Shown: piece by piece, positions 1-64,000 of the stretch | Layout of the letters: each line of letters opens with the position of its first letter | Numbering within the stretch: the stretch's first letter is position 1 | Program-made: the position numbers and the translations under genes | The notes under the pieces: generated by a model | Told to the model about the DNA's origin: nothing | Database searches by the model: none | Seen by the model: the letters and a program-made list of their open reading frames with translations, nothing else | Source of the DNA: Escherichia coli | Lineage (GTDB): Bacteria; Pseudomonadota; Gammaproteobacteria; Enterobacterales; Enterobacteriaceae | DNA length: 64,000 nt | NCBI RefSeq assembly: GCF_044324875.1 | Contig: NZ_CP172185.1 | Direction: 5' to 3' (one strand)

Positions 1-543
1 CAGTTGTTGCCAGTTCGCCATGTAATATTCGTTCATCGCTGTACGCCAGCGGAACACGTAGTGACTGACAAAGAAGTTGTTCAGCACACTGATCACCACC
101 GCGATCAGCGCAATCCCCAGAAAGACGCCCACTTCGCGGTAAAATTGTTCGATGGTGACTTTATGCGGCGAACTTAGCGCGGTTTGAATCAGATCATAGA
201 ACGGCGCATACCAGGCGTTGACGGCGACCCCGACTTCCACCAAAAACCAGGTGACGAAGATGATCAGTGCAGTACCGAGTATTGACCAGTATTGCCAACG
301 ATGCGGGCTGTAGATAAACCAGAACAATGCAAAAAGTCCTACACAAACAATGTAGTAAGCGTAAAAAATCAGAAAATCCAACGACCAGAAACGCGCGGCG
401 CTAATCGGGATTTGCCCGGAAGCTCCGGTGATACGCGCCACCCAGTCACCCCCACCTGCTTGCCAGAAGATAACGGCAATCAATGCCCAAACAAAGGCCG
501 AGAGAAAAAACGTTCCCGGCTTTGGGAAAAAAGACTTAAACAT
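1..543 (-). CDS. sbmA: Peptide antibiotic/microcin transporter SbmA, N-terminal part; gene runs past window start
   Basis: Hand translation of reverse strand from ATG (complement of 541-543) gives [41 protein letters not shown], recognised as SbmA N-terminus. Not in the ORF track because no stop lies inside the window. Confidence 0.75.
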
Positions 544-894
544 ATGCACTCCTGCTAACTTCTTATCGTTTTAACAACTGCTGTGTATTAACCGCATGAC
601 CGCTACAAAGAGTCAGCCAAATGAAACCGCCCATTGTGACCCATAGCAAGGCGCTTAGTTCGCCAGCCTGAGCATAAGAATTGTTTCGACGGATTTCGCA
701 AACCAAAGATTGTTTACATAAGCGGATTAACACGCGCAGGATCACAAATGCAGGCATTGGTGAGCAGGAAAAAGATCGTGTTTACGCGCCGTTACGTTTT
801 TAACACTATTATTGCACTAATTCGCCCTTTGCAATCCATCAATGAGTAGTATAAATACGCTCAGTTACCTTCATTCAATCTATGGACACCACCG

Positions 895-2052
895 TTGAAA
901 CGTAGTCTGCTTTTTTCTGCCGTGCTGTGTGCGGCGTCATTGACCTCCGTCCATGCGGCGCAGCCGATCACTGAACCGGAGTTTGCCTCTGATATTGTCG
1001 ATCGTTATGCCGATTATATTTTTTACGGCAGCGGTGCCACGGGGATGGCGCTGGTAGTTATCGACGGTAACCAGCGCGTCTTTCGTAGTTATGGCGAAAC
1101 GCGACCTGGTAATAACGTTCGCCCGCAGCTGGATTCGGTCATACGTATTGCTTCCCTCACCAAGTTAATGACCAGTGAGATGCTGGTGAAATTGCTCGAT
1201 CAGGGGACCGTGAAGTTAAACGATCCGCTAAGTAAATATGCTCCGCCAGGCGCACGCGTACCGACCTACAATGGGACGCCCATTACGCTAGTGAATCTGG
1301 CAACCCATACCAGCGCCCTGCCCCGTGAACAGCCCGGTGGCGCGGCACATCGTCCGGTATTTGTCTGGCCAACGCGCGAGCAACGCTGGAAATACCTTTC
1401 CACTGCCAAACTAAAAGCCGCGCCGGGCAGCCAGGCCGCGTACTCCAACCTTGCGTTCGACCTGCTGGCAGATGCACTGGCGAATGCGTCCGGCAAGCCT
1501 TATACCCAGTTGTTTGAAGAGCAGATTACCCGCCCATTGGGGATGAAAGACACCACCTACACCCCCTCGCCGGACCAGTGCCGCCGTTTAATGGTTGCTG
1601 AGCGTGGTGCCAGTCCGTGCAATAACACGCTGGCGGCAATTGGCAGCGGCGGAGTCTATTCCACGCCTGGCGATATGATGCGCTGGATGCAGCAGTATTT
1701 GTCATCTGATTTTTATCAGCGCAGTAACCAGGCAGATCGCATGCAGACGTTGATTTATCAGCGCGCGCAGTTTACGAAAGTGATTGGCATGGATGTCCCC
1801 GGCAAAGCGGACGCGCTTGGTTTAGGCTGGGTATATATGGCCCCGAAAGAGGGTCGTCCAGGGATTATTCAGAAGACAGGTGGTGGTGGCGGTTTCATTA
1901 CCTATATGGCGATGATCCCGCAGAAGAACATTGGCGCATTTGTGGTGGTCACTCGTTCGCCATTGACGCGCTTTAAAAATATGAGCGATGGCATCAATGA
2001 CCTGGTGACCGAACTGAGCGGGAATAAACCGTTGGTCATCCCCGCATCCTGA
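895..2052 (+). CDS. ampH: Penicillin-binding protein AmpH (class C beta-lactamase-like DD-peptidase)
   Basis: 385-aa ORF with N-terminal signal peptide, SxxK active-site motif (SLTK) and YSN motif; length matches AmpH. Confidence 0.9.
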   Translation: MKRSLLFSAVLCAASLTSVHAAQPITEPEFASDIVDRYADYIFYGSGATGMALVVIDGNQRVFRSYGETRPGNNVRPQLDSVIRIASLTKLMTSEMLVKLLDQGTVKLNDPLSKYAPPGARVPTYNGTPITLVNLATHTSALPREQPGGAAHRPVFVWPTREQRWKYLSTAKLKAAPGSQAAYSNLAFDLLADALANASGKPYTQLFEEQITRPLGMKDTTYTPSPDQCRRLMVAERGASPCNNTLAAIGSGGVYSTPGDMMRWMQQYLSSDFYQRSNQADRMQTLIYQRAQFTKVIGMDVPGKADALGLGWVYMAPKEGRPGIIQKTGGGGGFITYMAMIPQKNIGAFVVVTRSPLTRFKNMSDGINDLVTELSGNKPLVIPAS

Positions 2053-2735
<683 letters not shown>

Positions 2736-2749
2736 AACCTATTTCTTCA

Positions 2750-4137
<1,388 letters not shown>

Positions 4138-4148
4138 TGGATTTGCCC

Positions 4149-5054
4149 CTATATTTCCAGACACCTGTTATCACTTAACCCATTACTGGCTTGCTGCCGT
4201 AGATATTCCCGTGGCGAGCGATAACCCAGTGCACTATGCGGATGCCATTCGTTATAATGCTCGAACGCCTCTGCAAGGTTCTTTGCTGCCGTTAACCCGT
4301 CTGGTTTGGGCATGACACTGATGTAGTCACGCTTTATCGTTTTCACGAAGCTCTCTGCTATGCCGTTACTCTCCGGACTCCGCACCGCCGTGCTCTTCGG
4401 TTCAAGCCCCAACATCCGGGCAAACTGCCGTGTTTCATTAGCCCGGTAGCATGAACCATTATCCGTCAGCCACTCTACTGGAGACGCCGGAAGCTCGTTG
4501 CCGAAGCGGCGTTCCACCGCTCCCAGCATGACGTCCTGTACTGTTTCACTGTTGAAGCCGCCCGTAGTGACCGCCCAGTGCAGTGCCTCACGGTCACAGC
4601 AGTCCAGCGCGAACGTGACTCGCAGTTTTTCTCCGTTATCACAGCGGAACTCGAACCCGTCAGAGCACCATCGCTGATTACTTTCTTTCACAGCCACTCT
4701 GCCTGTATGTGCCCGTTTCGATGGCGGTACAGCAGGTTTTCGCTCAAGCAACAGCGCATTCTGGCGCATGATCCGGTAAACACGTTTGGCATTGATCGCA
4801 GGCATACCATCAAGTTCTGCCTGTCTGCGAAGCAGCGCCCATACCCGACGATAACCATACGTTGGCAGCTCTCCGATAACATGGTGTATACGGAGAAGCA
4901 CATCCGTATCATCAGTGTGACGACTGCGGCGGCCATCCATCCAGTCATCGGTTCGTCTGAGAATGACGTGCAACTGCGCACGCGACACCCGGAGACAACG
5001 GCTGACTAAGCTTACTCCCCATCCCCGGGCAATAAGGGCGCGTGCGCTATCCAC
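4149..5054 (-). CDS. insD: IS2 transposase OrfB (InsD), DDE integrase-like
   Basis: 301-aa ORF recognised as IS2 InsD; overlaps insC in the arrangement typical of IS3-family frameshift fusion. Confidence 0.9.
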
Positions 5055-5377
5055 TTTTTTGCCCGTCCATATTCAACGGCTTCTTTGAGGAGTTCATTTT
5101 CCATCGTTTTCTTGCCGAGCAGGCGCTGGAGTTCTTTAATCTGCTTCATGGCGGCAGCAAGTTCAGAGGCAGGAACAACCTGTTCTCCGGCGGCGACAGC
5201 AGTAAGACTTCCTTCCTGGTATTGCTTACGCCAGAGAAATAACTGGCTGGCTGCTACACCATGTTGCCGGGCAACGAGGGAGACCGTCATCCCCGGTTCA
5301 AAGCTCTGCTGAACAATTGCGATCTTTTCCTGTGTGGTACGCCGTCTGCGTTTCTCCGGCCCTAAGACATCAATCAT
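5012..5377 (-). CDS. insC: IS2 OrfA (InsC), HTH DNA-binding protein
   Basis: Frame beginning [40 protein letters not shown]…, 121 aa from the internal Met of ORF 5012..5422. Confidence 0.85.
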
Positions 5378-5468
5378 CTGTTCTCCAATGACTAGTCTAA
5401 AAACTAGTATTAAGACTATCACTTATTTAAGTGATACTGGTTGTCTGGAGATTCAGGGGGCCAGTCTA

Positions 5469-7004
5469 TTCAGTATCGAACTGATCAACGTTCACATCCA
5501 ATACACCACCGTTAGTTACGGTGATGGTATTGGCGTACAGGTTGTAATCAGCACCCCAACCTGTAGATTCGGTCAACGCAACAGTACTGTAGGAGTTAAT
5601 AGTCAGATGATCGGTATCAACGTAACCATCTTCACCAATGTTCAGCGAAGAACCGTTAGTTAAATCGATAGTATCTGAAGTTAATTTAGATTCCGAAACA
5701 TTAACCTGAGAAGCATTATTAACTGTCAAGGTATCAACGATGGAACGACCTGTAGTATCCCATTCAGAACCGTTGTTCAACGCTACGTTAAATACACCGC
5801 TCTGGAAGACCTTGTCATCAACAACACGTTTCCAGTCATTGTTTTCATATGTTGCATTAGGAGTAAGGCTGTTTGTAGCAACATCATACATTGCTGACGT
5901 TTCAGCAACGTTATAAATTGCCTGACCAACCCACTTGCTTCCGTTATCAAGAGTGAGGTTCAGTTCATCAACGTTGAGGCCATCATCAGTCCAACCACCG
6001 TTGGTATCTTTCAGCCCGTCACCGTTGGAATCATGACCATTCGGATCAAAATTACTATTCCAAGTGCTGTTAAATGCAACATCGCCCATCAGCGTTGAAT
6101 TGCTGAAGTATACGTTGTTCTTCATTGCATAGTCGGAACCTGAATCAGTGAAGGACATTGCAACATCTCCCGGACCGGTATAATCACTCGGTTCACTAGA
6201 GTTGCCAAAGTGTCCTGTTTTGACATAAGTATCGCTATCCAGAATAATGTCTGAACCAGAAGTCACTGTGGAATCTTTTACAGAGATATTGTTATCCCAA
6301 GTATGAGATTCGGTAGTATAAGTTTCGTTGTAAGTATTACCTTGAGATAATGCAATACCTGCAATGCGGGAGTTATTTGAAATATTGATGTTACTTTCTA
6401 CATCAAGATTAACAGCAACACCTTCACTGGTATCAAATGTCTCATTTGTGTGTTTGGTTACATCACCATCTTTATAAGAATCAGTGAAGTAAAACGCTTC
6501 ATAATCATCATCAATGGTAGTGTTAGCAATGTTAAGAGTGAAAACATCACCATCACGCCAGTTTGTGTCAACAACAGCATCAGTGTAAAAATCATATCCA
6601 ACCAGAAGATCACTATCTGCATCCAAACGATCATAATAACCGCCTGGCTTCAAAGAAGTAATCGAACCGTGAATCACTGAATTACTGATATCAAGCTGAT
6701 TAGCAGTACTGTCTGCATAATCATGGTTCAAATAATAGGTTGAGATCGTGCCGTTAACGGTATCGCCGTTAAAGGACTGATCGAAATCACCATTGGTGTT
6801 GTTGTAATAGACAAAACCACTATAGTTTACATAGTTGCCATCTACAGTGCCTGCCTTATCCATATGATCCCAATCAAGTGCAGTAACGGGATTGTCGTAA
6901 TAAGTCCAGGTGTCATAAGTAGTTGCATTAGCCTGAGAGGTGATAGCCAGAGTGCAAGCCAATGCTAATTGTGATACTACAAGTTTCTTTTTCCAGGAGT
7001 GCAT
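5469..7004 (-). pseudogene. yaiT: Autotransporter YaiT, N-terminal (signal peptide + passenger) fragment; stop lies inside the IS2 terminus
   Basis: ORF 5466..7004 starts MHSWKKKLVVSQLALACTLAITSQANA (signal peptide); Asn/Thr/Asp-rich passenger; terminates at a stop contributed by the IS2 end. Confidence 0.8.
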
Positions 7005-7529
7005 TTGTCATCCCTCCTCAGGGACGTAATAAGTTGATCCATCAATTATCAATGCATAGAAAACATCTTATGTTTCGCGTTGACGATTATGCGGCGTTAT
7101 AGAGGAATGGTTCAATTATTCTTTCCCCGAAGTCCGGTTACGGACATATATAAAGCACGGAGGAACACACAAAGAAAAAATTGATAAAGGCTTGATGTTT
7201 CAACAAGTTAACAGGAGTTCCATTTTTAAAGCATATGCATTTAAAATATCAAACACACAAACCAGACAAATAATCTATCAATAACCAATGAACTTTAAAT
7301 CATTCTGTTTTTGATAACGCAATCAAATCCGTAAAAACAATAATCCAGGGATATAAATAAAAATTAAAAATATTTTCAGTGAATATGAAATTATTGCTGT
7401 TTCTATTACAAAGATGTCATGGACTCTCTTTCATTCTCTTCTTGTCAACATCGCGACAACTTTCGTAAAACATCCCCACCCTGCTTCAGGTATACTATGC
7501 CCCTCGATTCCACAAACATCAGGCAGACC

Positions 7530-8504
7530 ATGACAGACTTAATCCAACGCCCTCGTCGCCTGCGCAAATCTCCTGCGCTGCGCGCTATGTTTGAAGAGAC
7601 AACACTTAGCCTTAACGACCTGGTGTTGCCGATCTTTGTTGAAGAAGAAATTGACGACTACAAAGCCGTTGAAGCCATGCCAGGCGTGATGCGCATTCCT
7701 GAGAAACATCTGGCACGCGAAATTGAACGCATCGCCAACGCCGGTATTCGTTCCGTGATGACTTTCGGCATCTCTCACCATACCGATGAAACCGGCAGCG
7801 ATGCCTGGCGGGAAGATGGACTGGTGGCGCGGATGTCGCGCATCTGCAAGCAGACCGTGCCTGAAATGATCGTGATGTCAGACACCTGCTTTTGTGAATA
7901 CACTTCTCACGGTCACTGCGGTGTGCTGTGCGAGCATGGCGTCGACAACGACGCGACTCTGGAAAATTTAGGCAAGCAAGCCGTGGTTGCAGCTGCTGCA
8001 GGTGCGGACTTCATCGCCCCTTCCGCCGCGATGGATGGTCAGGTACAGGCGATTCGCCAGGCGCTGGACGCTGCGGGCTTTAAAGATACGGCGATTATGT
8101 CGTATTCGACCAAGTTTGCCTCTTCCTTTTATGGCCCGTTCCGCGAAGCGGCAGGAAGCGCATTAAAAGGCGACCGCAAAAGCTATCAGATGAACCCAAT
8201 GAACCGTCGTGAGGCGATTCGTGAATCATTGCTGGATGAAGCCCAGGGCGCAGACTGCCTGATGGTGAAACCAGCTGGAGCGTACCTCGACATCGTGCGT
8301 GAGCTGCGTGGACGTACTGAATTGCCGATTGGCGCGTATCAGGTGAGCGGTGAGTATGCGATGATTAAGTTCGCCGCGCTGGCGGGTGCTATAGATGAAG
8401 AGAAAGTCGTGCTCGAAAGCTTAGGTTCGATTAAGCGTGCGGGGGCGGATCTGATTTTCAGCTACTTTGCGCTGGATTTGGCTGAGAAGAAGATTCTGCG
8501 TTAA
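7530..8504 (+). CDS. hemB: Porphobilinogen synthase (delta-aminolevulinate dehydratase)
   Basis: Frame from [18 protein letters not shown]… (324 aa) recognised as HemB; ORF track extends further upstream to 7419. Confidence 0.92.
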
Positions 8505-8543
8505 TGATCATTATGCCGGGTTATCCAACCCGGCATTTCCCCC

Positions 8544-9395
8544 TTACCCCGCCCGATAAAACGGTTTATCCCCAAGGATTGTCGCCCGATGCATTATCCG
8601 CCGCTGTGGCAGGTAATCCGCATTGGCATAGTGCTGAGTCACGCGGTTATCCCAAATCGCAATATCATTTGGTTGCCAGCGCCAGCGCACCTGAAACTCC
8701 GGTTTGGTGATATGGGCAAACAAAAAACTTAACAAGGCTTCGCTCTCTTTCTCGCTGACATCAACAATTCGCGTAGTAAAGCCTTCATTCACAAACAGCG
8801 CCTGTTTACCGCTCACCGGATGCGTTCGCACCACCGGATGTAGTAACGGCGGATTTTTCGCGACCGCCTCGCGCCAGCGTTGATGCTCCTCCTCCGTTTT
8901 GCGGTATTTGTATTCTGGGAACGATTTACGGAAATCATGCTCCGCACGCAGCCCGCTCAACAGCTGGCGGAAGGGAACAGAGAGTGCCTCATACGCCGCA
9001 ATACCGCTGGTCCATAGCGTATCGCCGCCAGTCGAGGGTAACTCTTTCGCCGCCAGAATCGCCCCAGCAGGAGGCGTTTCAATAAATGTCACATCGGTAT
9101 GCCAGTTGTCGTTATCTGGCGGATTATCGTTATGAGTATCCAGTACGATAATCTCGTCAACCCCTTCGGCATGAGGGTAAACAGGATGAATATGCAGCTC
9201 GCCAAAACGCTGGGCCAGCGCGCGTTGCTGCTGCGGCGTAATGGCCTGTTCACGCAGAAACACCACCTGATGACGCAGTACCGCATGGTAAAGCTGTTCA
9301 AACTGGTTATCACTTAACGGGCGCGTCAGGTCGGCACCCGTAATTTGTGCGCCAATATACGGCCCCAGCGGGGTAATGCTCAGACGTTCACTCAT
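8544..9395 (-). CDS. tauD: Taurine dioxygenase (2-oxoglutarate/Fe(II)-dependent)
   Basis: 283-aa ORF, last gene of a four-gene block with 4-bp start/stop overlaps; recognised as TauD. Confidence 0.92.
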
Positions 9396-10219
9396 TGTAC
9401 TTCTCCATGCCAGGGCGTGAGGCGGCGCTGTAACGCGCGCAGACCCAGTTCTAAAAGAAAGGCGATAATCGCAATCACCGCGATCCCCGCCAGCACCACG
9501 TCAGTCGCGAGAAATTCACCCGCTGACTGGACCATAAAACCCAAACCGCGCGTCGCGGCAATCAGCTCCGCCGCCACCAGGGTAGACCAGCCCACACCCA
9601 GACCAATGCGTAATCCGGTGAGAATTTCCGGCAGCGCACCGGGCAAAATAACAAACCACAGCACCTGCGCACGGCTGGCACCCAGCGACTGGGCGGCACG
9701 AATGCGAACCTGCTGCGCGCTTTTCACCCCCGCCAGCGCCGACATCGCCACAGGTGCAAAAATCGCTAAATAGATCAGTAAGATCTTCGAGGTTTCACCA
9801 ATACCAAACCAGATCACCATCAGCGGCAAATACGCCAGCGGCGGCACCGGGCGATACAATTCAATTATCGGATCCAGAATGCCGCGCACCGTCGGGCTTA
9901 GCCCCATGGCGATCCCAACCGGAATGCCGATCAACACCGCCGCAAGTAGCGCCAGCACAATGCGCGTCAGGCTGGCTGCCAGATGCTGCCACAGGGTGGC
10001 GTCCATAAATCCCTGCGGCCCGGCAATGGTGAGCAGTTTTGCCAGTACCTGTTGCGGTGGCGGCAAAAACAGCGGGCTAATCAGGTGCAGCGCCGCGACT
10101 GCCCACCATACAGTGAGCAAAACCGCTAACGTGCCAATGCTTAAGGTCACCTGACGCGAGAGCGGCCAGCGCCATTTCAGCCGATGCGAATGCAGTTTTT
10201 CATTAATGAGCACACTCAT
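9392..10219 (-). CDS. tauC: Taurine ABC transporter permease
   Basis: 275-aa polytopic membrane protein; overlaps tauB stop and tauD start. Confidence 0.9.
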
Positions 10220-10983
10220 GAGAACGCCTCCCGTTGCTCAAATACGCGGCTTAAAACATATTCGCGCATGGCGATGAATTGTGGATCGGACTTGATGCTG
10301 CGGCTCGACTCTCCCGCAACAAAGCGGCGAGCAAAGTTGAGCGGCAGCCGCTCCAGCACGCGGCCAGGGCCGGGTGAAAGCAGAACCAGTTCAGTCGCCA
10401 TAAACACCGCTTCTTCTATATCGTGGGTAATCAACAGCACCTGCTTTCCCGTCTCCTGCCAGAGTTTCAGCAGCAGGGTTTGCATCTGGTCGCGGGTGAA
10501 GGCGTCCAGCGCACCAAACGGTTCATCGAGTAATAACAGCTGGGGATTTGCCGCCAGCGCGCGGGCAATCCCCACCCGCTGACGTTGACCGCCGGAAAGC
10601 TGCCAGATGTAGCGTTTTTCTGCGCCTTCCAGCCCCACTTTTTTCAGCATCTGGTGCGCGATTTCCAGTCGCTGCATTTTCTCAACACCTGCCAGTTGCA
10701 GGCCGAACACCACGTTGTCCCGTACATTGCGCCACGGTAGCAGCCCTTCATTCTGAAAAACTACGCCCCGCTCTGCTCCCGGCCCCTCAATGCACTTACC
10801 CGCCAGTTGAATGCTGCCATGCTGATAAGGCACAAAACCGGCAATCAAATTCAGCAAGGTGGTTTTGCCACAGCCAGACGGCCCCAGAACCACCAGAAGC
10901 TCGCCGCTTTCCAGCGTCAGGTTGATATCTTCCAACGCCGGTTTGCCGCCATAATCGGCGTAAAGATGAGAGATTTGCAGCAT
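10216..10983 (-). CDS. tauB: Taurine ABC transporter ATP-binding protein
   Basis: Walker [13 protein letters not shown] signature LSGGQRQR, Walker B LLLLDEP; 255 aa. Confidence 0.93.
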
Positions 10984-10995
10984 CTGCGCCTCCTT

Positions 10996-11958
10996 TTATT
11001 GCACGAAGCGCGAGGTCACGTACTGGCTGTAATCGTTCGCTACAGCCGGGACTTTGCCCTGCTCTTTCAAAAACTGCGCGGTGTCGATGATCGCTTTGTT
11101 CACCGATCCGGTCAGTTCTGCCGTTTGCTGCTGCGGTGTCAGATAGGTATTCCCCTTCACCAGCCCCGGAACGTCACCTTCAGGTACGCCGCTTAAACGC
11201 GCCAGCTTGCTGATGTTTTCCGGCTGTTTCAGCCACGCGTCTGGGTTAGCAATGTACGGTTGCTGAGCATCGATGGCGCTTTTAGCGAACGCTTTCACGA
11301 CCTCAGGATGTTTCTCGGCAAAATCTTTGCGCACCACCCAGACGTCCAGCGTTGGCGCGCCCCACTGCCCGACCTGTTCAGAATCGGTCAACACCTTGCC
11401 GTCTTTTTCCAGGGCGTTAACCGCCGGTGCCCAGACATAAGCACCATCAATGTCTCCCCGTTGCCATGCGGCGATAATCGCGGGTGGCTGCAGGTTCACT
11501 ATCTCCACTTGTCCGGGTTTTATACCCCAGTGTTTCAGCGCCGCCAGCAGGCTGTAGTGGGTGGTGGAGATAAACGGTACGGCGATGCGTTTGCCAATGA
11601 GATCTTCCGGTTTGCTGATAGTTTTCTTTACCACCAGCGCTTCGGAGTTACCCAGTTTTGACGCCAGTAAGAAGACTTCAATCGGCACCTGTTGGCTGGC
11701 TGCCACCGCTAATGGGCTGGAACCGAGGTTACCGATTTGGACATCGCCTGAAGCCAGCGCCCGCACGATGCTGGCTCCGCTGTCAAACTTGCGCCAGTCC
11801 ACCGTCGCCCCGCTCTCTTTAGCAAAGGTGTTATCAGCCTGAGCCACTTTCGCCGGTTCAGCGGAGGTTTGATAGGCCACGGTGACGTTCACCGCCTGTG
11901 CCTGAAAAGCGATGAATGCCAGTGCGGCAAGAAGTGTGTTACGCGATGAAATTGCCAT
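10996..11958 (-). CDS. tauA: Taurine ABC transporter periplasmic binding protein
   Basis: Start placed at MAISSRNTLLAALAFIAFQAQA (signal peptide), 320 aa; ORF track extends 19 codons further upstream. Confidence 0.88.
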   Translation of the reverse strand: MAISSRNTLLAALAFIAFQAQAVNVTVAYQTSAEPAKVAQADNTFAKESGATVDWRKFDSGASIVRALASGDVQIGNLGSSPLAVAASQQVPIEVFLLASKLGNSEALVVKKTISKPEDLIGKRIAVPFISTTHYSLLAALKHWGIKPGQVEIVNLQPPAIIAAWQRGDIDGAYVWAPAVNALEKDGKVLTDSEQVGQWGAPTLDVWVVRKDFAEKHPEVVKAFAKSAIDAQQPYIANPDAWLKQPENISKLARLSGVPEGDVPGLVKGNTYLTPQQQTAELTGSVNKAIIDTAQFLKEQGKVPAVANDYSQYVTSRFVQ

Positions 11959-12015
11959 GATTGTCTGCTCCCCTGTCTTGTTATAGGAGCAGTATTCAAG
12001 AATAAAAACATTCAT

Positions 12016-12566
12016 TAAAAGAATTAGTCGTTATCGCACAGATGATTTTATTCTTAGCAAAAAAGCGGCAAAGGAAAGATTAAATATGCAATTACACCCA
12101 CGCTGACAATTCAGTAAGTTACTGCACTTCATTTTTATTAATGCATAAACAAGCAGAACATAATGTCTTTTATTTTATTAACAGCAATATATATAATGAA
12201 ATCATTATATTCACATTGCATATATAACTGTATCATTCTCAATCAACCACATAATACATTCACATAATGTATATAATCCATATTTGTGCCTAGAACATAT
12301 TTTTAATATGTAATTAATTGACAAACTAAATCACATCTAAATACAATATATAAAACAAAATAACTATACAAACCAAACACACAAACACTTAACATATGAA
12401 TTACATAAAAGATTACGCAGTCGTATCCCCGTACCTGAAAGCCCCTTATTTTTCAGCTATCAGTAATTTTTAACACTTAAAAATTAGCATCTGTCTGTGC
12501 CAGAGATTACGTCTCTGCGAGCGTCGTTGTGCTTGTAGTATAATAAATAAAATGGAGTGTCATTAA
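12016..12566. promoter_or_regulatory. AT-rich ~550-bp divergent intergenic region between tauA and yaiS (promoter region; candidate nucleoid-protein binding)
   Basis: No ORF of 60 aa or more on either strand; long A/T tracts and A/C-rich runs (acaaaccaaacacacaaacac); lies upstream of both divergent gene blocks. Confidence 0.5.
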
Positions 12567-13238
12567 GTGGATAAGGTTTTAGATTCAGCCATCCTTTCTT
12601 CGGCAAATAAAAGAAAGGGTATCCTTGCTATTGGCGCACATCCTGACGATATAGAATTGGGCTGTGGCGCGTCGCTTGCTCGTCTTGCGCAAAAAGGAAT
12701 TTATATCGCAGCCGTGGTGATGACTACCGGCAACTCTGGCACAGATGGAATAATCGATCGCCATGAAGAATCGCGCAACGCCCTAAAGATATTAGGGTGC
12801 CACCAAACTATTCATCTTAATTTTGCTGACACCCGCGCGCATTTACAGCTCAATGATATGATTTCCGCCCTGGAAGATATCATTAAAAATCAAATTCCTT
12901 CTGATGTTGAAATCATGCGGGTATATACCATGCATGATGCCGACCGCCATCAGGATCATCTCGCTGTTTATCAAGCTTCAATGATTGCCTGCCGCACTAT
13001 TCCACAAATTCTCGGCTACGAAACCCCGAGTACCTGGCTTTCATTTATGCCTCAGGTTTTTGAATCCGTTAAAGAAGAATATTTCACAGTCAAACTTGCT
13101 GCATTAAAAAAACATAAAAGCCAGGAACGACGCGATTATATGCGTCATGATCGCCTGCGTGCAGTTGCACAATTTCGCGGGCAACAGGTCAATAGCGGTC
13201 TGGGTGAAGGCTTTGTAATTCATAAAATGATTCTTTGA
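12567..13238 (+). CDS. yaiS: LmbE/PIG-L family deacetylase
   Basis: GTG start preceded by GGAG; signature AHPDDIE near N-terminus; 223 aa as drawn, exact start uncertain. Confidence 0.7.
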   Translation: MDKVLDSAILSSANKRKGILAIGAHPDDIELGCGASLARLAQKGIYIAAVVMTTGNSGTDGIIDRHEESRNALKILGCHQTIHLNFADTRAHLQLNDMISALEDIIKNQIPSDVEIMRVYTMHDADRHQDHLAVYQASMIACRTIPQILGYETPSTWLSFMPQVFESVKEEYFTVKLAALKKHKSQERRDYMRHDRLRAVAQFRGQQVNSGLGEGFVIHKMIL

Positions 13239-13247
13239 GCAAATTGC

Positions 13248-14444
13248 ATGAAAACCTGGATATTTATATGTATGGCCGTAGCAATATTGCTATGGTTCCT
13301 GAGTACGTTAAGGCGTAAGCCCAGCCAAAAAAAAGGTTGTATTGACGCCATTATACCTGCGTATAACGAAGGCCCGTGTCTGGCACAGTCACTGGATAAT
13401 CTACTGCGTAACCCTTATTTTTGCCGGGTAATTTGCGTTAACGACGGCTCCACGGACAATACCGAAGCGGTCATGGCGGAAGTCAAACGCAAATGGGGCG
13501 ACCGCTTTATTGCCGTCACGCAAAAAAATACCGGTAAAGGTGGTGCGCTGATGAATGGCCTCAATTACGCCACCTGCGACCAGGTTTTTTTAAGTGATGC
13601 CGACACCTATGTTCCGCCCGATCAAGACGGAATGGGCTATATGCTGGCAGAAATAGAGCGCGGTGCTGATGCCGTAGGCGGCATTCCCTCTACTGCGTTG
13701 AAAGGCGCGGGTCTGTTACCGCACATCCGCGCGACCGTAAAGTTGCCGATGATTGTTATGAAGCGCACGCTACAGCAGCTCCTGGGCGGCGCACCGTTTA
13801 TTATCAGCGGTGCCTGCGGGATGTTCCGTACTGATGTATTGCGTAAGTTCGGTTTCTCCGATCGTACTAAAGTCGAAGACCTTGATCTCACCTGGACATT
13901 GGTGGCAAACGGCTATCGTATTCGGCAGGCGAATCGCTGCATCGTATACCCACAGGAATGCAACAGCCCGCGTGAGGAGTGGCGTCGCTGGCGGCGTTGG
14001 ATTGTGGGCTACGCGGTCTGTATGCGCCTGCATAAAAGGCTTTTATTTAGCCGCTTCGGTATCTTCAGTATATTTCCTATGCTGTTGGTTGTGCTTTATG
14101 GCGTTGGGATTTATCTCACTACCTGGTTTAATGAATTCATTACCACCGGGCCGCATGGTGTGGTGTTGGCAATGTTTCCGCTTATCTGGGTCGGCGTAGT
14201 TTGTGTTATTGGTGCTTTTAGCGCCTGGTTTCATCGTTGCTGGTTGTTGGTGCCTTTAGCACCGCTTTCCGTTGTGTATGTATTATTAGCTTACGCCATC
14301 TGGATTATTTATGGACTTATTGCCTTTTTTACTGGACGCGAACCTCAGCGCGACAAACCCACCCGCTATTCCGCACTGGTGGAAGCGTCAACCGCTTATT
14401 CCCAACCTTCTGTCACAGGAACTGAAAAACTTTCTGAAGCTTAA
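13248..14444 (+). CDS. yaiP: Membrane-embedded family-2 glycosyltransferase (synthase-like)
   Basis: 398 aa; N-terminal TM, GT2 core with DAD motif (FLSDADTYV) and RRW-containing segment (EEWRRWRRW), then several C-terminal TM helices. Confidence 0.8.
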   Translation: MKTWIFICMAVAILLWFLSTLRRKPSQKKGCIDAIIPAYNEGPCLAQSLDNLLRNPYFCRVICVNDGSTDNTEAVMAEVKRKWGDRFIAVTQKNTGKGGALMNGLNYATCDQVFLSDADTYVPPDQDGMGYMLAEIERGADAVGGIPSTALKGAGLLPHIRATVKLPMIVMKRTLQQLLGGAPFIISGACGMFRTDVLRKFGFSDRTKVEDLDLTWTLVANGYRIRQANRCIVYPQECNSPREEWRRWRRWIVGYAVCMRLHKRLLFSRFGIFSIFPMLLVVLYGVGIYLTTWFNEFITTGPHGVVLAMFPLIWVGVVCVIGAFSAWFHRCWLLVPLAPLSVVYVLLAYAIWIIYGLIAFFTGREPQRDKPTRYSALVEASTAYSQPSVTGTEKLSEA

Positions 14445-14561
14445 TGTTAAAGAGAAAATATTCAGATTGCAGACCAGGTAATTATTGATGAAACTGCAGG
14501 TGAAGTTGTTATCGGAGCGAATACCCGTATTTGTCACGGTGCCGTTATTCAGGGTCCGGTA

Positions 14562-15002
14562 GTGATTGGCGCAAACTGCCTGATAGGTAATTATGCGTTT
14601 ATTCGTCCTGGCACAATAATCAGCAATGGCGTAAAAATTGGTTTTGCCACCGAAATTAAAAATGCGGTTATTGAAGCGGAAGCAATGATTGGTCCGCAAT
14701 GCTTTATCGCCGACTCGGTAGTTGCAAACCAGGCATATTTGGGCGCACAAGTACGTACCAGTAATCATCGTCTGGATCAACAGCCCGTGTCTGTTCGAAC
14801 TCCAGAGGGAATTATCGCTACCGAATGCGATAAATTAGGTTGTTATATCGGGCAGCGTTCACGCCTTGGCGTACAAGTTATTATTTTGCCTGGGCGAATT
14901 ATTTCCCCGAACACGCAACTTGGCCCGCGCGTGATTGTAGAACGTAATTTACCTACCGGAACTTATTCACTCCGACAAGAACTTATCCGTACAGGAGATT
15001 AA
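14562..15002 (+). CDS. yaiX: Hexapeptide-repeat acyltransferase (YaiX-like); 5' end uncertain, possibly truncated
   Basis: Left-handed beta-helix repeats (VIGANCLIGNYAFIRPGTIISNGVKIG…). Frame is open back to 14454, directly after the yaiP stop, with no in-frame ATG before the GTG at 14562. Confidence 0.55.
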   Translation: MIGANCLIGNYAFIRPGTIISNGVKIGFATEIKNAVIEAEAMIGPQCFIADSVVANQAYLGAQVRTSNHRLDQQPVSVRTPEGIIATECDKLGCYIGQRSRLGVQVIILPGRIISPNTQLGPRVIVERNLPTGTYSLRQELIRTGD

Positions 15003-15003
15003 A

Positions 15004-15777
15004 ATGATAAAACGGACGTTATTAGCGGCGGTCATTTTTAGCGCATTGCCCGCTTATGCCGGGTTAACTTCCATTACCGCGGGCTACGATTTTACCGATT
15101 ATTCTGGCGATCATGGCAACCGTAATTTAGCGTATGCTGAACTGGTGGCGAAAGTTGAAAACGCAACGCTGCTTTTTAATCTTTCCCAGGGGCGTCGTGA
15201 TTATGAAACTGAACATTTCAATGCCACTCGCGGTCAGGGTGCGGTCTGGTATAAATGGAATAACTGGCTGACAACCCGAACGGGTATTGCCTTTGCGGAT
15301 AATACGCCGGTCTTTGCCCGCCAGGATTTTCGTCAGGATATTAACCTGGCACTGTTGCCAAAAACGCTTTTCACGACCGGTTATCGCTACACGAAATATT
15401 ACGATGATGTCGAAGTCGATGCCTGGCAAGGCGGCGTATCACTCTATACTGGCCCGGTGATCACCAGCTATCGCTATACCCATTATGACTCCAGCGATGC
15501 AGGTGGTAGTTACAGCAATATGATTTCCGTGCGTCTGAATGACCCGCGCGGCACTGGTTATACGCAACTATGGCTAAGCCGCGGAACAGGTGCTTACACC
15601 TATGACTGGACGCCAGAAACACGCTACGGCAGCATGAAGAGCGTCAGTTTGCAACGTATTCAACCGCTGACTGAGCAACTTAATCTCGGGCTGACGGCAG
15701 GTAAAGTGTGGTACGACACCCCAACCGATGATTATAACGGTCTGCAACTTGCAGCCCATCTGACCTGGAAATTCTGA
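15004..15777 (+). CDS. yaiO: Outer-membrane beta-barrel protein YaiO
   Basis: 257 aa; signal peptide MIKRTLLAAVIFSALPAYA; alternating aromatic residues and C-terminal …HLTWKF ending in Phe, typical of OM barrels. Confidence 0.8.
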   Translation: MIKRTLLAAVIFSALPAYAGLTSITAGYDFTDYSGDHGNRNLAYAELVAKVENATLLFNLSQGRRDYETEHFNATRGQGAVWYKWNNWLTTRTGIAFADNTPVFARQDFRQDINLALLPKTLFTTGYRYTKYYDDVEVDAWQGGVSLYTGPVITSYRYTHYDSSDAGGSYSNMISVRLNDPRGTGYTQLWLSRGTGAYTYDWTPETRYGSMKSVSLQRIQPLTEQLNLGLTAGKVWYDTPTDDYNGLQLAAHLTWKF

Positions 15778-15887
15778 TTCCTTCTGCCGCCCGCTATCCG
15801 GGGCGGCCTTCCCTGCCGATTAGCCCCACCCCCTTTCCTCTTTGTTTTCCGACCACATTCACCGGATAAATTTTATTCTCCAGTGTT

Positions 15888-15940
15888 ATATACTATAGGG
15901 GGGTATGCATTGACATATAGAATACCCCCCTATAGTATAT
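15888..15940. promoter_or_regulatory. frmR operator/promoter: perfect 19-bp inverted repeat ATATACTATAGGGGGGTAT, 15-bp spacer
   Basis: 15888-15906 is the exact reverse complement of 15922-15940; located about 25 bp upstream of the frmR start. Confidence 0.7.
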
Positions 15941-15964
15941 TGCATGCAGATGATGAGGTGCGAA

Positions 15965-16240
15965 ATGCCCAGTACTCCGGAAGAGAAGAAAAAGGTCCTT
16001 ACTCGAGTTCGTCGTATTCGGGGGCAGATTGATGCTCTGGAACGGTCGCTGGAGGGTGATGCCGAATGCCGTGCCATACTCCAACAGATCGCTGCCGTTC
16101 GGGGCGCGGCTAACGGGCTGATGGCAGAAGTGCTTGAAAGCCATATCCGGGAAACGTTTGACCGAAATGACTGCTACAGCCGCGAAGTCAGCCAATCCGT
16201 TGACGACACTATTGAACTGGTTCGTGCCTATCTTAAATAG
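15965..16240 (+). CDS. frmR: Formaldehyde-responsive repressor FrmR (CsoR/RcnR family)
   Basis: Frame from [29 protein letters not shown]… (91 aa); first gene of frmRAB. Confidence 0.9.
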
Positions 16241-16244
16241 CTGA

Positions 16245-17384
<1,140 letters not shown>

Positions 17385-17476
17385 TTGCCCGCAGGTTTAC
17401 CCCGTCCAGTTCAGGCGGGGTTCTTAATACTCTCCCCGGGCAGCCGTCCGGGGGATTAACCGTGAGATAATGACTG

Positions 17477-18310
17477 ATGGAACTCATTGAAAAACATGCC
17501 AGCTTTGGCGGCTGGCAAAATGTGTATCGGCATTATTCCCCATCACTGAAATGTGAAATGAATGTCGGCGTCTATCTCCCACCAAAAGCCGCAAGTGAAA
17601 AATTGCCGGTGTTGTACTGGCTTTCAGGGCTGACTTGCAACGAGCAGAATTTCATTACTAAATCGGGGATGCAGCGTTACGCGGCGGAGCACAACATTAT
17701 TGTTGTTGCGCCAGACACCAGTCCGCGAGGCAGTCATGTCGCAGATGCTGACCGTTACGATCTCGGGCAAGGTGCCGGGTTTTACCTGAACGCAACGCAA
17801 GCGCCGTGGAATGAACATTACAAAATGTATGACTATATCCGCAACGAGCTGCCGGATTTAGTGATGCAACATTTTCCGGCAACGGCCAGAAAGTCTATCT
17901 CAGGTCATTCTATGGGCGGGCTGGGTGCACTGGTGCTGGCGTTACGTAATCCAGATGAATATGTCAGCGTCTCGGCGTTTTCGCCCATTGTCTCCCCATC
18001 GCAAGTACCGTGGGGACAGCAAGCCTTTACCGCATATCTTGGTGAAAATAAAGAAGCCTGGTTGGATTACGATCCGGTGAGTCTTATTTCACAAGGTCAA
18101 CGCATTGCGGAAATAATGGTTGATCAGGGGTTGAGTGATGATTTTTACGCAGAACAGCTGCGGACTCCAAATCTTGAAAAGATCTGCCAGGAGATGAATA
18201 TCAAAACGTTAATCCGTTATCACGAGGGTTATGATCACAGCTATTATTTTGTCTCCAGTTTTATTGGCGAGCATATTGCCTACCACGCCAATAAACTGAA
18301 TATGCGTTAA
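17477..18310 (+). CDS. frmB: S-formylglutathione hydrolase (esterase D family)
   Basis: 277 aa; nucleophile elbow GHSMGG. Confidence 0.93.
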   Translation: MELIEKHASFGGWQNVYRHYSPSLKCEMNVGVYLPPKAASEKLPVLYWLSGLTCNEQNFITKSGMQRYAAEHNIIVVAPDTSPRGSHVADADRYDLGQGAGFYLNATQAPWNEHYKMYDYIRNELPDLVMQHFPATARKSISGHSMGGLGALVLALRNPDEYVSVSAFSPIVSPSQVPWGQQAFTAYLGENKEAWLDYDPVSLISQGQRIAEIMVDQGLSDDFYAEQLRTPNLEKICQEMNIKTLIRYHEGYDHSYYFVSSFIGEHIAYHANKLNMR

Positions 18311-18314
18311 TAAT

Positions 18315-18430
18315 AGTGCACGACTGCCGGATGCGGCGTGAACGCCTTATCCGCCTACATTTCGCCCGCAGGCCGTAGGCATGATAAGACGCGCATAGCG
18401 TCGCATCAGGCATCTGCGTACGACTTATCT
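18315..18430. repeat. REP (repetitive extragenic palindromic) elements
   Basis: GCCGGATGCGGCGTGAACGCCTTATCCGCCTAC and CCTGATGCGACGCTATGCGCGTCTTATCATGCCTAC-type palindromes between convergent frmB and yaiL. Confidence 0.8.
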
Positions 18431-18434
18431 ATGT

Positions 18435-18974
18435 TTACCACATCAAATCATCAGGCACTTTGAAGTCGGCATACGGATCGTCTTCATCCTGCTCTTCGGC
18501 GCTGAGCGCGCTGTGCAACACAATACTGCTGGCATCACGCTGAGCAATTTTATCGGCAACGCTGGCGGGAATAATGGCGTATTCACCTTCGCTATTGTTA
18601 TCGAGCAACAAGCGGGCAATCGCCAGACGACCATTAATCAACTGCGCCTGTGTGAGCTTATCGACAAAAATCTTCTTAATCAGATTGCCGTCAGTGAAGT
18701 TAAAACCAATATCGCCATTGGCAATGGTGATTCGGTTCATTTCAATGAGCTGCTTCACCTGAGCTTTATATTCTTTCGCCAACGCCGCTTGTTTTTGTTG
18801 CTCGCTAAGCTGTTTATCACGCTCAAGCTGTGCCTTTTTATTTTCTTCTACCGCCGCCCGAGCTTCACGCGCCTGAACGCGCGATTTTTTCGCCGTTCTC
18901 TCGACCTTCGCCGCTTTTTTGCTGGTGACTAATCCTGCTTTGAGCAATTGCTCTTGTAAGGTAAGTTTTGCCAT
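18435..18974 (-). CDS. yaiL: DUF2058 family protein YaiL
   Basis: 179-aa frame from MAKLTLQEQLLKAGL…; Lys/Glu/Gln-rich; position matches yaiL. Confidence 0.7.
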   Translation of the reverse strand: MAKLTLQEQLLKAGLVTSKKAAKVERTAKKSRVQAREARAAVEENKKAQLERDKQLSEQQKQAALAKEYKAQVKQLIEMNRITIANGDIGFNFTDGNLIKKIFVDKLTQAQLINGRLAIARLLLDNNSEGEYAIIPASVADKIAQRDASSIVLHSALSAEEQDEDDPYADFKVPDDLMW

Positions 18975-19075
18975 CTTTGTTTCCAAACCCGCTGAATAAT
19001 TTTTAGCGAGTATACCTGTAAACGCCGTAGGTGTATTGGGGGCAAGTCCCTTTCGCCCCTACTTAATAAGGCGCG

Positions 19076-20287
19076 TCAGGCATCGGCGCACGGCTGCATT
19101 CGTGATCTCCGGCTCATCAAAATAAACACTGCCAGGCCAGCAACAAGAATACCCGGCGCAGAAGCGGCCATTACGCCAACCGTGCCAGTGCCTAATGCCA
19201 GCATTTTCCCGGCCAGTAACGGACCGCTCATAGCCCCCAGACGCCCTACCGCCACGGCTGTTCCCACACCTGTTGCGCGGATCTGCGAACTGTAAAACAA
19301 CGGTGCCAGGGCATACAAAACGCTTTGCCCACCTGTCGCAAACAACCCCGCGACGAATCCCGCCAGCAGCATACCGTTAAATGACGACACCGTTCCCAGC
19401 GCCAGCAGCGAAGCTAACATGCCGCTATAAATCAGTAGCGACATGGTTACTGGACGCAGCTTATCCATCAATGCGCCCAACATTAACGTCCCGCTTGCCG
19501 CCCCCATTTGCAGTGCAAACATCACCCCTGCCGCCTGCGATGGCTGGAATCCTTGCTCCACCAAAAGCAGCGGTAGCCAGTTGATCAACATGTAGACCAC
19601 CAGCAGAGTGAAGAAATAACACAACCACAGCAGCAGCGTCGCGGTTGCCGTTTCTGGCGCAAATAACGCACGCAGTGGTGGCGCAGCCTGTTTTTCGCCA
19701 GCGAAAACCGCCGACTCCGGCAGCCAGCGCATTAATAGTGGCACCAGAATCAACGGCACTACACCACCGACCCAAAACACCGTTTGCCAGGCTAAGTTTG
19801 CCCCCGCGAAACCCAGTGTCGCCGCCAGCGCCGCGCCAATGGGGACACCGCAATACATCAGGCTCACTGCCGTCCCACGAAAACGTGGACCCGCGGCTTC
19901 AGACGTCAGGGCGATCAGATTCGGCAACGCCGCCCCCAGCCCGACACCGGTCATCAGTCGCGCAAAGACCAGTGAGGGGAAATCCCAGGCAATCGCCGTT
20001 GCCAGTGAGAACAAACCAAACAGCGCAACTGAGCTAATTAAAATACGCTTACGACCATAACGGTCCGCCAGCATTCCGCCAACCAGCGCGCCGGGTAGCA
20101 AACCGAGTATTCCGGCGCTGAATATCCAGCCCATTTGCATTTTATCGAGTGCGAAAGCCTGGGCGATGCCACCCGCCGCAATGCCAGCCGCCTGAAGATC
20201 CAGTCCTTCCATCAGAGCGACCAAAAAACAAAGCCCGATAGTCAGCATCAGGCGGGTTGAAGATGATGAAGGGGTACGAGTCGACAT
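19076..20287 (-). CDS. mhpT: 3-(3-hydroxyphenyl)propionate transporter (MFS)
   Basis: 403-aa frame from MSTRTPSSSSTRLMLT…; 12-TM MFS profile; ORF track extends 23 codons upstream. Confidence 0.88.
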   Translation of the reverse strand: MSTRTPSSSSTRLMLTIGLCFLVALMEGLDLQAAGIAAGGIAQAFALDKMQMGWIFSAGILGLLPGALVGGMLADRYGRKRILISSVALFGLFSLATAIAWDFPSLVFARLMTGVGLGAALPNLIALTSEAAGPRFRGTAVSLMYCGVPIGAALAATLGFAGANLAWQTVFWVGGVVPLILVPLLMRWLPESAVFAGEKQAAPPLRALFAPETATATLLLWLCYFFTLLVVYMLINWLPLLLVEQGFQPSQAAGVMFALQMGAASGTLMLGALMDKLRPVTMSLLIYSGMLASLLALGTVSSFNGMLLAGFVAGLFATGGQSVLYALAPLFYSSQIRATGVGTAVAVGRLGAMSGPLLAGKMLALGTGTVGVMAASAPGILVAGLAVFILMSRRSRMQPCADA

Positions 20288-20339
20288 AAGATGAACCTCG
20301 TTGCGAGTGCAGGTGAATCGCGGCTGATACATTGTCAGC

Positions 20340-20445
<106 letters not shown>

Positions 20446-20462
20446 GTTCTCGGCAGTCATCA

Positions 20463-21472
20463 TTATTTGTTGTTGCGCAGATCCAGCGCCACGTCGACGA
20501 TCATATCCTCCTGGCCGCCAACCATCCGGCGCTTGCCCAGCTCAACGAGAATATCCACCGCGCTTAAGCCATAACGCGCCGCCGCCGTTTCACAGTGACG
20601 CAGGAAGCTGGAGTAAACACCGGCATATCCCAGCGCCAGCGTTTCGCGATCGACTCGTACCGGACGATCCTGCAACGGACGCACCAGGTCGTCAGCGGCA
20701 TCCATTAACGCATAGAGATCGGTCCCATGCTGCCAACCCAGTTTATCCGCGGCGGCAATAAACACTTCCAGCGGCGCGTTACCTGCGCCCGCCCCCATTC
20801 CCGCGAGACTGGCATCGATTCGGTCGCAGCCCTCTTCCACCGCCGCGATAGAGTTCGCCACGCCAAGACTCAGGTTATGGTGAGCGTGCATGCCGGTTTG
20901 CGTTTCTGGTTTCAGCACTGCTTTCAGGGCGCGGAAACGGTCACGGATATCGCTCATGTTCATCGCACCGCCAGAATCCACCACATAAATACAGGTCGCA
21001 CCGTAGCCTTCCATCAGCTTTGCCTGCTTTGCGAGATTCTCCGGCGTGGTCATATGGCTCATCATCAGAAAACCAACGGTGTCCATTCCGAGCTCGCGGG
21101 CATACTGAATATGCTGGGCGGAAACATCGGCTTCGGTACAGTGCGTTGCCACACGAACCACCCGCGCGCCAGCCTGCCAGGCATTTTTCAAATCGTGAAT
21201 AGTGCCGATTCCAGGCAGCAACAACGTCGCGATTTTGGCGTGCTTCACCACATCCGCCGCCGCTTCAATCCATTCAAGGTCGCTATGTGTGCCGAAACCA
21301 TAGTTAAAGCTGGACCCCTGCAAACCGTCGCCATGGGCCACTTCAATCGAATCCACGCGGGCATCGTCCAGTGCTTTGGCAATCTGGCGGACATTTTCCA
21401 GCGAATACTGATGACGAATGGCGTGCATACCGTCACGCAACGTGACGTCCGAGATATAAAGTTTTTTACCGT

Positions 21473-21476
<4 letters not shown>
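20463..21476 (-). CDS. mhpE: 4-hydroxy-2-oxovalerate aldolase
   Basis: 337 aa; HMGL-like aldolase (…[13 protein letters not shown]…); overlaps mhpF by 4 bp. Confidence 0.93.
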
Positions 21477-23238
<1,762 letters not shown>

Positions 23239-24105
23239 TTAAGGGCGTGCGAGGAAATTCAGCACCAGTTGATTGAAAGCGTCGGCATGTTCCCACTGCG
23301 CCCAGTGACCACAGTCGCGGAAGATATGCAGTTCAGAACCGGCAATGCCGGACAGCAGACGCAGACCCGCATCCATCGGCACAAAGCGGTCGTTGCGCCC
23401 CCAGACAATCAGGGTTTGCGCTTTGATTTCCGCCAGACGTGGGCCAAAATCCGGGAACTGTTTCGGATTAGCTTCCAGACTCTTAACGAAGTTTTCCAGG
23501 TGATCGTGGCGCGACAGCATATTATTCAGGCGCGCTTCAAACAGGGCGTCGGTCAAATCGCTGGTATCAAAAACGAAGATATCCATCATCAGCTTCAGGT
23601 TTTCGATAGTCGGCTGACGATAAAGCTGATTCAGTCGCTTAATACCTTCAGTTGGCATCGGCGTAAACAAACTCATACCGCCCGTACCGCCGCCCATCAG
23701 CACCAGTTTGCCGACGCGCTCCGGCCAGTTAAGGGTGAACGCCACAGAACTGTGGCCGCCCATCGAGTTGCCTAGCAGGTGGATTTTGGCGATATCCAGT
23801 TGATCCACCACGCTTTTCAGGATTCGCGCATTAAGATCCGATCGCGAACCACTATTAACGATCGAATCGCTCTTACCCCAACCCGGACAATCCAGCAGGA
23901 TCACCCGATAGCCCGCCTCTACCAGCGGATCGATATTGCGGCTGAAGTTCGCCCAGCCAGTAGCACCCGGGCCGGAACCATGCAGCAGGACAACGGTTTC
24001 GTCGCCTTGTCCGCAGTCATTAAAATGGATGCGCAGCGTTTTACCCGCTTCTTCTACATTCAGAAAACGGCTGGTGGCGGCTTCGGTTTGTGGCTGATAA
24101 CTCAT
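23239..24105 (-). CDS. mhpC: 2-hydroxy-6-ketonona-2,4-dienedioate hydrolase (alpha/beta hydrolase)
   Basis: 288-aa frame from [15 protein letters not shown]…; nucleophile elbow GNSMGG. Confidence 0.9.
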
Positions 24106-24122
24106 CATCTTCTCCTGCATAT

Positions 24123-25067
24123 TCAGTTCTCTGTTCTGGCGCTTAACGAGCCAAATCCGGCAATCCACTCCGGGATTGGGTGGTAATAACGCCCTTCGCT
24201 ACGCCAGTTGCCAAACGCAGAAATAGCGGCAAAAGCGGCGACCCAGGTTTTGATTTCATGTGTCGACTTTCCGGCAATGGCGGAAAGCTCTTCGTTACTG
24301 ACGGCATCCAGTTCCTGTATGCGTCCCTGCTCCAGCAAAGTCATGAACTGGTTATCCCAAATCGGGTTGAGCGGATGCAGAGTTCTCTGATCCTCAACAA
24401 ACTTCTCAGCGGCGCTAATCACCCGCTGCTGACGCAATTCACGCTCAGTGGCGGGTAAATCTTTCCCGCTCCCCAACAGACGGTCGCGCATATGGGCATC
24501 GGCTTTCGCCAGTTCTGGCACCGGCGGCTGATGGGAAAGCCCACCGGACCCAAGGAACAGCACGCGTTTATTGAGAGTGCTGGTGAAACGTCCAATGGCT
24601 TCCCCCAACATGCGGGTACGCTGGAAACCGGGCAGCGGTGTGGCGACACCGTTGATGAACACAGGCAGAACCGGCACCTTATCCAGCCCACCGAGCAGGA
24701 ACTCCAGCGGCTGGGCGAACCCGTGGTCCACCTGCATACAGTAAGAAACGGCAAGATCGATCCCGCTCTTCATGACGGCATGCGCACAGGCCTCCGCCAG
24801 CTCCACAGGCACGGGCAGCTCTCCTGCCGCACTGCCGAAATCACCAATTGCCGTCGCTCCAACGCCTAAACAGAACGGTGGCATCACGTCATAGAAAAAG
24901 CCGTTGTAGTGATCTGGCGCAAACAGCACCACCAGTTCAGGGGAGAAAGCCGCAATACGCTCGCGGGCGCTGGCAATCACGCCATTGACCTCATCGAGCA
25001 CCTCTTGCGCCGGGTCGACATACCCCACCAGCGGCGAGTGGGAAAGACAGTGAAGATAAGCGTGCAT
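24123..25067 (-). CDS. mhpB: 3-(2,3-dihydroxyphenyl)propionate 1,2-dioxygenase (extradiol)
   Basis: 314 aa; recognised as MhpB. Confidence 0.92.
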
Positions 25068-25068
25068 A

Positions 25069-26733
25069 TCAGGCTACCTTTTCGACAGAAACGTCGGCAT
25101 CAGGGCGGGTCAGCGTCATCACCGACGCCAGTTTATTCAGGGTCTTGCCCAGGGTTTGCGGAATGGCGGTGGCGGCAACAAAGCGATCCGGGCGCATCAC
25201 CACCAGCGAAGCATTGTGTTGCGCGAACCAGCTACGCAGGCGACCTTGCGTATCGCCCACGCGTAGTACGCCGTCGTGGTTATCCTGTGCGGTATGAATT
25301 TGCACTTCCGGCACCACCTGAATGAAGCGTGTGCCCAACGCGCGCCACTGCTGGATTTGCTCGTCGCTCATCCCCCACAGTGGATTGCATCCCCAGCCAA
25401 TTACCGCGAAGTTCGCGCCGATCGCGTTATCGAGCAGCGTCACGTCGCCGTTTTCCAGCGTGACTTTCGGCTGAATAAACATCTTGCCGACCGGAGAGTG
25501 CTTCGCTTCGCCCTCACGCACCAGCGCACCGCCGTAATATTGCGGCATCGGCTTGAAGCGCATTTCGAGGAAGTAGCGTTTTACTGGCGGCAGATAATTC
25601 AACAGCCAGGAAACGCCGTCACGTAACGTACCCTGCCAGCGTTTCGGTGGAGCCAGCACGTTGCCCGCCGTCACGGACAGGTCAATCATCGCTTTGGCGT
25701 GATCGCGACGTTCTTGTTGATAGGTATCGAGCAGCGCATCACGGGCTTTCCCCTGGATAACCAACGCCAGTTTCCATGCGAGGTTAAAGGCGTCGCGCAT
25801 ACCACTGTTATAGCCCTGCCCCTGCCACACCGGCATGATGTGCGCGGCATCGCCCGCCAGCAGTACGCGATCAATACGGAAACGTTGCGCCAGTCGCGCG
25901 TTATGGGTGTAGACACGCTGGCGAATCAATTCAACATTGTCCGGATTAGGCAGCACTTTGCTTAACAGCTTGCGCATATTTTGCGGCTCACGCAGCTGTT
26001 CTTCGGTTTCTCCCGGCATCACCATAAATTCAAAGCGACGTACCGCATGAGGCAGCGCGGCAGAAACATACGGGCGCACCGGATCACAACACAAATAGAT
26101 ATGGGGCGTACTTAACGGATCGTTGGCGATATCTACCACAATCCACTGATTTGGCGCAGTTTTACCTTCAAACGGCACATTCAGGGTGCGACGGACAAAA
26201 CTTGCCCCACCATCACAGGCCACCAGCCACTGAGCTTTGACCGTTTCCCGCTGCCCTTCTGCCGTTTTCAGGTGCAAGGTCACTTCGTCATCTTGCTGGC
26301 TGAAGGCCTCCAGCTCGCGGGAAAACAGGCAGCGCACATTCGGAAAACGCGACAATCCTTCCAGCATCACCGCATCGACCTGAGGCTGAATAAAGGCGTT
26401 ACGGCGCGGCCAGCCAAATTCATCGGTCATTGGCTGAATATCAGCAAAACAGCGACCTTTCGGGGTGAGAAAACGCATCGCGTGCCACGGCGTAGTGTGC
26501 GGCAGAACATTATCGACCAGGCCGACCGACTGCATGGTGCGCAGCGCCTCGTCATCAATACCAATCGCACGCGGGTAGTCGATCAACTTATCGAGTTTCT
26601 CCACCACCAGCACGTCAATGCCCATCTGGCCGAGATAGTTCGCCATCATCAGCCCGACCGGACCGGCACCAGCGATCGCCACCTGAACGCTATGGTTAAC
26701 AGCAGGCTGGATGTCAGGGTGTTGTATTGCCAT
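25069..26733 (-). CDS. mhpA: 3-(3-hydroxyphenyl)propionate hydroxylase (FAD monooxygenase)
   Basis: 554 aa; FAD-binding GxGxxG at N-terminus ([16 protein letters not shown]). Confidence 0.93.
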
Positions 26734-26874
26734 TTCAGTACCTCACGACTCGGACAAAATGCCGTTGCGCGCACAGTACAGCGCAACTTATTTTGTTAAA
26801 AACATGTAAATGATTTTTTATTGTGCGCTCAGTATAGGAAGGGTGTTTCCGGCTACAATCAAAACATGCCCGAA

Positions 26875-26891
26875 TGTGCACCAGGTGCACA
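26875..26891. promoter_or_regulatory. 17-bp palindrome TGTGCACCAGGTGCACA, candidate MhpR operator in the mhpR-mhpA divergent region
   Basis: Perfect dyad TGTGCACC-A-GGTGCACA between the divergent mhpR and mhpA starts. Confidence 0.6.
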
Positions 26892-26923
26892 ACGTTGTTT
26901 TAACTATAGAAATGTCAATTAAT

Positions 26924-27757
26924 ATGCAGAACAATGAGCAGACGGAATACAAAACCGTGCGCGGCTTAACCCGCGGTCTTATGTTATTAAATATGTTAAA
27001 TAAACTTGATGGCGGTGCCAGCGTCGGGCTGCTGGCGGAACTCAGCGGCCTGCATCGCACCACTGTGCGGCGACTGCTGGAGACGCTGCAGGAAGAGGGA
27101 TATGTCCGGCGTAGTCCCTCCGATGATAGTTTCCGTTTGACCATCAAAGTGCGGCAATTAAGCGAAGGATTTCGTGACGAACAGTGGATTTCTGCACTGG
27201 CGGCCCCACTGCTGGGCGATCTGTTGCGCGAAGTGGTTTGGCCAACAGATGTGTCCACCCTGGATGTTGATGCAATGGTGGTACGCGAAACCACCCACCG
27301 TTTCAGCCGCTTATCCTTTCACCGGGCAATGGTCGGGCGACGTTTACCGCTTCTGAAAACCGCCTCGGGCCTGACCTGGCTGGCCTTTTGCCCGGAACAA
27401 GAACGCAAGGAATTAATCGAGATGTTAGCCTCCCGCCCCGGTGATGACTATCAACTGGCACGAGAACCGTTAAAGCTGGAAGCCATTCTGGCGCGCGCGC
27501 GCAAAGAGGGTTACGGACAGAACTACCGCGGCTGGGATCAAGAAGAAAAGATCGCCTCCATTGCCGTACCGCTGCGCAGTGAACAACGGGTGATTGGCTG
27601 TCTGAATCTGGTGTATATGGCGAGCGCAATGACCATCGAACAGGCAGCGGAAAAGCATCTTCCGGCGCTACAACGGGTGGCAAAACAGATCGAAGAAGGG
27701 GTTGAATCGCAGGCTATTCTGGTGGCCGGACGGCGAAGCGGCGTGCATTTACGCTGA
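26924..27757 (+). CDS. mhpR: IclR-family activator of the mhp operon
   Basis: 277-aa frame from MQNNEQTEYKTVRGLTRGL…; IclR-type N-terminal HTH. Confidence 0.9.
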   Translation: MQNNEQTEYKTVRGLTRGLMLLNMLNKLDGGASVGLLAELSGLHRTTVRRLLETLQEEGYVRRSPSDDSFRLTIKVRQLSEGFRDEQWISALAAPLLGDLLREVVWPTDVSTLDVDAMVVRETTHRFSRLSFHRAMVGRRLPLLKTASGLTWLAFCPEQERKELIEMLASRPGDDYQLAREPLKLEAILARARKEGYGQNYRGWDQEEKIASIAVPLRSEQRVIGCLNLVYMASAMTIEQAAEKHLPALQRVAKQIEEGVESQAILVAGRRSGVHLR

Positions 27758-27833
27758 CACCATCGAATGGCGCAAAACCTTTCGTGGTATGGCATGATAG
27801 CGCCCGGAAGAGAGTCAATTCAGGGTGGTGAAT

Positions 27834-28908
27834 GTGAAACCAGTAACGCTATACGATGTCGCAGAGTATGCCGGTGTCTCTTATCAGACCGTTTCCCGCG
27901 TGGTGAACCAGGCCAGCCACGTTTCTGCGAAAACGCGGGAAAAAGTGGAAGCGGCGATGGCGGAGCTGAATTACATTCCCAACCGCGTGGCACAACAACT
28001 GGCGGGCAAGCAGTCGTTGCTGATTGGCGTTGCCACCTCCAGTCTGGCCCTGCACGCGCCGTCGCAAATTGTCGCGGCGATTAAATCTCGCGCCGATCAA
28101 CTGGGTGCCAGCGTGGTGGTGTCGATGGTAGAACGAAGCGGCGTCGAAGCCTGTAAAGCGGCGGTGCACAATCTTCTCGCGCAACGCGTCAGTGGGCTGA
28201 TCATTAACTATCCGCTGGATGACCAGGATGCCATTGCTGTGGAAGCAGCCTGCGCTAATGTTCCGGCGTTATTTCTTGATGTCTCTGACCAGACACCCAT
28301 CAACAGTATTATTTTCTCCCATGAAGACGGTACGCGACTGGGCGTGGAGCATCTGGTCGCATTGGGTCACCAGCAAATCACGCTGTTAGCAGGTCCATTA
28401 AGTTCTGTCTCGGCACGTCTGCGCCTGGCGGGCTGGCATAAATATCTCACTCGCAATCAAATTCAGCCGATAGCGGAACGGGAAGGCGACTGGAGTGCCA
28501 TGTCCGGTTTTCAACAAACCATGCAAATGCTGAATGAGGGCATCGTTCCCACTGCGATGCTGGTTGCCAACGATCAGATGGCGCTGGGCGCAATGCGCGC
28601 CATTACCGAGTCCGGGCTGCGCGTTGGTGCGGATATCTCGGTAGTGGGATACGACGATACCGAAGACAGCTCGTGTTATATCCCGCCGTTAACCACCATC
28701 AAACAGGATTTTCGCCTGCTGGGGCAAACCAGCGTGGACCGCTTGTTGCAACTCTCTCAAGGCCAGGCGGTGAAGGGCAATCAGCTGTTGCCCGTCTCAC
28801 TGGTGAAAAGAAAAACCACCCTTCCGCCCAATACGCAAACCGCTTCTCCCCAGGCGTTGGCAGATTCTTTAATGCAGCTGGCGCGACAAATTTCCCGACT
28901 CGAAAGCG

Positions 28909-28916
<8 letters not shown>
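27834..28916 (+). CDS. lacI: Lactose operon repressor LacI
   Basis: GTG start giving MKPVTLYDVAEYAGVSYQTVSRVVNQ… (360 aa); a few substitutions relative to the K-12 protein as recalled. Confidence 0.97.
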
Positions 28917-32113
<3,197 letters not shown>

Positions 32114-32119
32114 TAATAA

Positions 32120-33418
<1,299 letters not shown>

Positions 33419-33475
33419 GCAATCAATGTCGGATGCGGCGCGAGCGCCTTATCCGACCAACATATCAGGACGGAA
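33419..33475. repeat. REP element between lacY and lacA
   Basis: GTCGGATGCGGCGCGAGCGCCTTATCCGAC palindrome immediately after the lacY stop. Confidence 0.8.
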
Positions 33476-33483
33476 TGATCGCA

Positions 33484-34095
33484 ATGAACATGCCAATGAC
33501 CGAAAGAATAAAAGCAGGCAAGCTATTTACCGATATGTGCGAAGGCTTACCGGAAAAAAGACTTCGTGGGAAAACGTTAATGTATGAGTTTAATCACTCG
33601 CATCCATCAGAAGTTGAAAAAAGAGAAAGCCTGATTAAAGAAATGTTTGCCACGGTAGGGGAAAACGCCTGGGTAGAACCTCCCGTCTATTTCTCTTACG
33701 GTTCCAACATCCATATAGGCCGCAATTTTTATGCAAATTTTAATTTAACCATTGTCGATGACTACACGGTAACAATCGGTGATAACGTACTGATTGCACC
33801 CAACGTTACTCTTTCCGTTACGGGACACCCGGTACACCATGAATTAAGAAAAAACGGTGAGATGTACTCTTTTCCGATAACGATTGGCAATAACGTCTGG
33901 ATCGGAAGTCATGTGGTCATTAATCCAGGCGTCACCATCGGGGATAATTCTGTTATTGGCGCGGGTAGTGTCGTCACAAAAGACATTCCACCAAACGTCG
34001 TGGCTGCTGGCGTTCCTTGTCGGGTTATTCGCGAAATAAACGACCGGGATAAGCACTATTATTACAAAGATTATAAAGTTGAGCCTTCAGTTTAA
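33484..34095 (+). CDS. lacA: Galactoside O-acetyltransferase
   Basis: 203-aa frame from MNMPMTERIKAGKLFTDMCEGLPEKRL…; hexapeptide repeats. Confidence 0.97.
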   Translation: MNMPMTERIKAGKLFTDMCEGLPEKRLRGKTLMYEFNHSHPSEVEKRESLIKEMFATVGENAWVEPPVYFSYGSNIHIGRNFYANFNLTIVDDYTVTIGDNVLIAPNVTLSVTGHPVHHELRKNGEMYSFPITIGNNVWIGSHVVINPGVTIGDNSVIGAGSVVTKDIPPNVVAAGVPCRVIREINDRDKHYYYKDYKVEPSV

Positions 34096-34112
34096 ATAAG
34101 CACTGAAATAAA

Positions 34113-34142
34113 TGTCGGATGCGCCATTGGGCACATCCGACA
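34113..34142. terminator. Perfect 9-bp stem hairpin (TGTCGGATG / CATCCGACA, 12-nt loop) between convergent lacA and cynX; REP-like, possible bidirectional terminator
   Basis: Inverted repeat read directly; no clear U-tract, so terminator function is uncertain. Confidence 0.35.
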
Positions 34143-34182
34143 ATAATTCACTCTTCCATTATCTGGCGAAACAAGCGTCGCA

Positions 34183-35370
34183 TCATGCCTCTTTGACCCA
34201 CAGCTGCGGAAAACGTGCTGGTGCAAAACGCAGGGTTATGATCATCAGCCCAACGACGCACAGCGCATGAAACGCCCAGTCCATCAAGTAATTGCCACTG
34301 ATACTACGCAGCACACCAGAAAACCACGGGGCAAGCCCGGCGATGATAAAACCGATCCCCTGCATAAACGCCACCAGTTTGCCAGCAATAGCGGGTTGCG
34401 CAGAGTGATCGAGCGCCAGCAGCAAACAGAGCGGAAATGCGCCGCCCAGACCTAAACCACACACCATCGACCACAATACCGGCAATTGCAGCGGCAGCCA
34501 GATAAAGCCGCAGAAACCCACCAGTTGTAACGCCAGCGCCAGCATCAAAAGTTTGCGCCGATCCTGATGGCGAGCCATAGCAGGCATCAGCAATGCCCCT
34601 GCTGCTTGCCCAAGCGTCATCAATGCCAGCAAGGAACCGCTGTACTGCGCGCTGGCACCAATCTCAATATAGAAAGCGGGTAACCAGGCAATCAGGCTGG
34701 CGTAACCACCGTTAATCAGACCGAAGTAAACACCCAGCGTCCACGCGCGGGGAGTAAATACCACGCGAACCGGAGTGGTTGTTGTCTTGTGAGAAGAGGC
34801 GACCTCGCGGGCGCTTTGCCACCACCAGGCAAAGAGCGCAACAACGGCAGGCAGCGCCCACCAGGCGAGTGTTTGATACCAGGTTTCGCTATGTTGAACT
34901 AACCAGGGCGTCAGGGCAGCACCAAGGCCACCGCCGCCCATCAGAGCCGCGGACCACAGCCCCATCACCAGTGGCGTGCGCTGCTGAAACCGCCGTTTAA
35001 TCACCGAAGGCATCACCGCCTGAATGATGCCGATCCCCACCCCACCGAGCAGTGCGCTGCTAAGCAGCAGCGCACTTTGGGGGTAAAGCTCACGCATCAA
35101 TGCACCGACGGCAATCAGCAACAAACTGATGGCGACGCTGCGACGTTCGCTGACATGCTGATGAAGCCAGCTTCCGGCCAGCGCCAGCCCGCCCATGGTA
35201 ACCACCGGCAGAGCGGTCAACAGGGCAGCCACGCTAAAGCTCATTCCGCTTGCCTGGCGCAATTGCGGTAGCAGTGGCCCGACGGAGGTGAGCAGTGGTC
35301 GCATATTAAGACCAATCAGCACCAGAACCAGAACCAGCAGCATCGTGAACGTCTTTTGATGGTTACGCAT
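34183..35370 (-). CDS. cynX: Cyanate transporter (MFS)
   Basis: Polytopic membrane ORF downstream of cynS; start may be the internal Met at 35343. Confidence 0.85.
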   Translation of the reverse strand: MRNHQKTFTMLLVLVLVLIGLNMRPLLTSVGPLLPQLRQASGMSFSVAALLTALPVVTMGGLALAGSWLHQHVSERRSVAISLLLIAVGALMRELYPQSALLLSSALLGGVGIGIIQAVMPSVIKRRFQQRTPLVMGLWSAALMGGGGLGAALTPWLVQHSETWYQTLAWWALPAVVALFAWWWQSAREVASSHKTTTTPVRVVFTPRAWTLGVYFGLINGGYASLIAWLPAFYIEIGASAQYSGSLLALMTLGQAAGALLMPAMARHQDRRKLLMLALALQLVGFCGFIWLPLQLPVLWSMVCGLGLGGAFPLCLLLALDHSAQPAIAGKLVAFMQGIGFIIAGLAPWFSGVLRSISGNYLMDWAFHALCVVGLMIITLRFAPARFPQLWVKEA

Positions 35371-35375
35371 GGCTG

Positions 35376-35864
<489 letters not shown>

Positions 35865-35876
35865 TTAAAAATAAGG

Positions 35877-36536
35877 TTACGCTGCGGTCGGTTGGCGTAG
35901 CGGTATGGCACAAACGCGAGGATTAGCGGCCAGTGGCACAAACTGGCGGGTTGCGCCGTCAAAAGCTGCGATGCTGCCGCTTTCAATGTCGTAGACCCAG
36001 CCGTGCAGGGCGATCCGCCCCTCTTCGAGCGCCAGGCGCACCGATGGATGCGTTTGCAGATTAGCCAACTGAGCAATCACGTTTTCACGCACCATCGCCG
36101 CAGCTTTTGACGGTAAATCACGATGCGGGCGCGCCTCATTAACGACGCGGGCAGAATCGGCATAACGCAGCCAGTGAGAGACGGCAGGCATATGGTCCAT
36201 GCACTGGCAGCTGGCAATAGCGGTCATTGCGCCACAGTTGGAATGACCGCAAATCACAATGTCAGATACCCGAAGCGCAGCGACGGCGTACTCCACCGAA
36301 GCAGAAACGCCACCGGGTTCTGGCCCGTAGGAAGGGACGATATTGCCCGCGTTGCGAATAACGAACAGATCGCCAGGTTCACGTTGCGTCACCAGCTCAG
36401 GGACCAGACGGCTGTCGGAGCAGGAGATAAAAAGGGTGCGCGGGCTTTGCTGTGTCGCCAGCTGTTTAAACAAGGCTTCCCGCTTCGGAAATGCCTCGCG
36501 CTGGAATTTAAGGAATCCATCAATAATCTCTTTCAC
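35877..36536 (-). CDS. cynT: Beta-class carbonic anhydrase
   Basis: 219 aa; beta-CA Zn-ligand context (CSDSR … HSNCGA). Confidence 0.95.
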
Positions 36537-36645
36537 CGTTAACCTCTGTCTGTCTCTGGAATGAGAGGCAGACTACTCGCCGATTGTCATAAGGTAAAAG
36601 ACTCATTTATGATGAGTTCTATTGGATTTACTTATAGGTTGGCGA

Positions 36646-37545
36646 ATGCTCTCTCGACATATCAATTATTTTCTTGCCGTGGCTGAACATGGCAGCTTCA
36701 CCCGTGCCGCCAGTGTGTTGCACGTCTCCCAGCCTGCGCTTTCCCAGCAGATTCGCCAGTTAGAGGAGAGTTTAGGCGTGCCGCTGTTTGACCGTAGCGG
36801 GCGAACGATTCGTCTCACTGATGCAGGAGAAGTCTGGCGACAGTACGCCAGCCGGGCGTTACAGGAACTCGGGGCGGGTAAACGGGCGATTCATGATGTT
36901 GCCGATCTGACGCGAGGATCGCTGCGTATCGCCGTCACTCCCACCTTTACAAGCTACTTTATCGGCCCTTTAATGGCGGGTTTCTATGCGCGCTACCCCG
37001 GCATCACGCTCCAGCTACAGGAAATGTCGCAGGAGAAAATCGAAGATCTGCTTTGTCGCGACGAGTTGGACGTTGGGATTGCCTTCGCGCCTGTGCATTC
37101 GCCGGAGCTGGAGGCAATTCCTTTACTGACAGAAAGTTTAGCGTTAGTCGTGGCGCAACATCATCCGCTGGCTGCCTGTGAACAGGTGGCGTTGAGTCGC
37201 TTGCATGATGAAAAACTGGTCCTGCTCAGCGCGGAATTTGCCACCAGAGAGCAAATTGACCACTACTGCGAGAAAGCGGGGCTACATCCACAGGTGGTCA
37301 TTGAGGCGAACTCAATTAGCGCGGTTCTGGAGCTGATTCGCCGCACTTCCCTTTCCACATTGTTGCCAGCAGCGATTGCCACACAACATGAAGGGCTTAA
37401 AGCTATTTCTCTTGCCCCACCACTACTGAAGAGAACGGCGGTTTTGTTGCGGCGGAAAAATAGCTGGCAGACAGCCGCCGCGAAGGCATTTTTGCAAATG
37501 GCGTTGGATAAATGCGCGGTTGTTGGCGGGAATGAATCGCGGTAA
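36646..37545 (+). CDS. cynR: LysR-type activator of the cyn operon
   Basis: 299-aa frame from [35 protein letters not shown]… (LysR HTH), divergent from cynT. Confidence 0.93.
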
Positions 37546-37549
37546 CCAC

Positions 37550-37665
37550 TGACACAATTGCCTGATGCGCTACGCTTATCAGGCCTACGAGTTCAGTGCT
37601 CTACGTAGGCCGGATAAGGCGTTCACGCCGCATCCGGCATAAACTACGCTCGCTTTGTCAACACA
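37550..37665. repeat. REP elements between cynR and codA
   Basis: CCTGATGCGCTACGCTTATCAGGCCTAC and GGCCGGATAAGGCGTTCACGCCGCATCCGGCA palindromes. Confidence 0.8.
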
Positions 37666-37677
37666 CAGCCCAGCCGA

Positions 37678-38961
37678 TCACCGTTTGTAATCGATGGCTT
37701 CTGGCTGCTCCAGATATACGGTGGTTTGTGCCGGTTGTGTGCTGGCAATCACCTTGCCGCCACGTACCGAATAACGTACCGGAACCTGACGGCGCAGCGC
37801 ATCAAATCCATTTTCAGCCGGCAGGATAATCAGGTTGGCGCTGTTTCCGGCGGCAATGCCGTAATCCTGCAAATTCAACGTCCTGGCGCTGTGGTGGGTG
37901 ATTAAATTCAGGCCGTCGTTAATCTGCCCGTAGCCCATCAGCTGGCAAACATGCAGCCCCATATGCAGCACTTGCAGCATATTCGCCGTTCCCAGCGGAT
38001 ACCACGGATCGAAGACATCATCGTGACCAAAGCAGACGTTAATGCCTGACTCCAGCATCTCTTTAACGCGCGTGATGCCGCGACGTTTTGGATACGTATC
38101 GAAACGCCCTTGTAGATGAATATTGACCAACGGGTTGGCGACAAAGTTAATACCGGACATTTTCAGCAGGCGGAACAGGCGTGAGGTATACGCCCCGTTA
38201 TAGGAGTGCATTGCCGTAGTATGGCTGGCGGTGACTCGTGCGCCCATTCCTTCACGGTGCGCCAGGGCGGCAACGGTTTCGACAAAGCGCGACTGCTCAT
38301 CATCGATCTCATCACAGTGAACGTCGATGAGACGGTCGTATTTTTGCGCCAGGGCGAAGGTTTTATGCAGCGACTCCACGCCATATTCACGGGTAAATTC
38401 AAAATGCGGAATCGCCCCAACAACGTCTGCTCCTAAGCGTAGCGCCTCTTCCAGCAACGCTTCACCGTTGGGATACGACAAAATCCCTTCCTGCGGGAAG
38501 GCGACGATTTGCAGATCAATCCACGGCGCAACTTCCTGTTTCACTTCCAGCATCGCTTTCAACGCAGTCAGCGTTGCGTCGGAAACATCGACATGGGTAC
38601 GCACATGCTGAATGCCGTTGGCAATCTGCCATTTCAGCGTTTGCCATGCGCGTTGTTTCACATCGTCATGGGTTAATAACGCTTTGCGCTCGGCCCAGCG
38701 TTCAATGCCTTCAAACAGCGTGCCGGACTGATTCCAGTTCGGTTGCCCGGCGGTTTGCGTGGTGTCCAGGTGAATATGCGGCTCCACAAACGGCGGTAAA
38801 ACTAAACCTTGTTCGGCATCCAGGCTGTTTTCAGTTACGGGCATCACACCAGATTGCGCATCAATGGCGCTGATTTTTCCGTCCTGCAGATGAATCTGCC
38901 ACAGCCCCTCTTTGCCGGGTAACCGGGCGTTAATAATTGTTTGTAAAGCGTTATTCGACAC
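37678..38961 (-). CDS. codA: Cytosine deaminase
   Basis: GTG start giving [16 protein letters not shown]… (427 aa); amidohydrolase metal site (VEPHIHLD); overlaps the codB stop. Confidence 0.95.
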
Positions 38962-40210
38962 TGTTAGCCTCCACATGCGTCATTGCTGCTGTCGTTTTAC
39001 GATTCAAAATCGGGTTAAGGATCAGATAGCTCAGCGCGCCACCTAATACCGCGTTGACCGGAACAATTCCCGGTAACCAGTGGCCTGCGGCAATCCCCAA
39101 GGCGACCGCCAGAATCGCCACCCAATTGACACTCATCATACGCGTGGTCGCAAAGTGCTCATAGCGGCGACGGTTCATCAGATAGTCGGCGATGATCACG
39201 CCCCCTACCGGAGGAATAGCTGCCGAAAGGAAGGTCAGCCAGCCGACAAAATTGTTATACAGCCATAGTGCGCAGACCGTACCGATAATACCGTTAATCA
39301 CCGAAAGGGTTTTGCTCGACATACCGGTAATGTTGGCGAAACCTAAGCCCGACGCATAGAGCGCGTTATCGTTGGTGGTCCAGATATTCAGCCCCAGCAC
39401 CACAATCGCGGGTAGCAGCAGGCCCTGAGCAATCATCACATCAGAGATATCTGCCATGCCCAGTGCCGCCGCTCCCGCTGCACCGAAAATAAACATCAAC
39501 GAGTTGCCAAGGAAAAAGGCCACCATCGCCACCAGCACCGCCAGTTTGGCATTGCGACCAAACCGGACAAAGTCAGCGGTGAGCGTACCCGCGCTGATAA
39601 ATGACCCCACAACCAGCGCCAGCGCGACATTGAAATCTAGCGGTTGTGCAGGAACGACCGCTTTTAATGCGTCCAGGCCGCCCATGCCGTTAACGGCCAG
39701 CCACACGGAATAACCGCCAAGACAGGCGATAGCCGGAACCGCAATCACCGAAAGAACCGTCAGCGCCGAAATGCCAAAGAAGACGGTGACGGTCATCAGT
39801 AAACCGGAAACGGCAATCAGCAAATTAATATCCAGCCCGGTTGCCTTACCCACCGGAATGGCAAACATCGCCACGCCAACGCCAAACCAGCCAACCTGGG
39901 TACCCCCCAGCAGCAGTGAAGGCAGCCATGAGCCTTTAACACCAAACGAGAAGCGAGCAAGAAGATGGGTGGTCAGGCCGGTTTTTGCGCCAATGTAACC
40001 AAGAAATGAAGTGTAAATACCGAGGAGAAGATTACCGATGAGGACTGCGAGGAAGAAATCATGATAGCTAAGACCGGTTCCGAGAGTGCCGCCGGTCCAC
40101 ATACTGGCGGAAAAGAAGGTTAATCCCAGCATGACGAACGTCAATGCCAATACCCCTTTCCGCGCCGACTGCGGGACTGGCCCCTGGCTAAAGTTGTTAT
40201 CTTGCGACAC
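38951..40210 (-). CDS. codB: Cytosine permease (NCS1 family)
   Basis: 419-aa polytopic membrane ORF upstream of and overlapping codA. Confidence 0.95.
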
Positions 40211-40339
40211 GAAATTCCCCCTTTTTGCTGTTTGAAACCCAAAAAATCCGCCGCATTCTATTCATCTGAAGATAAAAAGCAATCGTTTTCGTGGGGAAAT
40301 ATATTTTTTATATGAATGAGTGCAAAAAGGTGGGGGAAA

Positions 40340-41275
40340 AATTATCCACGGTTCAGGCCTGTGGGCATGATAAGACGCGTCAGCGTCGCATCAGGCATCT
40401 GCGCACGGTGTCGGATGCGGCGCGAGCGCCTTATCTGACCTACGGTTCAGACCTGTAGGCATGATAAGAGGCACCAGCGTCGCATCAGGCATCTGCGCAC
40501 GGTGTCGGATGCGGCGCGAGCGCCTTATCCGACCTACGGTTCAGGCCTGTAGGCATGATAAGACGCGCCAGCGTCGTATCAGGCATCTGCGCACGGTGTC
40601 GGATGCGGCGCGAGCGCCTTATCCGACCTACGGTTCAGGCCTGTAGGCATGATAAGACGCACCAGCGTCGCATCAGGCATCTGCGCACGGTGTCGGATGC
40701 GGCGCGAGCGCCTTATCCGACCTACGGTTCAGACCTGTAGGCATGATAAGACGCGCCAGCGTCGCATCAGGCATCTGCGCATGGTGTCGGATGCGGCGCG
40801 AGCGCCTTATCCGACCTACGGTTCAGGCCTGTAGGCATGATAAGACGCACCAGCGTCGCATCAGGCATCGGCGCACGGTGTCGGATGCGGCGCGAGCGCC
40901 TTATCCGACCTACGGTTCAGGCCTGTAGGCATGATAAGACGCGCCAGCGTCGTATCAGGCATCTGCGCACGGTGTCGGATGCGGCGCGAGCGCCTTATCC
41001 GACCTACGGTTCAGACCTGTAGGCATGATAAGACGCGCCAGCGTCGCATCAGGCATCGGCGCACGGTGTCGGATGCGGCGCGAGCGCCTTATCCGACCTA
41101 CGGTTCAGGCCTGTAGGCATGATAAGACGCGTCAGCGTCGCATCAGGCATCGGCGCACGGTGTCGGATGCGGCGCGAGCGCCTTATCCGACCTACGGTTC
41201 AGGCCTGTAGGCATGATAAGACGCGTCAGCGTCGCATCAGGCATCGGCGCACGGTGTCGGATGCGCCACACGACG
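40340..41275. repeat. Tandem REP/BIME array, about 10 copies of a 94-bp unit
   Basis: Unit GCCTGTAGGCATGATAAGACGCGCCAGCGTCGCATCAGGCATCTGCGCACGGTGTCGGATGCGGCGCGAGCGCCTTATCCGACCTACGGTTCAG recurs with exact 94-bp period; ORF-track starts at 40461, 40555, … 41119 are 94 bp apart. Each unit holds two inverted REP palindromes. Confidence 0.9.
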
Positions 41276-41289
41276 CATCCGACAATACC

Positions 41290-43176
41290 TTACTCTTCCA
41301 TCGCCTGGCGGATCTGATCCAACGACGCAGGATCATCAATGGTCGTCAGATCCCCAGGATCGCGTCCTTCGCAAATCGCCTGGATCGTGCGGCGCAGCAT
41401 TTTTCCGGATCGCGTTTTCGGCAATTGCGAGACAAACCAGACGTGCGCCGGGCGGCCAAAGTTGCCAATCTGGCTGTCCACCAGCGCCATAATCGCCTTC
41501 TCTTGCGAGTGCGCCACCTCACGGTCTTCCAGACTGTCGCTCTCTTTCGGAATGACAAACGCCACCGCCACCTGCCCTTTCAGCGCATCTTTCACCCCAA
41601 CCACCGCCACTTCGGCAACGCCCGGATGACTGGAGATACTCTCTTCAATCTCGCGCGTCCCCAGCCGATGCCCGGCAACGTTAATCACATCGTCAGTGCG
41701 CCCGAGAATAAAGTGATAACCGTCAGCATCGCGGATACCCCAGTCAAAAGTGGCGTACACCGGACGGGAAAACAGCGACCAGTACGTCTTCACAAAGCGG
41801 TCGTCGTCGCCCCAAATGGTCTGAATACACCCCGGCGGCAATGGCCCTTCCACCACCAGCATCCCTTTCTCGTTGACGCCACACGGTTCGCCGGTGACTT
41901 CATTAAGCAACTGCACGTTATAGCCATACATCGGCACGCCGGGGCTACCCAGACGCGTCGGCCTGTCGTCCAGACCGCGAGCAATCGCCATAATCGGCCA
42001 GCCGGATTCGGTCTGCCAGTAATTGTCGATCACTGGCACATCCAGCGTATTGCTCACCCAACTGGCGGTCGGCTCGTCCAGCGGTTCTCCAGCCAGATAG
42101 AGCACTTCCAGCGACGAGAGATCGTGTTTGCGAATTTCAGCGGTAGGGAATTTTTTCAGCACGCGAATGGCGGTCGGCGCTGAGAACATCCGGCTAACCT
42201 GATATTTCTCGACGATTTTCCACCACACGCCGCAGTCCGGCCAGGTCGGTAATCCTTCGTAAACGATAGTCGCCATCCCCGCCAGCAGCGGCGCGTAGAC
42301 GATATACGAATGCCCCACCACCCAGCCGATATCCGAAGCACAAAAGAACACACCGCCCGCTTTGCCGCCAAAAATGGTGTCCATCGAGGTCGCCAGCGCC
42401 ACCGCATATCCGCCAACGTCACGCTGCACGCCTTTAGGTTTGCCGGTCGTGCCGGAGGTGTAGAGAATGCAGGAGGTTTCGTTGGATTCCAGCCACGCCA
42501 CCGGTACCCGCGCGCCGATGTGTTGATGGCGCAACGACGCGAAATCGACATCCCGCCCGCTGACGCGTGCCATTTTCGCCAGCCCGCGATCCACCAGCAA
42601 AACATGGCGTGGCTGGTGCTGCGCCTGACTTATCGCATCGTCGAGCAATTTTTTATAGGGAATGATTTTGCCACCGCGCGCTCCGGCATCAGCCGAGACA
42701 ATCAGCACCGGTTTAGCATCATCAATTCGCGCCGCCACGCTGTGCGAGGCAAATCCCCCAAACACCACCGAGTGAATAGCGCCAATGCGCGCGCAAGCCA
42801 GCAGAGTAATATGTGCTTCGGCAATCATCGGCATATACACCAGCACCCGATCGCCGCGCTGCACACCCAGCGAGCGCAGCATTGAGGCCACCGCATTCAC
42901 TTCGTCATGTAACTGGCGGAAGGTAAAGGTGCGCTCTTCTTCTGTTTCCGAAGAGACGGCAATCAGCGCCAGCGCCTCTGGCTGTTTCTCCAGCCAGCGG
43001 TCGATAGCGTTGTGACACAAGTTGGTTCGGCCTTCACAAAACCAACGGGCAAACGGCGGATTGCTGTGATCGAGCGTTTGCGTAAAGGGCGTCTGCCAGT
43101 CAATACGCCGGGCCTGCTCGGCCCAGAACTTCTCCGGTTCGTTAATCGAACGCTGATAAAATTCGCTAAAAGACAT
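41290..43176 (-). CDS. prpE: Propionyl-CoA synthetase
   Basis: 628 aa; AMP-binding signature YTSGTTGKPKG. Confidence 0.95.
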   Translation of the reverse strand: MSFSEFYQRSINEPEKFWAEQARRIDWQTPFTQTLDHSNPPFARWFCEGRTNLCHNAIDRWLEKQPEALALIAVSSETEEERTFTFRQLHDEVNAVASMLRSLGVQRGDRVLVYMPMIAEAHITLLACARIGAIHSVVFGGFASHSVAARIDDAKPVLIVSADAGARGGKIIPYKKLLDDAISQAQHQPRHVLLVDRGLAKMARVSGRDVDFASLRHQHIGARVPVAWLESNETSCILYTSGTTGKPKGVQRDVGGYAVALATSMDTIFGGKAGGVFFCASDIGWVVGHSYIVYAPLLAGMATIVYEGLPTWPDCGVWWKIVEKYQVSRMFSAPTAIRVLKKFPTAEIRKHDLSSLEVLYLAGEPLDEPTASWVSNTLDVPVIDNYWQTESGWPIMAIARGLDDRPTRLGSPGVPMYGYNVQLLNEVTGEPCGVNEKGMLVVEGPLPPGCIQTIWGDDDRFVKTYWSLFSRPVYATFDWGIRDADGYHFILGRTDDVINVAGHRLGTREIEESISSHPGVAEVAVVGVKDALKGQVAVAFVIPKESDSLEDREVAHSQEKAIMALVDSQIGNFGRPAHVWFVSQLPKTRSGKMLRRTIQAICEGRDPGDLTTIDDPASLDQIRQAMEE

Positions 43177-43215
43177 AATGCTCTCCTGTTGAACTTACGC
43201 CTTACCGCTGTTTGC

Positions 43216-44667
43216 TTAAATGACGTACAGGTCGAGATACTCATTGACCGGCATCTGTTCCAGGCGAGCTCTGTCGAGAGAAACCTCCAGAATGCGCTGC
43301 TGTTGGCGAGTCGGGAACTGGCGCGCGAGATTGATTTTGAATTTATCGACCAGCTTCGGAATGCCATCCTGACGGCGGCGAGCATGACCAATTGGGTACT
43401 CCACCACCACTTCTTCAAATCGCGTACCGTCGGTGAACTCAAGGGTTATGGCATTGGCGATGGCACGTTTTTCCGGGTCGTGGTAGTCAGCGGTAAATGC
43501 CGGATCTTCAAAGCAATTGATCTTCTCGCGCAGGGCGTCGATGCGTTTATCTTGCGCAACGTTGTCCTCGTAATCTGCCGCCGTTAAGCGTCCGAACAGC
43601 AGCGGGATCGCCACCATGTACTGAATGCAGTGATCGCGGTCTGCCGGGTTATTGAGCGGTCCTTTTTTGTCGATGATGCGAATACAGGCTTCGTGGGTGC
43701 GAATGGTCACTTTTTCGATATCTGCCGCCGTTTTGCCTGCTGCCTGCATCTGTTCATAGAGCGTCATCGCTGCTTCAACTGCCGTCTGGGAGTGGAACTC
43801 CGCCGGGAAGGAGATTTTGAACAGCACATTTTCCATCACGTAAGAACCGTACGGGCGCTGGAAGCGGAACGACTCACCTTTGAAGGAGACGTCGTAGAAG
43901 CCCCACACAGGCGCAGTCAGGGCTGACGGGTAACCCATTTCGCCCGTTTTCGCCATCAGTGCCAGACGTACCGCGCGGGAAGTGGCATCGCCCGCCGCCC
44001 AGGATTTACGCGTGCCGGTGTTCGGCGCATGGCGATAGGTGCGCAGCGACTGACCGTCCACCCACGCCAGCGAAACGGCGTTGAGAATTTCCTCGCGGGT
44101 CAGGCCGAGCATTTCGGCGACCACGGCGGTGGAAGCCACTTTCACTAACAGAACGTGGTCGAGGCCGACGCGGTTAAAGGAGTTTTCCAGCGCGATGCAG
44201 CCCTGAATTTCATGGGCTTTGATCATTGCGGTCAGCACCTGTTTCATGGTCAACGGCGCTTTGCCGCTGGCGACCGCGTTGCGCGAAAGCCAGTCCGCCG
44301 TTGCCAGAATGCCGCCGAGGTTGTCGGAAGGATGGCCCCACTCCGCCGCCAGCCAGGTATCGTTGAAATCAAGCCAGCGGATCATCGCGCCAATGTTAAA
44401 TGCCGCCTGGACGGGGTCGAGCTGGAACTGAGTTCCGGGGACGCGCACGCCGTTAGGTACGACAGTGCCGGGGACAATTGGCCCCAGCAGTTTTTTACAG
44501 GCCGGGTATTCGAGAGCTTCAAGACCGCAGCCGAGAGTGTCGAGCAGGCAGTAATGTGCGGTGTCGTAGGCCACTTTAGAGCTAATTTCGTAGTTCATGA
44601 CGTAATCGACGATATCAACGATTTCACGATCAAATTCCGGGCGGATGTTGTTGATTTGAGCTGACAT
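43216..44667 (-). CDS. prpD: 2-methylcitrate dehydratase
   Basis: 483-aa ORF recognised as PrpD. Confidence 0.95.
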
Positions 44668-44700
44668 TGGGTACGTTTCCTTATTGTTATTCGTAGAGGT

Positions 44701-45870
44701 TTACTGGCGCTTATCCAGCGCGACAAACTGGCGGTCTTCCGGTCCAACATAATTGGCGGAAGGACGGATAATTTTGTTGTCCTGACGTTGTTCGATAATG
44801 TGCGCCGCCCAGCCGGTGACGCGGGCGATAACAAACAGTGGGGTGAACATCTCGGTGGGAACGCCCATCATGTTGTAGGAAACAGCGGAGAACCAGTCGA
44901 GATTGGGGAACATCTTTTTGCTCTCCCACATCACCGTTTCCAGGCGATCGGCGATGTTGTACATCTTCAGCGAACCGCCTTCCTGCGAGAGCTGCTTCGC
45001 CACGCGTTTGATCACCTGATGACGCGGGTCGGCGATGGTGTAAACCGGATGACCAAAACCAATGACCACTTCTCTGTTTTCCACGCGCTTGCGGATATCG
45101 GCTTCGGCTTCGTCCGGCGTTTCGTAGCGTTGTTGGATCTCCAGCGACACTTCATTCGCCCCGCCGTGTTTCGGCCCGCGCAGTGCGCCAATCGCGCCAA
45201 TAATCGCGGAATACATATCAGAGCCGGTGCCCGCAATCACCCGGCTGGTAAAGGTGGAGGCGTTAAACTCGTGTTCGGCGTACAGCACCAGCGAAATATG
45301 CATCGCCTTTTCCCAGCTTTGCGACGGCTTTTCGCCATGCAGCAGATGCAGGAAGTGACCGCCGATGGAGTCGTCATCGGTTTCTGGCTGGATGCGTTCG
45401 CCGTTGTGGCTGTAGTGATACCAGTAGAGAAGAATCGAGCTAAGCGACGCCAACAGTTTGTCGGCAATATCCCGCGCGCCAGAGACAGTGTGCCCTTCTT
45501 TTTCTGGCAGCGTGCAACCGAGTGCGGAAACGCCTGTGCGCATGACATCCATCGGGTGCGACGCCGCCGGTAAGGCTTCCAGCACGGTACGCACGTTAGC
45601 CGGTAAACCGCGCAGGGCTTTCAGTTTTGTTTTGTAAGCGGCGAGTTCGTCACGGGTCGGCAGTTTGCCGTGGATCAGCAGATGCGCCACTTCTTCAAAT
45701 TCGCAATGTTCCGCCAGATCAATAATATCGTAACCACGGTAATGCAAGTCATTGCCACTTTTACCCACGGTGCAGAGCGCCGTATTGCCCGCCGGAACGC
45801 CAGAAAGTGCCACAGATTTTTTCGGTTTAATGACATGGGTACTGTTTTGCAGGATCGTTGTGTCGCTCAT
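44701..45870 (-). CDS. prpC: 2-methylcitrate synthase
   Basis: 389 aa; citrate-synthase family. Confidence 0.95.
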
Positions 45871-45889
45871 ATTGTCCTCGTCATTGTTA

Positions 45890-46390
45890 TCATTTGTAGG
45901 GTCGAGATTGTTGTCGGATGCGACGCTATGCGTCTTATCCGACCTACAGTTCAGTTCACCCCGCAGGCCTGATAAGCCGCGTCAGCGTCGCATCAGGCAT
46001 CGGTTGTCGGATGCGACGCCATGCGTCTTATCCGACCTACAGTTCAGTTCACCCCGTAGGCCTGATAAGTCGCGTCAGCGGCGCATCAGGCATCGGTTGT
46101 CGGATGCGACGCCATACGTCTTATCCGACCTACAGTTCAGCACGCCCCGTAGGCCTGATAAGCCGCGTCAGCGGCGCATCAGGCATCGGTTGTCGGATGC
46201 GACGCTATGCGTCTTATCCGACCTACAGTTCAGTTCACCCCGTAGGCCTGATAAGCCGCGTCAGCGGCGCATCAGGCATCGGTTGTCGGATGCGACGCTA
46301 TGCGTCTTATCCGACCTACAGTTCAGTTCATCCCGTAGGCCTGATAAGCCGCGTCAGCGGCGCATCAGGCATCGGTTGTCGAATACAACC
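45890..46390. repeat. Tandem REP/BIME array, about 5 copies of a ~95-bp unit, between prpC and prpB
   Basis: Repeated GTCGGATGCGACGC…CTTATCCGACCTACAGTTCAG…GGCCTGATAAGCCGCGTCAGCG…CATCAGGCATCGGTT; ORF-track peptides repeat with about 32-aa period. Confidence 0.85.
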
Positions 46391-46402
46391 AACGGGCGTT
46401 TT

Positions 46403-47293
46403 TTATTTCGCCTGGCTACGGGCAAACAGGTCGTCGAGCTTCTCTTCGTACTGGTAATAGTTGATGCTTTCGTACAGTTCGTTGCGGGTCTGCATGGTGT
46501 CGATGACGCTTTTCTGCGTGCCTTCCTGACGCAGGACGTTGTAGACATGTTCGGCGGCGCGGTTCATGGCGCGAAACGCTGAAAGCGGGTACAGCGCCAT
46601 TGCAACATGGGCACTGCGTAATTCATCGGTAGTAAACAGCGGTGTTGCGCCAAATTCGGTAATGTTGGCGAGGATTGGCACCTGCACCGCATCGGCAAAC
46701 TGGCGGTACATAGCGAGTTCGGTAATCGCCTCCGGGAACAACATCTCGGCACCCGCTTCAACATAGGCCCGCGCACGCTCGATCGCCGCATCCAGCCCTT
46801 CAACCGCCAGCGCATCGGTGCGCGCCATGATCACAAAATCAGGATCGGTTTTCGCATCCACCGCCGCGCGGATCCGATCCACCATCTCCTCTTTCGAGAC
46901 GATCGCTTTATTCGGGCGATGGCCGCAGCGTTTCGCACCAACCTGATCTTCAATATGCAATCCCGCCGCACCGGCTTTAATCATCGATTTCACGGTGCGC
47001 GCAACGTTAAAAGCAGAAGAACCAAAACCGATATCCGCATCTACCAGCAGCGGCAGCGAGCAGACGTCGGTGATACGGCGAATGTCGGTCAGCACGTCAT
47101 CAAGGGTAGAAATACCGAGATCGGGCAGCCCCAGCGAACCTGCCGCCACGCCACCGCCGGAAAGATAAATCGCCTGATATCCGGCACGCTGCGCCAACAG
47201 CGCATGGTTAGCGTTGATGGTGCCAACAATCTGCAATGGATTTTCTTTAGTCAGTGCAGCGCGAAACGCTTTACCTGGAGAGTGTAGAGACAT
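46403..47293 (-). CDS. prpB: 2-methylisocitrate lyase
   Basis: 296 aa; PEP-mutase/isocitrate-lyase family. Confidence 0.95.
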
Positions 47294-47340
47294 AGCCCAT
47301 CCTTTGTTATCAACTTGTTATTTGCGTTAATAAAGACAAA

Positions 47341-47356
47341 GCAAGGGGTGTGCCAC
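47341..47356 (-). promoter_or_regulatory. Sigma-54 (-24/-12) promoter for prpBCDE
   Basis: Reverse strand reads G-TGGCAC-ACCCC-TTGC (GG and GC with canonical spacing), about 45 bp upstream of the prpB start, facing prpB. Confidence 0.8.
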
Positions 47357-47531
47357 AATTGCCTGAATAAAATTAAATGTTTTATTTCAATTTGTTAGAG
47401 ATAAAGTCATGAAGTAATCCGCAAATATGCGTTTCAGTTAACGTTTCAGGCAATGTTTCACCGCGTTTCATTGCAACAATTATGAAACAAGACTAAACCC
47501 AATATTCAGTTTCTTAACTTTGCGGTGCGCT

Positions 47532-49118
47532 ATGGCACATCCACCACGGCTGAATGACGACAAACCGGTTATCTGGACGGTATCGGTGACGCGCCTGTTC
47601 GAGCTGTTTCGCGATATCAGCCTCGAGTTTGATCATCTGGCGAACATTACCCCTATCCAGCTTGGCTTTGAAAAAGCGGTGACCTACATCCGCAAGAAAC
47701 TGGCAAGCGAACGCTGTGACGCCATCATCGCTGCTGGCTCTAACGGCGCATATCTTAAAAGCCGCCTGTCAGTGCCAGTTATTTTGATTAAACCGAGCGG
47801 CTACGATGTGTTGCAGGCACTGGCAAAAGCCGGAAAACTCACCTCTTCTATCGGCGTTGTCACTTATCAGGAAACCATTCCAGCGCTGGTGGCGTTTCAA
47901 AAAACCTTTAATTTGCGCCTCGACCAACGTAGCTACATTACAGAGGAAGACGCACGCGGGCAGATTAACGAGCTGAAAGCTAACGGCACCGAAGCGGTGG
48001 TCGGCGCAGGGCTGATTACCGATTTGGCAGAAGAAGCCGGAATGACCGGAATTTTTATCTATTCCGCCGCCACCGTGCGCCAGGCATTCAGCGATGCGCT
48101 GGATATGACGCGCATGTCGTTACGCCATAACACTCACGATGCCACCCGTAACGCCCTGCGTACTCGTTACGTGCTGGGCGATATGCTCGGTCAATCACCA
48201 CAGATGGAACAGGTACGGCAGACTATTTTGCTGTATGCCCGCTCCAGTGCAGCGGTGTTGATTGAAGGGGAAACGGGGACGGGCAAAGAGCTGGCGGCCC
48301 AGGCGATTCATCGGGAATATTTTGCCCGCCACGATGCGCGACAGGGCAAAAAGTCACATCCGTTTGTTGCCGTCAACTGCGGGGCGATTGCCGAATCGCT
48401 GCTGGAGGCAGAGCTGTTTGGCTATGAGGAAGGGGCGTTTACCGGCTCGCGACGCGGAGGTCGCGCCGGGCTGTTCGAAATCGCCCACGGTGGTACGCTG
48501 TTTCTGGATGAGATTGGCGAAATGCCGCTACCTTTGCAGACTCGCCTGTTACGGGTGCTGGAAGAAAAAGAGGTCACCCGCGTCGGCGGGCATCAGCCTG
48601 TTCCGGTGGATGTGCGAGTCATTAGCGCCACTCACTGCAATCTGGAAGAAGATATGCGGCAAGGGCAGTTTCGCCGTGATCTGTTTTATCGGCTGAGTAT
48701 TTTGCGTCTGCAATTGCCACCACTGCGCGAGCGGGTGACGGATATTCTGCCGCTGGCGGAAAGCTTTTTGAAAGTGTCTCTGGCGGCGCTCTCCGCCCCG
48801 TTTTCTGCCGCATTACGCCAGGGATTACAGGCAAGCGAAACCGTGCTGGTGCACTACGACTGGCCGGGCAATATTCGTGAACTGCGCAATATGATGGAGC
48901 GACTGGCGCTGTTTTTAAGTGTGGAACCGACGCCGGATTTAACGCCGCAATTTTTGCAGCTGCTACTGCCGGAACTGGCGCGCGAGTCGGCGAAAATTCC
49001 CGCCCCATCCTTGCTGACACCACTACAGGCACTGGAGAAATTTAATGGCGATAAAACAGCAGCGGCGAATTATTTAGGCATCAGCCGGACGACGTTCTGG
49101 CGGCGGCTGAAAAGCTGA
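47532..49118 (+). CDS. prpR: Sigma-54-dependent activator of the prp operon
   Basis: 528-aa frame from [15 protein letters not shown]…; AAA+ sigma54-interaction motif [12 protein letters not shown]-terminal HTH. Confidence 0.95.
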
Positions 49119-49215
49119 ACTGCCGAATGCAGCGCGAACGCTTTCTCCGGCATAAATTTCAATAGATGATCACCGATAAACTTACGCATCGGGGATGTTT
49201 ACATAGGGTTCAGAA

Positions 49216-49491
49216 TTACTTCTTCTTATAAATATTTGCCGTGCCGTGGATCTTATTGTCAGTTTGACCAGAGGTCAGTACCAACACATCAGCCCCTTTT
49301 TCATCCGCTTTTTTGATCAAATCTTCTTTCGCATCTGCGGTCGACATTTCATTACTGGTTGAAATATCACCTATTTTTTCATATTGCGATTCAACCTTTT
49401 CAAATTCCGCTTTGGTCATTAATTCTGCGGCATAGACATTGGTAACGGCAAACGCTAACGCACCGACTAACATTTTAGAGATTATTTTCAT
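49216..49491 (-). CDS. yahO: Small periplasmic protein YahO (DUF1471)
   Basis: 91 aa with signal peptide [21 protein letters not shown]. Confidence 0.8.
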
Positions 49492-49637
49492 ATTACGGCT
49501 CCAGAGTTGTTATCACACTATCACCCACCCACATTATTGGGTTGATTAATAATTAGTTCAGTCAGGGCATAAACGCCAGTAACCGGAAATAAGACACTTT
49601 GTGATCTCTCTCGCACCCGATTATTTTTGGTAGAAAT

Positions 49638-50309
49638 ATGATGAAGTTACTTCACTTATTTATGGATGAAATCACTATGGATCCTTTGCACGCCGTTTAT
49701 CTGACCGTAGGACTGTTCGTGATTACTTTTTTTAATCCGGGAGCCAATCTCTTTGTGGTAGTACAAACCAGCCTGGCTTCCGGTCGACGCGCAGGAGTGC
49801 TGACCGGACTGGGCGTGGCGTTGGGCGATGCATTTTATTCCGGGTTGGGTTTGTTTGGTCTTGCAACGCTAATTACGCAGTGTGAGGAGATTTTTTCGCT
49901 TATCAGAATCGTTGGCGGCGCTTATCTCTTATGGTTTGCGTGGTGCAGCATGCGCCGCCAGTCAACACCGCAAATGAGCACACTACAACAACCGATTAGC
50001 GCCCCCTGGTATGTTTTTTTTCGACGTGGATTAATTACCGATCTCTCTAACCCGCAAACCGTTTTATTTTTTATCAGTATTTTCTCAGTAACATTAAATG
50101 CCGAAACACCAACATGGGCACGTTTAATGGCCTGGGCGGGGATTGTGCTCGCATCAGTTATCTGGCGCGTTTTTCTTAGTCAGGCGTTTTCTTTGCCCGC
50201 TGTGCGTCGTGCTTATGGGCGTATGCAACGCGTTGCCAGTCGGGTTATTGGTGCAATTATTGGTATATTCGCGCTACGCCTGATTTACGAAGGGGTGATG
50301 CAGCGGTGA
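49638..50309 (+). CDS. yahN: LysE/RhtB-family amino-acid exporter
   Basis: 223-aa polytopic membrane protein. Confidence 0.8.
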   Translation: MMKLLHLFMDEITMDPLHAVYLTVGLFVITFFNPGANLFVVVQTSLASGRRAGVLTGLGVALGDAFYSGLGLFGLATLITQCEEIFSLIRIVGGAYLLWFAWCSMRRQSTPQMSTLQQPISAPWYVFFRRGLITDLSNPQTVLFFISIFSVTLNAETPTWARLMAWAGIVLASVIWRVFLSQAFSLPAVRRAYGRMQRVASRVIGAIIGIFALRLIYEGVMQR

Positions 50310-50325
50310 GCAGATAATTTACTCT

Positions 50326-50571
50326 CTACGTAATCAACCTGATTTGCCAAATCCCGGTCATCGGCGATGATAGCCCCCGTAATGCGTGGTCCTTATTTCC
50401 GATAAGTTTACTTGAGTCTTTAGCTTCCCATTTCAGCCCACTCTCCCCTGTATGGGCTTTTTTCATTGCTCTGACCCGCCCTGAATAGCCAAACAATGGC
50501 AATGTTTCACTTTGCAGGGATGATAATAAGGGGAGCTGATTCAGAAGAGTTATGAAAAGTTGGACCGCCAT
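50326..50571 (-). CDS. yahM: Small hypothetical protein YahM
   Basis: 81-aa frame from the internal Met of ORF 50326..50601; assigned by position and length only. Confidence 0.45.
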   Translation of the reverse strand: MAVQLFITLLNQLPLLSSLQSETLPLFGYSGRVRAMKKAHTGESGLKWEAKDSSKLIGNKDHALRGLSSPMTGIWQIRLIT

Positions 50572-50983
50572 CGAGGCCTCGAACCCCGTACCATACAACA
50601 ATCCTGGTTGTCGTCTGCTCTTCCTGATGAGCTAATGGCGGTTTTTGATATGAGCCTTACAGCATATTTTCTGTCAGGCTTGAGTGCGATGCGTAAGGTA
50701 CAGAAAAGACCCCACACAAACATGATGGAATTATGATTTTTTTCATATGAATGTCAACCCACACATTCACAAAACACCTGCATGAGATCATTTTTTATAC
50801 ACCACATAGCTGCAAAACTACTACTGGTGATTTTTTAAGCGAAGCGTCGCCGATCACAACAAAATATCGGCGAAAAAGGCGGTGGAATGCCATTTGGCAT
50901 ACGGATATACAGATGAAATGATCACCTGCTTTGCGATTCACTCTCTGCTGGAATAACAACTTGCAGGTGGAACCCTTTCTGAA

Positions 50984-51799
50984 CTAAAGAGTGTAGCGGA
51001 TTTTAACGTGCTTATTTACAGGATAATATCTGTCACCTAATTCCTGCACTCTATTCGATATCCATTCGTTTAATCGCGCATCATCTCTGTATGTTTTTAC
51101 GTCCAGAACAGAGAGCAATAACATCACCAGCGATTCAGGAAAAACAGGGTAGATATTTTTTAAGTGTAATAATAATCCATGCGCAAGCGCCTGCTTAATT
51201 GGTGCGTCGCTCTCCGGAATAGACGACATTTCGCGAAGCCATTTTTCCACATGCATACACTCTTTCCCTTTAGGGAAAAGTCTCAGTAAAGGCATATGGT
51301 GTTCAAGAAGAATACATTTGCAATCTGTTCGCACTGAATCGATAAACTGCACTAATTTCTTAAGCCCGGTAAAGCGTCCAGCCTGCACATTTGCTTTAAT
51401 ATCAAGAAACGCATCATCCTGGTCATATACCCAAACTGTCCCTTTTTGATTTTCAAGTATGCGAAAAACAAACTTAACCGGGTAATCAGGGTAATCCATC
51501 CAGTCATAAAATCCCGGGAAATCATTAAACTGTACATTTATGGTAAGTGCGTTATCGTCTGACCACTCACAGTCTCGTACGGCAGCCATGAGATGAATGA
51601 GTTTGTCATCATCGACTAAATCATCACGACAATCATAAGGATAATCATAATATTGTTTAATCAAAACCTTGAATATATCGACACAGGAAACCAGGGAGCT
51701 TTTGATATCCTCCGGTAACTGATTGTTTTTAACCGTATTAAGTATGCTTTGTTGCGTATATGGCATCAAATTATTGTACGGAGCTTTTAATGATATCAT
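50984..51799 (-). CDS. yahL: Hypothetical protein YahL
   Basis: 271-aa ORF in AT-rich DNA; assigned by position and length; no recognisable domain. Confidence 0.65.
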   Translation of the reverse strand: MISLKAPYNNLMPYTQQSILNTVKNNQLPEDIKSSLVSCVDIFKVLIKQYYDYPYDCRDDLVDDDKLIHLMAAVRDCEWSDDNALTINVQFNDFPGFYDWMDYPDYPVKFVFRILENQKGTVWVYDQDDAFLDIKANVQAGRFTGLKKLVQFIDSVRTDCKCILLEHHMPLLRLFPKGKECMHVEKWLREMSSIPESDAPIKQALAHGLLLHLKNIYPVFPESLVMLLLSVLDVKTYRDDARLNEWISNRVQELGDRYYPVNKHVKIRYTL

Positions 51800-52041
51800 C
51801 GCGATCTCTCTTAAATAAAAATAAACGTCGCAGATAATAAAGCCCTGATTAAACCAGGCACTATCAGAAATCGCTCATAACTAACGTATGAAGTATTGTG
51901 TCCTGGAGGGAGTTAATTTAACAATTTGAATTTACGTTATAGGTTTTACCGCTACTTTGATATTATTTCGCTCTCCTTAACTAAAAAGTTAAGTGGAGAG
52001 CGAAGTTAATATGTTAAACCACAGGGTATTTATTAATTGTT

Positions 52042-53091
52042 TCAGTCTGTTAGTGTGCGATTATCGATAACAAAACGATATTTCACATCTCCTCGCAGCA
52101 TTCGCTCATAGGCTTCATTAATTTGATCGGCCCGAATCATCTCTATATCAGCCACGATGCCATGTTCGGCGCAAAAATCGAGCATCTCCTGTGTTTCTGG
52201 AATGCCGCCAATCATAGAGCCGGCTATCGCGCGGCGTTTCATGATCAGGTTGAAAACTTCCGGCGATTTATGCGGTGTCGCAGGCGCACCAACCAGCGTC
52301 ATGGTGCCATCGCGCTTCAGCAAGGTGGTAAAATCGTCGAGATTATGTGGCGCAGCTACTGTATTCAAAATGAAATCGAAACTCTTCAGATGAGCCGCCA
52401 TCTCATCGGCATTGCGTGAGTTAACAACTTCATCGGCCCCCAGGGCTTTTGCCGCTTCGCGTTTTGCCTCAGAAGTGGTAAATGCCACCACATGTGCCCC
52501 CATCGCGTGGGCCAGCTTAATCCCCATATGTCCCAGACCGCCGATGCCAACCACGCCCACTTTTTTACCCGGCCCGGCCTGCCAGTGACGTAGCGGCGAG
52601 TATGTGGTGATCCCTGCACACAATAAAGGAGCCACCGCCGCCAGCTGCTCTTGCGGGTGACGAATACGCAGAACATATCGCTCATGAACGACGATCTGTT
52701 GTGAGTAGCCGCCCAGCGTATGGCCCGGTTCGTCCGGCGTCGGCGAGTTATAGGTGCCGGTCATGTGATCACAGTAGTTTTCCAGCCCGTCTTCACACTC
52801 TTCGCAATGTTTACAACTGTCGACAATACAGCCGACACCGACCAGATCGCCCGTCGCATGTTTTTCTACCTGATCACCAACGGCTACCACACGCCCCACA
52901 ATTTCATGACCCGGCACGCAGGGGTAAACCGTCCCCGCCCACTCGGAACGGACCTGGTGGATATCGGAATGGCAGACGCCACAGTAAGCGATTTCAATTT
53001 TGACATCATGCGGTCCCGGTTCACGCCTGGTAATATCCATCGGTTCCAGCGGTTGCGTCGCGGAATAAGCACCAATAGCCTTGATATTCAT
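52042..53091 (-). CDS. yahK: NADPH-dependent Zn-type aldehyde reductase / alcohol dehydrogenase
   Basis: 349-aa frame from MNIKAIGAYSATQPLEP…; GHEIVG catalytic Zn motif, Cys cluster CKHCEECEDGLENYC, Rossmann GIGGLGH. Confidence 0.9.
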   Translation of the reverse strand: MNIKAIGAYSATQPLEPMDITRREPGPHDVKIEIAYCGVCHSDIHQVRSEWAGTVYPCVPGHEIVGRVVAVGDQVEKHATGDLVGVGCIVDSCKHCEECEDGLENYCDHMTGTYNSPTPDEPGHTLGGYSQQIVVHERYVLRIRHPQEQLAAVAPLLCAGITTYSPLRHWQAGPGKKVGVVGIGGLGHMGIKLAHAMGAHVVAFTTSEAKREAAKALGADEVVNSRNADEMAAHLKSFDFILNTVAAPHNLDDFTTLLKRDGTMTLVGAPATPHKSPEVFNLIMKRRAIAGSMIGGIPETQEMLDFCAEHGIVADIEMIRADQINEAYERMLRGDVKYRFVIDNRTLTD

Positions 53092-53362
53092 TGCATTCAC
53101 TCCTGTTCGAAGAGGTATCTGGATGATGTGAGGAACGTCTTTGCAGCAAAACTCGCTCATTCAATATAGCCAATGAATGGTTGCCCGTGATGGGCTCTGA
53201 GACGTTGATACCGGAGAGTTTAATGACCAATAGTGGTGTCGTTTTTCGTGGCAGATCACACTTTCTGGCACCAGCGATATCCCTTTTCCGCCTTAAAACC
53301 GGGGCGGTATCGTGACTGGCGAATTAGACTGCCGTGAAATTCAATTATTACGCACACGCCGT

Positions 53363-54010
53363 TTACCCCGCAAAAGAAACACGCAATAACTTTAACTGCC
53401 CGTTAATCATGCCAAATTCCAGTATAGTTGTGCCATCACAAACAGCCGGTGGAATTTGTTCATTAGCCTGCGAACCAATATTCAGCGTAATGCCATCGTC
53501 AGAAATATTCCCCGACATCGCCAGTTCACATATTCCCGTGACGTAGTGGCGCTCCCCTTTCTCTTCGTAATAGAAACGTCCATCATTGAGGGGATAATAT
53601 TTTCTTTTTTGCTCCGCTGGCGTCAGCGAATGACTGAGATAATCATCAATCCATTGGGTACCCGGATGTATCGTGAATTTTGTGACATTATGCAGACGCC
53701 GCATAATGGTTTCTGAATGGCGATCAAATAGTGCTTCTGTGAAGGGTTCAGATTCAGGCAACTCAATCTCAGCGAGAAAGCCGAAATAGGTATCGTAGGG
53801 GAATTTTAAGAAGGTTTTTAGTTTCGTGGCATTCTTTGCACTCAGCGCTTGCTGAAACTTTTGCAATTGCGTTAAGGCATCTTTTTTCTGCTCCGGCGTG
53901 ACCAGGGGCTGTATGCGCACCGCCTCGCATTCGTGTTGTGAATTTCCAGCAGGGCAAGTTGCCAGGACGGCCTGACTCAGAAACAACAGCGATAACCAAA
54001 GAAATTTCAC
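53363..54010 (-). CDS. Hypothetical secreted/periplasmic protein (no name assigned)
   Basis: 215-aa ORF with signal peptide MKFLWLSLLFLSQAVLA and four Cys in the mature part; sits between yahK and yahJ. Confidence 0.5.
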   Translation of the reverse strand: MKFLWLSLLFLSQAVLATCPAGNSQHECEAVRIQPLVTPEQKKDALTQLQKFQQALSAKNATKLKTFLKFPYDTYFGFLAEIELPESEPFTEALFDRHSETIMRRLHNVTKFTIHPGTQWIDDYLSHSLTPAEQKRKYYPLNDGRFYYEEKGERHYVTGICELAMSGNISDDGITLNIGSQANEQIPPAVCDGTTILEFGMINGQLKLLRVSFAG

Positions 54011-54129
54011 GGCGTCTATCCATCCCTGGATAAAAAAGATAATCCGCAGTGTACGTCATGGGCAAAACGCAGAGGATATCGGGTTTTAAAATCGGAATAG
54101 TGCCTGCCCGGATATCCTCGCTGATAACG

Positions 54130-55508
54130 TTACACCACACTCCCCCACACCAGTTGTCCTTTATGGAACGTTGCCGTTCTCGGCGAGATACGCGCCACCG
54201 CCTCGGCGGAACAGGAGGCGTCCACCAGCACAAAACTGGCGTCATCCTGCGCTTTGGGCCACACGCGCTCGCCTTTTTCATTCAGCGGCAATACATCGCC
54301 AGTGGCTAAAAACAGCGAACGGGACAAATTCTGTTCGTTAGGGCGAATATAGAGCTGCGCGTACAGATTGGCTTTTTCCAGCATGTCGCCCAGGCCATAA
54401 GGTGACCAGTGGTCAATAACGCTGTCAGTTCCGGTCATGACTTTTACGCCTTTGTCGTGCAACTGTTTGAGCGGCATATGCAGCGTGCCAATCGGCACCG
54501 TCGAGGCGATAGAAATTTGCTGCGCCGCCATCCGGTGCGCCAGTTCATCTACCTGTTGTTCGTTGAGCGTTGCCAACGCAAAGGCGTGACTGATGGTCAG
54601 CTTGCCCTTCAGCTGTGGCGTTTTCTCTACCGTTTCAACCATATAATTGATGGCTGCCACACCTGCCGGAGTGGTTTCGTGCAGGTGAATATCGACGCCT
54701 TTGTCGTAGTCCAGCGCAATCTGAAACATGGTGTCGAGGGATTTTTCCATCGCGCCATCAACACTGGTTGGGTCCAGCCCGCCGACGTAATGCGCGCCCG
54801 CCTGCATCGCTTCACGCATTAAGGGTTCTGATTTCGACAGCAGCAAACCGTGCTGCGGGAAGGCGACGATTTCACACTCGAAGCCCGCCTGACGTCGCGC
54901 CAGCACCGCCTGCAAATTTTGCAGATTTTTCAGGCCGGAAACCGGTTCGATATTGCAGTGGCTGCGGGCAATGGTGGTGCCTTTCGACTGCAATAAATCG
55001 ATCAGTTTTTCCGCTCGTTCCTGAGTGTACGGTTGCAGCTCCGGCAGCATTTTCTGCTCGAGTTTGATCATGTCCTGGATGGTGGTCCTGCCGGGCGATT
55101 GAGCGAGCGCCACGGCCCGCCGTAAAAGGTTTTGTCGAGATGAATATGCATGTCGCGGGTGGTGGGCAGCATCAGCTTACCGCCAGCGTCATAGTGCGGC
55201 AGCGTGGCGTCCGGATGCTGCTTGTTCTCGCGCAGGGCAACAATTTTGCCGTTCTGAATCTCTACGGTCTGGTGCGCCGTGCGGGTCTGTACCGCCACAC
55301 CGTTTTCGTAGTCAAAACCGGTTTCCAGCAGCACGTTGTCGAGATAGTAGTGCGGGTCAGTGATTTTCATGGTGTTATTCGCGTCGCAGTTTAGGGTGCC
55401 AGAGACTGCCGCATGGGCGAGCGGCACAGAGGTACCAAACAGCGCGGCGGCGGTGACCATCTTACAGCTCTGGCTCAGAAACTCACGGCGGCTATTGTTT
55501 TTTTTCAT
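54130..55508 (-). pseudogene. yahJ: Tat-signal amidohydrolase/deaminase YahJ, split by an apparent frameshift
   Basis: ORFs 55068..55508 (146 aa, Tat motif SRREFL) and 54130..55113 (327 aa) overlap by 46 bp in different frames and together cover one amidohydrolase-length gene. Confidence 0.7.
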
Positions 55509-55517
55509 CTTACGTCC

Positions 55518-56468
55518 TTACGTTTTAATAATATGTGTGCCTGTTTCACCGCGCAGCGCCGCAGGCAGGCATTCCGGCGTGGTGATAATCACTTCTTTGC
55601 CGCCCTGCTCCAGGAACGTCAGGCTGGCGATGATTTTTGGCAACATGCTGCCAGGCGGGAAATGCCCTTCCTGCATATAGCGGGTCATGGTGGCAATATC
55701 CACCCGATCCAGCGCCTGCTGCTGCGGCTTGCCAAAGTGAATACACACTTTTTCGACGCCGGTGGTGATCACCAGAATGTCGGCGTGAATTTCACGGGCC
55801 AATAGCGCGGTAGAGAGATCTTTGTCGATAACCGCGTCCACGCTTTGGTAATCCCCCGCTTCACTGCACACCACCGGAATTCCACCGCCGCCCGCGCCAA
55901 TCACCACAAAACCTTGTTGGATCAGCGCCTTAATGGCAGGTGCTTCGACAATACGTTTCGGTTCCGGCGAGGCGACCACGCGGCGATAGCCCCGTCCGGC
56001 ATCTTCAACAAAACGCCAGTCAGGGTTTGCCTTTTGTAATTCGTCACGCTGGCTTTCACTGAAGAATGCGCCGATGGGCTTGGTGGGATGAGCAAATCCC
56101 GGATCGTTTTTATCCACTTCCACCTGAGTCACCACGGTGACGGCTTTTTTCTCGCCGTGACGCGCCAGTCGGTTATTCAGCGCCTGTTGGATCAGGTAGC
56201 CGATGCCACCTTGCGTATCCGCCACACAGTTCGCCAGCGGCGTTAAGGGCAGCCCTTCGCGCTCGTGGGCAATCTCCGCACGGCGTAAATCCAGCCCGAC
56301 CTGCGGCCCGTTGCCGTGGGTCAGCACAATGTCGTAATCGGAAGCCAGCATTTCCAGCACCGTATCGGCGACGGCCTTCACCGCCTCCGCCTGATGCTCA
56401 ATCGACTGGCTGGCGTTATCTTTGATAATGCTGTTGCCACCAATGGCAACGACCACAAGTTCTTTCAT
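55518..56468 (-). CDS. yahI: Carbamate kinase-like protein
   Basis: 316 aa; amino-acid kinase fold (MKELVVVAIGGNSI…). Confidence 0.9.
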   Translation of the reverse strand: MKELVVVAIGGNSIIKDNASQSIEHQAEAVKAVADTVLEMLASDYDIVLTHGNGPQVGLDLRRAEIAHEREGLPLTPLANCVADTQGGIGYLIQQALNNRLARHGEKKAVTVVTQVEVDKNDPGFAHPTKPIGAFFSESQRDELQKANPDWRFVEDAGRGYRRVVASPEPKRIVEAPAIKALIQQGFVVIGAGGGGIPVVCSEAGDYQSVDAVIDKDLSTALLAREIHADILVITTGVEKVCIHFGKPQQQALDRVDIATMTRYMQEGHFPPGSMLPKIIASLTFLEQGGKEVIITTPECLPAALRGETGTHIIKT

Positions 56469-56494
56469 GTTGTTATGTCCGCTACAGAGGGTGA

Positions 56495-56705
56495 TGGGGT
56501 TATGACCAACGCCAGACTGCCTGATGCGCTACGCTTATCAGGCCTAGAATTCTCGTGCCATTCGTAGGCCGGATAAGGCGTTCACGCCGCATCCGGCAAT
56601 GGTGACAAATGCCTGATGCGCTACGCTTATCAGGCCTACAGATTCTCGCGCCACTCGTAGGCCGGATAAGGCGTTCACGCCGCATCCGGCAGAGACAACG
56701 CGCAC
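56495..56705. repeat. REP/BIME elements between yahI and yahG
   Basis: Two copies of CCTGATGCGCTACGCTTATCAGGCCTA…CGTAGGCCGGATAAGGCGTTCACGCCGCATCCGGCA. Confidence 0.85.
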
Positions 56706-56713
56706 TTTGCAGG

Positions 56714-58132
56714 TCAGACGCCGTAACGTTCGCACCAGCCAAGAATGGCTTTCTCGAAGCAGGCGAATGGTGGATGCACAATGCCCGCGCCAATCATGCC
56801 GACGCCCGCATCTTTATGGGCGATGGCGGTGTTGATCACCGGCAGAATGCCGCTACTGCCCACGCGGGTTATGTCGATTGCCGACGGCACGCCCATAAAA
56901 CCGAGCAGCGGAATGGTGACGTTGGGATTTTCGCCGAGAGTGATTTCGCGCATCTGGCGGGAGAAATCGATGGCCTCTTCCACCGTACCGCCCACCAGCG
57001 CGACGATTGCAGGCGCGGTCGCCATAGCAAATCCACCAATGCCGTAGGTTTCGGTGATGGCGCTGTCGCCAATATCCAACCCAGAATCTTCCGGCTTATA
57101 ACCGGCAAACATCGGGCCGATGACCTGCTGCGCCGGACCGGTAAACCATTGCCCCGGTAATCCGCTGACCCGCAGGCCGAACTCGACGCCGTTACGCGCC
57201 ATGGTGGTCACCACAGTGCTGTATTCGATGCCGTGCGCCGCATCCATCGCCGCTTTACACATCGCCATCCACGTCGGGCCGGAGAAGTAGTCACTGCTGG
57301 CGACAAACTCAAACACTTCGCGCTGTTGCTCGACGGAGTAGCCCGCCTGAATAATCCCCGGCGTCAGCGCCTGAATCAGCAGCGTCGTCCCGGCGTTATT
57401 GCGGTTATGGCACTCATCGCCCATATGCAGCGCCTGCGCCAGCATTAAGCGCAGATCGATCTCGCCGATAATTTTCATCGCATCGCGCAGCATTGGCCCC
57501 TGCACATCACGCATCCAGTTGAGTCGGTCGATCACGCTCTGGTCGTTAGCGCCCATACGCAAAATCTTTGCCATCTGCTCGCTCATATTGGTGTAAGCGA
57601 TGTTGCCGTAGGTTTTGTTTTTCACGATGTGCATAAACATCGAGGCCGAGGTAACACCCGCCATCGATCCCACGCAGTCATGTTCGTGGCACGGCGAGAA
57701 GGTGATCTCCCCGGAGGCCGCCAGTTCAGCCGCCTCATCGAGATCTTTCGCCAGCCCTTCGAACACCAGCGCTCCGGTGACCGCGCCTTTCATCGCGCCA
57801 CACATTTTTTCCCAGGTGATCGGCGGTCCGGCGTGAAGAATGGTTTTCGGCGTCATACCCGGCACCACGTTAATCGCCTGATCAAAACCAATCAGCACCG
57901 GATGCGACTGGATAATGCGCTCCAAAGCCTGCTGGTTAGCGGCGGCGATTTTGTCTGCCAGCGGCGAATCGGCAATGTTATCCAGCGCCTGCACCACCTG
58001 CATATTGCCCTGCCCCGGCGGCGTCCAGTCGAGTTGAGTCACTTCTACATGCTGCTTTTTCAGGTCATCGCTAAACATGGCGATGCCGACGTTAATAACG
58101 TTCAACGGTTGGCTAAACAGTGACTGGCTCAT
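56714..58132 (-). CDS. yahG: DUF1116 family protein YahG
   Basis: 472-aa ORF immediately downstream of yahF. Confidence 0.8.
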   Translation of the reverse strand: MSQSLFSQPLNVINVGIAMFSDDLKKQHVEVTQLDWTPPGQGNMQVVQALDNIADSPLADKIAAANQQALERIIQSHPVLIGFDQAINVVPGMTPKTILHAGPPITWEKMCGAMKGAVTGALVFEGLAKDLDEAAELAASGEITFSPCHEHDCVGSMAGVTSASMFMHIVKNKTYGNIAYTNMSEQMAKILRMGANDQSVIDRLNWMRDVQGPMLRDAMKIIGEIDLRLMLAQALHMGDECHNRNNAGTTLLIQALTPGIIQAGYSVEQQREVFEFVASSDYFSGPTWMAMCKAAMDAAHGIEYSTVVTTMARNGVEFGLRVSGLPGQWFTGPAQQVIGPMFAGYKPEDSGLDIGDSAITETYGIGGFAMATAPAIVALVGGTVEEAIDFSRQMREITLGENPNVTIPLLGFMGVPSAIDITRVGSSGILPVINTAIAHKDAGVGMIGAGIVHPPFACFEKAILGWCERYGV

Positions 58133-59679
58133 CAGGCTTCCTCCCCTTTGCAGATAAATTCACGCGCCAGCAATCCGGTATTGGTGCTGCTGCTTGCCAG
58201 AATTACCCCAGCATCAAGCAGCATCTGGCTTTGTTGTTCTAATGATGGCGTATCAAGATCGGTACCCAGCACATAGGCGAGAATGATCAACTCACGTCCT
58301 TCGGCAGCGGCGATCGCTTTCGCTTCTTTGATCGCATCGATGGTGGAGCCGACCGGATCTTCATGCGATCCAAATCCGAGCACAAAATCCATCACGATCA
58401 CCGCCACTTCTGGATCGCGCGCTTCTTCGATCAAGCGACTGATGCGGTTGGTCGGGTCAATCATTGGATGCGGCTTGCCGTTGGTGAAGTCGTCATCACC
58501 AAAGTCGAGGAAGGTGTGTTTGATGCTGCGGCTGATATCTTGCAGGCGGAATTCCGGATCGGGCTGAATGTTGCTGTAGACATCGCCGTGTTTTTCCATC
58601 ACCGCGAACATCGTTTCGTCGCACAGCGTGCCGCCGCAGAACAGGCCACGAATGTATTTCTGTTGCGGTTGCAGGCGAGCGCGCACGTCAGCAATCAATG
58701 GCTGGTTCAGGGTATGCAGGTCGAGATGTTCTTGTTTCACACCGGAGAGCATCACCGCTTTTAGTGCCGCCTCTTTGGTGCCGCGAGCAAACTGTAGCCC
58801 CTGCTCATCCACTGGCGTTTCGCCACGACCGAGGAAGCAGACTACCACTGGCTTACGGCAGGCGCGTGCGCGTTCCAGCACTTTGCGGGCCACCGCAGGC
58901 GCTGGCGGTTTGGAGATAAGCACAATGATTTCAGTTTGCGGATCGTTTTCCAGCATCCCGATGGCGTCGAGCATCATCAGGCCGCCGATTTTCTCGCTCA
59001 GGTCGCGCCCGCCGGTGCCGATCAGTTGCGAAACGCCGCCGCCAAATTCATGAATGCGGACGCTCAGCTCCTGGCTGCCGGTGCCGGATGCGCCAACAAT
59101 ACCGATGTTGCCGCGACGCACGGCGTTACCAAAGCAGAGCGCCGCGCCGTTGATAATCGCCGTACCGCAGTCTGGCCCCATCATCAGCAGCCCTTTTTCG
59201 TGGGCCAACTGTTTGAGCGCCAGTTCATCTTCAACTGAGACGTTATCGGAAAACAGCATCACTTTAAGATCGTTTTGCAGCGCCTGACGCGCTTCGCGAG
59301 CGGCAAACAGACCGTTGACCGAAATCACCGCCAGGTTACTTTCCGGGATATGCTTTTTGGCGCTGGCAATAGTGGCATAGCGTGCTTCATGTGAACCAGT
59401 TTGAGCTTTGGTGTTGAACAGTTCTTCAATCTCCACCAGCAACTGCTCGTTGTCCGCACCCGATTTACCATTGATGACAATCATCAGGTCACCGTTTTTC
59501 GCCTGCTCCAGTTCCGGCGTCAGCAGTCCTAAATTCTTCAGCACACCTTTGTTCATTTCGGTCGCCATCGCCACAAATGCCTGCTCGACGCCGTCGAGTT
59601 TATTTGCACGCGTGGAGATAGACATCAGCGAGACAGAATCAAAATAGGTATTCGGTTTAATGACTATTTTAACTGACAT
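58132..59679 (-). CDS. yahF: FdrA-like acyl-CoA synthetase (CoA-binding, succinyl-CoA-synthetase-alpha-like)
   Basis: 515-aa ORF; Gly-rich CoA-binding segments. Confidence 0.85.
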   Translation of the reverse strand: MSVKIVIKPNTYFDSVSLMSISTRANKLDGVEQAFVAMATEMNKGVLKNLGLLTPELEQAKNGDLMIVINGKSGADNEQLLVEIEELFNTKAQTGSHEARYATIASAKKHIPESNLAVISVNGLFAAREARQALQNDLKVMLFSDNVSVEDELALKQLAHEKGLLMMGPDCGTAIINGAALCFGNAVRRGNIGIVGASGTGSQELSVRIHEFGGGVSQLIGTGGRDLSEKIGGLMMLDAIGMLENDPQTEIIVLISKPPAPAVARKVLERARACRKPVVVCFLGRGETPVDEQGLQFARGTKEAALKAVMLSGVKQEHLDLHTLNQPLIADVRARLQPQQKYIRGLFCGGTLCDETMFAVMEKHGDVYSNIQPDPEFRLQDISRSIKHTFLDFGDDDFTNGKPHPMIDPTNRISRLIEEARDPEVAVIVMDFVLGFGSHEDPVGSTIDAIKEAKAIAAAEGRELIILAYVLGTDLDTPSLEQQSQMLLDAGVILASSSTNTGLLAREFICKGEEA

Positions 59680-60160
59680 AATTCCCTCCGTAGGTTTGGC
59701 TCAGCGCACAACCATCGGCCATGCCATACAGCATGTCGCAGCCGGAACTGGAGCCAATATGTTTAATTTTTTCTATTGCCTGGGTTGAATTCCCAGGGAC
59801 ACCATAAATAATATCGTGAATAAAATGATGAATATTTTCCCGGCAGCGTTGTTGTAATGCGGCTTCCAGCGTTATGGCACTTAATAACGTGGTATTATTT
59901 CTGCCGCGTTGCAGACCGATATAAAATTCCTCTTTGTATTTTTCCGCCGGATGTCCGGAAATAAATAAAATAAGCGCCAGACCTGTTAAATAATCATCGG
60001 CTGATGGCGTAAGGCCAATCCCTAACCCCATCATACTGGCGACCGCTAAGGCGATATTTTTTTTATCGTTTACTTCCTGAATAACTGCCCGTCGTTTAAT
60101 ATGTAATTCTTTATTTAACGCCTGATAAAACGGATTATCGCCGCGATAATTAAACAGGGT
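59669..60160 (-). pseudogene. yahE: YahE-like (DUF2877) gene, 3' portion only; 5' end replaced by IS1
   Basis: Frame stays open without a start codon from the IS1 boundary at 60160 down to the stop at 59669 (…TLFNYRGDNPFYQALNKELHIKRRAVIQEV…MMGLGIG…); overlaps the yahF start. Confidence 0.65.
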
Positions 60161-60175
60161 GGTAATGACTCCAAC

Positions 60176-60679
60176 TTATTGATAGTGTTTTATGTTCAGA
60201 TAATGCCCGATGACTTTGTCATGCAGCTCCACCGATTTTGAGAACGACAGCGACTTCCGTCCCAGCCGTGCCAGGTGCTGCCTCAGATTCAGGTTATGCC
60301 GCTCAATTCGCTGCGTATATCGCTTGCTGATTACGTGCAGCTTTCCCTTCAGGCGGGATTCATACAGTGGCCAGCCATCCGTCATCCATATCACCACGTC
60401 AAAGGGTGACAGCAGGCTCATAAGACGCCCCAGCGTCGCCATAGTGCGTTCACCGAATACGTGCGCAACAACCGTCTTCCGGAGCCTGTCATACGCGTAA
60501 AACAGCCAGCGCTGGCGCGATTTAGCCCCGACATAGCCCCACTGTTCGTCCATTTCCGCGCAGACGATGACGTCACTGCCCGGCTGTATGCGCGAGGTTA
60601 CCGACTGCGGCCTGAGTTTTTTAAGTGACGTAAAATCGTGTTGAGGCCAACGCCCATAATGCGGGCAGTTGCCCGGCAT
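60176..60679 (-). CDS. insB: IS1 InsB (transposase C-terminal frame)
   Basis: 167-aa ORF recognised as IS1 InsB. Confidence 0.9.
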
Positions 60680-60873
60680 CCAACGCCATTCATGGCCATA
60701 TCAATGATTTTCTGGTGCGTACCGGGTTGAGAAGCGGTGTAAGTGAACTGCAGTTGCCATGTTTTACGGCAGTGAGAGCAGAGATAGCGCTGATGTCCGG
60801 CGGTGCTTTTGCCGTTACGCACCACCCCGTCAGTAGCTGAACAGGAGGGACAGCTGATAGAAACAGAAGCCAC
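60598..60873 (-). CDS. insA: IS1 InsA (transposition repressor)
   Basis: 91-aa [46 protein letters not shown]…. Confidence 0.92.
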
Positions 60874-60928
60874 TGGAGCACCTCAAAAACACCATCATAC
60901 ACTAAATCAGTAAGTTGGCAGCATCACC

Positions 60929-61270
60929 AGAGATTTACCAACTGCTGAAGCGGAAATATCTCGCGTGCAGGCGTCTATTATCAAATGGTATGCGTCAGAA
61001 TACCATAATGGCAGGCAAGTTCTCGATGAGATACAAACGCCTTCAGCAATTAACAGTGAGCTTTATACAAAAATGATATATCTGACCAGGAACTGGTCAT
61101 TGTATCCGAACGGTGATGGCTGTGTAACTATAAGCTCACCAGAAATAAAAAATAAATACCCTGCTGCCATTTGCCTGGCTCTGGGATTTTTTCTAAGCTT
61201 TGTAATTTCTGTAATGTTTTGCCTTGTCAAAAAAATGGTAGATGAATACCAACAAAACTCTGGGCAGTAA
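60929..61270 (+). pseudogene. 3' fragment of a membrane-protein gene (ykgH-like by position), 5' end replaced by IS1
   Basis: Frame open with no stop from the IS1 junction at 60929 to the stop at 61270; C-terminal hydrophobic helix (AAICLALGFFLSFVISVMFCLV). Confidence 0.4.
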
Positions 61271-61512
61271 TAAACAGCATTCTGATAGAGAGTGCCTGTA
61301 TAAAGCTGAAGTGACAATGACCGGGAAGGGAACCCGTTTTCAGGAATGGATGCCTGTCTTTTTCACTGTAAATATCCTGGCATTACTAATGCCAGGATAT
61401 TTACAGAAGAGCAGCATAACCATGACGGAACGGGGTTAAGTCAGGTTGTCCTTAACGCTATTCACAACCTCGTATGCCGACTTCAGGTTTATGTCCAGAC
61501 TTCATATCTCTC

Positions 61513-62208
61513 TCAGCAATCCTCAATAATCAGATACACCGCTTTCACCGGGCCATGAACCCCGACGACTTTGATAAGCTCAATATCCGCCGTTGAACTA
61601 GGGCCGCTAATGATGTTAATGCAGGACGGCATTCGTTCACCGGCCTGCGCTTTCTGATGCAATTTTTCTGCGAGTTGCGCTACACGCGGCAGGATTGTGC
61701 TTTTACGCAGGATAAAAAGAGAAGATTCCGGGAGCAGGCTCAATGAACGCCCGCGCCCGGCGGCGGAAAAAAGAACCACGCCTCCCGATTCGGTTAAACC
61801 ATATTCAGCATACACGACACCCACTTTAGCCTGCTCTGCTTGTGATATGTTCTCAATACCTTTCGCCGGATCCCAAACAACGGCATTGCATTCCTGCTGC
61901 AAACGTTCGCTAATCCCCAATTCCTCCAGCCTCGTGTCACCGCTAATCACGACCGACTGATCTCCCAGCTCTTTACACAGACGTATTGCAGCTTCTGCCG
62001 CCTTCGCCTCGCTGGTCAGTTCACAGCGCGTCAACATAACATCGCTGGCAAACTGAATAAACGCGTCACAACGCTGCTGTTGGGTAAGTTGGGTAAGCCG
62101 CTCGTTAGCATAGTTGTTAAGCGGCGCATCTTCTGCTTGCGGTTCAAGTCGCAGCGGGCGACCCAGTGCCTGAGCAACGTTATTCAAAAATTCGCTCCGA
62201 TTATCCAT
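61513..62208 (-). CDS. ykgG: LutC-like lactate-utilisation protein
   Basis: 231-aa frame from MDNRSEFLNNVAQALGRPL…; start 2 bp from the ykgF stop. Confidence 0.85.
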   Translation of the reverse strand: MDNRSEFLNNVAQALGRPLRLEPQAEDAPLNNYANERLTQLTQQQRCDAFIQFASDVMLTRCELTSEAKAAEAAIRLCKELGDQSVVISGDTRLEELGISERLQQECNAVVWDPAKGIENISQAEQAKVGVVYAEYGLTESGGVVLFSAAGRGRSLSLLPESSLFILRKSTILPRVAQLAEKLHQKAQAGERMPSCINIISGPSSTADIELIKVVGVHGPVKAVYLIIEDC

Positions 62209-63628
62209 TCTTTTTCTCCTGCGCCTGATGTTTCTTAAACCAACTACGGAAACTCTCTCCGTCAGCTTCAGGAAGATCGCGTGCTTCCATCCAGTCGCTA
62301 ATCGCGCCAAATTTGAGTGGTGTTTTGCCGCCATTGATAAACCAGCTTGCCGCATGAGCACCAGCCATCATCCCGACTTTCCACAATCCTGGATGACTAT
62401 TGGCATAAGCGAACATTTTTATCGCCCGTTGCTCTGCTTTTGCGGTGATCCCTTTTTCAGCCATCACCCGACGATGACGCAAAATCAGTTTTGACAGCGG
62501 AATACGCACCGGACACACGCTGTCACAAGCGGTGCATAAAGAGCAGGCGTAGGGTAAATCTTTAAAATCTTTATAGCCGCCAAGTAGCGGAGAAATCACC
62601 GCACCAATTGGCCCTGGATAAATAGAGCCATATCCATGACCGCCAATATGGCGATATGCCGGACAAGTATTCATACAAGCCCCGCAGCGAATACAGCGCA
62701 GCACATCCCGAAATTCAGAGGCCAGCACCTCAGAACGCCCGTTATCGACAATAACCAGATGAAACTCTTCAGGACCATCAACGTGCCCCGCTTCGCGCGG
62801 TCCTGTCAGCCAGGTGTTGTATCCCGTCAAACGTGCACCAACGGCACTGCGCGCCAGCATGGTGATCAATACATCTACCTCGGCAAACGTGGGGGCAATA
62901 CGCTCCATTCCCATCACTGCAATATGCGTTTTAGGCAGCGTGGTACACATTCGCGCATTACCTTCATTGGTCACCAGGCATACCGAACCGGTCTCTGCCA
63001 CCGCGAAATTACAGCCGGTAATACCTATTTCAGCACTGAGGAAATCTTCGCGGATTTTTTGCCGGATGAATAAGGTCATTGCTTCAGGCGTTTCCGACCC
63101 CTCATAGCCCAGACGTTCGTGTAGCACCCGACGGATCTGATGGCGATCTTTATGAATTGCCGGGACCACAACATGAGAGGGCGGATCTTGATCCAGCTGG
63201 AGAATGTATTCACCCAGATCGGTTTCAATCACCTGAATGCCAGCATCCTGCAACACATGATTGACACCAATCTCTTCGGTCACCATCGATTTAGATTTCA
63301 CCACCTTCCGGGCATTTTTGCGTTGGGCAACCTGTAAAATGTAGCGAGTGGCGTCTTCTTTAGTTTTTGCAAAATAGACGTGACCGCCGTTTTGCGTCAC
63401 TTTTTCTGAGAGCTGGTACAGATAAGCGTCGAGATTACTCAGAACATGATCACGTATCTGGGCGGCCCGATCGCGCCACTCCTCCCAGTGCCCCAATTCA
63501 TCGACCATTTTTTGCCGATTTGCCCCGATACGCTGCTGCGCGTTTGCCACCGCTTTGCGCATGATCGGATCTTCAATTTGCTGACGGATGCGTGTCTTAA
63601 AATCTGTATTACTGGTTTTGATCGACAT
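62201..63628 (-). CDS. ykgF: LutB-like iron-sulfur protein (4Fe-4S ferredoxin-type)
   Basis: 475 aa; Cys clusters CIRCGACMNTCP and CSLCTACDSVCP. Confidence 0.9.
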   Translation of the reverse strand: MSIKTSNTDFKTRIRQQIEDPIMRKAVANAQQRIGANRQKMVDELGHWEEWRDRAAQIRDHVLSNLDAYLYQLSEKVTQNGGHVYFAKTKEDATRYILQVAQRKNARKVVKSKSMVTEEIGVNHVLQDAGIQVIETDLGEYILQLDQDPPSHVVVPAIHKDRHQIRRVLHERLGYEGSETPEAMTLFIRQKIREDFLSAEIGITGCNFAVAETGSVCLVTNEGNARMCTTLPKTHIAVMGMERIAPTFAEVDVLITMLARSAVGARLTGYNTWLTGPREAGHVDGPEEFHLVIVDNGRSEVLASEFRDVLRCIRCGACMNTCPAYRHIGGHGYGSIYPGPIGAVISPLLGGYKDFKDLPYACSLCTACDSVCPVRIPLSKLILRHRRVMAEKGITAKAEQRAIKMFAYANSHPGLWKVGMMAGAHAASWFINGGKTPLKFGAISDWMEARDLPEADGESFRSWFKKHQAQEKKNG

Positions 63629-63638
63629 CTTTATATCC

Positions 63639-64000
63639 TCAGCGGCTCATCAGCACTTCAGCAATATGCATTACTTTGACTTTCTGCCCTTCCCGTTGTA
63701 ATCGCCCACTGATGTTCAGCAGGCAACTCACGTCAGCACCAATTAAATACTCAGGGCGGACTTCCATCAGGTGCGCAACCTTTTCTTTCACCATCTCGCC
63801 GGATATTTCGGCCATTTTGACCGAGAACGTGCCGCCAAATCCGCAGCAGGTATCCTGTTCAGCAAAGGTCAACAGCTCCAGTCCACGCACATTTTTCAGC
63901 AGCATAAGTGGCTCGTCCTTCCCCCCCAGCTTACGGGCCAGGCTACAAGATGGGTGATACACCGCTCTCCCTTGCAAACTGGCACCTACATCGACTACCC
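63639..64000 (-). CDS. ykgE: LutA-like Cys-rich (CCG-domain) protein, 3' part; gene continues past window end
   Basis: C-terminal 112+ residues with CCGFGG motif; frame open to position 64000. Confidence 0.8.
   Translation of the reverse strand, partial: VVDVGASLQGRAVYHPSCSLARKLGGKDEPLMLLKNVRGLELLTFAEQDTCCGFGGTFSVKMAEISGEMVKEKVAHLMEVRPEYLIGADVSCLLNISGRLQREGQKVKVMHIAEVLMSR

What the first reader, a model, noticed from the sequence alone, without database searches (positions are those of the whole stretch)
53363..54010. Unnamed 215-aa signal-peptide ORF between yahK and yahJ
A clean ORF with signal peptide MKFLWLSLLFLSQAVLA and four cysteines in the mature region occupies the gap between yahK and yahJ. 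I do not recognise it as a named gene. My recollection is that the K-12 yahJ-yahK gap is shorter and holds no annotated gene, so this may be a strain-variable insertion. It sits next to the frameshifted yahJ.
Basis: partly seen in the sequence, partly recalled or inferred. Interest (0 to 1): 0.4.

Follow-up and report, generated by a model that had tools for sequence, protein, structure and literature searches.

The report
Exported NTF2-like orphan protein gene
The ORF is a real but uncharacterised accessory gene, carried by about 1% of complete E. coli genomes, that encodes an exported protein with a remote NTF2-like fold; it is a tidy annotation result, not a surprise.

Summary
Window 53363-54010 (minus strand, GTG start) is a 215-aa ORF with a Sec-type signal peptide and Cys19, 28, 161 and 191.

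RefSeq already annotates it as hypothetical protein WP_000670937.1, for example in EAEC strain 042. It occurs in 59 of 5,426 complete E. coli genomes, always between yahK and yahJ.

It is a replacement, not a simple insertion. 960 bp (53175-54134) stand where K-12 has 300 unrelated bp, and a third allele with an ASCH-domain gene also exists.

The ORF is coding:
- Exhaustive HMMER finds relatives (best 43% identity, E 4e-36) in Citrobacter, Lelliottia, Hafnia, Serratia, Siccibacter and Leptotrichiaceae-type contigs.
- Syntenic Citrobacter orthologues have dN/dS of about 0.2.

Enterobacterial relatives carry an N-terminal DUF4431 module that the E. coli protein has lost.

Most likely it is a periplasmic, disulfide-braced, non-enzymatic binding protein. 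Ligand and role are unknown, and an immunity or inhibitor role is a speculative minority reading. Interest is modest.

The parts
53363..54010 (-). CDS of the 215-aa protein (GTG start at 54010-54008, TAA stop at 53365-53363). Identical to RefSeq WP_000670937.1.
   Evidence: ORF list. Same coordinates annotated by PGAP in Ecol_316 and 042. The N-terminus aligns from residue 1 with the Citrobacter-type homologue P0017, which supports the GTG start.
53960..54010 (-). Signal peptide, residues 1-17 (MKFLWLSLLFLSQAVLA). Predicted SPase I cleavage is after V-L-A. There is no lipobox, because Thr sits at position -1 before Cys19.
   Evidence: Read directly from the sequence. A conserved counterpart, MKYLWLSALLFSHAVLA, is present in P0017. 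No signal-peptide predictor was available.
53906..53959 (-). Residues 18-35 (TCPAGNSQHECEAVRIQP), a short Cys19/Cys28 linker. It stands where relatives carry the roughly 100-aa DUF4431 module.
   Evidence: Residues 1-34 align with P0017 1-34 and residues 36-215 with P0017 132-317. P0017 residues 78-126 match PF14485. pLDDT here is only 52-54.
53366..53905 (-). Conserved C-terminal domain, residues 36-215. It has helices followed by a curved beta-sheet (remote NTF2-like fold) and the Cys161-Cys191 pair.
53175..54134 (.). Strain-variable 960-bp segment that replaces an unrelated 300-bp segment of K-12. GC is about 46% against about 54-56% in the flanks.
   Evidence: Homology with K-12 and LR-60 stops at 53174 and resumes at 54135. 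The segment is present in 59 of 5,426 genomes at 99.0% identity or more. Composition.
54072..54119 (-). 12-bp inverted repeat with a 24-nt loop, just downstream of the yahJ stop and upstream of the ORF. It may be a weak terminator or attenuator between yahJ and the ORF.
   Evidence: the repeat finder pair I5. The consensus terminator scan did not call it. Its function is inferred only.
53331..53341 (.). Left arm of a perfect 11-nt inverted repeat (GCCGTGAAATT / AATTTCACGGC) that brackets the ORF. The right arm at 54003-54013 includes the GTG start.
   Evidence: the repeat finder pair I2. My own estimate of the chance expectation in 1.2 kb is about 0.2, so it may be coincidence.

Best explanation
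This is a genuine, horizontally acquired accessory gene.

Architecture. Its product enters the periplasm through the Sec pathway, with a signal peptide of residues 1-17 cleaved after VLA, and it is not a lipoprotein. The mature protein has two parts. The first is an 18-residue Cys-x8-Cys stub. The second is a roughly 180-residue domain from an uncharacterised family, in which N-terminal helices pack into a curved antiparallel beta-sheet. That is a remote, enlarged NTF2-like cone, braced by a Cys161-Cys191 disulfide.

Origin. Enterobacterial relatives place a DUF4431 module between the signal peptide and this domain. The E. coli protein is the same gene type with that module deleted. This leaves the signal-peptide-plus-domain architecture that also occurs naturally in Leptotrichiaceae-type bacteria.

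Mechanism. I infer that it works as a non-catalytic binding module in the cell envelope. It would hold a small hydrophobic or envelope-derived ligand, or a partner protein, in or on the cone.

Location. The gene sits in a recombination hot spot between yahK and yahJ and is functionally unrelated to those genes.

Shown: the ORF, coding status, family membership, architecture and distribution. Inferred from sequence features: export and the disulfide. Inferred from the model: the fold. Not shown: the binding role.
For: Coding and family membership:
- Only the annotated frame scores positive for codon usage.
- There are 19 HMMER hits, the best non-E. coli one at 43% identity and E 3.8e-36, all covering residues 36-215.
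- 21 of the 24 columns conserved at 80% or more carry the consensus residue in the E. coli protein.
- Syntenic Citrobacter orthologues have dN/dS 0.17-0.24, so they are under purifying selection.

Export:
- The sequence has the n, h and c regions of a signal peptide with V-L-A|T, and the same signal occurs in P0017.
- All stand-alone relatives start with MKK plus a hydrophobic stretch.

Disulfide:
- In the 27-sequence alignment, Cys161 and Cys191 are both present in 17 sequences, both absent in 9 (replaced by W plus G or M), and the second is shifted in 1.

Fold:
- AF2 with the family alignment gives pLDDT 89.6 and pTM 0.80.
- The Pgp2 NTF2 domain is reported to bind peptidoglycan through a pocket (PMC8038945, title and abstract listed).

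Domain loss:
- Residues 1-34 align with P0017 1-34 and residues 36-215 with P0017 132-317.
- PF14485 is present in P0017, P0018 and P0019 and absent here.

Acquisition:
- The gene is in 59 of 5,426 genomes, always at one chromosomal site.
- GC is 45.7% against 54-56% in the neighbours.
- No species-representative genome of any other Escherichia species matched in the genome-contig scan.
- No cluster lies between 43% and 100% identity among 1.84 billion representatives.
Against: - There is no expression or export evidence. The start is GTG, the Shine-Dalgarno match is weak (my reading), and no sigma-70-like promoter was found upstream on the minus strand.
- No Pfam NTF2-clan model matches.
- Loss of the DUF4431 module and the 1% prevalence are also compatible with a decaying gene.
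- Variation among E. coli copies is too small to test selection. The most divergent copy has 5 differences, 2 synonymous and 3 non-synonymous.
- Nothing identifies a ligand or partner.
Confidence: 0.6

Rival explanations
1. Orphan periplasmic immunity or inhibitor protein. The domain would neutralise an envelope-acting toxin or hydrolase delivered by competitors. The E. coli gene would be an orphan immunity gene kept by a minority lineage. This is a more specific form of the binding-module reading.
For: - The protein is exported, small and disulfide-braced.
- It evolves fast. dN/dS is about 10 times that of flanking actP and lrgB in Citrobacter.
- Its distribution is patchy and it sits in variable hot spots.
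- Tandem arrays of 3-6 paralogues occur in Leptotrichiaceae-type contigs.
- One of those arrays lies about 2.8 kb from a gene with a DUF4280 domain. I recall DUF4280 as PAAR-like, which is not checked here.
- The Lelliottia copy lies about 4.8 kb from a T6SS ImpA_N/VasL gene.
Against: - No toxin gene is adjacent in E. coli, where the neighbours are yahK and yahJ, or in Citrobacter, Serratia or Siccibacter, where the neighbours are lrgAB, actP-acs and gltP.
- The Sebaldella array has no DUF4280 neighbour.
- The genes between the T6SS gene and the Lelliottia copy are unrelated (MsyB, PerC).
- PADLOC gives no hit.
- No full-text paper in the library combined the terms NTF2-like, immunity protein, periplasmic and type VI secretion.
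Confidence: 0.15
2. Decaying relic. The ORF would be the in-frame remnant of a DUF4431-family gene that has lost its N-terminal module and no longer has a function. On this view it persists only because it is young and linked to the yahL-yahK haplotype.
For: - The module is missing relative to all enterobacterial relatives.
- The start is GTG, the SD is weak and no promoter was predicted.
- The codon score of 0.072 is below the 0.236 +/- 0.08 of long ORFs in the window.
- Only about 1% of genomes carry it.
- Shorter gene calls (132, 133 and 185 aa) exist in some assemblies.
- Kosakonia carries a clearly broken copy.
- The neighbouring yahJ is itself frameshifted in this strain.
Against: - The reading frame is intact and identical in Ecol_316, 042, WP8 and AST262, which have different yahJ haplotypes.
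- 21 of 24 family-conserved residues and both domain cysteines are retained.
- AF2 folds the domain confidently.
- Stand-alone signal-peptide-plus-domain proteins are a natural architecture of the family.
Confidence: 0.2
3. Periplasmic enzyme of the SnoaL, ketosteroid-isomerase or limonene-epoxide-hydrolase type. The NTF2-like cone would be a catalytic pocket acting on a small molecule.
Against: - Sequence identity to the enzymes is 4-15% and only about half of the domain aligns.
- No enzyme family HMM matches.
- The genomic contexts have no shared metabolic partner.
- Fast evolution and tandem paralogue arrays are unusual for housekeeping enzymes.
Confidence: 0.05
4. Chance ORF, with no gene at all.
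For: Atypical GC, weak translation signals and no Pfam hit.
Against: Homologues at E 1e-36 to 1e-13 in six or more genera. Purifying selection in orthologues. Only the annotated frame has a positive codon score. Confident AF2 model.
Confidence: 0.01

Closest known systems
Uncharacterised enterobacterial 'DUF4431 domain-containing' exported proteins. Examples: Citrobacter-type P0017 (317 aa), Hafnia paralvei WP_008813597.1 (473 aa), Lelliottia wanjuensis MDK9354799.1 (659 aa).
   Same: The signal peptide is homologous (53% identity over residues 1-34 with P0017). The C-terminal roughly 180-aa domain is homologous (33-43% identity, E 4e-36 to 3e-24), including the Cys pair and the QKRKYYP and YYY motifs.
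   Different: The E. coli protein lacks the DUF4431 (PF14485) module and any other N-terminal module such as DUF4459 or YARHG. It sits between yahK and yahJ rather than next to lrgAB/actP-acs. None of these relatives has a known function.
Stand-alone roughly 200-aa family members in Leptotrichiaceae-type bacteria, for example a Sebaldella sp. S0638 hypothetical protein (P0096).
   Same: They share the two-part architecture of signal peptide plus domain and a similar length, 196-222 aa.
   Different: Identity is only 24-30%. Many replace the Cys pair by W plus G. They occur as tandem arrays of 3-6 paralogues, whereas E. coli has a single copy.
NTF2-like superfamily (SnoaL-like, ketosteroid-isomerase-like), including the periplasmic NTF2 accessory domains of the LD-carboxypeptidases Pgp2 (6xj7), Csd6 (4xzz) and Bd1075 (7o21).
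   Different: There is no detectable sequence similarity. The domain is about 50% larger than a canonical NTF2 domain. Foldseek is not significant. There is no attached catalytic domain.
TIGR04454 (Lepto_4Cys family lipoprotein)
   Same: It has an N-terminal signal sequence and four cysteines. The weak hit (E 0.038) covers residues 3-59.
   Different: The score of 14.5 is far below the 35-bit cutoff. There is no lipobox. The match is confined to the signal peptide and first helix.

Membership tests
Uncharacterised exported-domain family defined here (alignments A2 and A3; no Pfam model) | Significant full-length match of the roughly 180-aa domain, with the conserved K42, Q48, F52, Q53, A55, P71, L106, RKYY (136-139), YY (147-148), N183, P187, F199 and LKL (206-208). 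| tested here: met
   phmmer E 3.8e-36 to 8e-4 over residues 36-215. 21 of 24 conserved columns carry the consensus residue. Profile score 215 bits.
DUF4431 (PF14485) domain-containing proteins | A match to PF14485 above the 24-bit gathering score. | tested here: not met
   No Pfam hit at E <= 1 for the E. coli protein. Relatives P0017, P0018 and P0019 score 35.7-44.8 bits. The alignment shows that the module is deleted.
NTF2-like superfamily | An alpha+beta cone, with N-terminal helices packed against a curved antiparallel beta-sheet of five or more strands. | tested here: met
NTF2-like superfamily | Sequence-level membership of a curated NTF2-clan family (SnoaL, DUF4440, and so on). | tested here: not met
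   No such Pfam family at E <= 1 for the protein or for any of the 27 family members. The PDB profile search has no hit below E 0.8. Foldseek gives E >= 0.11.
Sec-exported (SPase I) periplasmic proteins | An N-terminal positively charged n-region, a hydrophobic h-region, and small residues at positions -3 and -1. | tested here: met
   M-K, then FLWLSLLFLSQAVLA, with V at -3 and A at -1 (read). It is conserved in P0017 and P0028. No predictor such as SignalP was available, and export itself cannot be tested here.
Bacterial lipoproteins (SPase II), including TIGR04454 | A lipobox [LVI][ASTVI][GAS]C (consensus recalled from memory), and for TIGR04454 a score of at least 35 bits. | tested here: not met
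P0017 has Trp at -1. TIGR04454 scores 14.5 bits.
Toxin-immunity (T6SS, CDI, polymorphic toxin) immunity proteins | Encoded directly next to a cognate toxin or effector gene. | tested here: not met
   The E. coli neighbours are yahK and yahJ. The Citrobacter, Serratia and Siccibacter neighbours are lrgAB, actP-acs, gltP and wza-wzc. T6SS or DUF4280 genes are near, but not adjacent, in only two contexts. An orphan immunity gene would fail this test, so the function is not excluded.
Known anti-phage defence proteins (PADLOC-DB) | A match to a PADLOC model. | tested here: not met
   No hits at E <= 1 for the protein or for three relatives.

The most novel reading that the evidence does not exclude
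The roughly 180-aa domain may found a new family of fast-evolving, exported NTF2-like proteins that act in inter-bacterial or host conflict. They would work as periplasmic inhibitors or immunity factors against envelope-targeting toxins or hydrolases. On this reading the Leptotrichiaceae tandem arrays are immunity islands, and the E. coli copy is a streamlined orphan immunity gene retained by EAEC 042 and the other carrier strains.
Probability: 0.15. Interest if true: 0.55.

Novelty: new member of a known kind. Interest (0 to 1): 0.3.

Why it matters
The practical value is annotation. A 'hypothetical protein' of EAEC 042 and 58 other complete E. coli genomes can now be described as an exported, disulfide-braced, NTF2-like domain protein. 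It belongs to a small family that has no Pfam model, and a seed alignment for such a model now exists.

The work also shows that the yahK-yahJ junction is a multi-allelic replacement hot spot. That is useful for pangenome and typing work.

If the conflict-related reading were true, it would add a new periplasmic immunity or inhibitor fold family. The paralogue arrays in oral and gut Leptotrichiaceae would give a ready test set. Nothing here bears on a long-standing open question.

Tried and rejected
- Pfam, NCBIfam, PHROGs and PADLOC scans of the protein gave nothing. The only results were a sub-threshold TIGR04454 hit and noise-level PHROG hits.
- The word-indexed search of 5.8 billion proteins found only the protein's own cluster. 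The exhaustive HMMER search was needed to find relatives.
- Single-sequence AF2 failed (pLDDT 39.3). The run with the alignment succeeded.
- The PDB sequence profile search had no hit below E 0.8. Foldseek against PDB and BFVD was not significant. afdb50 was unavailable.
- Weak PepSY hits in 7 of 27 family members (best E 0.0033) were rejected. They do not include the E. coli protein, and I consider them too weak to be evidence.
- The K-12 75-bp pseudogene is not a remnant of this ORF. Its translation, LALWGTLLLCFIQARGMLGLDRVV, is unrelated.
- I looked in the 271-bp ORF-yahK spacer for a remnant of the 126-aa membrane-protein gene that follows the Citrobacter-type homologue. There is none.
- I looked for a conserved operon partner across contexts. 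There is none.
- tblastn against plasmids and phages gave no match.
- Rfam and RNA folding of the flanks showed nothing.
- Literature searches for DUF4431, WP_000670937 and EC042_035x/036x returned no papers.
The 5-sequence alignment worked, but it used only two peptide patterns, so its taxonomic census is a lower bound.

Full report
**1. Observation**

It runs from 53363 to 54010 on the minus strand, has a GTG start and encodes 215 aa. The product begins MKFLWLSLLFLSQAVLA-TCPAGN. Cysteines are at residues 19, 28, 161 and 191.

A codon log-odds score was trained on 21 long ORFs of the window. It is positive only in the annotated frame: +0.072, against -0.23 to -0.50 for the other five frames. 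It is lower than for the long (>=350 aa) ORFs of the window used for training (0.236 +/- 0.08) and close to that of neighbouring yahL (0.013). GC is 45.7%, against 53.6% for yahK and 55.5% for the 3' part of yahJ. So the ORF is coding-like but compositionally atypical.

**2. Status in E. coli**

The 1.3 kb around the ORF is 100% identical to strain Ecol_316. There PGAP annotates the same 648-nt CDS as hypothetical protein WP_000670937.1. The prototype EAEC strain 042 has it too, as EC042_RS01915.

- The 960-bp segment occurs in 59 of 5,426 complete genomes.
- It is present once per genome, always on the chromosome.
- Identity is at least 99.9% in 58 genomes and 99.0% in one, the guinea-fowl isolate GF4-3.

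Against K-12 DH1 and strain LR-60, homology stops at 53174 and resumes at 54135. K-12 has 300 unrelated bp in place of these 960 bp. The only annotation there is a 75-bp pseudogene fragment, and its translation is unrelated to this ORF. The gaps are 1038 bp here and 376 bp in K-12.

The K-12-type segment is complete in 2,759 genomes. About 2,280 further genomes match only part of it. Four of the five such records listed carry an ASCH-domain gene next to yahJ. In WCHEC040047 that gene is followed by sugar ABC-transporter genes. The site is therefore a multi-allelic replacement hot spot.

Among carriers, the block from about 49.5 kb (upstream of yahL) through yahK to the ORF is almost invariant in four of the five compared. 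The exception is GF4-3. The yahJ side differs by 2-4%. This points to mosaic recombination around the segment.

**3. Relatives**

- The word-indexed search of 5.8 billion proteins returned only the protein's own cluster. It has 79 members, and all named ones are E. coli.
- Exhaustive HMMER against 1.84 billion representatives found 19 hits.
- Nothing lies between 100% and 43% identity, so no donor is known.

The best relative is P0017 (317 aa, E 3.8e-36). It and its orthologues lie between lrgAB and actP-acs in Citrobacter species and Kosakonia. The Kosakonia copy is broken.

Other relatives are in Lelliottia (659 aa), Hafnia paralvei (473 aa), Pseudocitrobacter, Serratia fonticola and Siccibacter turicensis. 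In Serratia and Siccibacter the gene is again beside the acs locus. In all of these the homologous region is the C-terminal roughly 180 aa.

Pfam finds DUF4431 (PF14485) in the N-terminal part of P0017, P0018 and P0019. P0018 has DUF4459 and YARHG as well. No Pfam model covers the C-terminal domain.

Stand-alone proteins of about 200 aa, made of a signal peptide plus the domain, occur in Leptotrichiaceae-type contigs. One is named Sebaldella. They form tandem arrays of 3-6 paralogues.

There are no matches in plasmids or phages.

**4. Architecture of the E. coli protein**

Residues 1-34 align with P0017 1-34 at 53% identity. That stretch covers the signal peptide plus 'CPA'. Residues 36-215 align with P0017 132-317 at 39% identity. 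The E. coli protein is therefore the same gene type without the DUF4431 module. An 18-residue Cys19/Cys28 stub is left in its place.

The conservation starting at residue 1 also validates the GTG start.

The signal peptide has a typical SPase I site, V-L-A|T. Thr at -1 here, and Trp at -1 in P0017, exclude a lipobox (sequence reading). The sub-threshold TIGR04454 'Lepto_4Cys lipoprotein' hit scores 14.5 bits against a 35-bit cutoff. It covers only residues 3-59 and is rejected.

**5. The domain**

In the 27-sequence alignment, Cys161 and Cys191 are both present in 17 sequences and both absent in 9, where W plus G or M replace them. The second Cys is shifted in 1 sequence. This is the signature of a structural disulfide, which is consistent with a periplasmic location.

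Of the 24 columns conserved at 80% or more, the E. coli protein carries the consensus residue at 21.

AF2 without an alignment failed (pLDDT 39.3). With the family alignment it gave pLDDT 89.6 and pTM 0.80. Per-block pLDDT is 89-98 for residues 31-215. The model has helices at 39-111 followed by a multi-stranded antiparallel sheet.

- Essentially all of the top 50 or so are NTF2-like proteins, with about 90-105 residues aligned.
- They include the periplasmic NTF2 accessory domains of Pgp2, Csd6 and Bd1075.

Foldseek found nothing significant, though its top hits are also KSI or scytalone-dehydratase type. I conclude that the domain has an enlarged, remote NTF2-like fold. No relationship is detectable at the sequence level.

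**6. Selection and tempo**

E. coli copies are too similar to test. The most divergent copy has 5 differences, 2 synonymous and 3 non-synonymous.

Among syntenic Citrobacter orthologues, dN/dS is 0.17-0.24. That is purifying selection, so these are real functional genes. The value is roughly ten times that of the flanking actP (0.014-0.022) and lrgB (0.007-0.05). The family is fast-evolving.

**7. Expression signals**

- The Shine-Dalgarno match is weak (GGA/GGAT about 8-9 nt upstream of GTG; my reading).
- No sigma-70-like promoter was found upstream on the minus strand, and no canonical terminator was called.
- A 12-bp hairpin lies just after the yahJ stop.
- The downstream spacer has no unusual RNA structure (z = 0.40) and no Rfam match.

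Whether the gene is transcribed alone or by read-through from yahJ is unknown.

**8. Function**

Shown:
- It is a real gene.
- Its family and architecture are defined.
- It is accessory and non-mobile; no plasmid or phage copy exists.

Inferred from sequence and model:
- Sec export.
- A disulfide-braced NTF2-like domain.

Inferred by analogy only: a non-catalytic binding role in the envelope. NTF2-like cones typically bind small hydrophobic ligands or partners. The Pgp2 NTF2 domain binds peptidoglycan through a pocket (PMC8038945, from its title and abstract as listed).

A more specific reading is an orphan immunity or inhibitor protein. Fast evolution, patchy distribution, hot-spot location and paralogue arrays all hint at it. 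The absence of adjacent toxin genes in every enterobacterial context argues against it.

A relic reading also remains possible: a truncated gene on its way out. The intact and identical ORF in four carriers with differing yahJ haplotypes, and the fully conserved domain, disfavour it.

**9. Verdict**

The gene is already in the databases as a hypothetical protein. It is a new member of a known kind, an exported NTF2-like protein, from a small family without a Pfam model. Interest is modest at 0.3.

Noticed in passing
window 55086-55087 (yahJ, 54130-55508, minus strand): yahJ carries a 1-nt deletion. A 'c' is missing from caggCacc, which is not a homopolymer, relative to Ecol_316, 042 and K-12. 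This gives ...RPAGPPSRT* and splits the gene into ORFs of 146 and 327 aa. No complete E. coli genome is more than 99.0% identical over the 801 bp (54700-55500) around the deletion that were searched, so the frameshift appears private to this strain or assembly.
   Followed up: yes
window 53175-54134, compared with L003:3701-4000 and L009:2501-3239: The yahK-yahJ junction is a multi-allelic hot spot. There is a K-12-type 300-bp spacer with a 75-bp pseudogene remnant. There is an allele with an ASCH-domain gene, followed by sugar or AI-2-like ABC-transporter genes. The third allele is the 960-bp segment studied here. The K-12 spacer shares its two ends with the ASCH allele, so it may be a deletion derivative of that allele.
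   Followed up: partly
window 53331-53341 and 54003-54013: A perfect 11-nt inverted repeat (GCCGTGAAATT / AATTTCACGGC) brackets the ORF. One arm contains the GTG start, and the other lies 22 nt past the stop. It could be chance. I estimate about 0.2 such pairs expected in 1.2 kb.
   Followed up: no
window ~49500-54130 versus 54130-57000: The haplotype is mosaic. From about 49.5 kb (upstream of yahL) through yahK to the ORF, the block is almost identical to Ecol_316, 042, WP8 and AST262. The yahJ, yahI and yahG side differs from them by 2-4%, with different breakpoints in different strains.
   Followed up: partly
window 56518-56691: There are repeated units of about 82 bp between yahI and yahG. 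They match the K-12 region that is annotated there as the small ORF yahH. I guess, without checking, that these are REP- or BIME-like repeats.
   Followed up: no
L015:2359-6266 and L014:3642-5600 (Leptotrichiaceae-type contigs): Six (L015) and three (L014) tandem paralogues of the same exported domain lie between a PhoH/PIN ATPase gene and a small HTH gene. In L015 a 1411-aa protein containing DUF4280 follows about 2.8 kb downstream.
   Followed up: partly
L025:5658-6153 (Kosakonia sp. S29): The orthologue at the syntenic lrgAB/actP site is broken into pieces of 114 and 51 aa. The family is apparently being lost in this lineage.
   Followed up: no
L013:4127-4534 (Lelliottia): A separate 135-aa ORF with a weak DUF4431 match lies just upstream of the 659-aa family member. 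The DUF4431 module therefore also exists as a stand-alone gene.
   Followed up: no

Follow-up and report, generated by a model that had tools for sequence, protein, structure and literature searches.

Two overlapping minus-strand open reading frames (ORFs) at the yahJ locus of an Escherichia coli genome (RefSeq assembly GCF_044324875.1, contig NZ_CP172185.1) raise the question of whether a predicted exported amidohydrolase gene has been inactivated, has been misread during sequencing, or is expressed in two parts. The locus lies within a stretch of 64,000 nucleotides, referred to here as the window, whose positions are used throughout. An earlier note, made from the letters of the window alone, took the two ORFs for one frameshifted yahJ gene that was either a pseudogene or the product of a single-base sequencing error. 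We present here the comparison of this locus with its relatives, which makes it highly probable that this E. coli lineage has inherited yahJ as a genuine frameshift pseudogene.

The two ORFs (55068-55508 and 54130-55113) share 46 bp and constitute one yahJ gene. The ORF listing and the sequence bear out the coordinates, the overlap and the SRREFL motif given in the earlier note. The disrupted gene (54130 to 55508, minus strand) is the 1,380-bp intact gene less one base, and its repaired ORF is colinear with WP_000665140.1 of E. coli BEC1-S17-ESBL-09 (hereafter BEC1). The 5′ ORF (55068 to 55508, minus strand) encodes 146 amino acids, begins MKKNNSRREFLSQ and ends RPAGPPSRT before its stop; its translation, read from 55508 to 55068, is MKKNNSRREFLSQ...FYGGPWRSLNRPAGPPSRT*. 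The longest form of the 3′ ORF (54130-55113, minus strand) encodes 327 amino acids from a GTG codon and contains TTIQDMIKLEQ. The form taken by gene callers (54130 to 55071, minus strand) encodes 313 amino acids from an ATG at 55071-55069, which overlaps the upstream TGA as ATGA.

When aligned with three intact alleles of yahJ, the window proved to be one base short, having lost the C of GCAGG[C]ACCACC: where the reference alleles have GCAGGCACCACC, it has GCAGG-ACCACC. This C is the third base of the Gly141 codon (GGC to GG-), and the gap falls between positions 55086 and 55087 on the minus strand. The pairwise alignment proposed in the earlier note to locate the indel placed a single gap there, in agreement with a frame switch between ...NRPAG and TTIQDMIKLE. 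The switch does not lie in a C/G-rich run, as had been supposed; the deleted C is a lone base flanked by G and A, outside any homopolymer or C/G run. A compensating second indel was ruled out, with a single gap in the gene and the surrounding 16 kb. The 5′ fragment ends in five out-of-frame residues (PPSRT) followed by the TGA stop, and only five residues (TTIQD) are missing between the two pieces. Restoring the C produces a 459-codon ORF, of which 453 residues are identical to the BEC1 orthologue and six differ.

The identity of the gene is supported by both profile searches and position. The repaired 459-residue protein scores 715 bits against NCBIfam NF005312 (PRK06846; curated cutoff, 447 bits), with residues 49-458 aligned to model positions 2-409 of 412, and it passes Pfam PF07969 with 68.9 bits (cutoff, 29.7). 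A frameshift in a yahJ amidohydrolase gene, as first proposed, is thus what the one-base difference from intact yahJ and the full-length PRK06846 protein obtained on repair indicate. The 146-residue piece alone scores 134 bits against NF005312, below the cutoff. The Pfam families matched by YahJ are Amidohydro_3 and Amidohydro_1. The orthologous position, downstream of yahI and upstream of yahK, was confirmed by synteny with BEC1 and Ecol_316, in which the gene is annotated as yahJ. E. coli K-12 YahJ (b0324), a predicted Tat-exported deaminase/amidohydrolase, occupies the same locus (yahI-yahJ-...-yahK) and is the same protein once the window gene is repaired; relative to K-12, the window gene is interrupted by the 1-bp deletion after codon 141. 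YahJ, with its SRREFL signal, has been listed as a predicted Tat substrate (PMC3027627, PMC7549933), and yahJ sits in a dense y-ome cluster (PMC11551758).

The closest solved relatives of YahJ by sequence are AtzC-type N-isopropylammelide isopropylaminohydrolases (PDB 6nbo, E = 4e-44; also 2qt3) and cytosine deaminase CodA (PDB 1k6w, E = 9e-16). The HxHLDKT, HLHE, SHAF and G-x-D motifs are common to YahJ and the AtzC/CodA-type enzymes. Unlike these enzymes, YahJ has a predicted N-terminal Tat signal, and it scores below the cutoffs of the cytosine deaminase models and so is not a CodA equivalog. Read from the sequence, the signal comprises the twin-arginine motif SRREFL at residues 6-11 (then S), a hydrophobic stretch and AHA|A at residues 31-34; no Tat-signal profile of Pfam or NCBIfam matched at E ≤ 1.

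In the amidohydrolase superfamily, the HxH pair and later His/Asp residues jointly bind the catalytic metal. According to the HMMER alignment to 6nbo, the break, at residue 141, immediately follows strand 1 with its conserved H-x-H-L-D-K-T motif (H121, H123). The 146-residue piece holds the Tat-type signal, the N-terminal beta-sandwich part and the HxH (H121, H123). The 313-residue piece holds DIHLHE at 273-278 (H275/H277), SHAF (H308) and GTD (D362), and it has neither a signal peptide nor the HxH. The HxH and the later His/Asp ligands are all present in the DNA but are encoded on separate polypeptides.

To place the deletion among relatives, the region was compared by megablast with 5,426 complete E. 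coli genomes. It was matched in 5,042, with 5,035 matches covering at least 80% of the query, and the best matches span 1,442 bases versus 1,441 in the query. The annotations of the matched genomes name this region yahJ (amidohydrolase family protein) and place it downstream of yahI, with yahJ a single CDS in every hit listed. The closest complete genome is BEC1, at about 99% identity; none is closer than about 99%. The yahJ deletion is the only indel in the 16-kb alignment block with this genome (L015). Approximately 46 kb of synteny with it contains no more than six indels, of which two are frameshifts in coding sequence, and ends with an IS1 event; the assembly of the window is therefore not indel-prone. 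A Shigella-like, heavily decayed genome was also considered and, given this synteny with six indels and the IS1 event, is unsupported for this stretch.

The deleted junction itself was sought with a 44-nt probe centered on it and unable to seed on the wild-type sequence. It returned no hits in the 5,426 complete genomes, a count that misses genomes in which a single-nucleotide polymorphism (SNP) lies less than about 22 nt from the site, as it does in roughly half; a wild-type 45-mer control matched 2,651 records. A 70-mer junction search of the complete genomes matched 4,077 records, all of them at less than 99% identity. Since the deleted junction is found in no complete genome, the ancestral state is a single ORF.

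Other public sequences do carry the deletion. The exact 146-residue product is SRB26449.1 ('deaminase [Escherichia coli]') and is present on 31 public contigs (NCBI and Logan); the exact 313-residue product is SRB26450.1, on 33. Both are already public, deposited as two separate CDSs. Ten contigs encoding the 146-residue product were retrieved, two from NCBI assemblies (GCA_900482385.1 and GCA_958308375.1) and eight from Logan assemblies of different sequencing runs. All ten carry the identical deleted junction and are 99.97 to 100% identical to the window over 6 to 11 kb. Five have private SNPs and so represent distinct isolates rather than one data set used repeatedly. Metagenome contig L014 (ENA ERZ21883540) has the deletion as well, in an allele that is more distant and differs by 12 mismatches over 1.7 kb. 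A YahI sequence identical to that of the window is found on 810 contigs, versus 31 to 33 for the frameshift products, which makes the frameshift a recent derived state within a larger group sharing the neighboring allele. The deletion is real, is vertically inherited in a small clone and is limited to a small clade. The earlier note had counted the same two-ORF layout in many strains as evidence against a lesion; the layout is shared, but only within one clone and by L014, and its junction was not found in the complete genomes. Thus yahJ combines a single ancestral ORF in relatives, a disrupting indel and confirmation of that indel across independent assemblies.

The neighboring yahE was also said to be inactivated, and this holds. 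Homology to intact yahE (AllH family) ends at 60160, leaving a remnant at 59669 to 60160 (minus strand) with only the 3′ 121 codons (a 121-residue ORF). It adjoins an IS1 copy at 60161 to 60928, which joins the remnant to the 3′ part of ykgH (flanks 59669-60160 and 60929-61500). The two flanks of this IS1 share no target duplication. The arrangement fits an IS1-associated deletion that would have removed 5′ ykgH, betABIT, yahA-D and 5′ yahE; relative to other E. coli, the choline-to-betaine genes betA/B/I/T are lost. Among the contigs reaching this point, L005 has the IS1 junction exactly, and in L004 (GCA_900482385.1) the frameshifted yahJ is accompanied by yahD and yahE genes that are both intact. 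The yahJ frameshift therefore preceded the IS1 event, and the window belongs to a sub-branch, which is also marked by a C at 51480 found only in the window and L005.

Relative to the closest intact allele, the nine substitutions in yahJ all fall within its first 313 nt; the remaining 1,067 nt, toward the 3′ end, show no difference and no further lesions. This identity is in line with a recent event and provides no positive sign of decay in that part of the gene. L014 has the deletion and L39, N40 and H105 in common with the window and lacks E3K, S4N and G15C; on the simplest reading, these three signal-peptide changes would thus have arisen after the frameshift. E3K and G15C are found in no other YahJ N-terminus retrieved. 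Post-frameshift changes in the signal peptide would match relaxed selection, with numbers too few for a test.

Three explanations compete with an inherited pseudogene. The missing base could be a sequencing or assembly error in a gene that is really intact. One-base indels are the commonest kind of assembly error, and the window has a second one-base change, in an A5 run at about 14455. However, the deleted C stands outside any homopolymer, its loss is the sole indel of the 16-kb flanking alignment, and it is also missing from two NCBI assemblies, eight independent Logan assemblies and one metagenome contig, with private SNPs separating the clone isolates. We rejected an error, whose probability is negligible, since all the independent assemblies retrieved have the deletion and no homopolymer is involved. 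Of the two outcomes offered by the earlier note, a real pseudogene is the one favored by the shared deletion in the ten clone contigs and L014 and by products on 31 to 33 contigs. Equally improbable is recovery of full-length YahJ by programmed -1 ribosomal frameshifting or by transcriptional slippage, for which nothing speaks beyond the two overlapping frames. No in-frame X XXY YYZ heptamer lies near the junction, no homopolymer is available for transcriptional slippage, and the 121 nt that surround the site form an RNA fold whose stability does not exceed that of shuffled sequence (z = 0.28). The two-frame layout is limited to one clone and one metagenome contig, and the ancestral gene is single framed. 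Recoding was rejected for want of a slippery heptamer, an RNA structure and a two-frame arrangement conserved among the 5,426 complete genomes.

More is to be said for a split gene that works, although it too is very unlikely. Here the 146-residue Tat piece and the 313-residue piece, the latter made by termination-reinitiation at the ATGA, would assemble in the cytoplasm and be coexported via Tat, the signal-less piece hitchhiking. The Tat pathway exports folded complexes, signal-less partners included. The upstream TGA overlaps the in-frame ATG of the downstream piece, only TTIQD is lost between them, and the 3′ part has no further lesions. Against this, the break lies inside the catalytic barrel, directly after the strand 1 that carries the HxH, and the AGGA one base from the ATG is poorly spaced for a ribosome-binding site. 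The complete genomes searched offer no precedent, yahJ being a single CDS in every listed hit. The lineage-specific nonsynonymous changes E3K and G15C fall in the signal peptide, and a sub-branch of the clone has also lost 5′ yahE, which points to decay of the operon and not to its maintenance. While the ATGA overlap could permit some translation of the 3′ fragment, there is scarcely any likelihood that both pieces are translated through it and reassemble into an active Tat-exported enzyme, with the 313-residue piece carried by the 146-residue one. If they were both active and exported, yahJ would be a naturally occurring split Tat substrate.

The frameshift pseudogene accounts for the locus as follows. 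Loss of the third base of the Gly141 codon would shift the frame after residue 141, so that PPSRT is read before the stop at TGA. The predicted 146-residue product would keep the twin-arginine signal peptide, part of the beta-sandwich and the HxH and lose the rest of the amidohydrolase barrel. Judging from this architecture, neither piece should be an active periplasmic hydrolase, and we infer both a loss of enzyme activity and relaxed selection. The frameshift came first, and the IS1-associated loss of 5′ yahE later, in the sub-branch that includes the window. The two events together suggest that an accessory, putatively nitrogen-catabolic operon is being lost, namely yahEFG-yahI-yahJ, a paralogue of allFGH plus a carbamate kinase gene. 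A literature search on a yahJ pseudogene found nothing relevant.

The other genes of the operon are preserved in the window. Immediately upstream of yahJ is an intact yahI (55518 to 56468, minus strand), which encodes a 316-residue protein of the carbamate kinase family. It is preceded by yahG (472 residues, AllG family; Pfam PF06545 AllG) and yahF (515 residues, AllF/FdrA family; PF27530 HMA_AllF_N), both intact (56714 to 59679, minus strand). YahE, YahF and YahG match the AllH, AllF and AllG Pfam families, and YahI belongs to the carbamate kinase family, a composition resembling the allFGH-allK anaerobic allantoin branch. AllH, AllF and AllG are subunits of oxamic transcarbamylase (PMC11326118), and the allantoin branch pairs oxamic transcarbamylase with a catabolic carbamate kinase (PMC11326118, PMC9843812). 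Because of these family memberships, the yah cluster looks like a paralogous carbamoyl-transfer catabolic module similar to the anaerobic allantoin branch, with YahJ as its putative hydrolase. The all cluster has no Tat-exported YahJ-like enzyme. The yah paralogues are unmentioned in the allFGH and ybcF papers. Between yahJ and yahK lies a 215-residue ORF (53363-54010, minus strand) with a hydrophobic, signal-like N terminus (MKFLWLSLLFLSQAVLATC). Pfam gave no match for this ORF, a hypothetical protein by annotation, and its exact sequence occurs on at least 1,000 contigs.

Lesions in this operon are not confined to the clone. In another lineage, that of BEC1, yahF (L001, 2013-3560; annotated there as an fdrA pseudogene) has a lesion of independent origin, an internal stop. 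Taken with the yahJ deletion and the IS1-associated loss, this stop indicates that the yah operon is dispensable and repeatedly decaying in E. coli. Other yahJ truncations occur in E. coli assemblies (P0004, with a T-run deletion, and P0005, P0007, P0009 and P0014); in one example, TTTT becomes TTT upstream of the same stop. They lie at other positions, several of them in homopolymers, whereas that of the window is outside a homopolymer and confirmed in many assemblies. Several of these other truncations, from single long-contig assemblies, may be homopolymer long-read errors rather than pseudogenes.

A single frameshifted pseudogene would be the proper annotation of yahJ in this clone, in place of two 'deaminase' CDSs (SRB26449.1 and SRB26450.1), and the deletion provides a clean clonal marker. 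In one study of an extraintestinal pathogenic E. coli (ExPEC) strain, deleting yahJ was reported to cause mild attenuation in competition (competitive index, 0.70; PMC7549933). Natural loss of yahJ may therefore have a small effect on fitness in some niches. The case is one of ordinary gene decay in an accessory operon, with little import beyond annotation.

Several further differences were observed elsewhere in the window. At about 14455, an A5 run of BEC1 is A4, near the 5′ end of an acetyltransferase gene between yaiP and yaiO (ORFs 13248-14444 and 14562-15002, plus strand); the longest ORF of this gene encodes 146 amino acids from a GTG codon, versus 193 in BEC1. Since the change falls in a homopolymer, a true frameshift and an assembly error are both conceivable. 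An in-frame insertion of 6 bp (ACCAGA) at about 35321 distinguishes cynX from its counterpart in the closest complete genome. In the isolate of GCA_900482385.1, a mobile element has probably inserted near the position that corresponds to 49442 of the window, where the window has none; positions 12068-12232 of contig L004 from this isolate, at the contig end, match window 5304-5468, a repeated element elsewhere in the window. REP-type tandem arrays with 93- to 94-bp units are present between codB and prpE (9.8 copies, 40348-41265), between prpC and prpB (5.1 copies, 45910-46381) and between yahG and yahI (1.9 copies, 56518-56691, the 'yahH' REP site of K-12), and their copy numbers differ between the window and the reference genomes.

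Follow-up and report, generated by a model that had tools for sequence, protein, structure and literature searches.

A single IS1 element bridges an 11,260-bp deletion of the bet genes and their neighbours in an Escherichia coli chromosome

In the 64,000 nucleotides of E. coli DNA analysed here (the window), one IS1 element stands in place of 11,260 bp of chromosome, and we hold with high confidence that this is a real, IS1-associated deletion. The loss of these 11,260 bp from the lineage is a recent and ordinary transposon-mediated event of a textbook kind, and it accounts for a difference in gene content in one E. coli clone. The features at and around the junction are as follows; L034 is an undeleted relative represented by the draft genome GCA_050232825.1.

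58132–59679, minus strand: yahF (fdrA-like), 515 aa, intact; first complete gene to the left of the deletion
59669–60160, minus strand: yahE remnant, codons 125–287 plus stop; exact suffix of L034 YahE
60152–60160: left 9-bp flank of IS1, AAACAGGGT
60161–60928, minus strand: IS1, intact, 768 bp; located by end probe, open reading frames and profile search
60161–60183: IRR, terminal inverted repeat of IS1
60176–60679, minus strand: insB′, 167 aa, open, overlapping insA
60598–60873, minus strand: insA, 91 aa, open
60906–60928: IRL, terminal inverted repeat of IS1
60929–60937: right 9-bp flank of IS1, AGAGATTTA
60929–61270, plus strand: ykgH remnant, codons 110–222 plus stop; exact suffix of L034 YkgH
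61513–62208, minus strand: ykgG, 231 aa, intact; first complete gene to the right of the deletion

A 54-nt IS1 end probe was unique in the window, with 0 chance matches expected, and the copy at 60161–60928 is the only one present. The probe and the open reading frames bore out the 768-bp element that an earlier, sequence-only reading had placed at these coordinates. Its termini, GGTAATGACTCCAACTTATTGAT and GGTGATGCTGCCAACTTACTGAT, agree at 18 of 23 positions and form imperfect inverted repeats of about 23 bp. The A6C motif for −1 frameshifting between insA and insB′ occurs once, as AAAAAAC in the sense orientation at position 307. InsB′ matched the NCBIfam IS1 transposase profile NF033558 with 145.6 bits (profile positions 75–199) and InsA with 91.3 bits (positions 1–81), the cut-off of this profile being 100 bits; InsA also matched NF050000, the IS1/IS1595 zinc-binding domain. 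The element is 99.48% identical to IS1A-type copies of other E. coli, and judged by its sequence it is apparently complete and functional.

Simple insertion of IS1 produces a direct target duplication of 8–10 bp, usually 9 bp. No 9-bp duplication was found when 60152–60160 was compared with 60929–60937. AAACAGGGT and AGAGATTTA differ, and the element is therefore not a simple insertion, as had already been concluded from its unlike flanks. The IS2 of the same window has a normal 5-bp duplication.

The genes on either side of IS1 had been described as truncated at their 5′ ends at the IS1 boundary, and both proved to be exact in-frame suffixes of the full-length genes. The translation of 59669–60160 corresponds to the last 163 residues and stop of the 287-aa YahE of the relative, a product of the AllH family (DUF2877; Pfam PF11392 AllH on record). 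The 124 N-terminal codons (the 5′ 372 nt) are lost, and the longest open reading frame left in the remnant encodes 121 aa, with its ATG at 60034. The translation of 60929–61270 corresponds to the last 113 residues and stop of the 222-aa YkgH, 109 codons (the 5′ 327 nt) being lost. Each of the two truncated frames reaches a stop five codons into IS1, and hence no fusion protein is formed. Since yahF overlaps the yahE stop, it has lost its upstream gene together with any promoter upstream. Exact-protein look-ups of YkgF and YkgG returned 17,471 and 29,118 blocks, too many to be informative. The YahF or BetB alleles of this lineage occur in about 210 index blocks.

When the window was aligned to K-12, the sequence through 60160 ended at K-12 position 336297 and the sequence from 60929 started at 325037; the K-12 block absent from the window is 11,259 bp (NC_000913.3 325038–336296). 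In undeleted genomes the two flanks keep their order and orientation but lie apart, and each breakpoint matches an IS1 end to the nucleotide. Against the draft genome GCA_050232825.1 the window shows 100.000% identity in flanks of 2,434 bp and 3,072 bp, the left match extending to 8,029 bp, and deleted and undeleted members are separated by 0 substitutions in about 11 kb. Between the two breakpoints this genome has 11,260 bp, comprising the 5′ part of ykgH, betA, betB, betI, betT, pdeL, yahB–D and the 5′ part of yahE; yahV, a small gene annotated in K-12, lies in the same interval. All four bet genes fall within the deleted interval and so are gone from the chromosomal locus. Had the ancestor of the lineage carried the hyx island, located between ykgH and betA, some 17 kb would have been deleted; judged by GCA_050232825.1, it did not carry the island.

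These alignments support the IS1-mediated deletion that had been suggested from the sequence: the breakpoints lie exactly at the IS1 ends against both K-12 and the 100%-identical relative, and the relative still carries the block. The genes named as lost on the basis of K-12 gene order (yahD, yahC, yahB, yahA/pdeL, betT, betI, betB, betA and the 5′ part of ykgH) were all confirmed; the proposed size of about 13 kb has to be reduced to 11,259 bp against K-12, or 11,260 bp against the closest relative. We found no genome in which intact yahE adjoins ykgH without bet genes, and in the nearest relative they lie between the two.

Neither exact junction was found among 5,426 complete RefSeq E. coli genomes; the best identities there were 97.4% for the yah side and 99.3% for the lac region. 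Because of this absence the junction is usable as a clone-specific PCR marker. The left junction, from truncated yahE into IS1, was also present in assembly GCA_958308375.1, as well as in a Logan contig recovered from 10 sequencing runs; the change is therefore inherited within the clone. Nothing was on record for the predicted right-junction products of truncated ykgH, of 101 aa and 65 aa. Our literature searches found no paper on ykgH together with IS1, and for deletions from betT to yahE only an engineered reduced genome.

We consider an IS1 adjacent deletion, by intramolecular or abortive transposition, to be the most likely route, and rate it as somewhat probable. An ordinary IS1 copy would have inserted into one AT-rich gene, ykgH or yahE. 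One end of this IS1 would later have attacked the second of the two sites, within the same chromosome, in an intramolecular or abortive transposition, and the DNA between the two sites would have been excised. Of its two original junctions, IS1 would then have retained one and exchanged the other for a new one, for which reason the 9-bp flanks would be unlike. An abortive-transposition model has been invoked for IS1 deletions (PMC10569738). Proven IS1 targets of other strains lie 6–13 bp from the breakpoints, an observation in keeping with adjacent deletion.

Exactly the same final structure would arise if IS1 had inserted independently, with like orientation, into yahE, where it duplicated AAACAGGGT, and into ykgH, where it duplicated AGAGATTTA, and if RecA-dependent recombination between the two copies had then removed the block together with one IS1, leaving one hybrid IS1. 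This route is distinctly possible, although on balance we doubt it. Both the flanks and the extent of the deletion are just what it would produce, and both genes are repeatedly targets of IS1 elsewhere, including in this orientation and 6–13 bp from the breakpoints. Recombination of this kind has been recorded for IS1 in the long-term evolution experiment (PMC4173774). Three events would nevertheless be needed, yet deleted and undeleted members differ by no substitution in about 11 kb; the lack of substitutions therefore favours the two-event route of insertion and deletion. No genome or assembly with the single or the double insertion was found, an argument of little weight since draft assemblies break at IS1. 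The same reservation applies to what speaks against adjacent deletion: a progenitor carrying just one IS1, exactly at one or the other of the two junctions, was not found among the 5,426 complete genomes, and the predicted products of single insertions (138 aa for ykgH::IS1, 135 aa for yahE::IS1) were not on record.

We judge it very unlikely that the structure is an assembly artefact, produced from a genome in which two IS1 copies enclose the bet block but were merged into one during assembly, with loss of the block. IS1 is a well-known source of collapsed repeats, and independent assemblies confirm the left junction only, not the join. However, the 64 kb run continuously through IS2 and IS1, as is typical of long-read or finished assemblies, and no assembly on record contains the product expected where a retained 5′ fragment of yahE abuts IS1. 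The structure is also biologically ordinary, since five complete genomes from four lineages carry IS1-bridged deletions of this interval that arose independently. There is practically no chance that the window represents an ancestral empty site and the bet-yah block a gain in other strains, a reading for which nothing was found and which is refuted by the block in the relative with identical flanks, by its presence in at least 5,039 of the 5,426 complete genomes, and by the truncation of both neighbours in mid-frame exactly at the IS1 ends.

In nearly every E. coli genome the block is single-copy, with a median of one place per genome, and 10 of its 5,482 places are on plasmids. Almost the same interval has been deleted independently, with IS1 bridging the gap, in five complete genomes from at least four other lineages. 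In 20409, WP2-S18-ESBL-08/MLI105, YZMc10-2 and 873.10, as in the window, IS1 connects the yahD/yahE side with the ykgH/ykgG side, betTIBA and pdeL are lost (10.3–11.4 kb), and there is no target duplication; in 20409, too, yahE and ykgH are both 5′-truncated. The breakpoints of the window differ from those of all four lineages, as the K-12 coordinates (yah side/ykg side) show:

Window: 336297/325037
20409: 336603/325198
WP2-S18-ESBL-08/MLI105: 336701/325508
YZMc10-2: 335079/324746
873.10: 335461/324684

Two of the four other lineages have IS1 in the opposite orientation or another IS1 variant. The ykgH-side junction of YZMc10-2 is that of a widespread simple ykgH::IS1 insertion, whereas no such progenitor was found for the lineage of the window. 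In other strains, simple IS1 insertions with 9-bp duplications lie at a distance of 13 bp (left breakpoint) and 6 bp (right breakpoint). The patches around the breakpoints have a GC content of 32–46%, as against 53–62% for the bet operon between them, and IS1 favours AT-rich targets.

It could be that ykgH–yahE is a zone of recurrent IS1 deletion, in which loss of bet–pdeL has been repeated and favoured in some niches rather than being neutral decay, although we regard this as unlikely. The idea rests on two AT-rich clusters of IS1 targets that bracket bet–pdeL and on the at least five independent lineages seen; candidate benefits would be loss of PdeL-dependent c-di-GMP control or of an unused choline pathway. 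A census with an 8.5-kb bridging query found such deletions in 7–8 of the 5,426 genomes, and because they are so rare an IS1 hotspot is only modestly supported; the first matches for it were moreover subject to ascertainment bias.

Only the bet genes provide an endogenous conversion of choline to glycine betaine, and their loss gives a testable prediction of phenotype. For the chromosomal bet locus, within the 64-kb window, the gene content predicts that choline would not be taken up via BetT nor oxidized to glycine betaine, and that choline-dependent osmoprotection would be lost. The PdeL c-di-GMP phosphodiesterase/regulator would likewise be missing, as would YahB, YahC and YahD, whose functions are poorly known; yahE and ykgH are disabled alongside them. 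YahE would be inactive, leaving the putative YahEFG enzyme, which is paralogous to AllFGH, one subunit short. The transposase genes of IS1 are transcribed toward the yahE remnant and yahF, and transcription of yahF–yahG–yahI would probably occur only by read-through from IS1 in this same direction.

IS-associated gene loss is familiar from the ‘black hole’ deletions of Shigella, for example that of cadA, and here too an Escherichia lineage has lost a metabolic or stress locus through an IS element. Unlike in Shigella, however, lacIZYA is full length, the 64 kb contain only two IS elements, and nothing indicates pathoadaptive loss. The genome is not one undergoing Shigella-like decay. A Shigella origin, considered in view of the IS1 and of the absence from the E. 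coli genome set, was likewise rejected: besides lacI, lacZ, lacY and lacA, almost every other K-12 gene of the window has its full length, and IS elements number only these two.

A close parallel in structure is provided by the classical adjacent deletions mediated by IS1, which Reif and Saedler reportedly described in the gal region in 1975. There, as here, one IS1 stands at the junction, the breakpoints lie at the IS ends, target duplication is absent, and the loss of adjoining genes is on the kilobase scale; the differences are the locus, here ykgH to yahE, and that the anchored end is in our case deduced. The abortive-transposition model has also been applied to nfsB and capsule deletions (PMC10569738). 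In the long-term evolution experiment (PMC4173774), IS-mediated deletions arose by recombination between two copies; as in the window, one IS1 was left, the interval between two insertion sites was lost, and the lost genes were dispensable in the prevailing niche. The window differs in coming from a natural rather than a laboratory lineage, and in that the two-copy intermediate was not observed. The deletion described here thus adds one more natural case of IS1 shaping gene content, by a mechanism that is not new.

The junction is formed by a complete IS1 lying between the remnants of two genes, which were compared with their full-length counterparts in a near-identical relative:

60161-60928: IS1, complete, 768 bp
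60598-60873, minus strand: insA, 91 aa
60176-60679, minus strand: insB', 167 aa
59669-60160, minus strand: yahE remnant, an exact match to the C-terminal 163 of the 287 YahE residues
60929-61270, plus strand: ykgH remnant, an exact match to the C-terminal 113 of the 222 YkgH residues

The terminal inverted repeats of the element match at 18 of 23 positions, its A6C frameshift motif is present in a single copy, and InsB' exceeded the NCBIfam threshold set for IS1-family transposases. A 54-nt probe of the IS1 left end matched once in the window (chance expectation 0), and blastn with the element detected no second IS1, full or partial, in the 64 kb. The 9-bp sequences outside the ends, AAACAGGGT and AGAGATTTA, differ as the sequence-only reading had claimed, so the element lacks the target duplication that marks a simple IS1 insertion. 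Unlike this IS1, an IS2 at 4138-5468 has a regular 5-bp target duplication, TTCAG; it is 98.1% identical to K-12 IS2A and interrupts the yaiT-equivalent autotransporter gene, which in K-12 carries an IS3 at another site.

Both remnants are exact C-terminal suffixes of the full-length proteins, in agreement with the earlier description of two 5'-truncated genes abutting the IS1. Pfam (PF11392) and RefSeq product names place YahE in the AllH family (DUF2877). Both frames reach a stop five codons within IS1 and thus encode no fusion protein, and the longest ORFs left in the remnants are 121 aa from an internal ATG (yahE) and 101 aa from an internal GTG (ykgH). An A8 run in yahE (window ~60057-60064) is A7 in the undeleted GCA_002467655.1 (~9950-9960), splitting yahE there, perhaps through a genuine frameshift, perhaps through an error in sequencing the homopolymer.

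The left flank aligned to K-12 MG1655 (NC_000913.3) up to 336297, within yahE, and the right flank picked up in the same orientation at 325037, within ykgH. The 11,259-bp K-12 interval between these breakpoints contains the ykgH 5' end, betA, betB, betI, betT, yahV, pdeL (yahA), yahB, yahC, yahD and the yahE 5' end. As yah-side identity to K-12 was only 95.5%, a closer reference was sought by exact-protein look-up with the window YahF and then the BetB of the lineage, yielding contig ABYWRS010000002.1 of GCA_050232825.1. This contig was 100.000% identical to the window over 8,029 bp on the left (52132-60160) and 3,072 bp on the right (60929-64000), and holds 11,260 bp between the two breakpoints, a block in which the genes are ordered as in K-12 and the hyx island is absent. 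Alignments to K-12 and to this relative both break at the IS1 ends, supporting the proposal of an IS1-mediated deletion. The gene content proposed for the missing block was correct; the proposed size of ~13 kb was ~1.7 kb too high. Since a relative with identical flanks still carries the block, the deletion is a recent one in the window lineage, whose immediate relatives retain it.

The yahE'-IS1 junction was also found in GCA_958308375.1 (100% identity over 50000-60287, including 127 bp of IS1) and in a Logan contig from 10 sequencing runs (100% over 57410-60187). Because short-read contigs end inside IS1, these two independent sources confirm the left junction only. Neither exact junction occurs in any of the 5,426 complete RefSeq E. 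coli genomes, among which the window lineage, on record only in draft assemblies, is not represented. Among the same genomes the best identity was 97.4% for the yah flank (52000-60160) and 99.3% for the lac region. The ykg side (60929-64000) shows 98.2% identity to K-12 and up to 99.3% to other loci retrieved; set against it, the lower yah-side values suggest that the yah allele of the lineage is divergent and possibly recombinant. Elsewhere the window runs collinear with K-12 336-396 kb; the source is thus an ordinary lactose-operon-bearing E. coli; a decaying, Shigella-like genome was rejected, as nearly all window genes, including lacI, lacZ, lacY and lacA, are full length.

GC content at the breakpoints is 42-46% (yahE) and 32-40% (ykgH), forming AT-rich patches around a bet operon at 53-62%. 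Four independent simple IS1 insertions, each with a proper 9-bp duplication, lie nearby in ykgH or yahE (distances are to the breakpoint on the side given):

ET201: left side, 13 bp away; duplication CGCCGCGAT
MIN12 group: left side, about 120 bp away; duplication CTCTATATG
GTEN_97: right side, 6 bp away; duplication TACCAACTG
SCEC020022 group: right side, about 290 bp away; duplication TGCCTTGTC

IS1 thus seems to favour both genes as targets, and this context makes two routes to the deletion plausible. By adjacent deletion, an IS1 already resident in ykgH or yahE would attack another site in the same molecule; the DNA between the sites would be lost, one original junction retained and one new junction made. 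This model has been applied to IS1-associated nfsB and capsule deletions (PMC10569738). Alternatively, two IS1 insertions in the same orientation could have recombined to leave a single copy, as depicted for an IS1 deletion in PMC4173774. The observed flanks and the 11,260-bp loss are expected under both routes, so sequence alone does not separate them. Recombination would need three events, against two for adjacent deletion, and not one substitution was seen between the deleted and undeleted relatives in ~11 kb. Single- or double-insertion intermediates were not found among the 5,426 complete genomes or by predicted-product look-ups, a weak negative against recombination. On balance we favour adjacent deletion as the somewhat probable route, and regard recombination between two copies as a reasonable but less probable one.

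From known gene functions, loss of betTIBA would abolish BetT-mediated uptake of choline and the oxidation of choline to glycine betaine; external betaine, taken up via ProP/ProU, should still give osmoprotection. The block is single-copy in E. coli generally, and the absence of bet was seen at this locus, within the 64-kb window. Loss of pdeL would remove a c-di-GMP phosphodiesterase/transcription factor, and yahE is presumably inactivated. The IS1 transposase genes face yahE'-yahF, so that residual transcription of yahF-yahG-yahI would need read-through from IS1. In the same cluster, the amidohydrolase gene yahJ (54130-55508, minus strand) is frameshifted into ORFs of 146 and 327 aa. The identical frameshift in the undeleted GCA_050232825.1 makes this pseudogene older than the deletion, and indicates that the yah cluster was already decaying. 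The yahJ-yahK spacer (53105-54135) is about 1 kb, compared with 371 bp in K-12, and contains a 215-aa minus-strand ORF (53363-54010) whose N-terminus resembles a signal peptide and for which no Pfam hit is recorded. In the yahG-yahI spacer (yahH region of K-12), an ~82-bp repeat occurs twice in tandem at 56518-56691; it cross-matches several positions in K-12 and relatives and looks REP-like.

IS1-bridged yah-ykg joins were found in five further complete genomes, representing four independent events with 10.3-11.4 kb lost, different breakpoints and no target duplication; the first list of examples was biased to breakpoints near the window's own:

WP2-S18-ESBL-08 and MLI105: 87-nt yahE remnant, IS1, intact ykgH; ~11.2 kb lost
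20409: yahE', IS1 (opposite orientation, 96.4% variant), ykgH'; ~11.4 kb lost
YZMc10-2: intact yahD, IS1, ykgG; ~10.3 kb lost
873.10: yahD', IS1B, ykgG; ~10.8 kb lost

The flanks are brought close together in only 7-8 of 5,426 genomes (census with an 8.5-kb bridging query); at least 5,039 retain no less than 80% of the block, and 162 show no trace of it. Loss of the block is therefore uncommon but recurrent. The ykgH-side junction of YZMc10-2 is that of a widespread simple ykgH::IS1 insertion, so that the progenitor state is visible in that lineage. No description of an IS1-mediated deletion at the ykgH-yahE locus was found in the searchable literature. The deletion matters locally, for understanding the biology of this clone and for typing it; otherwise it is ordinary, a new instance of the thoroughly known process of IS1-mediated deletion.
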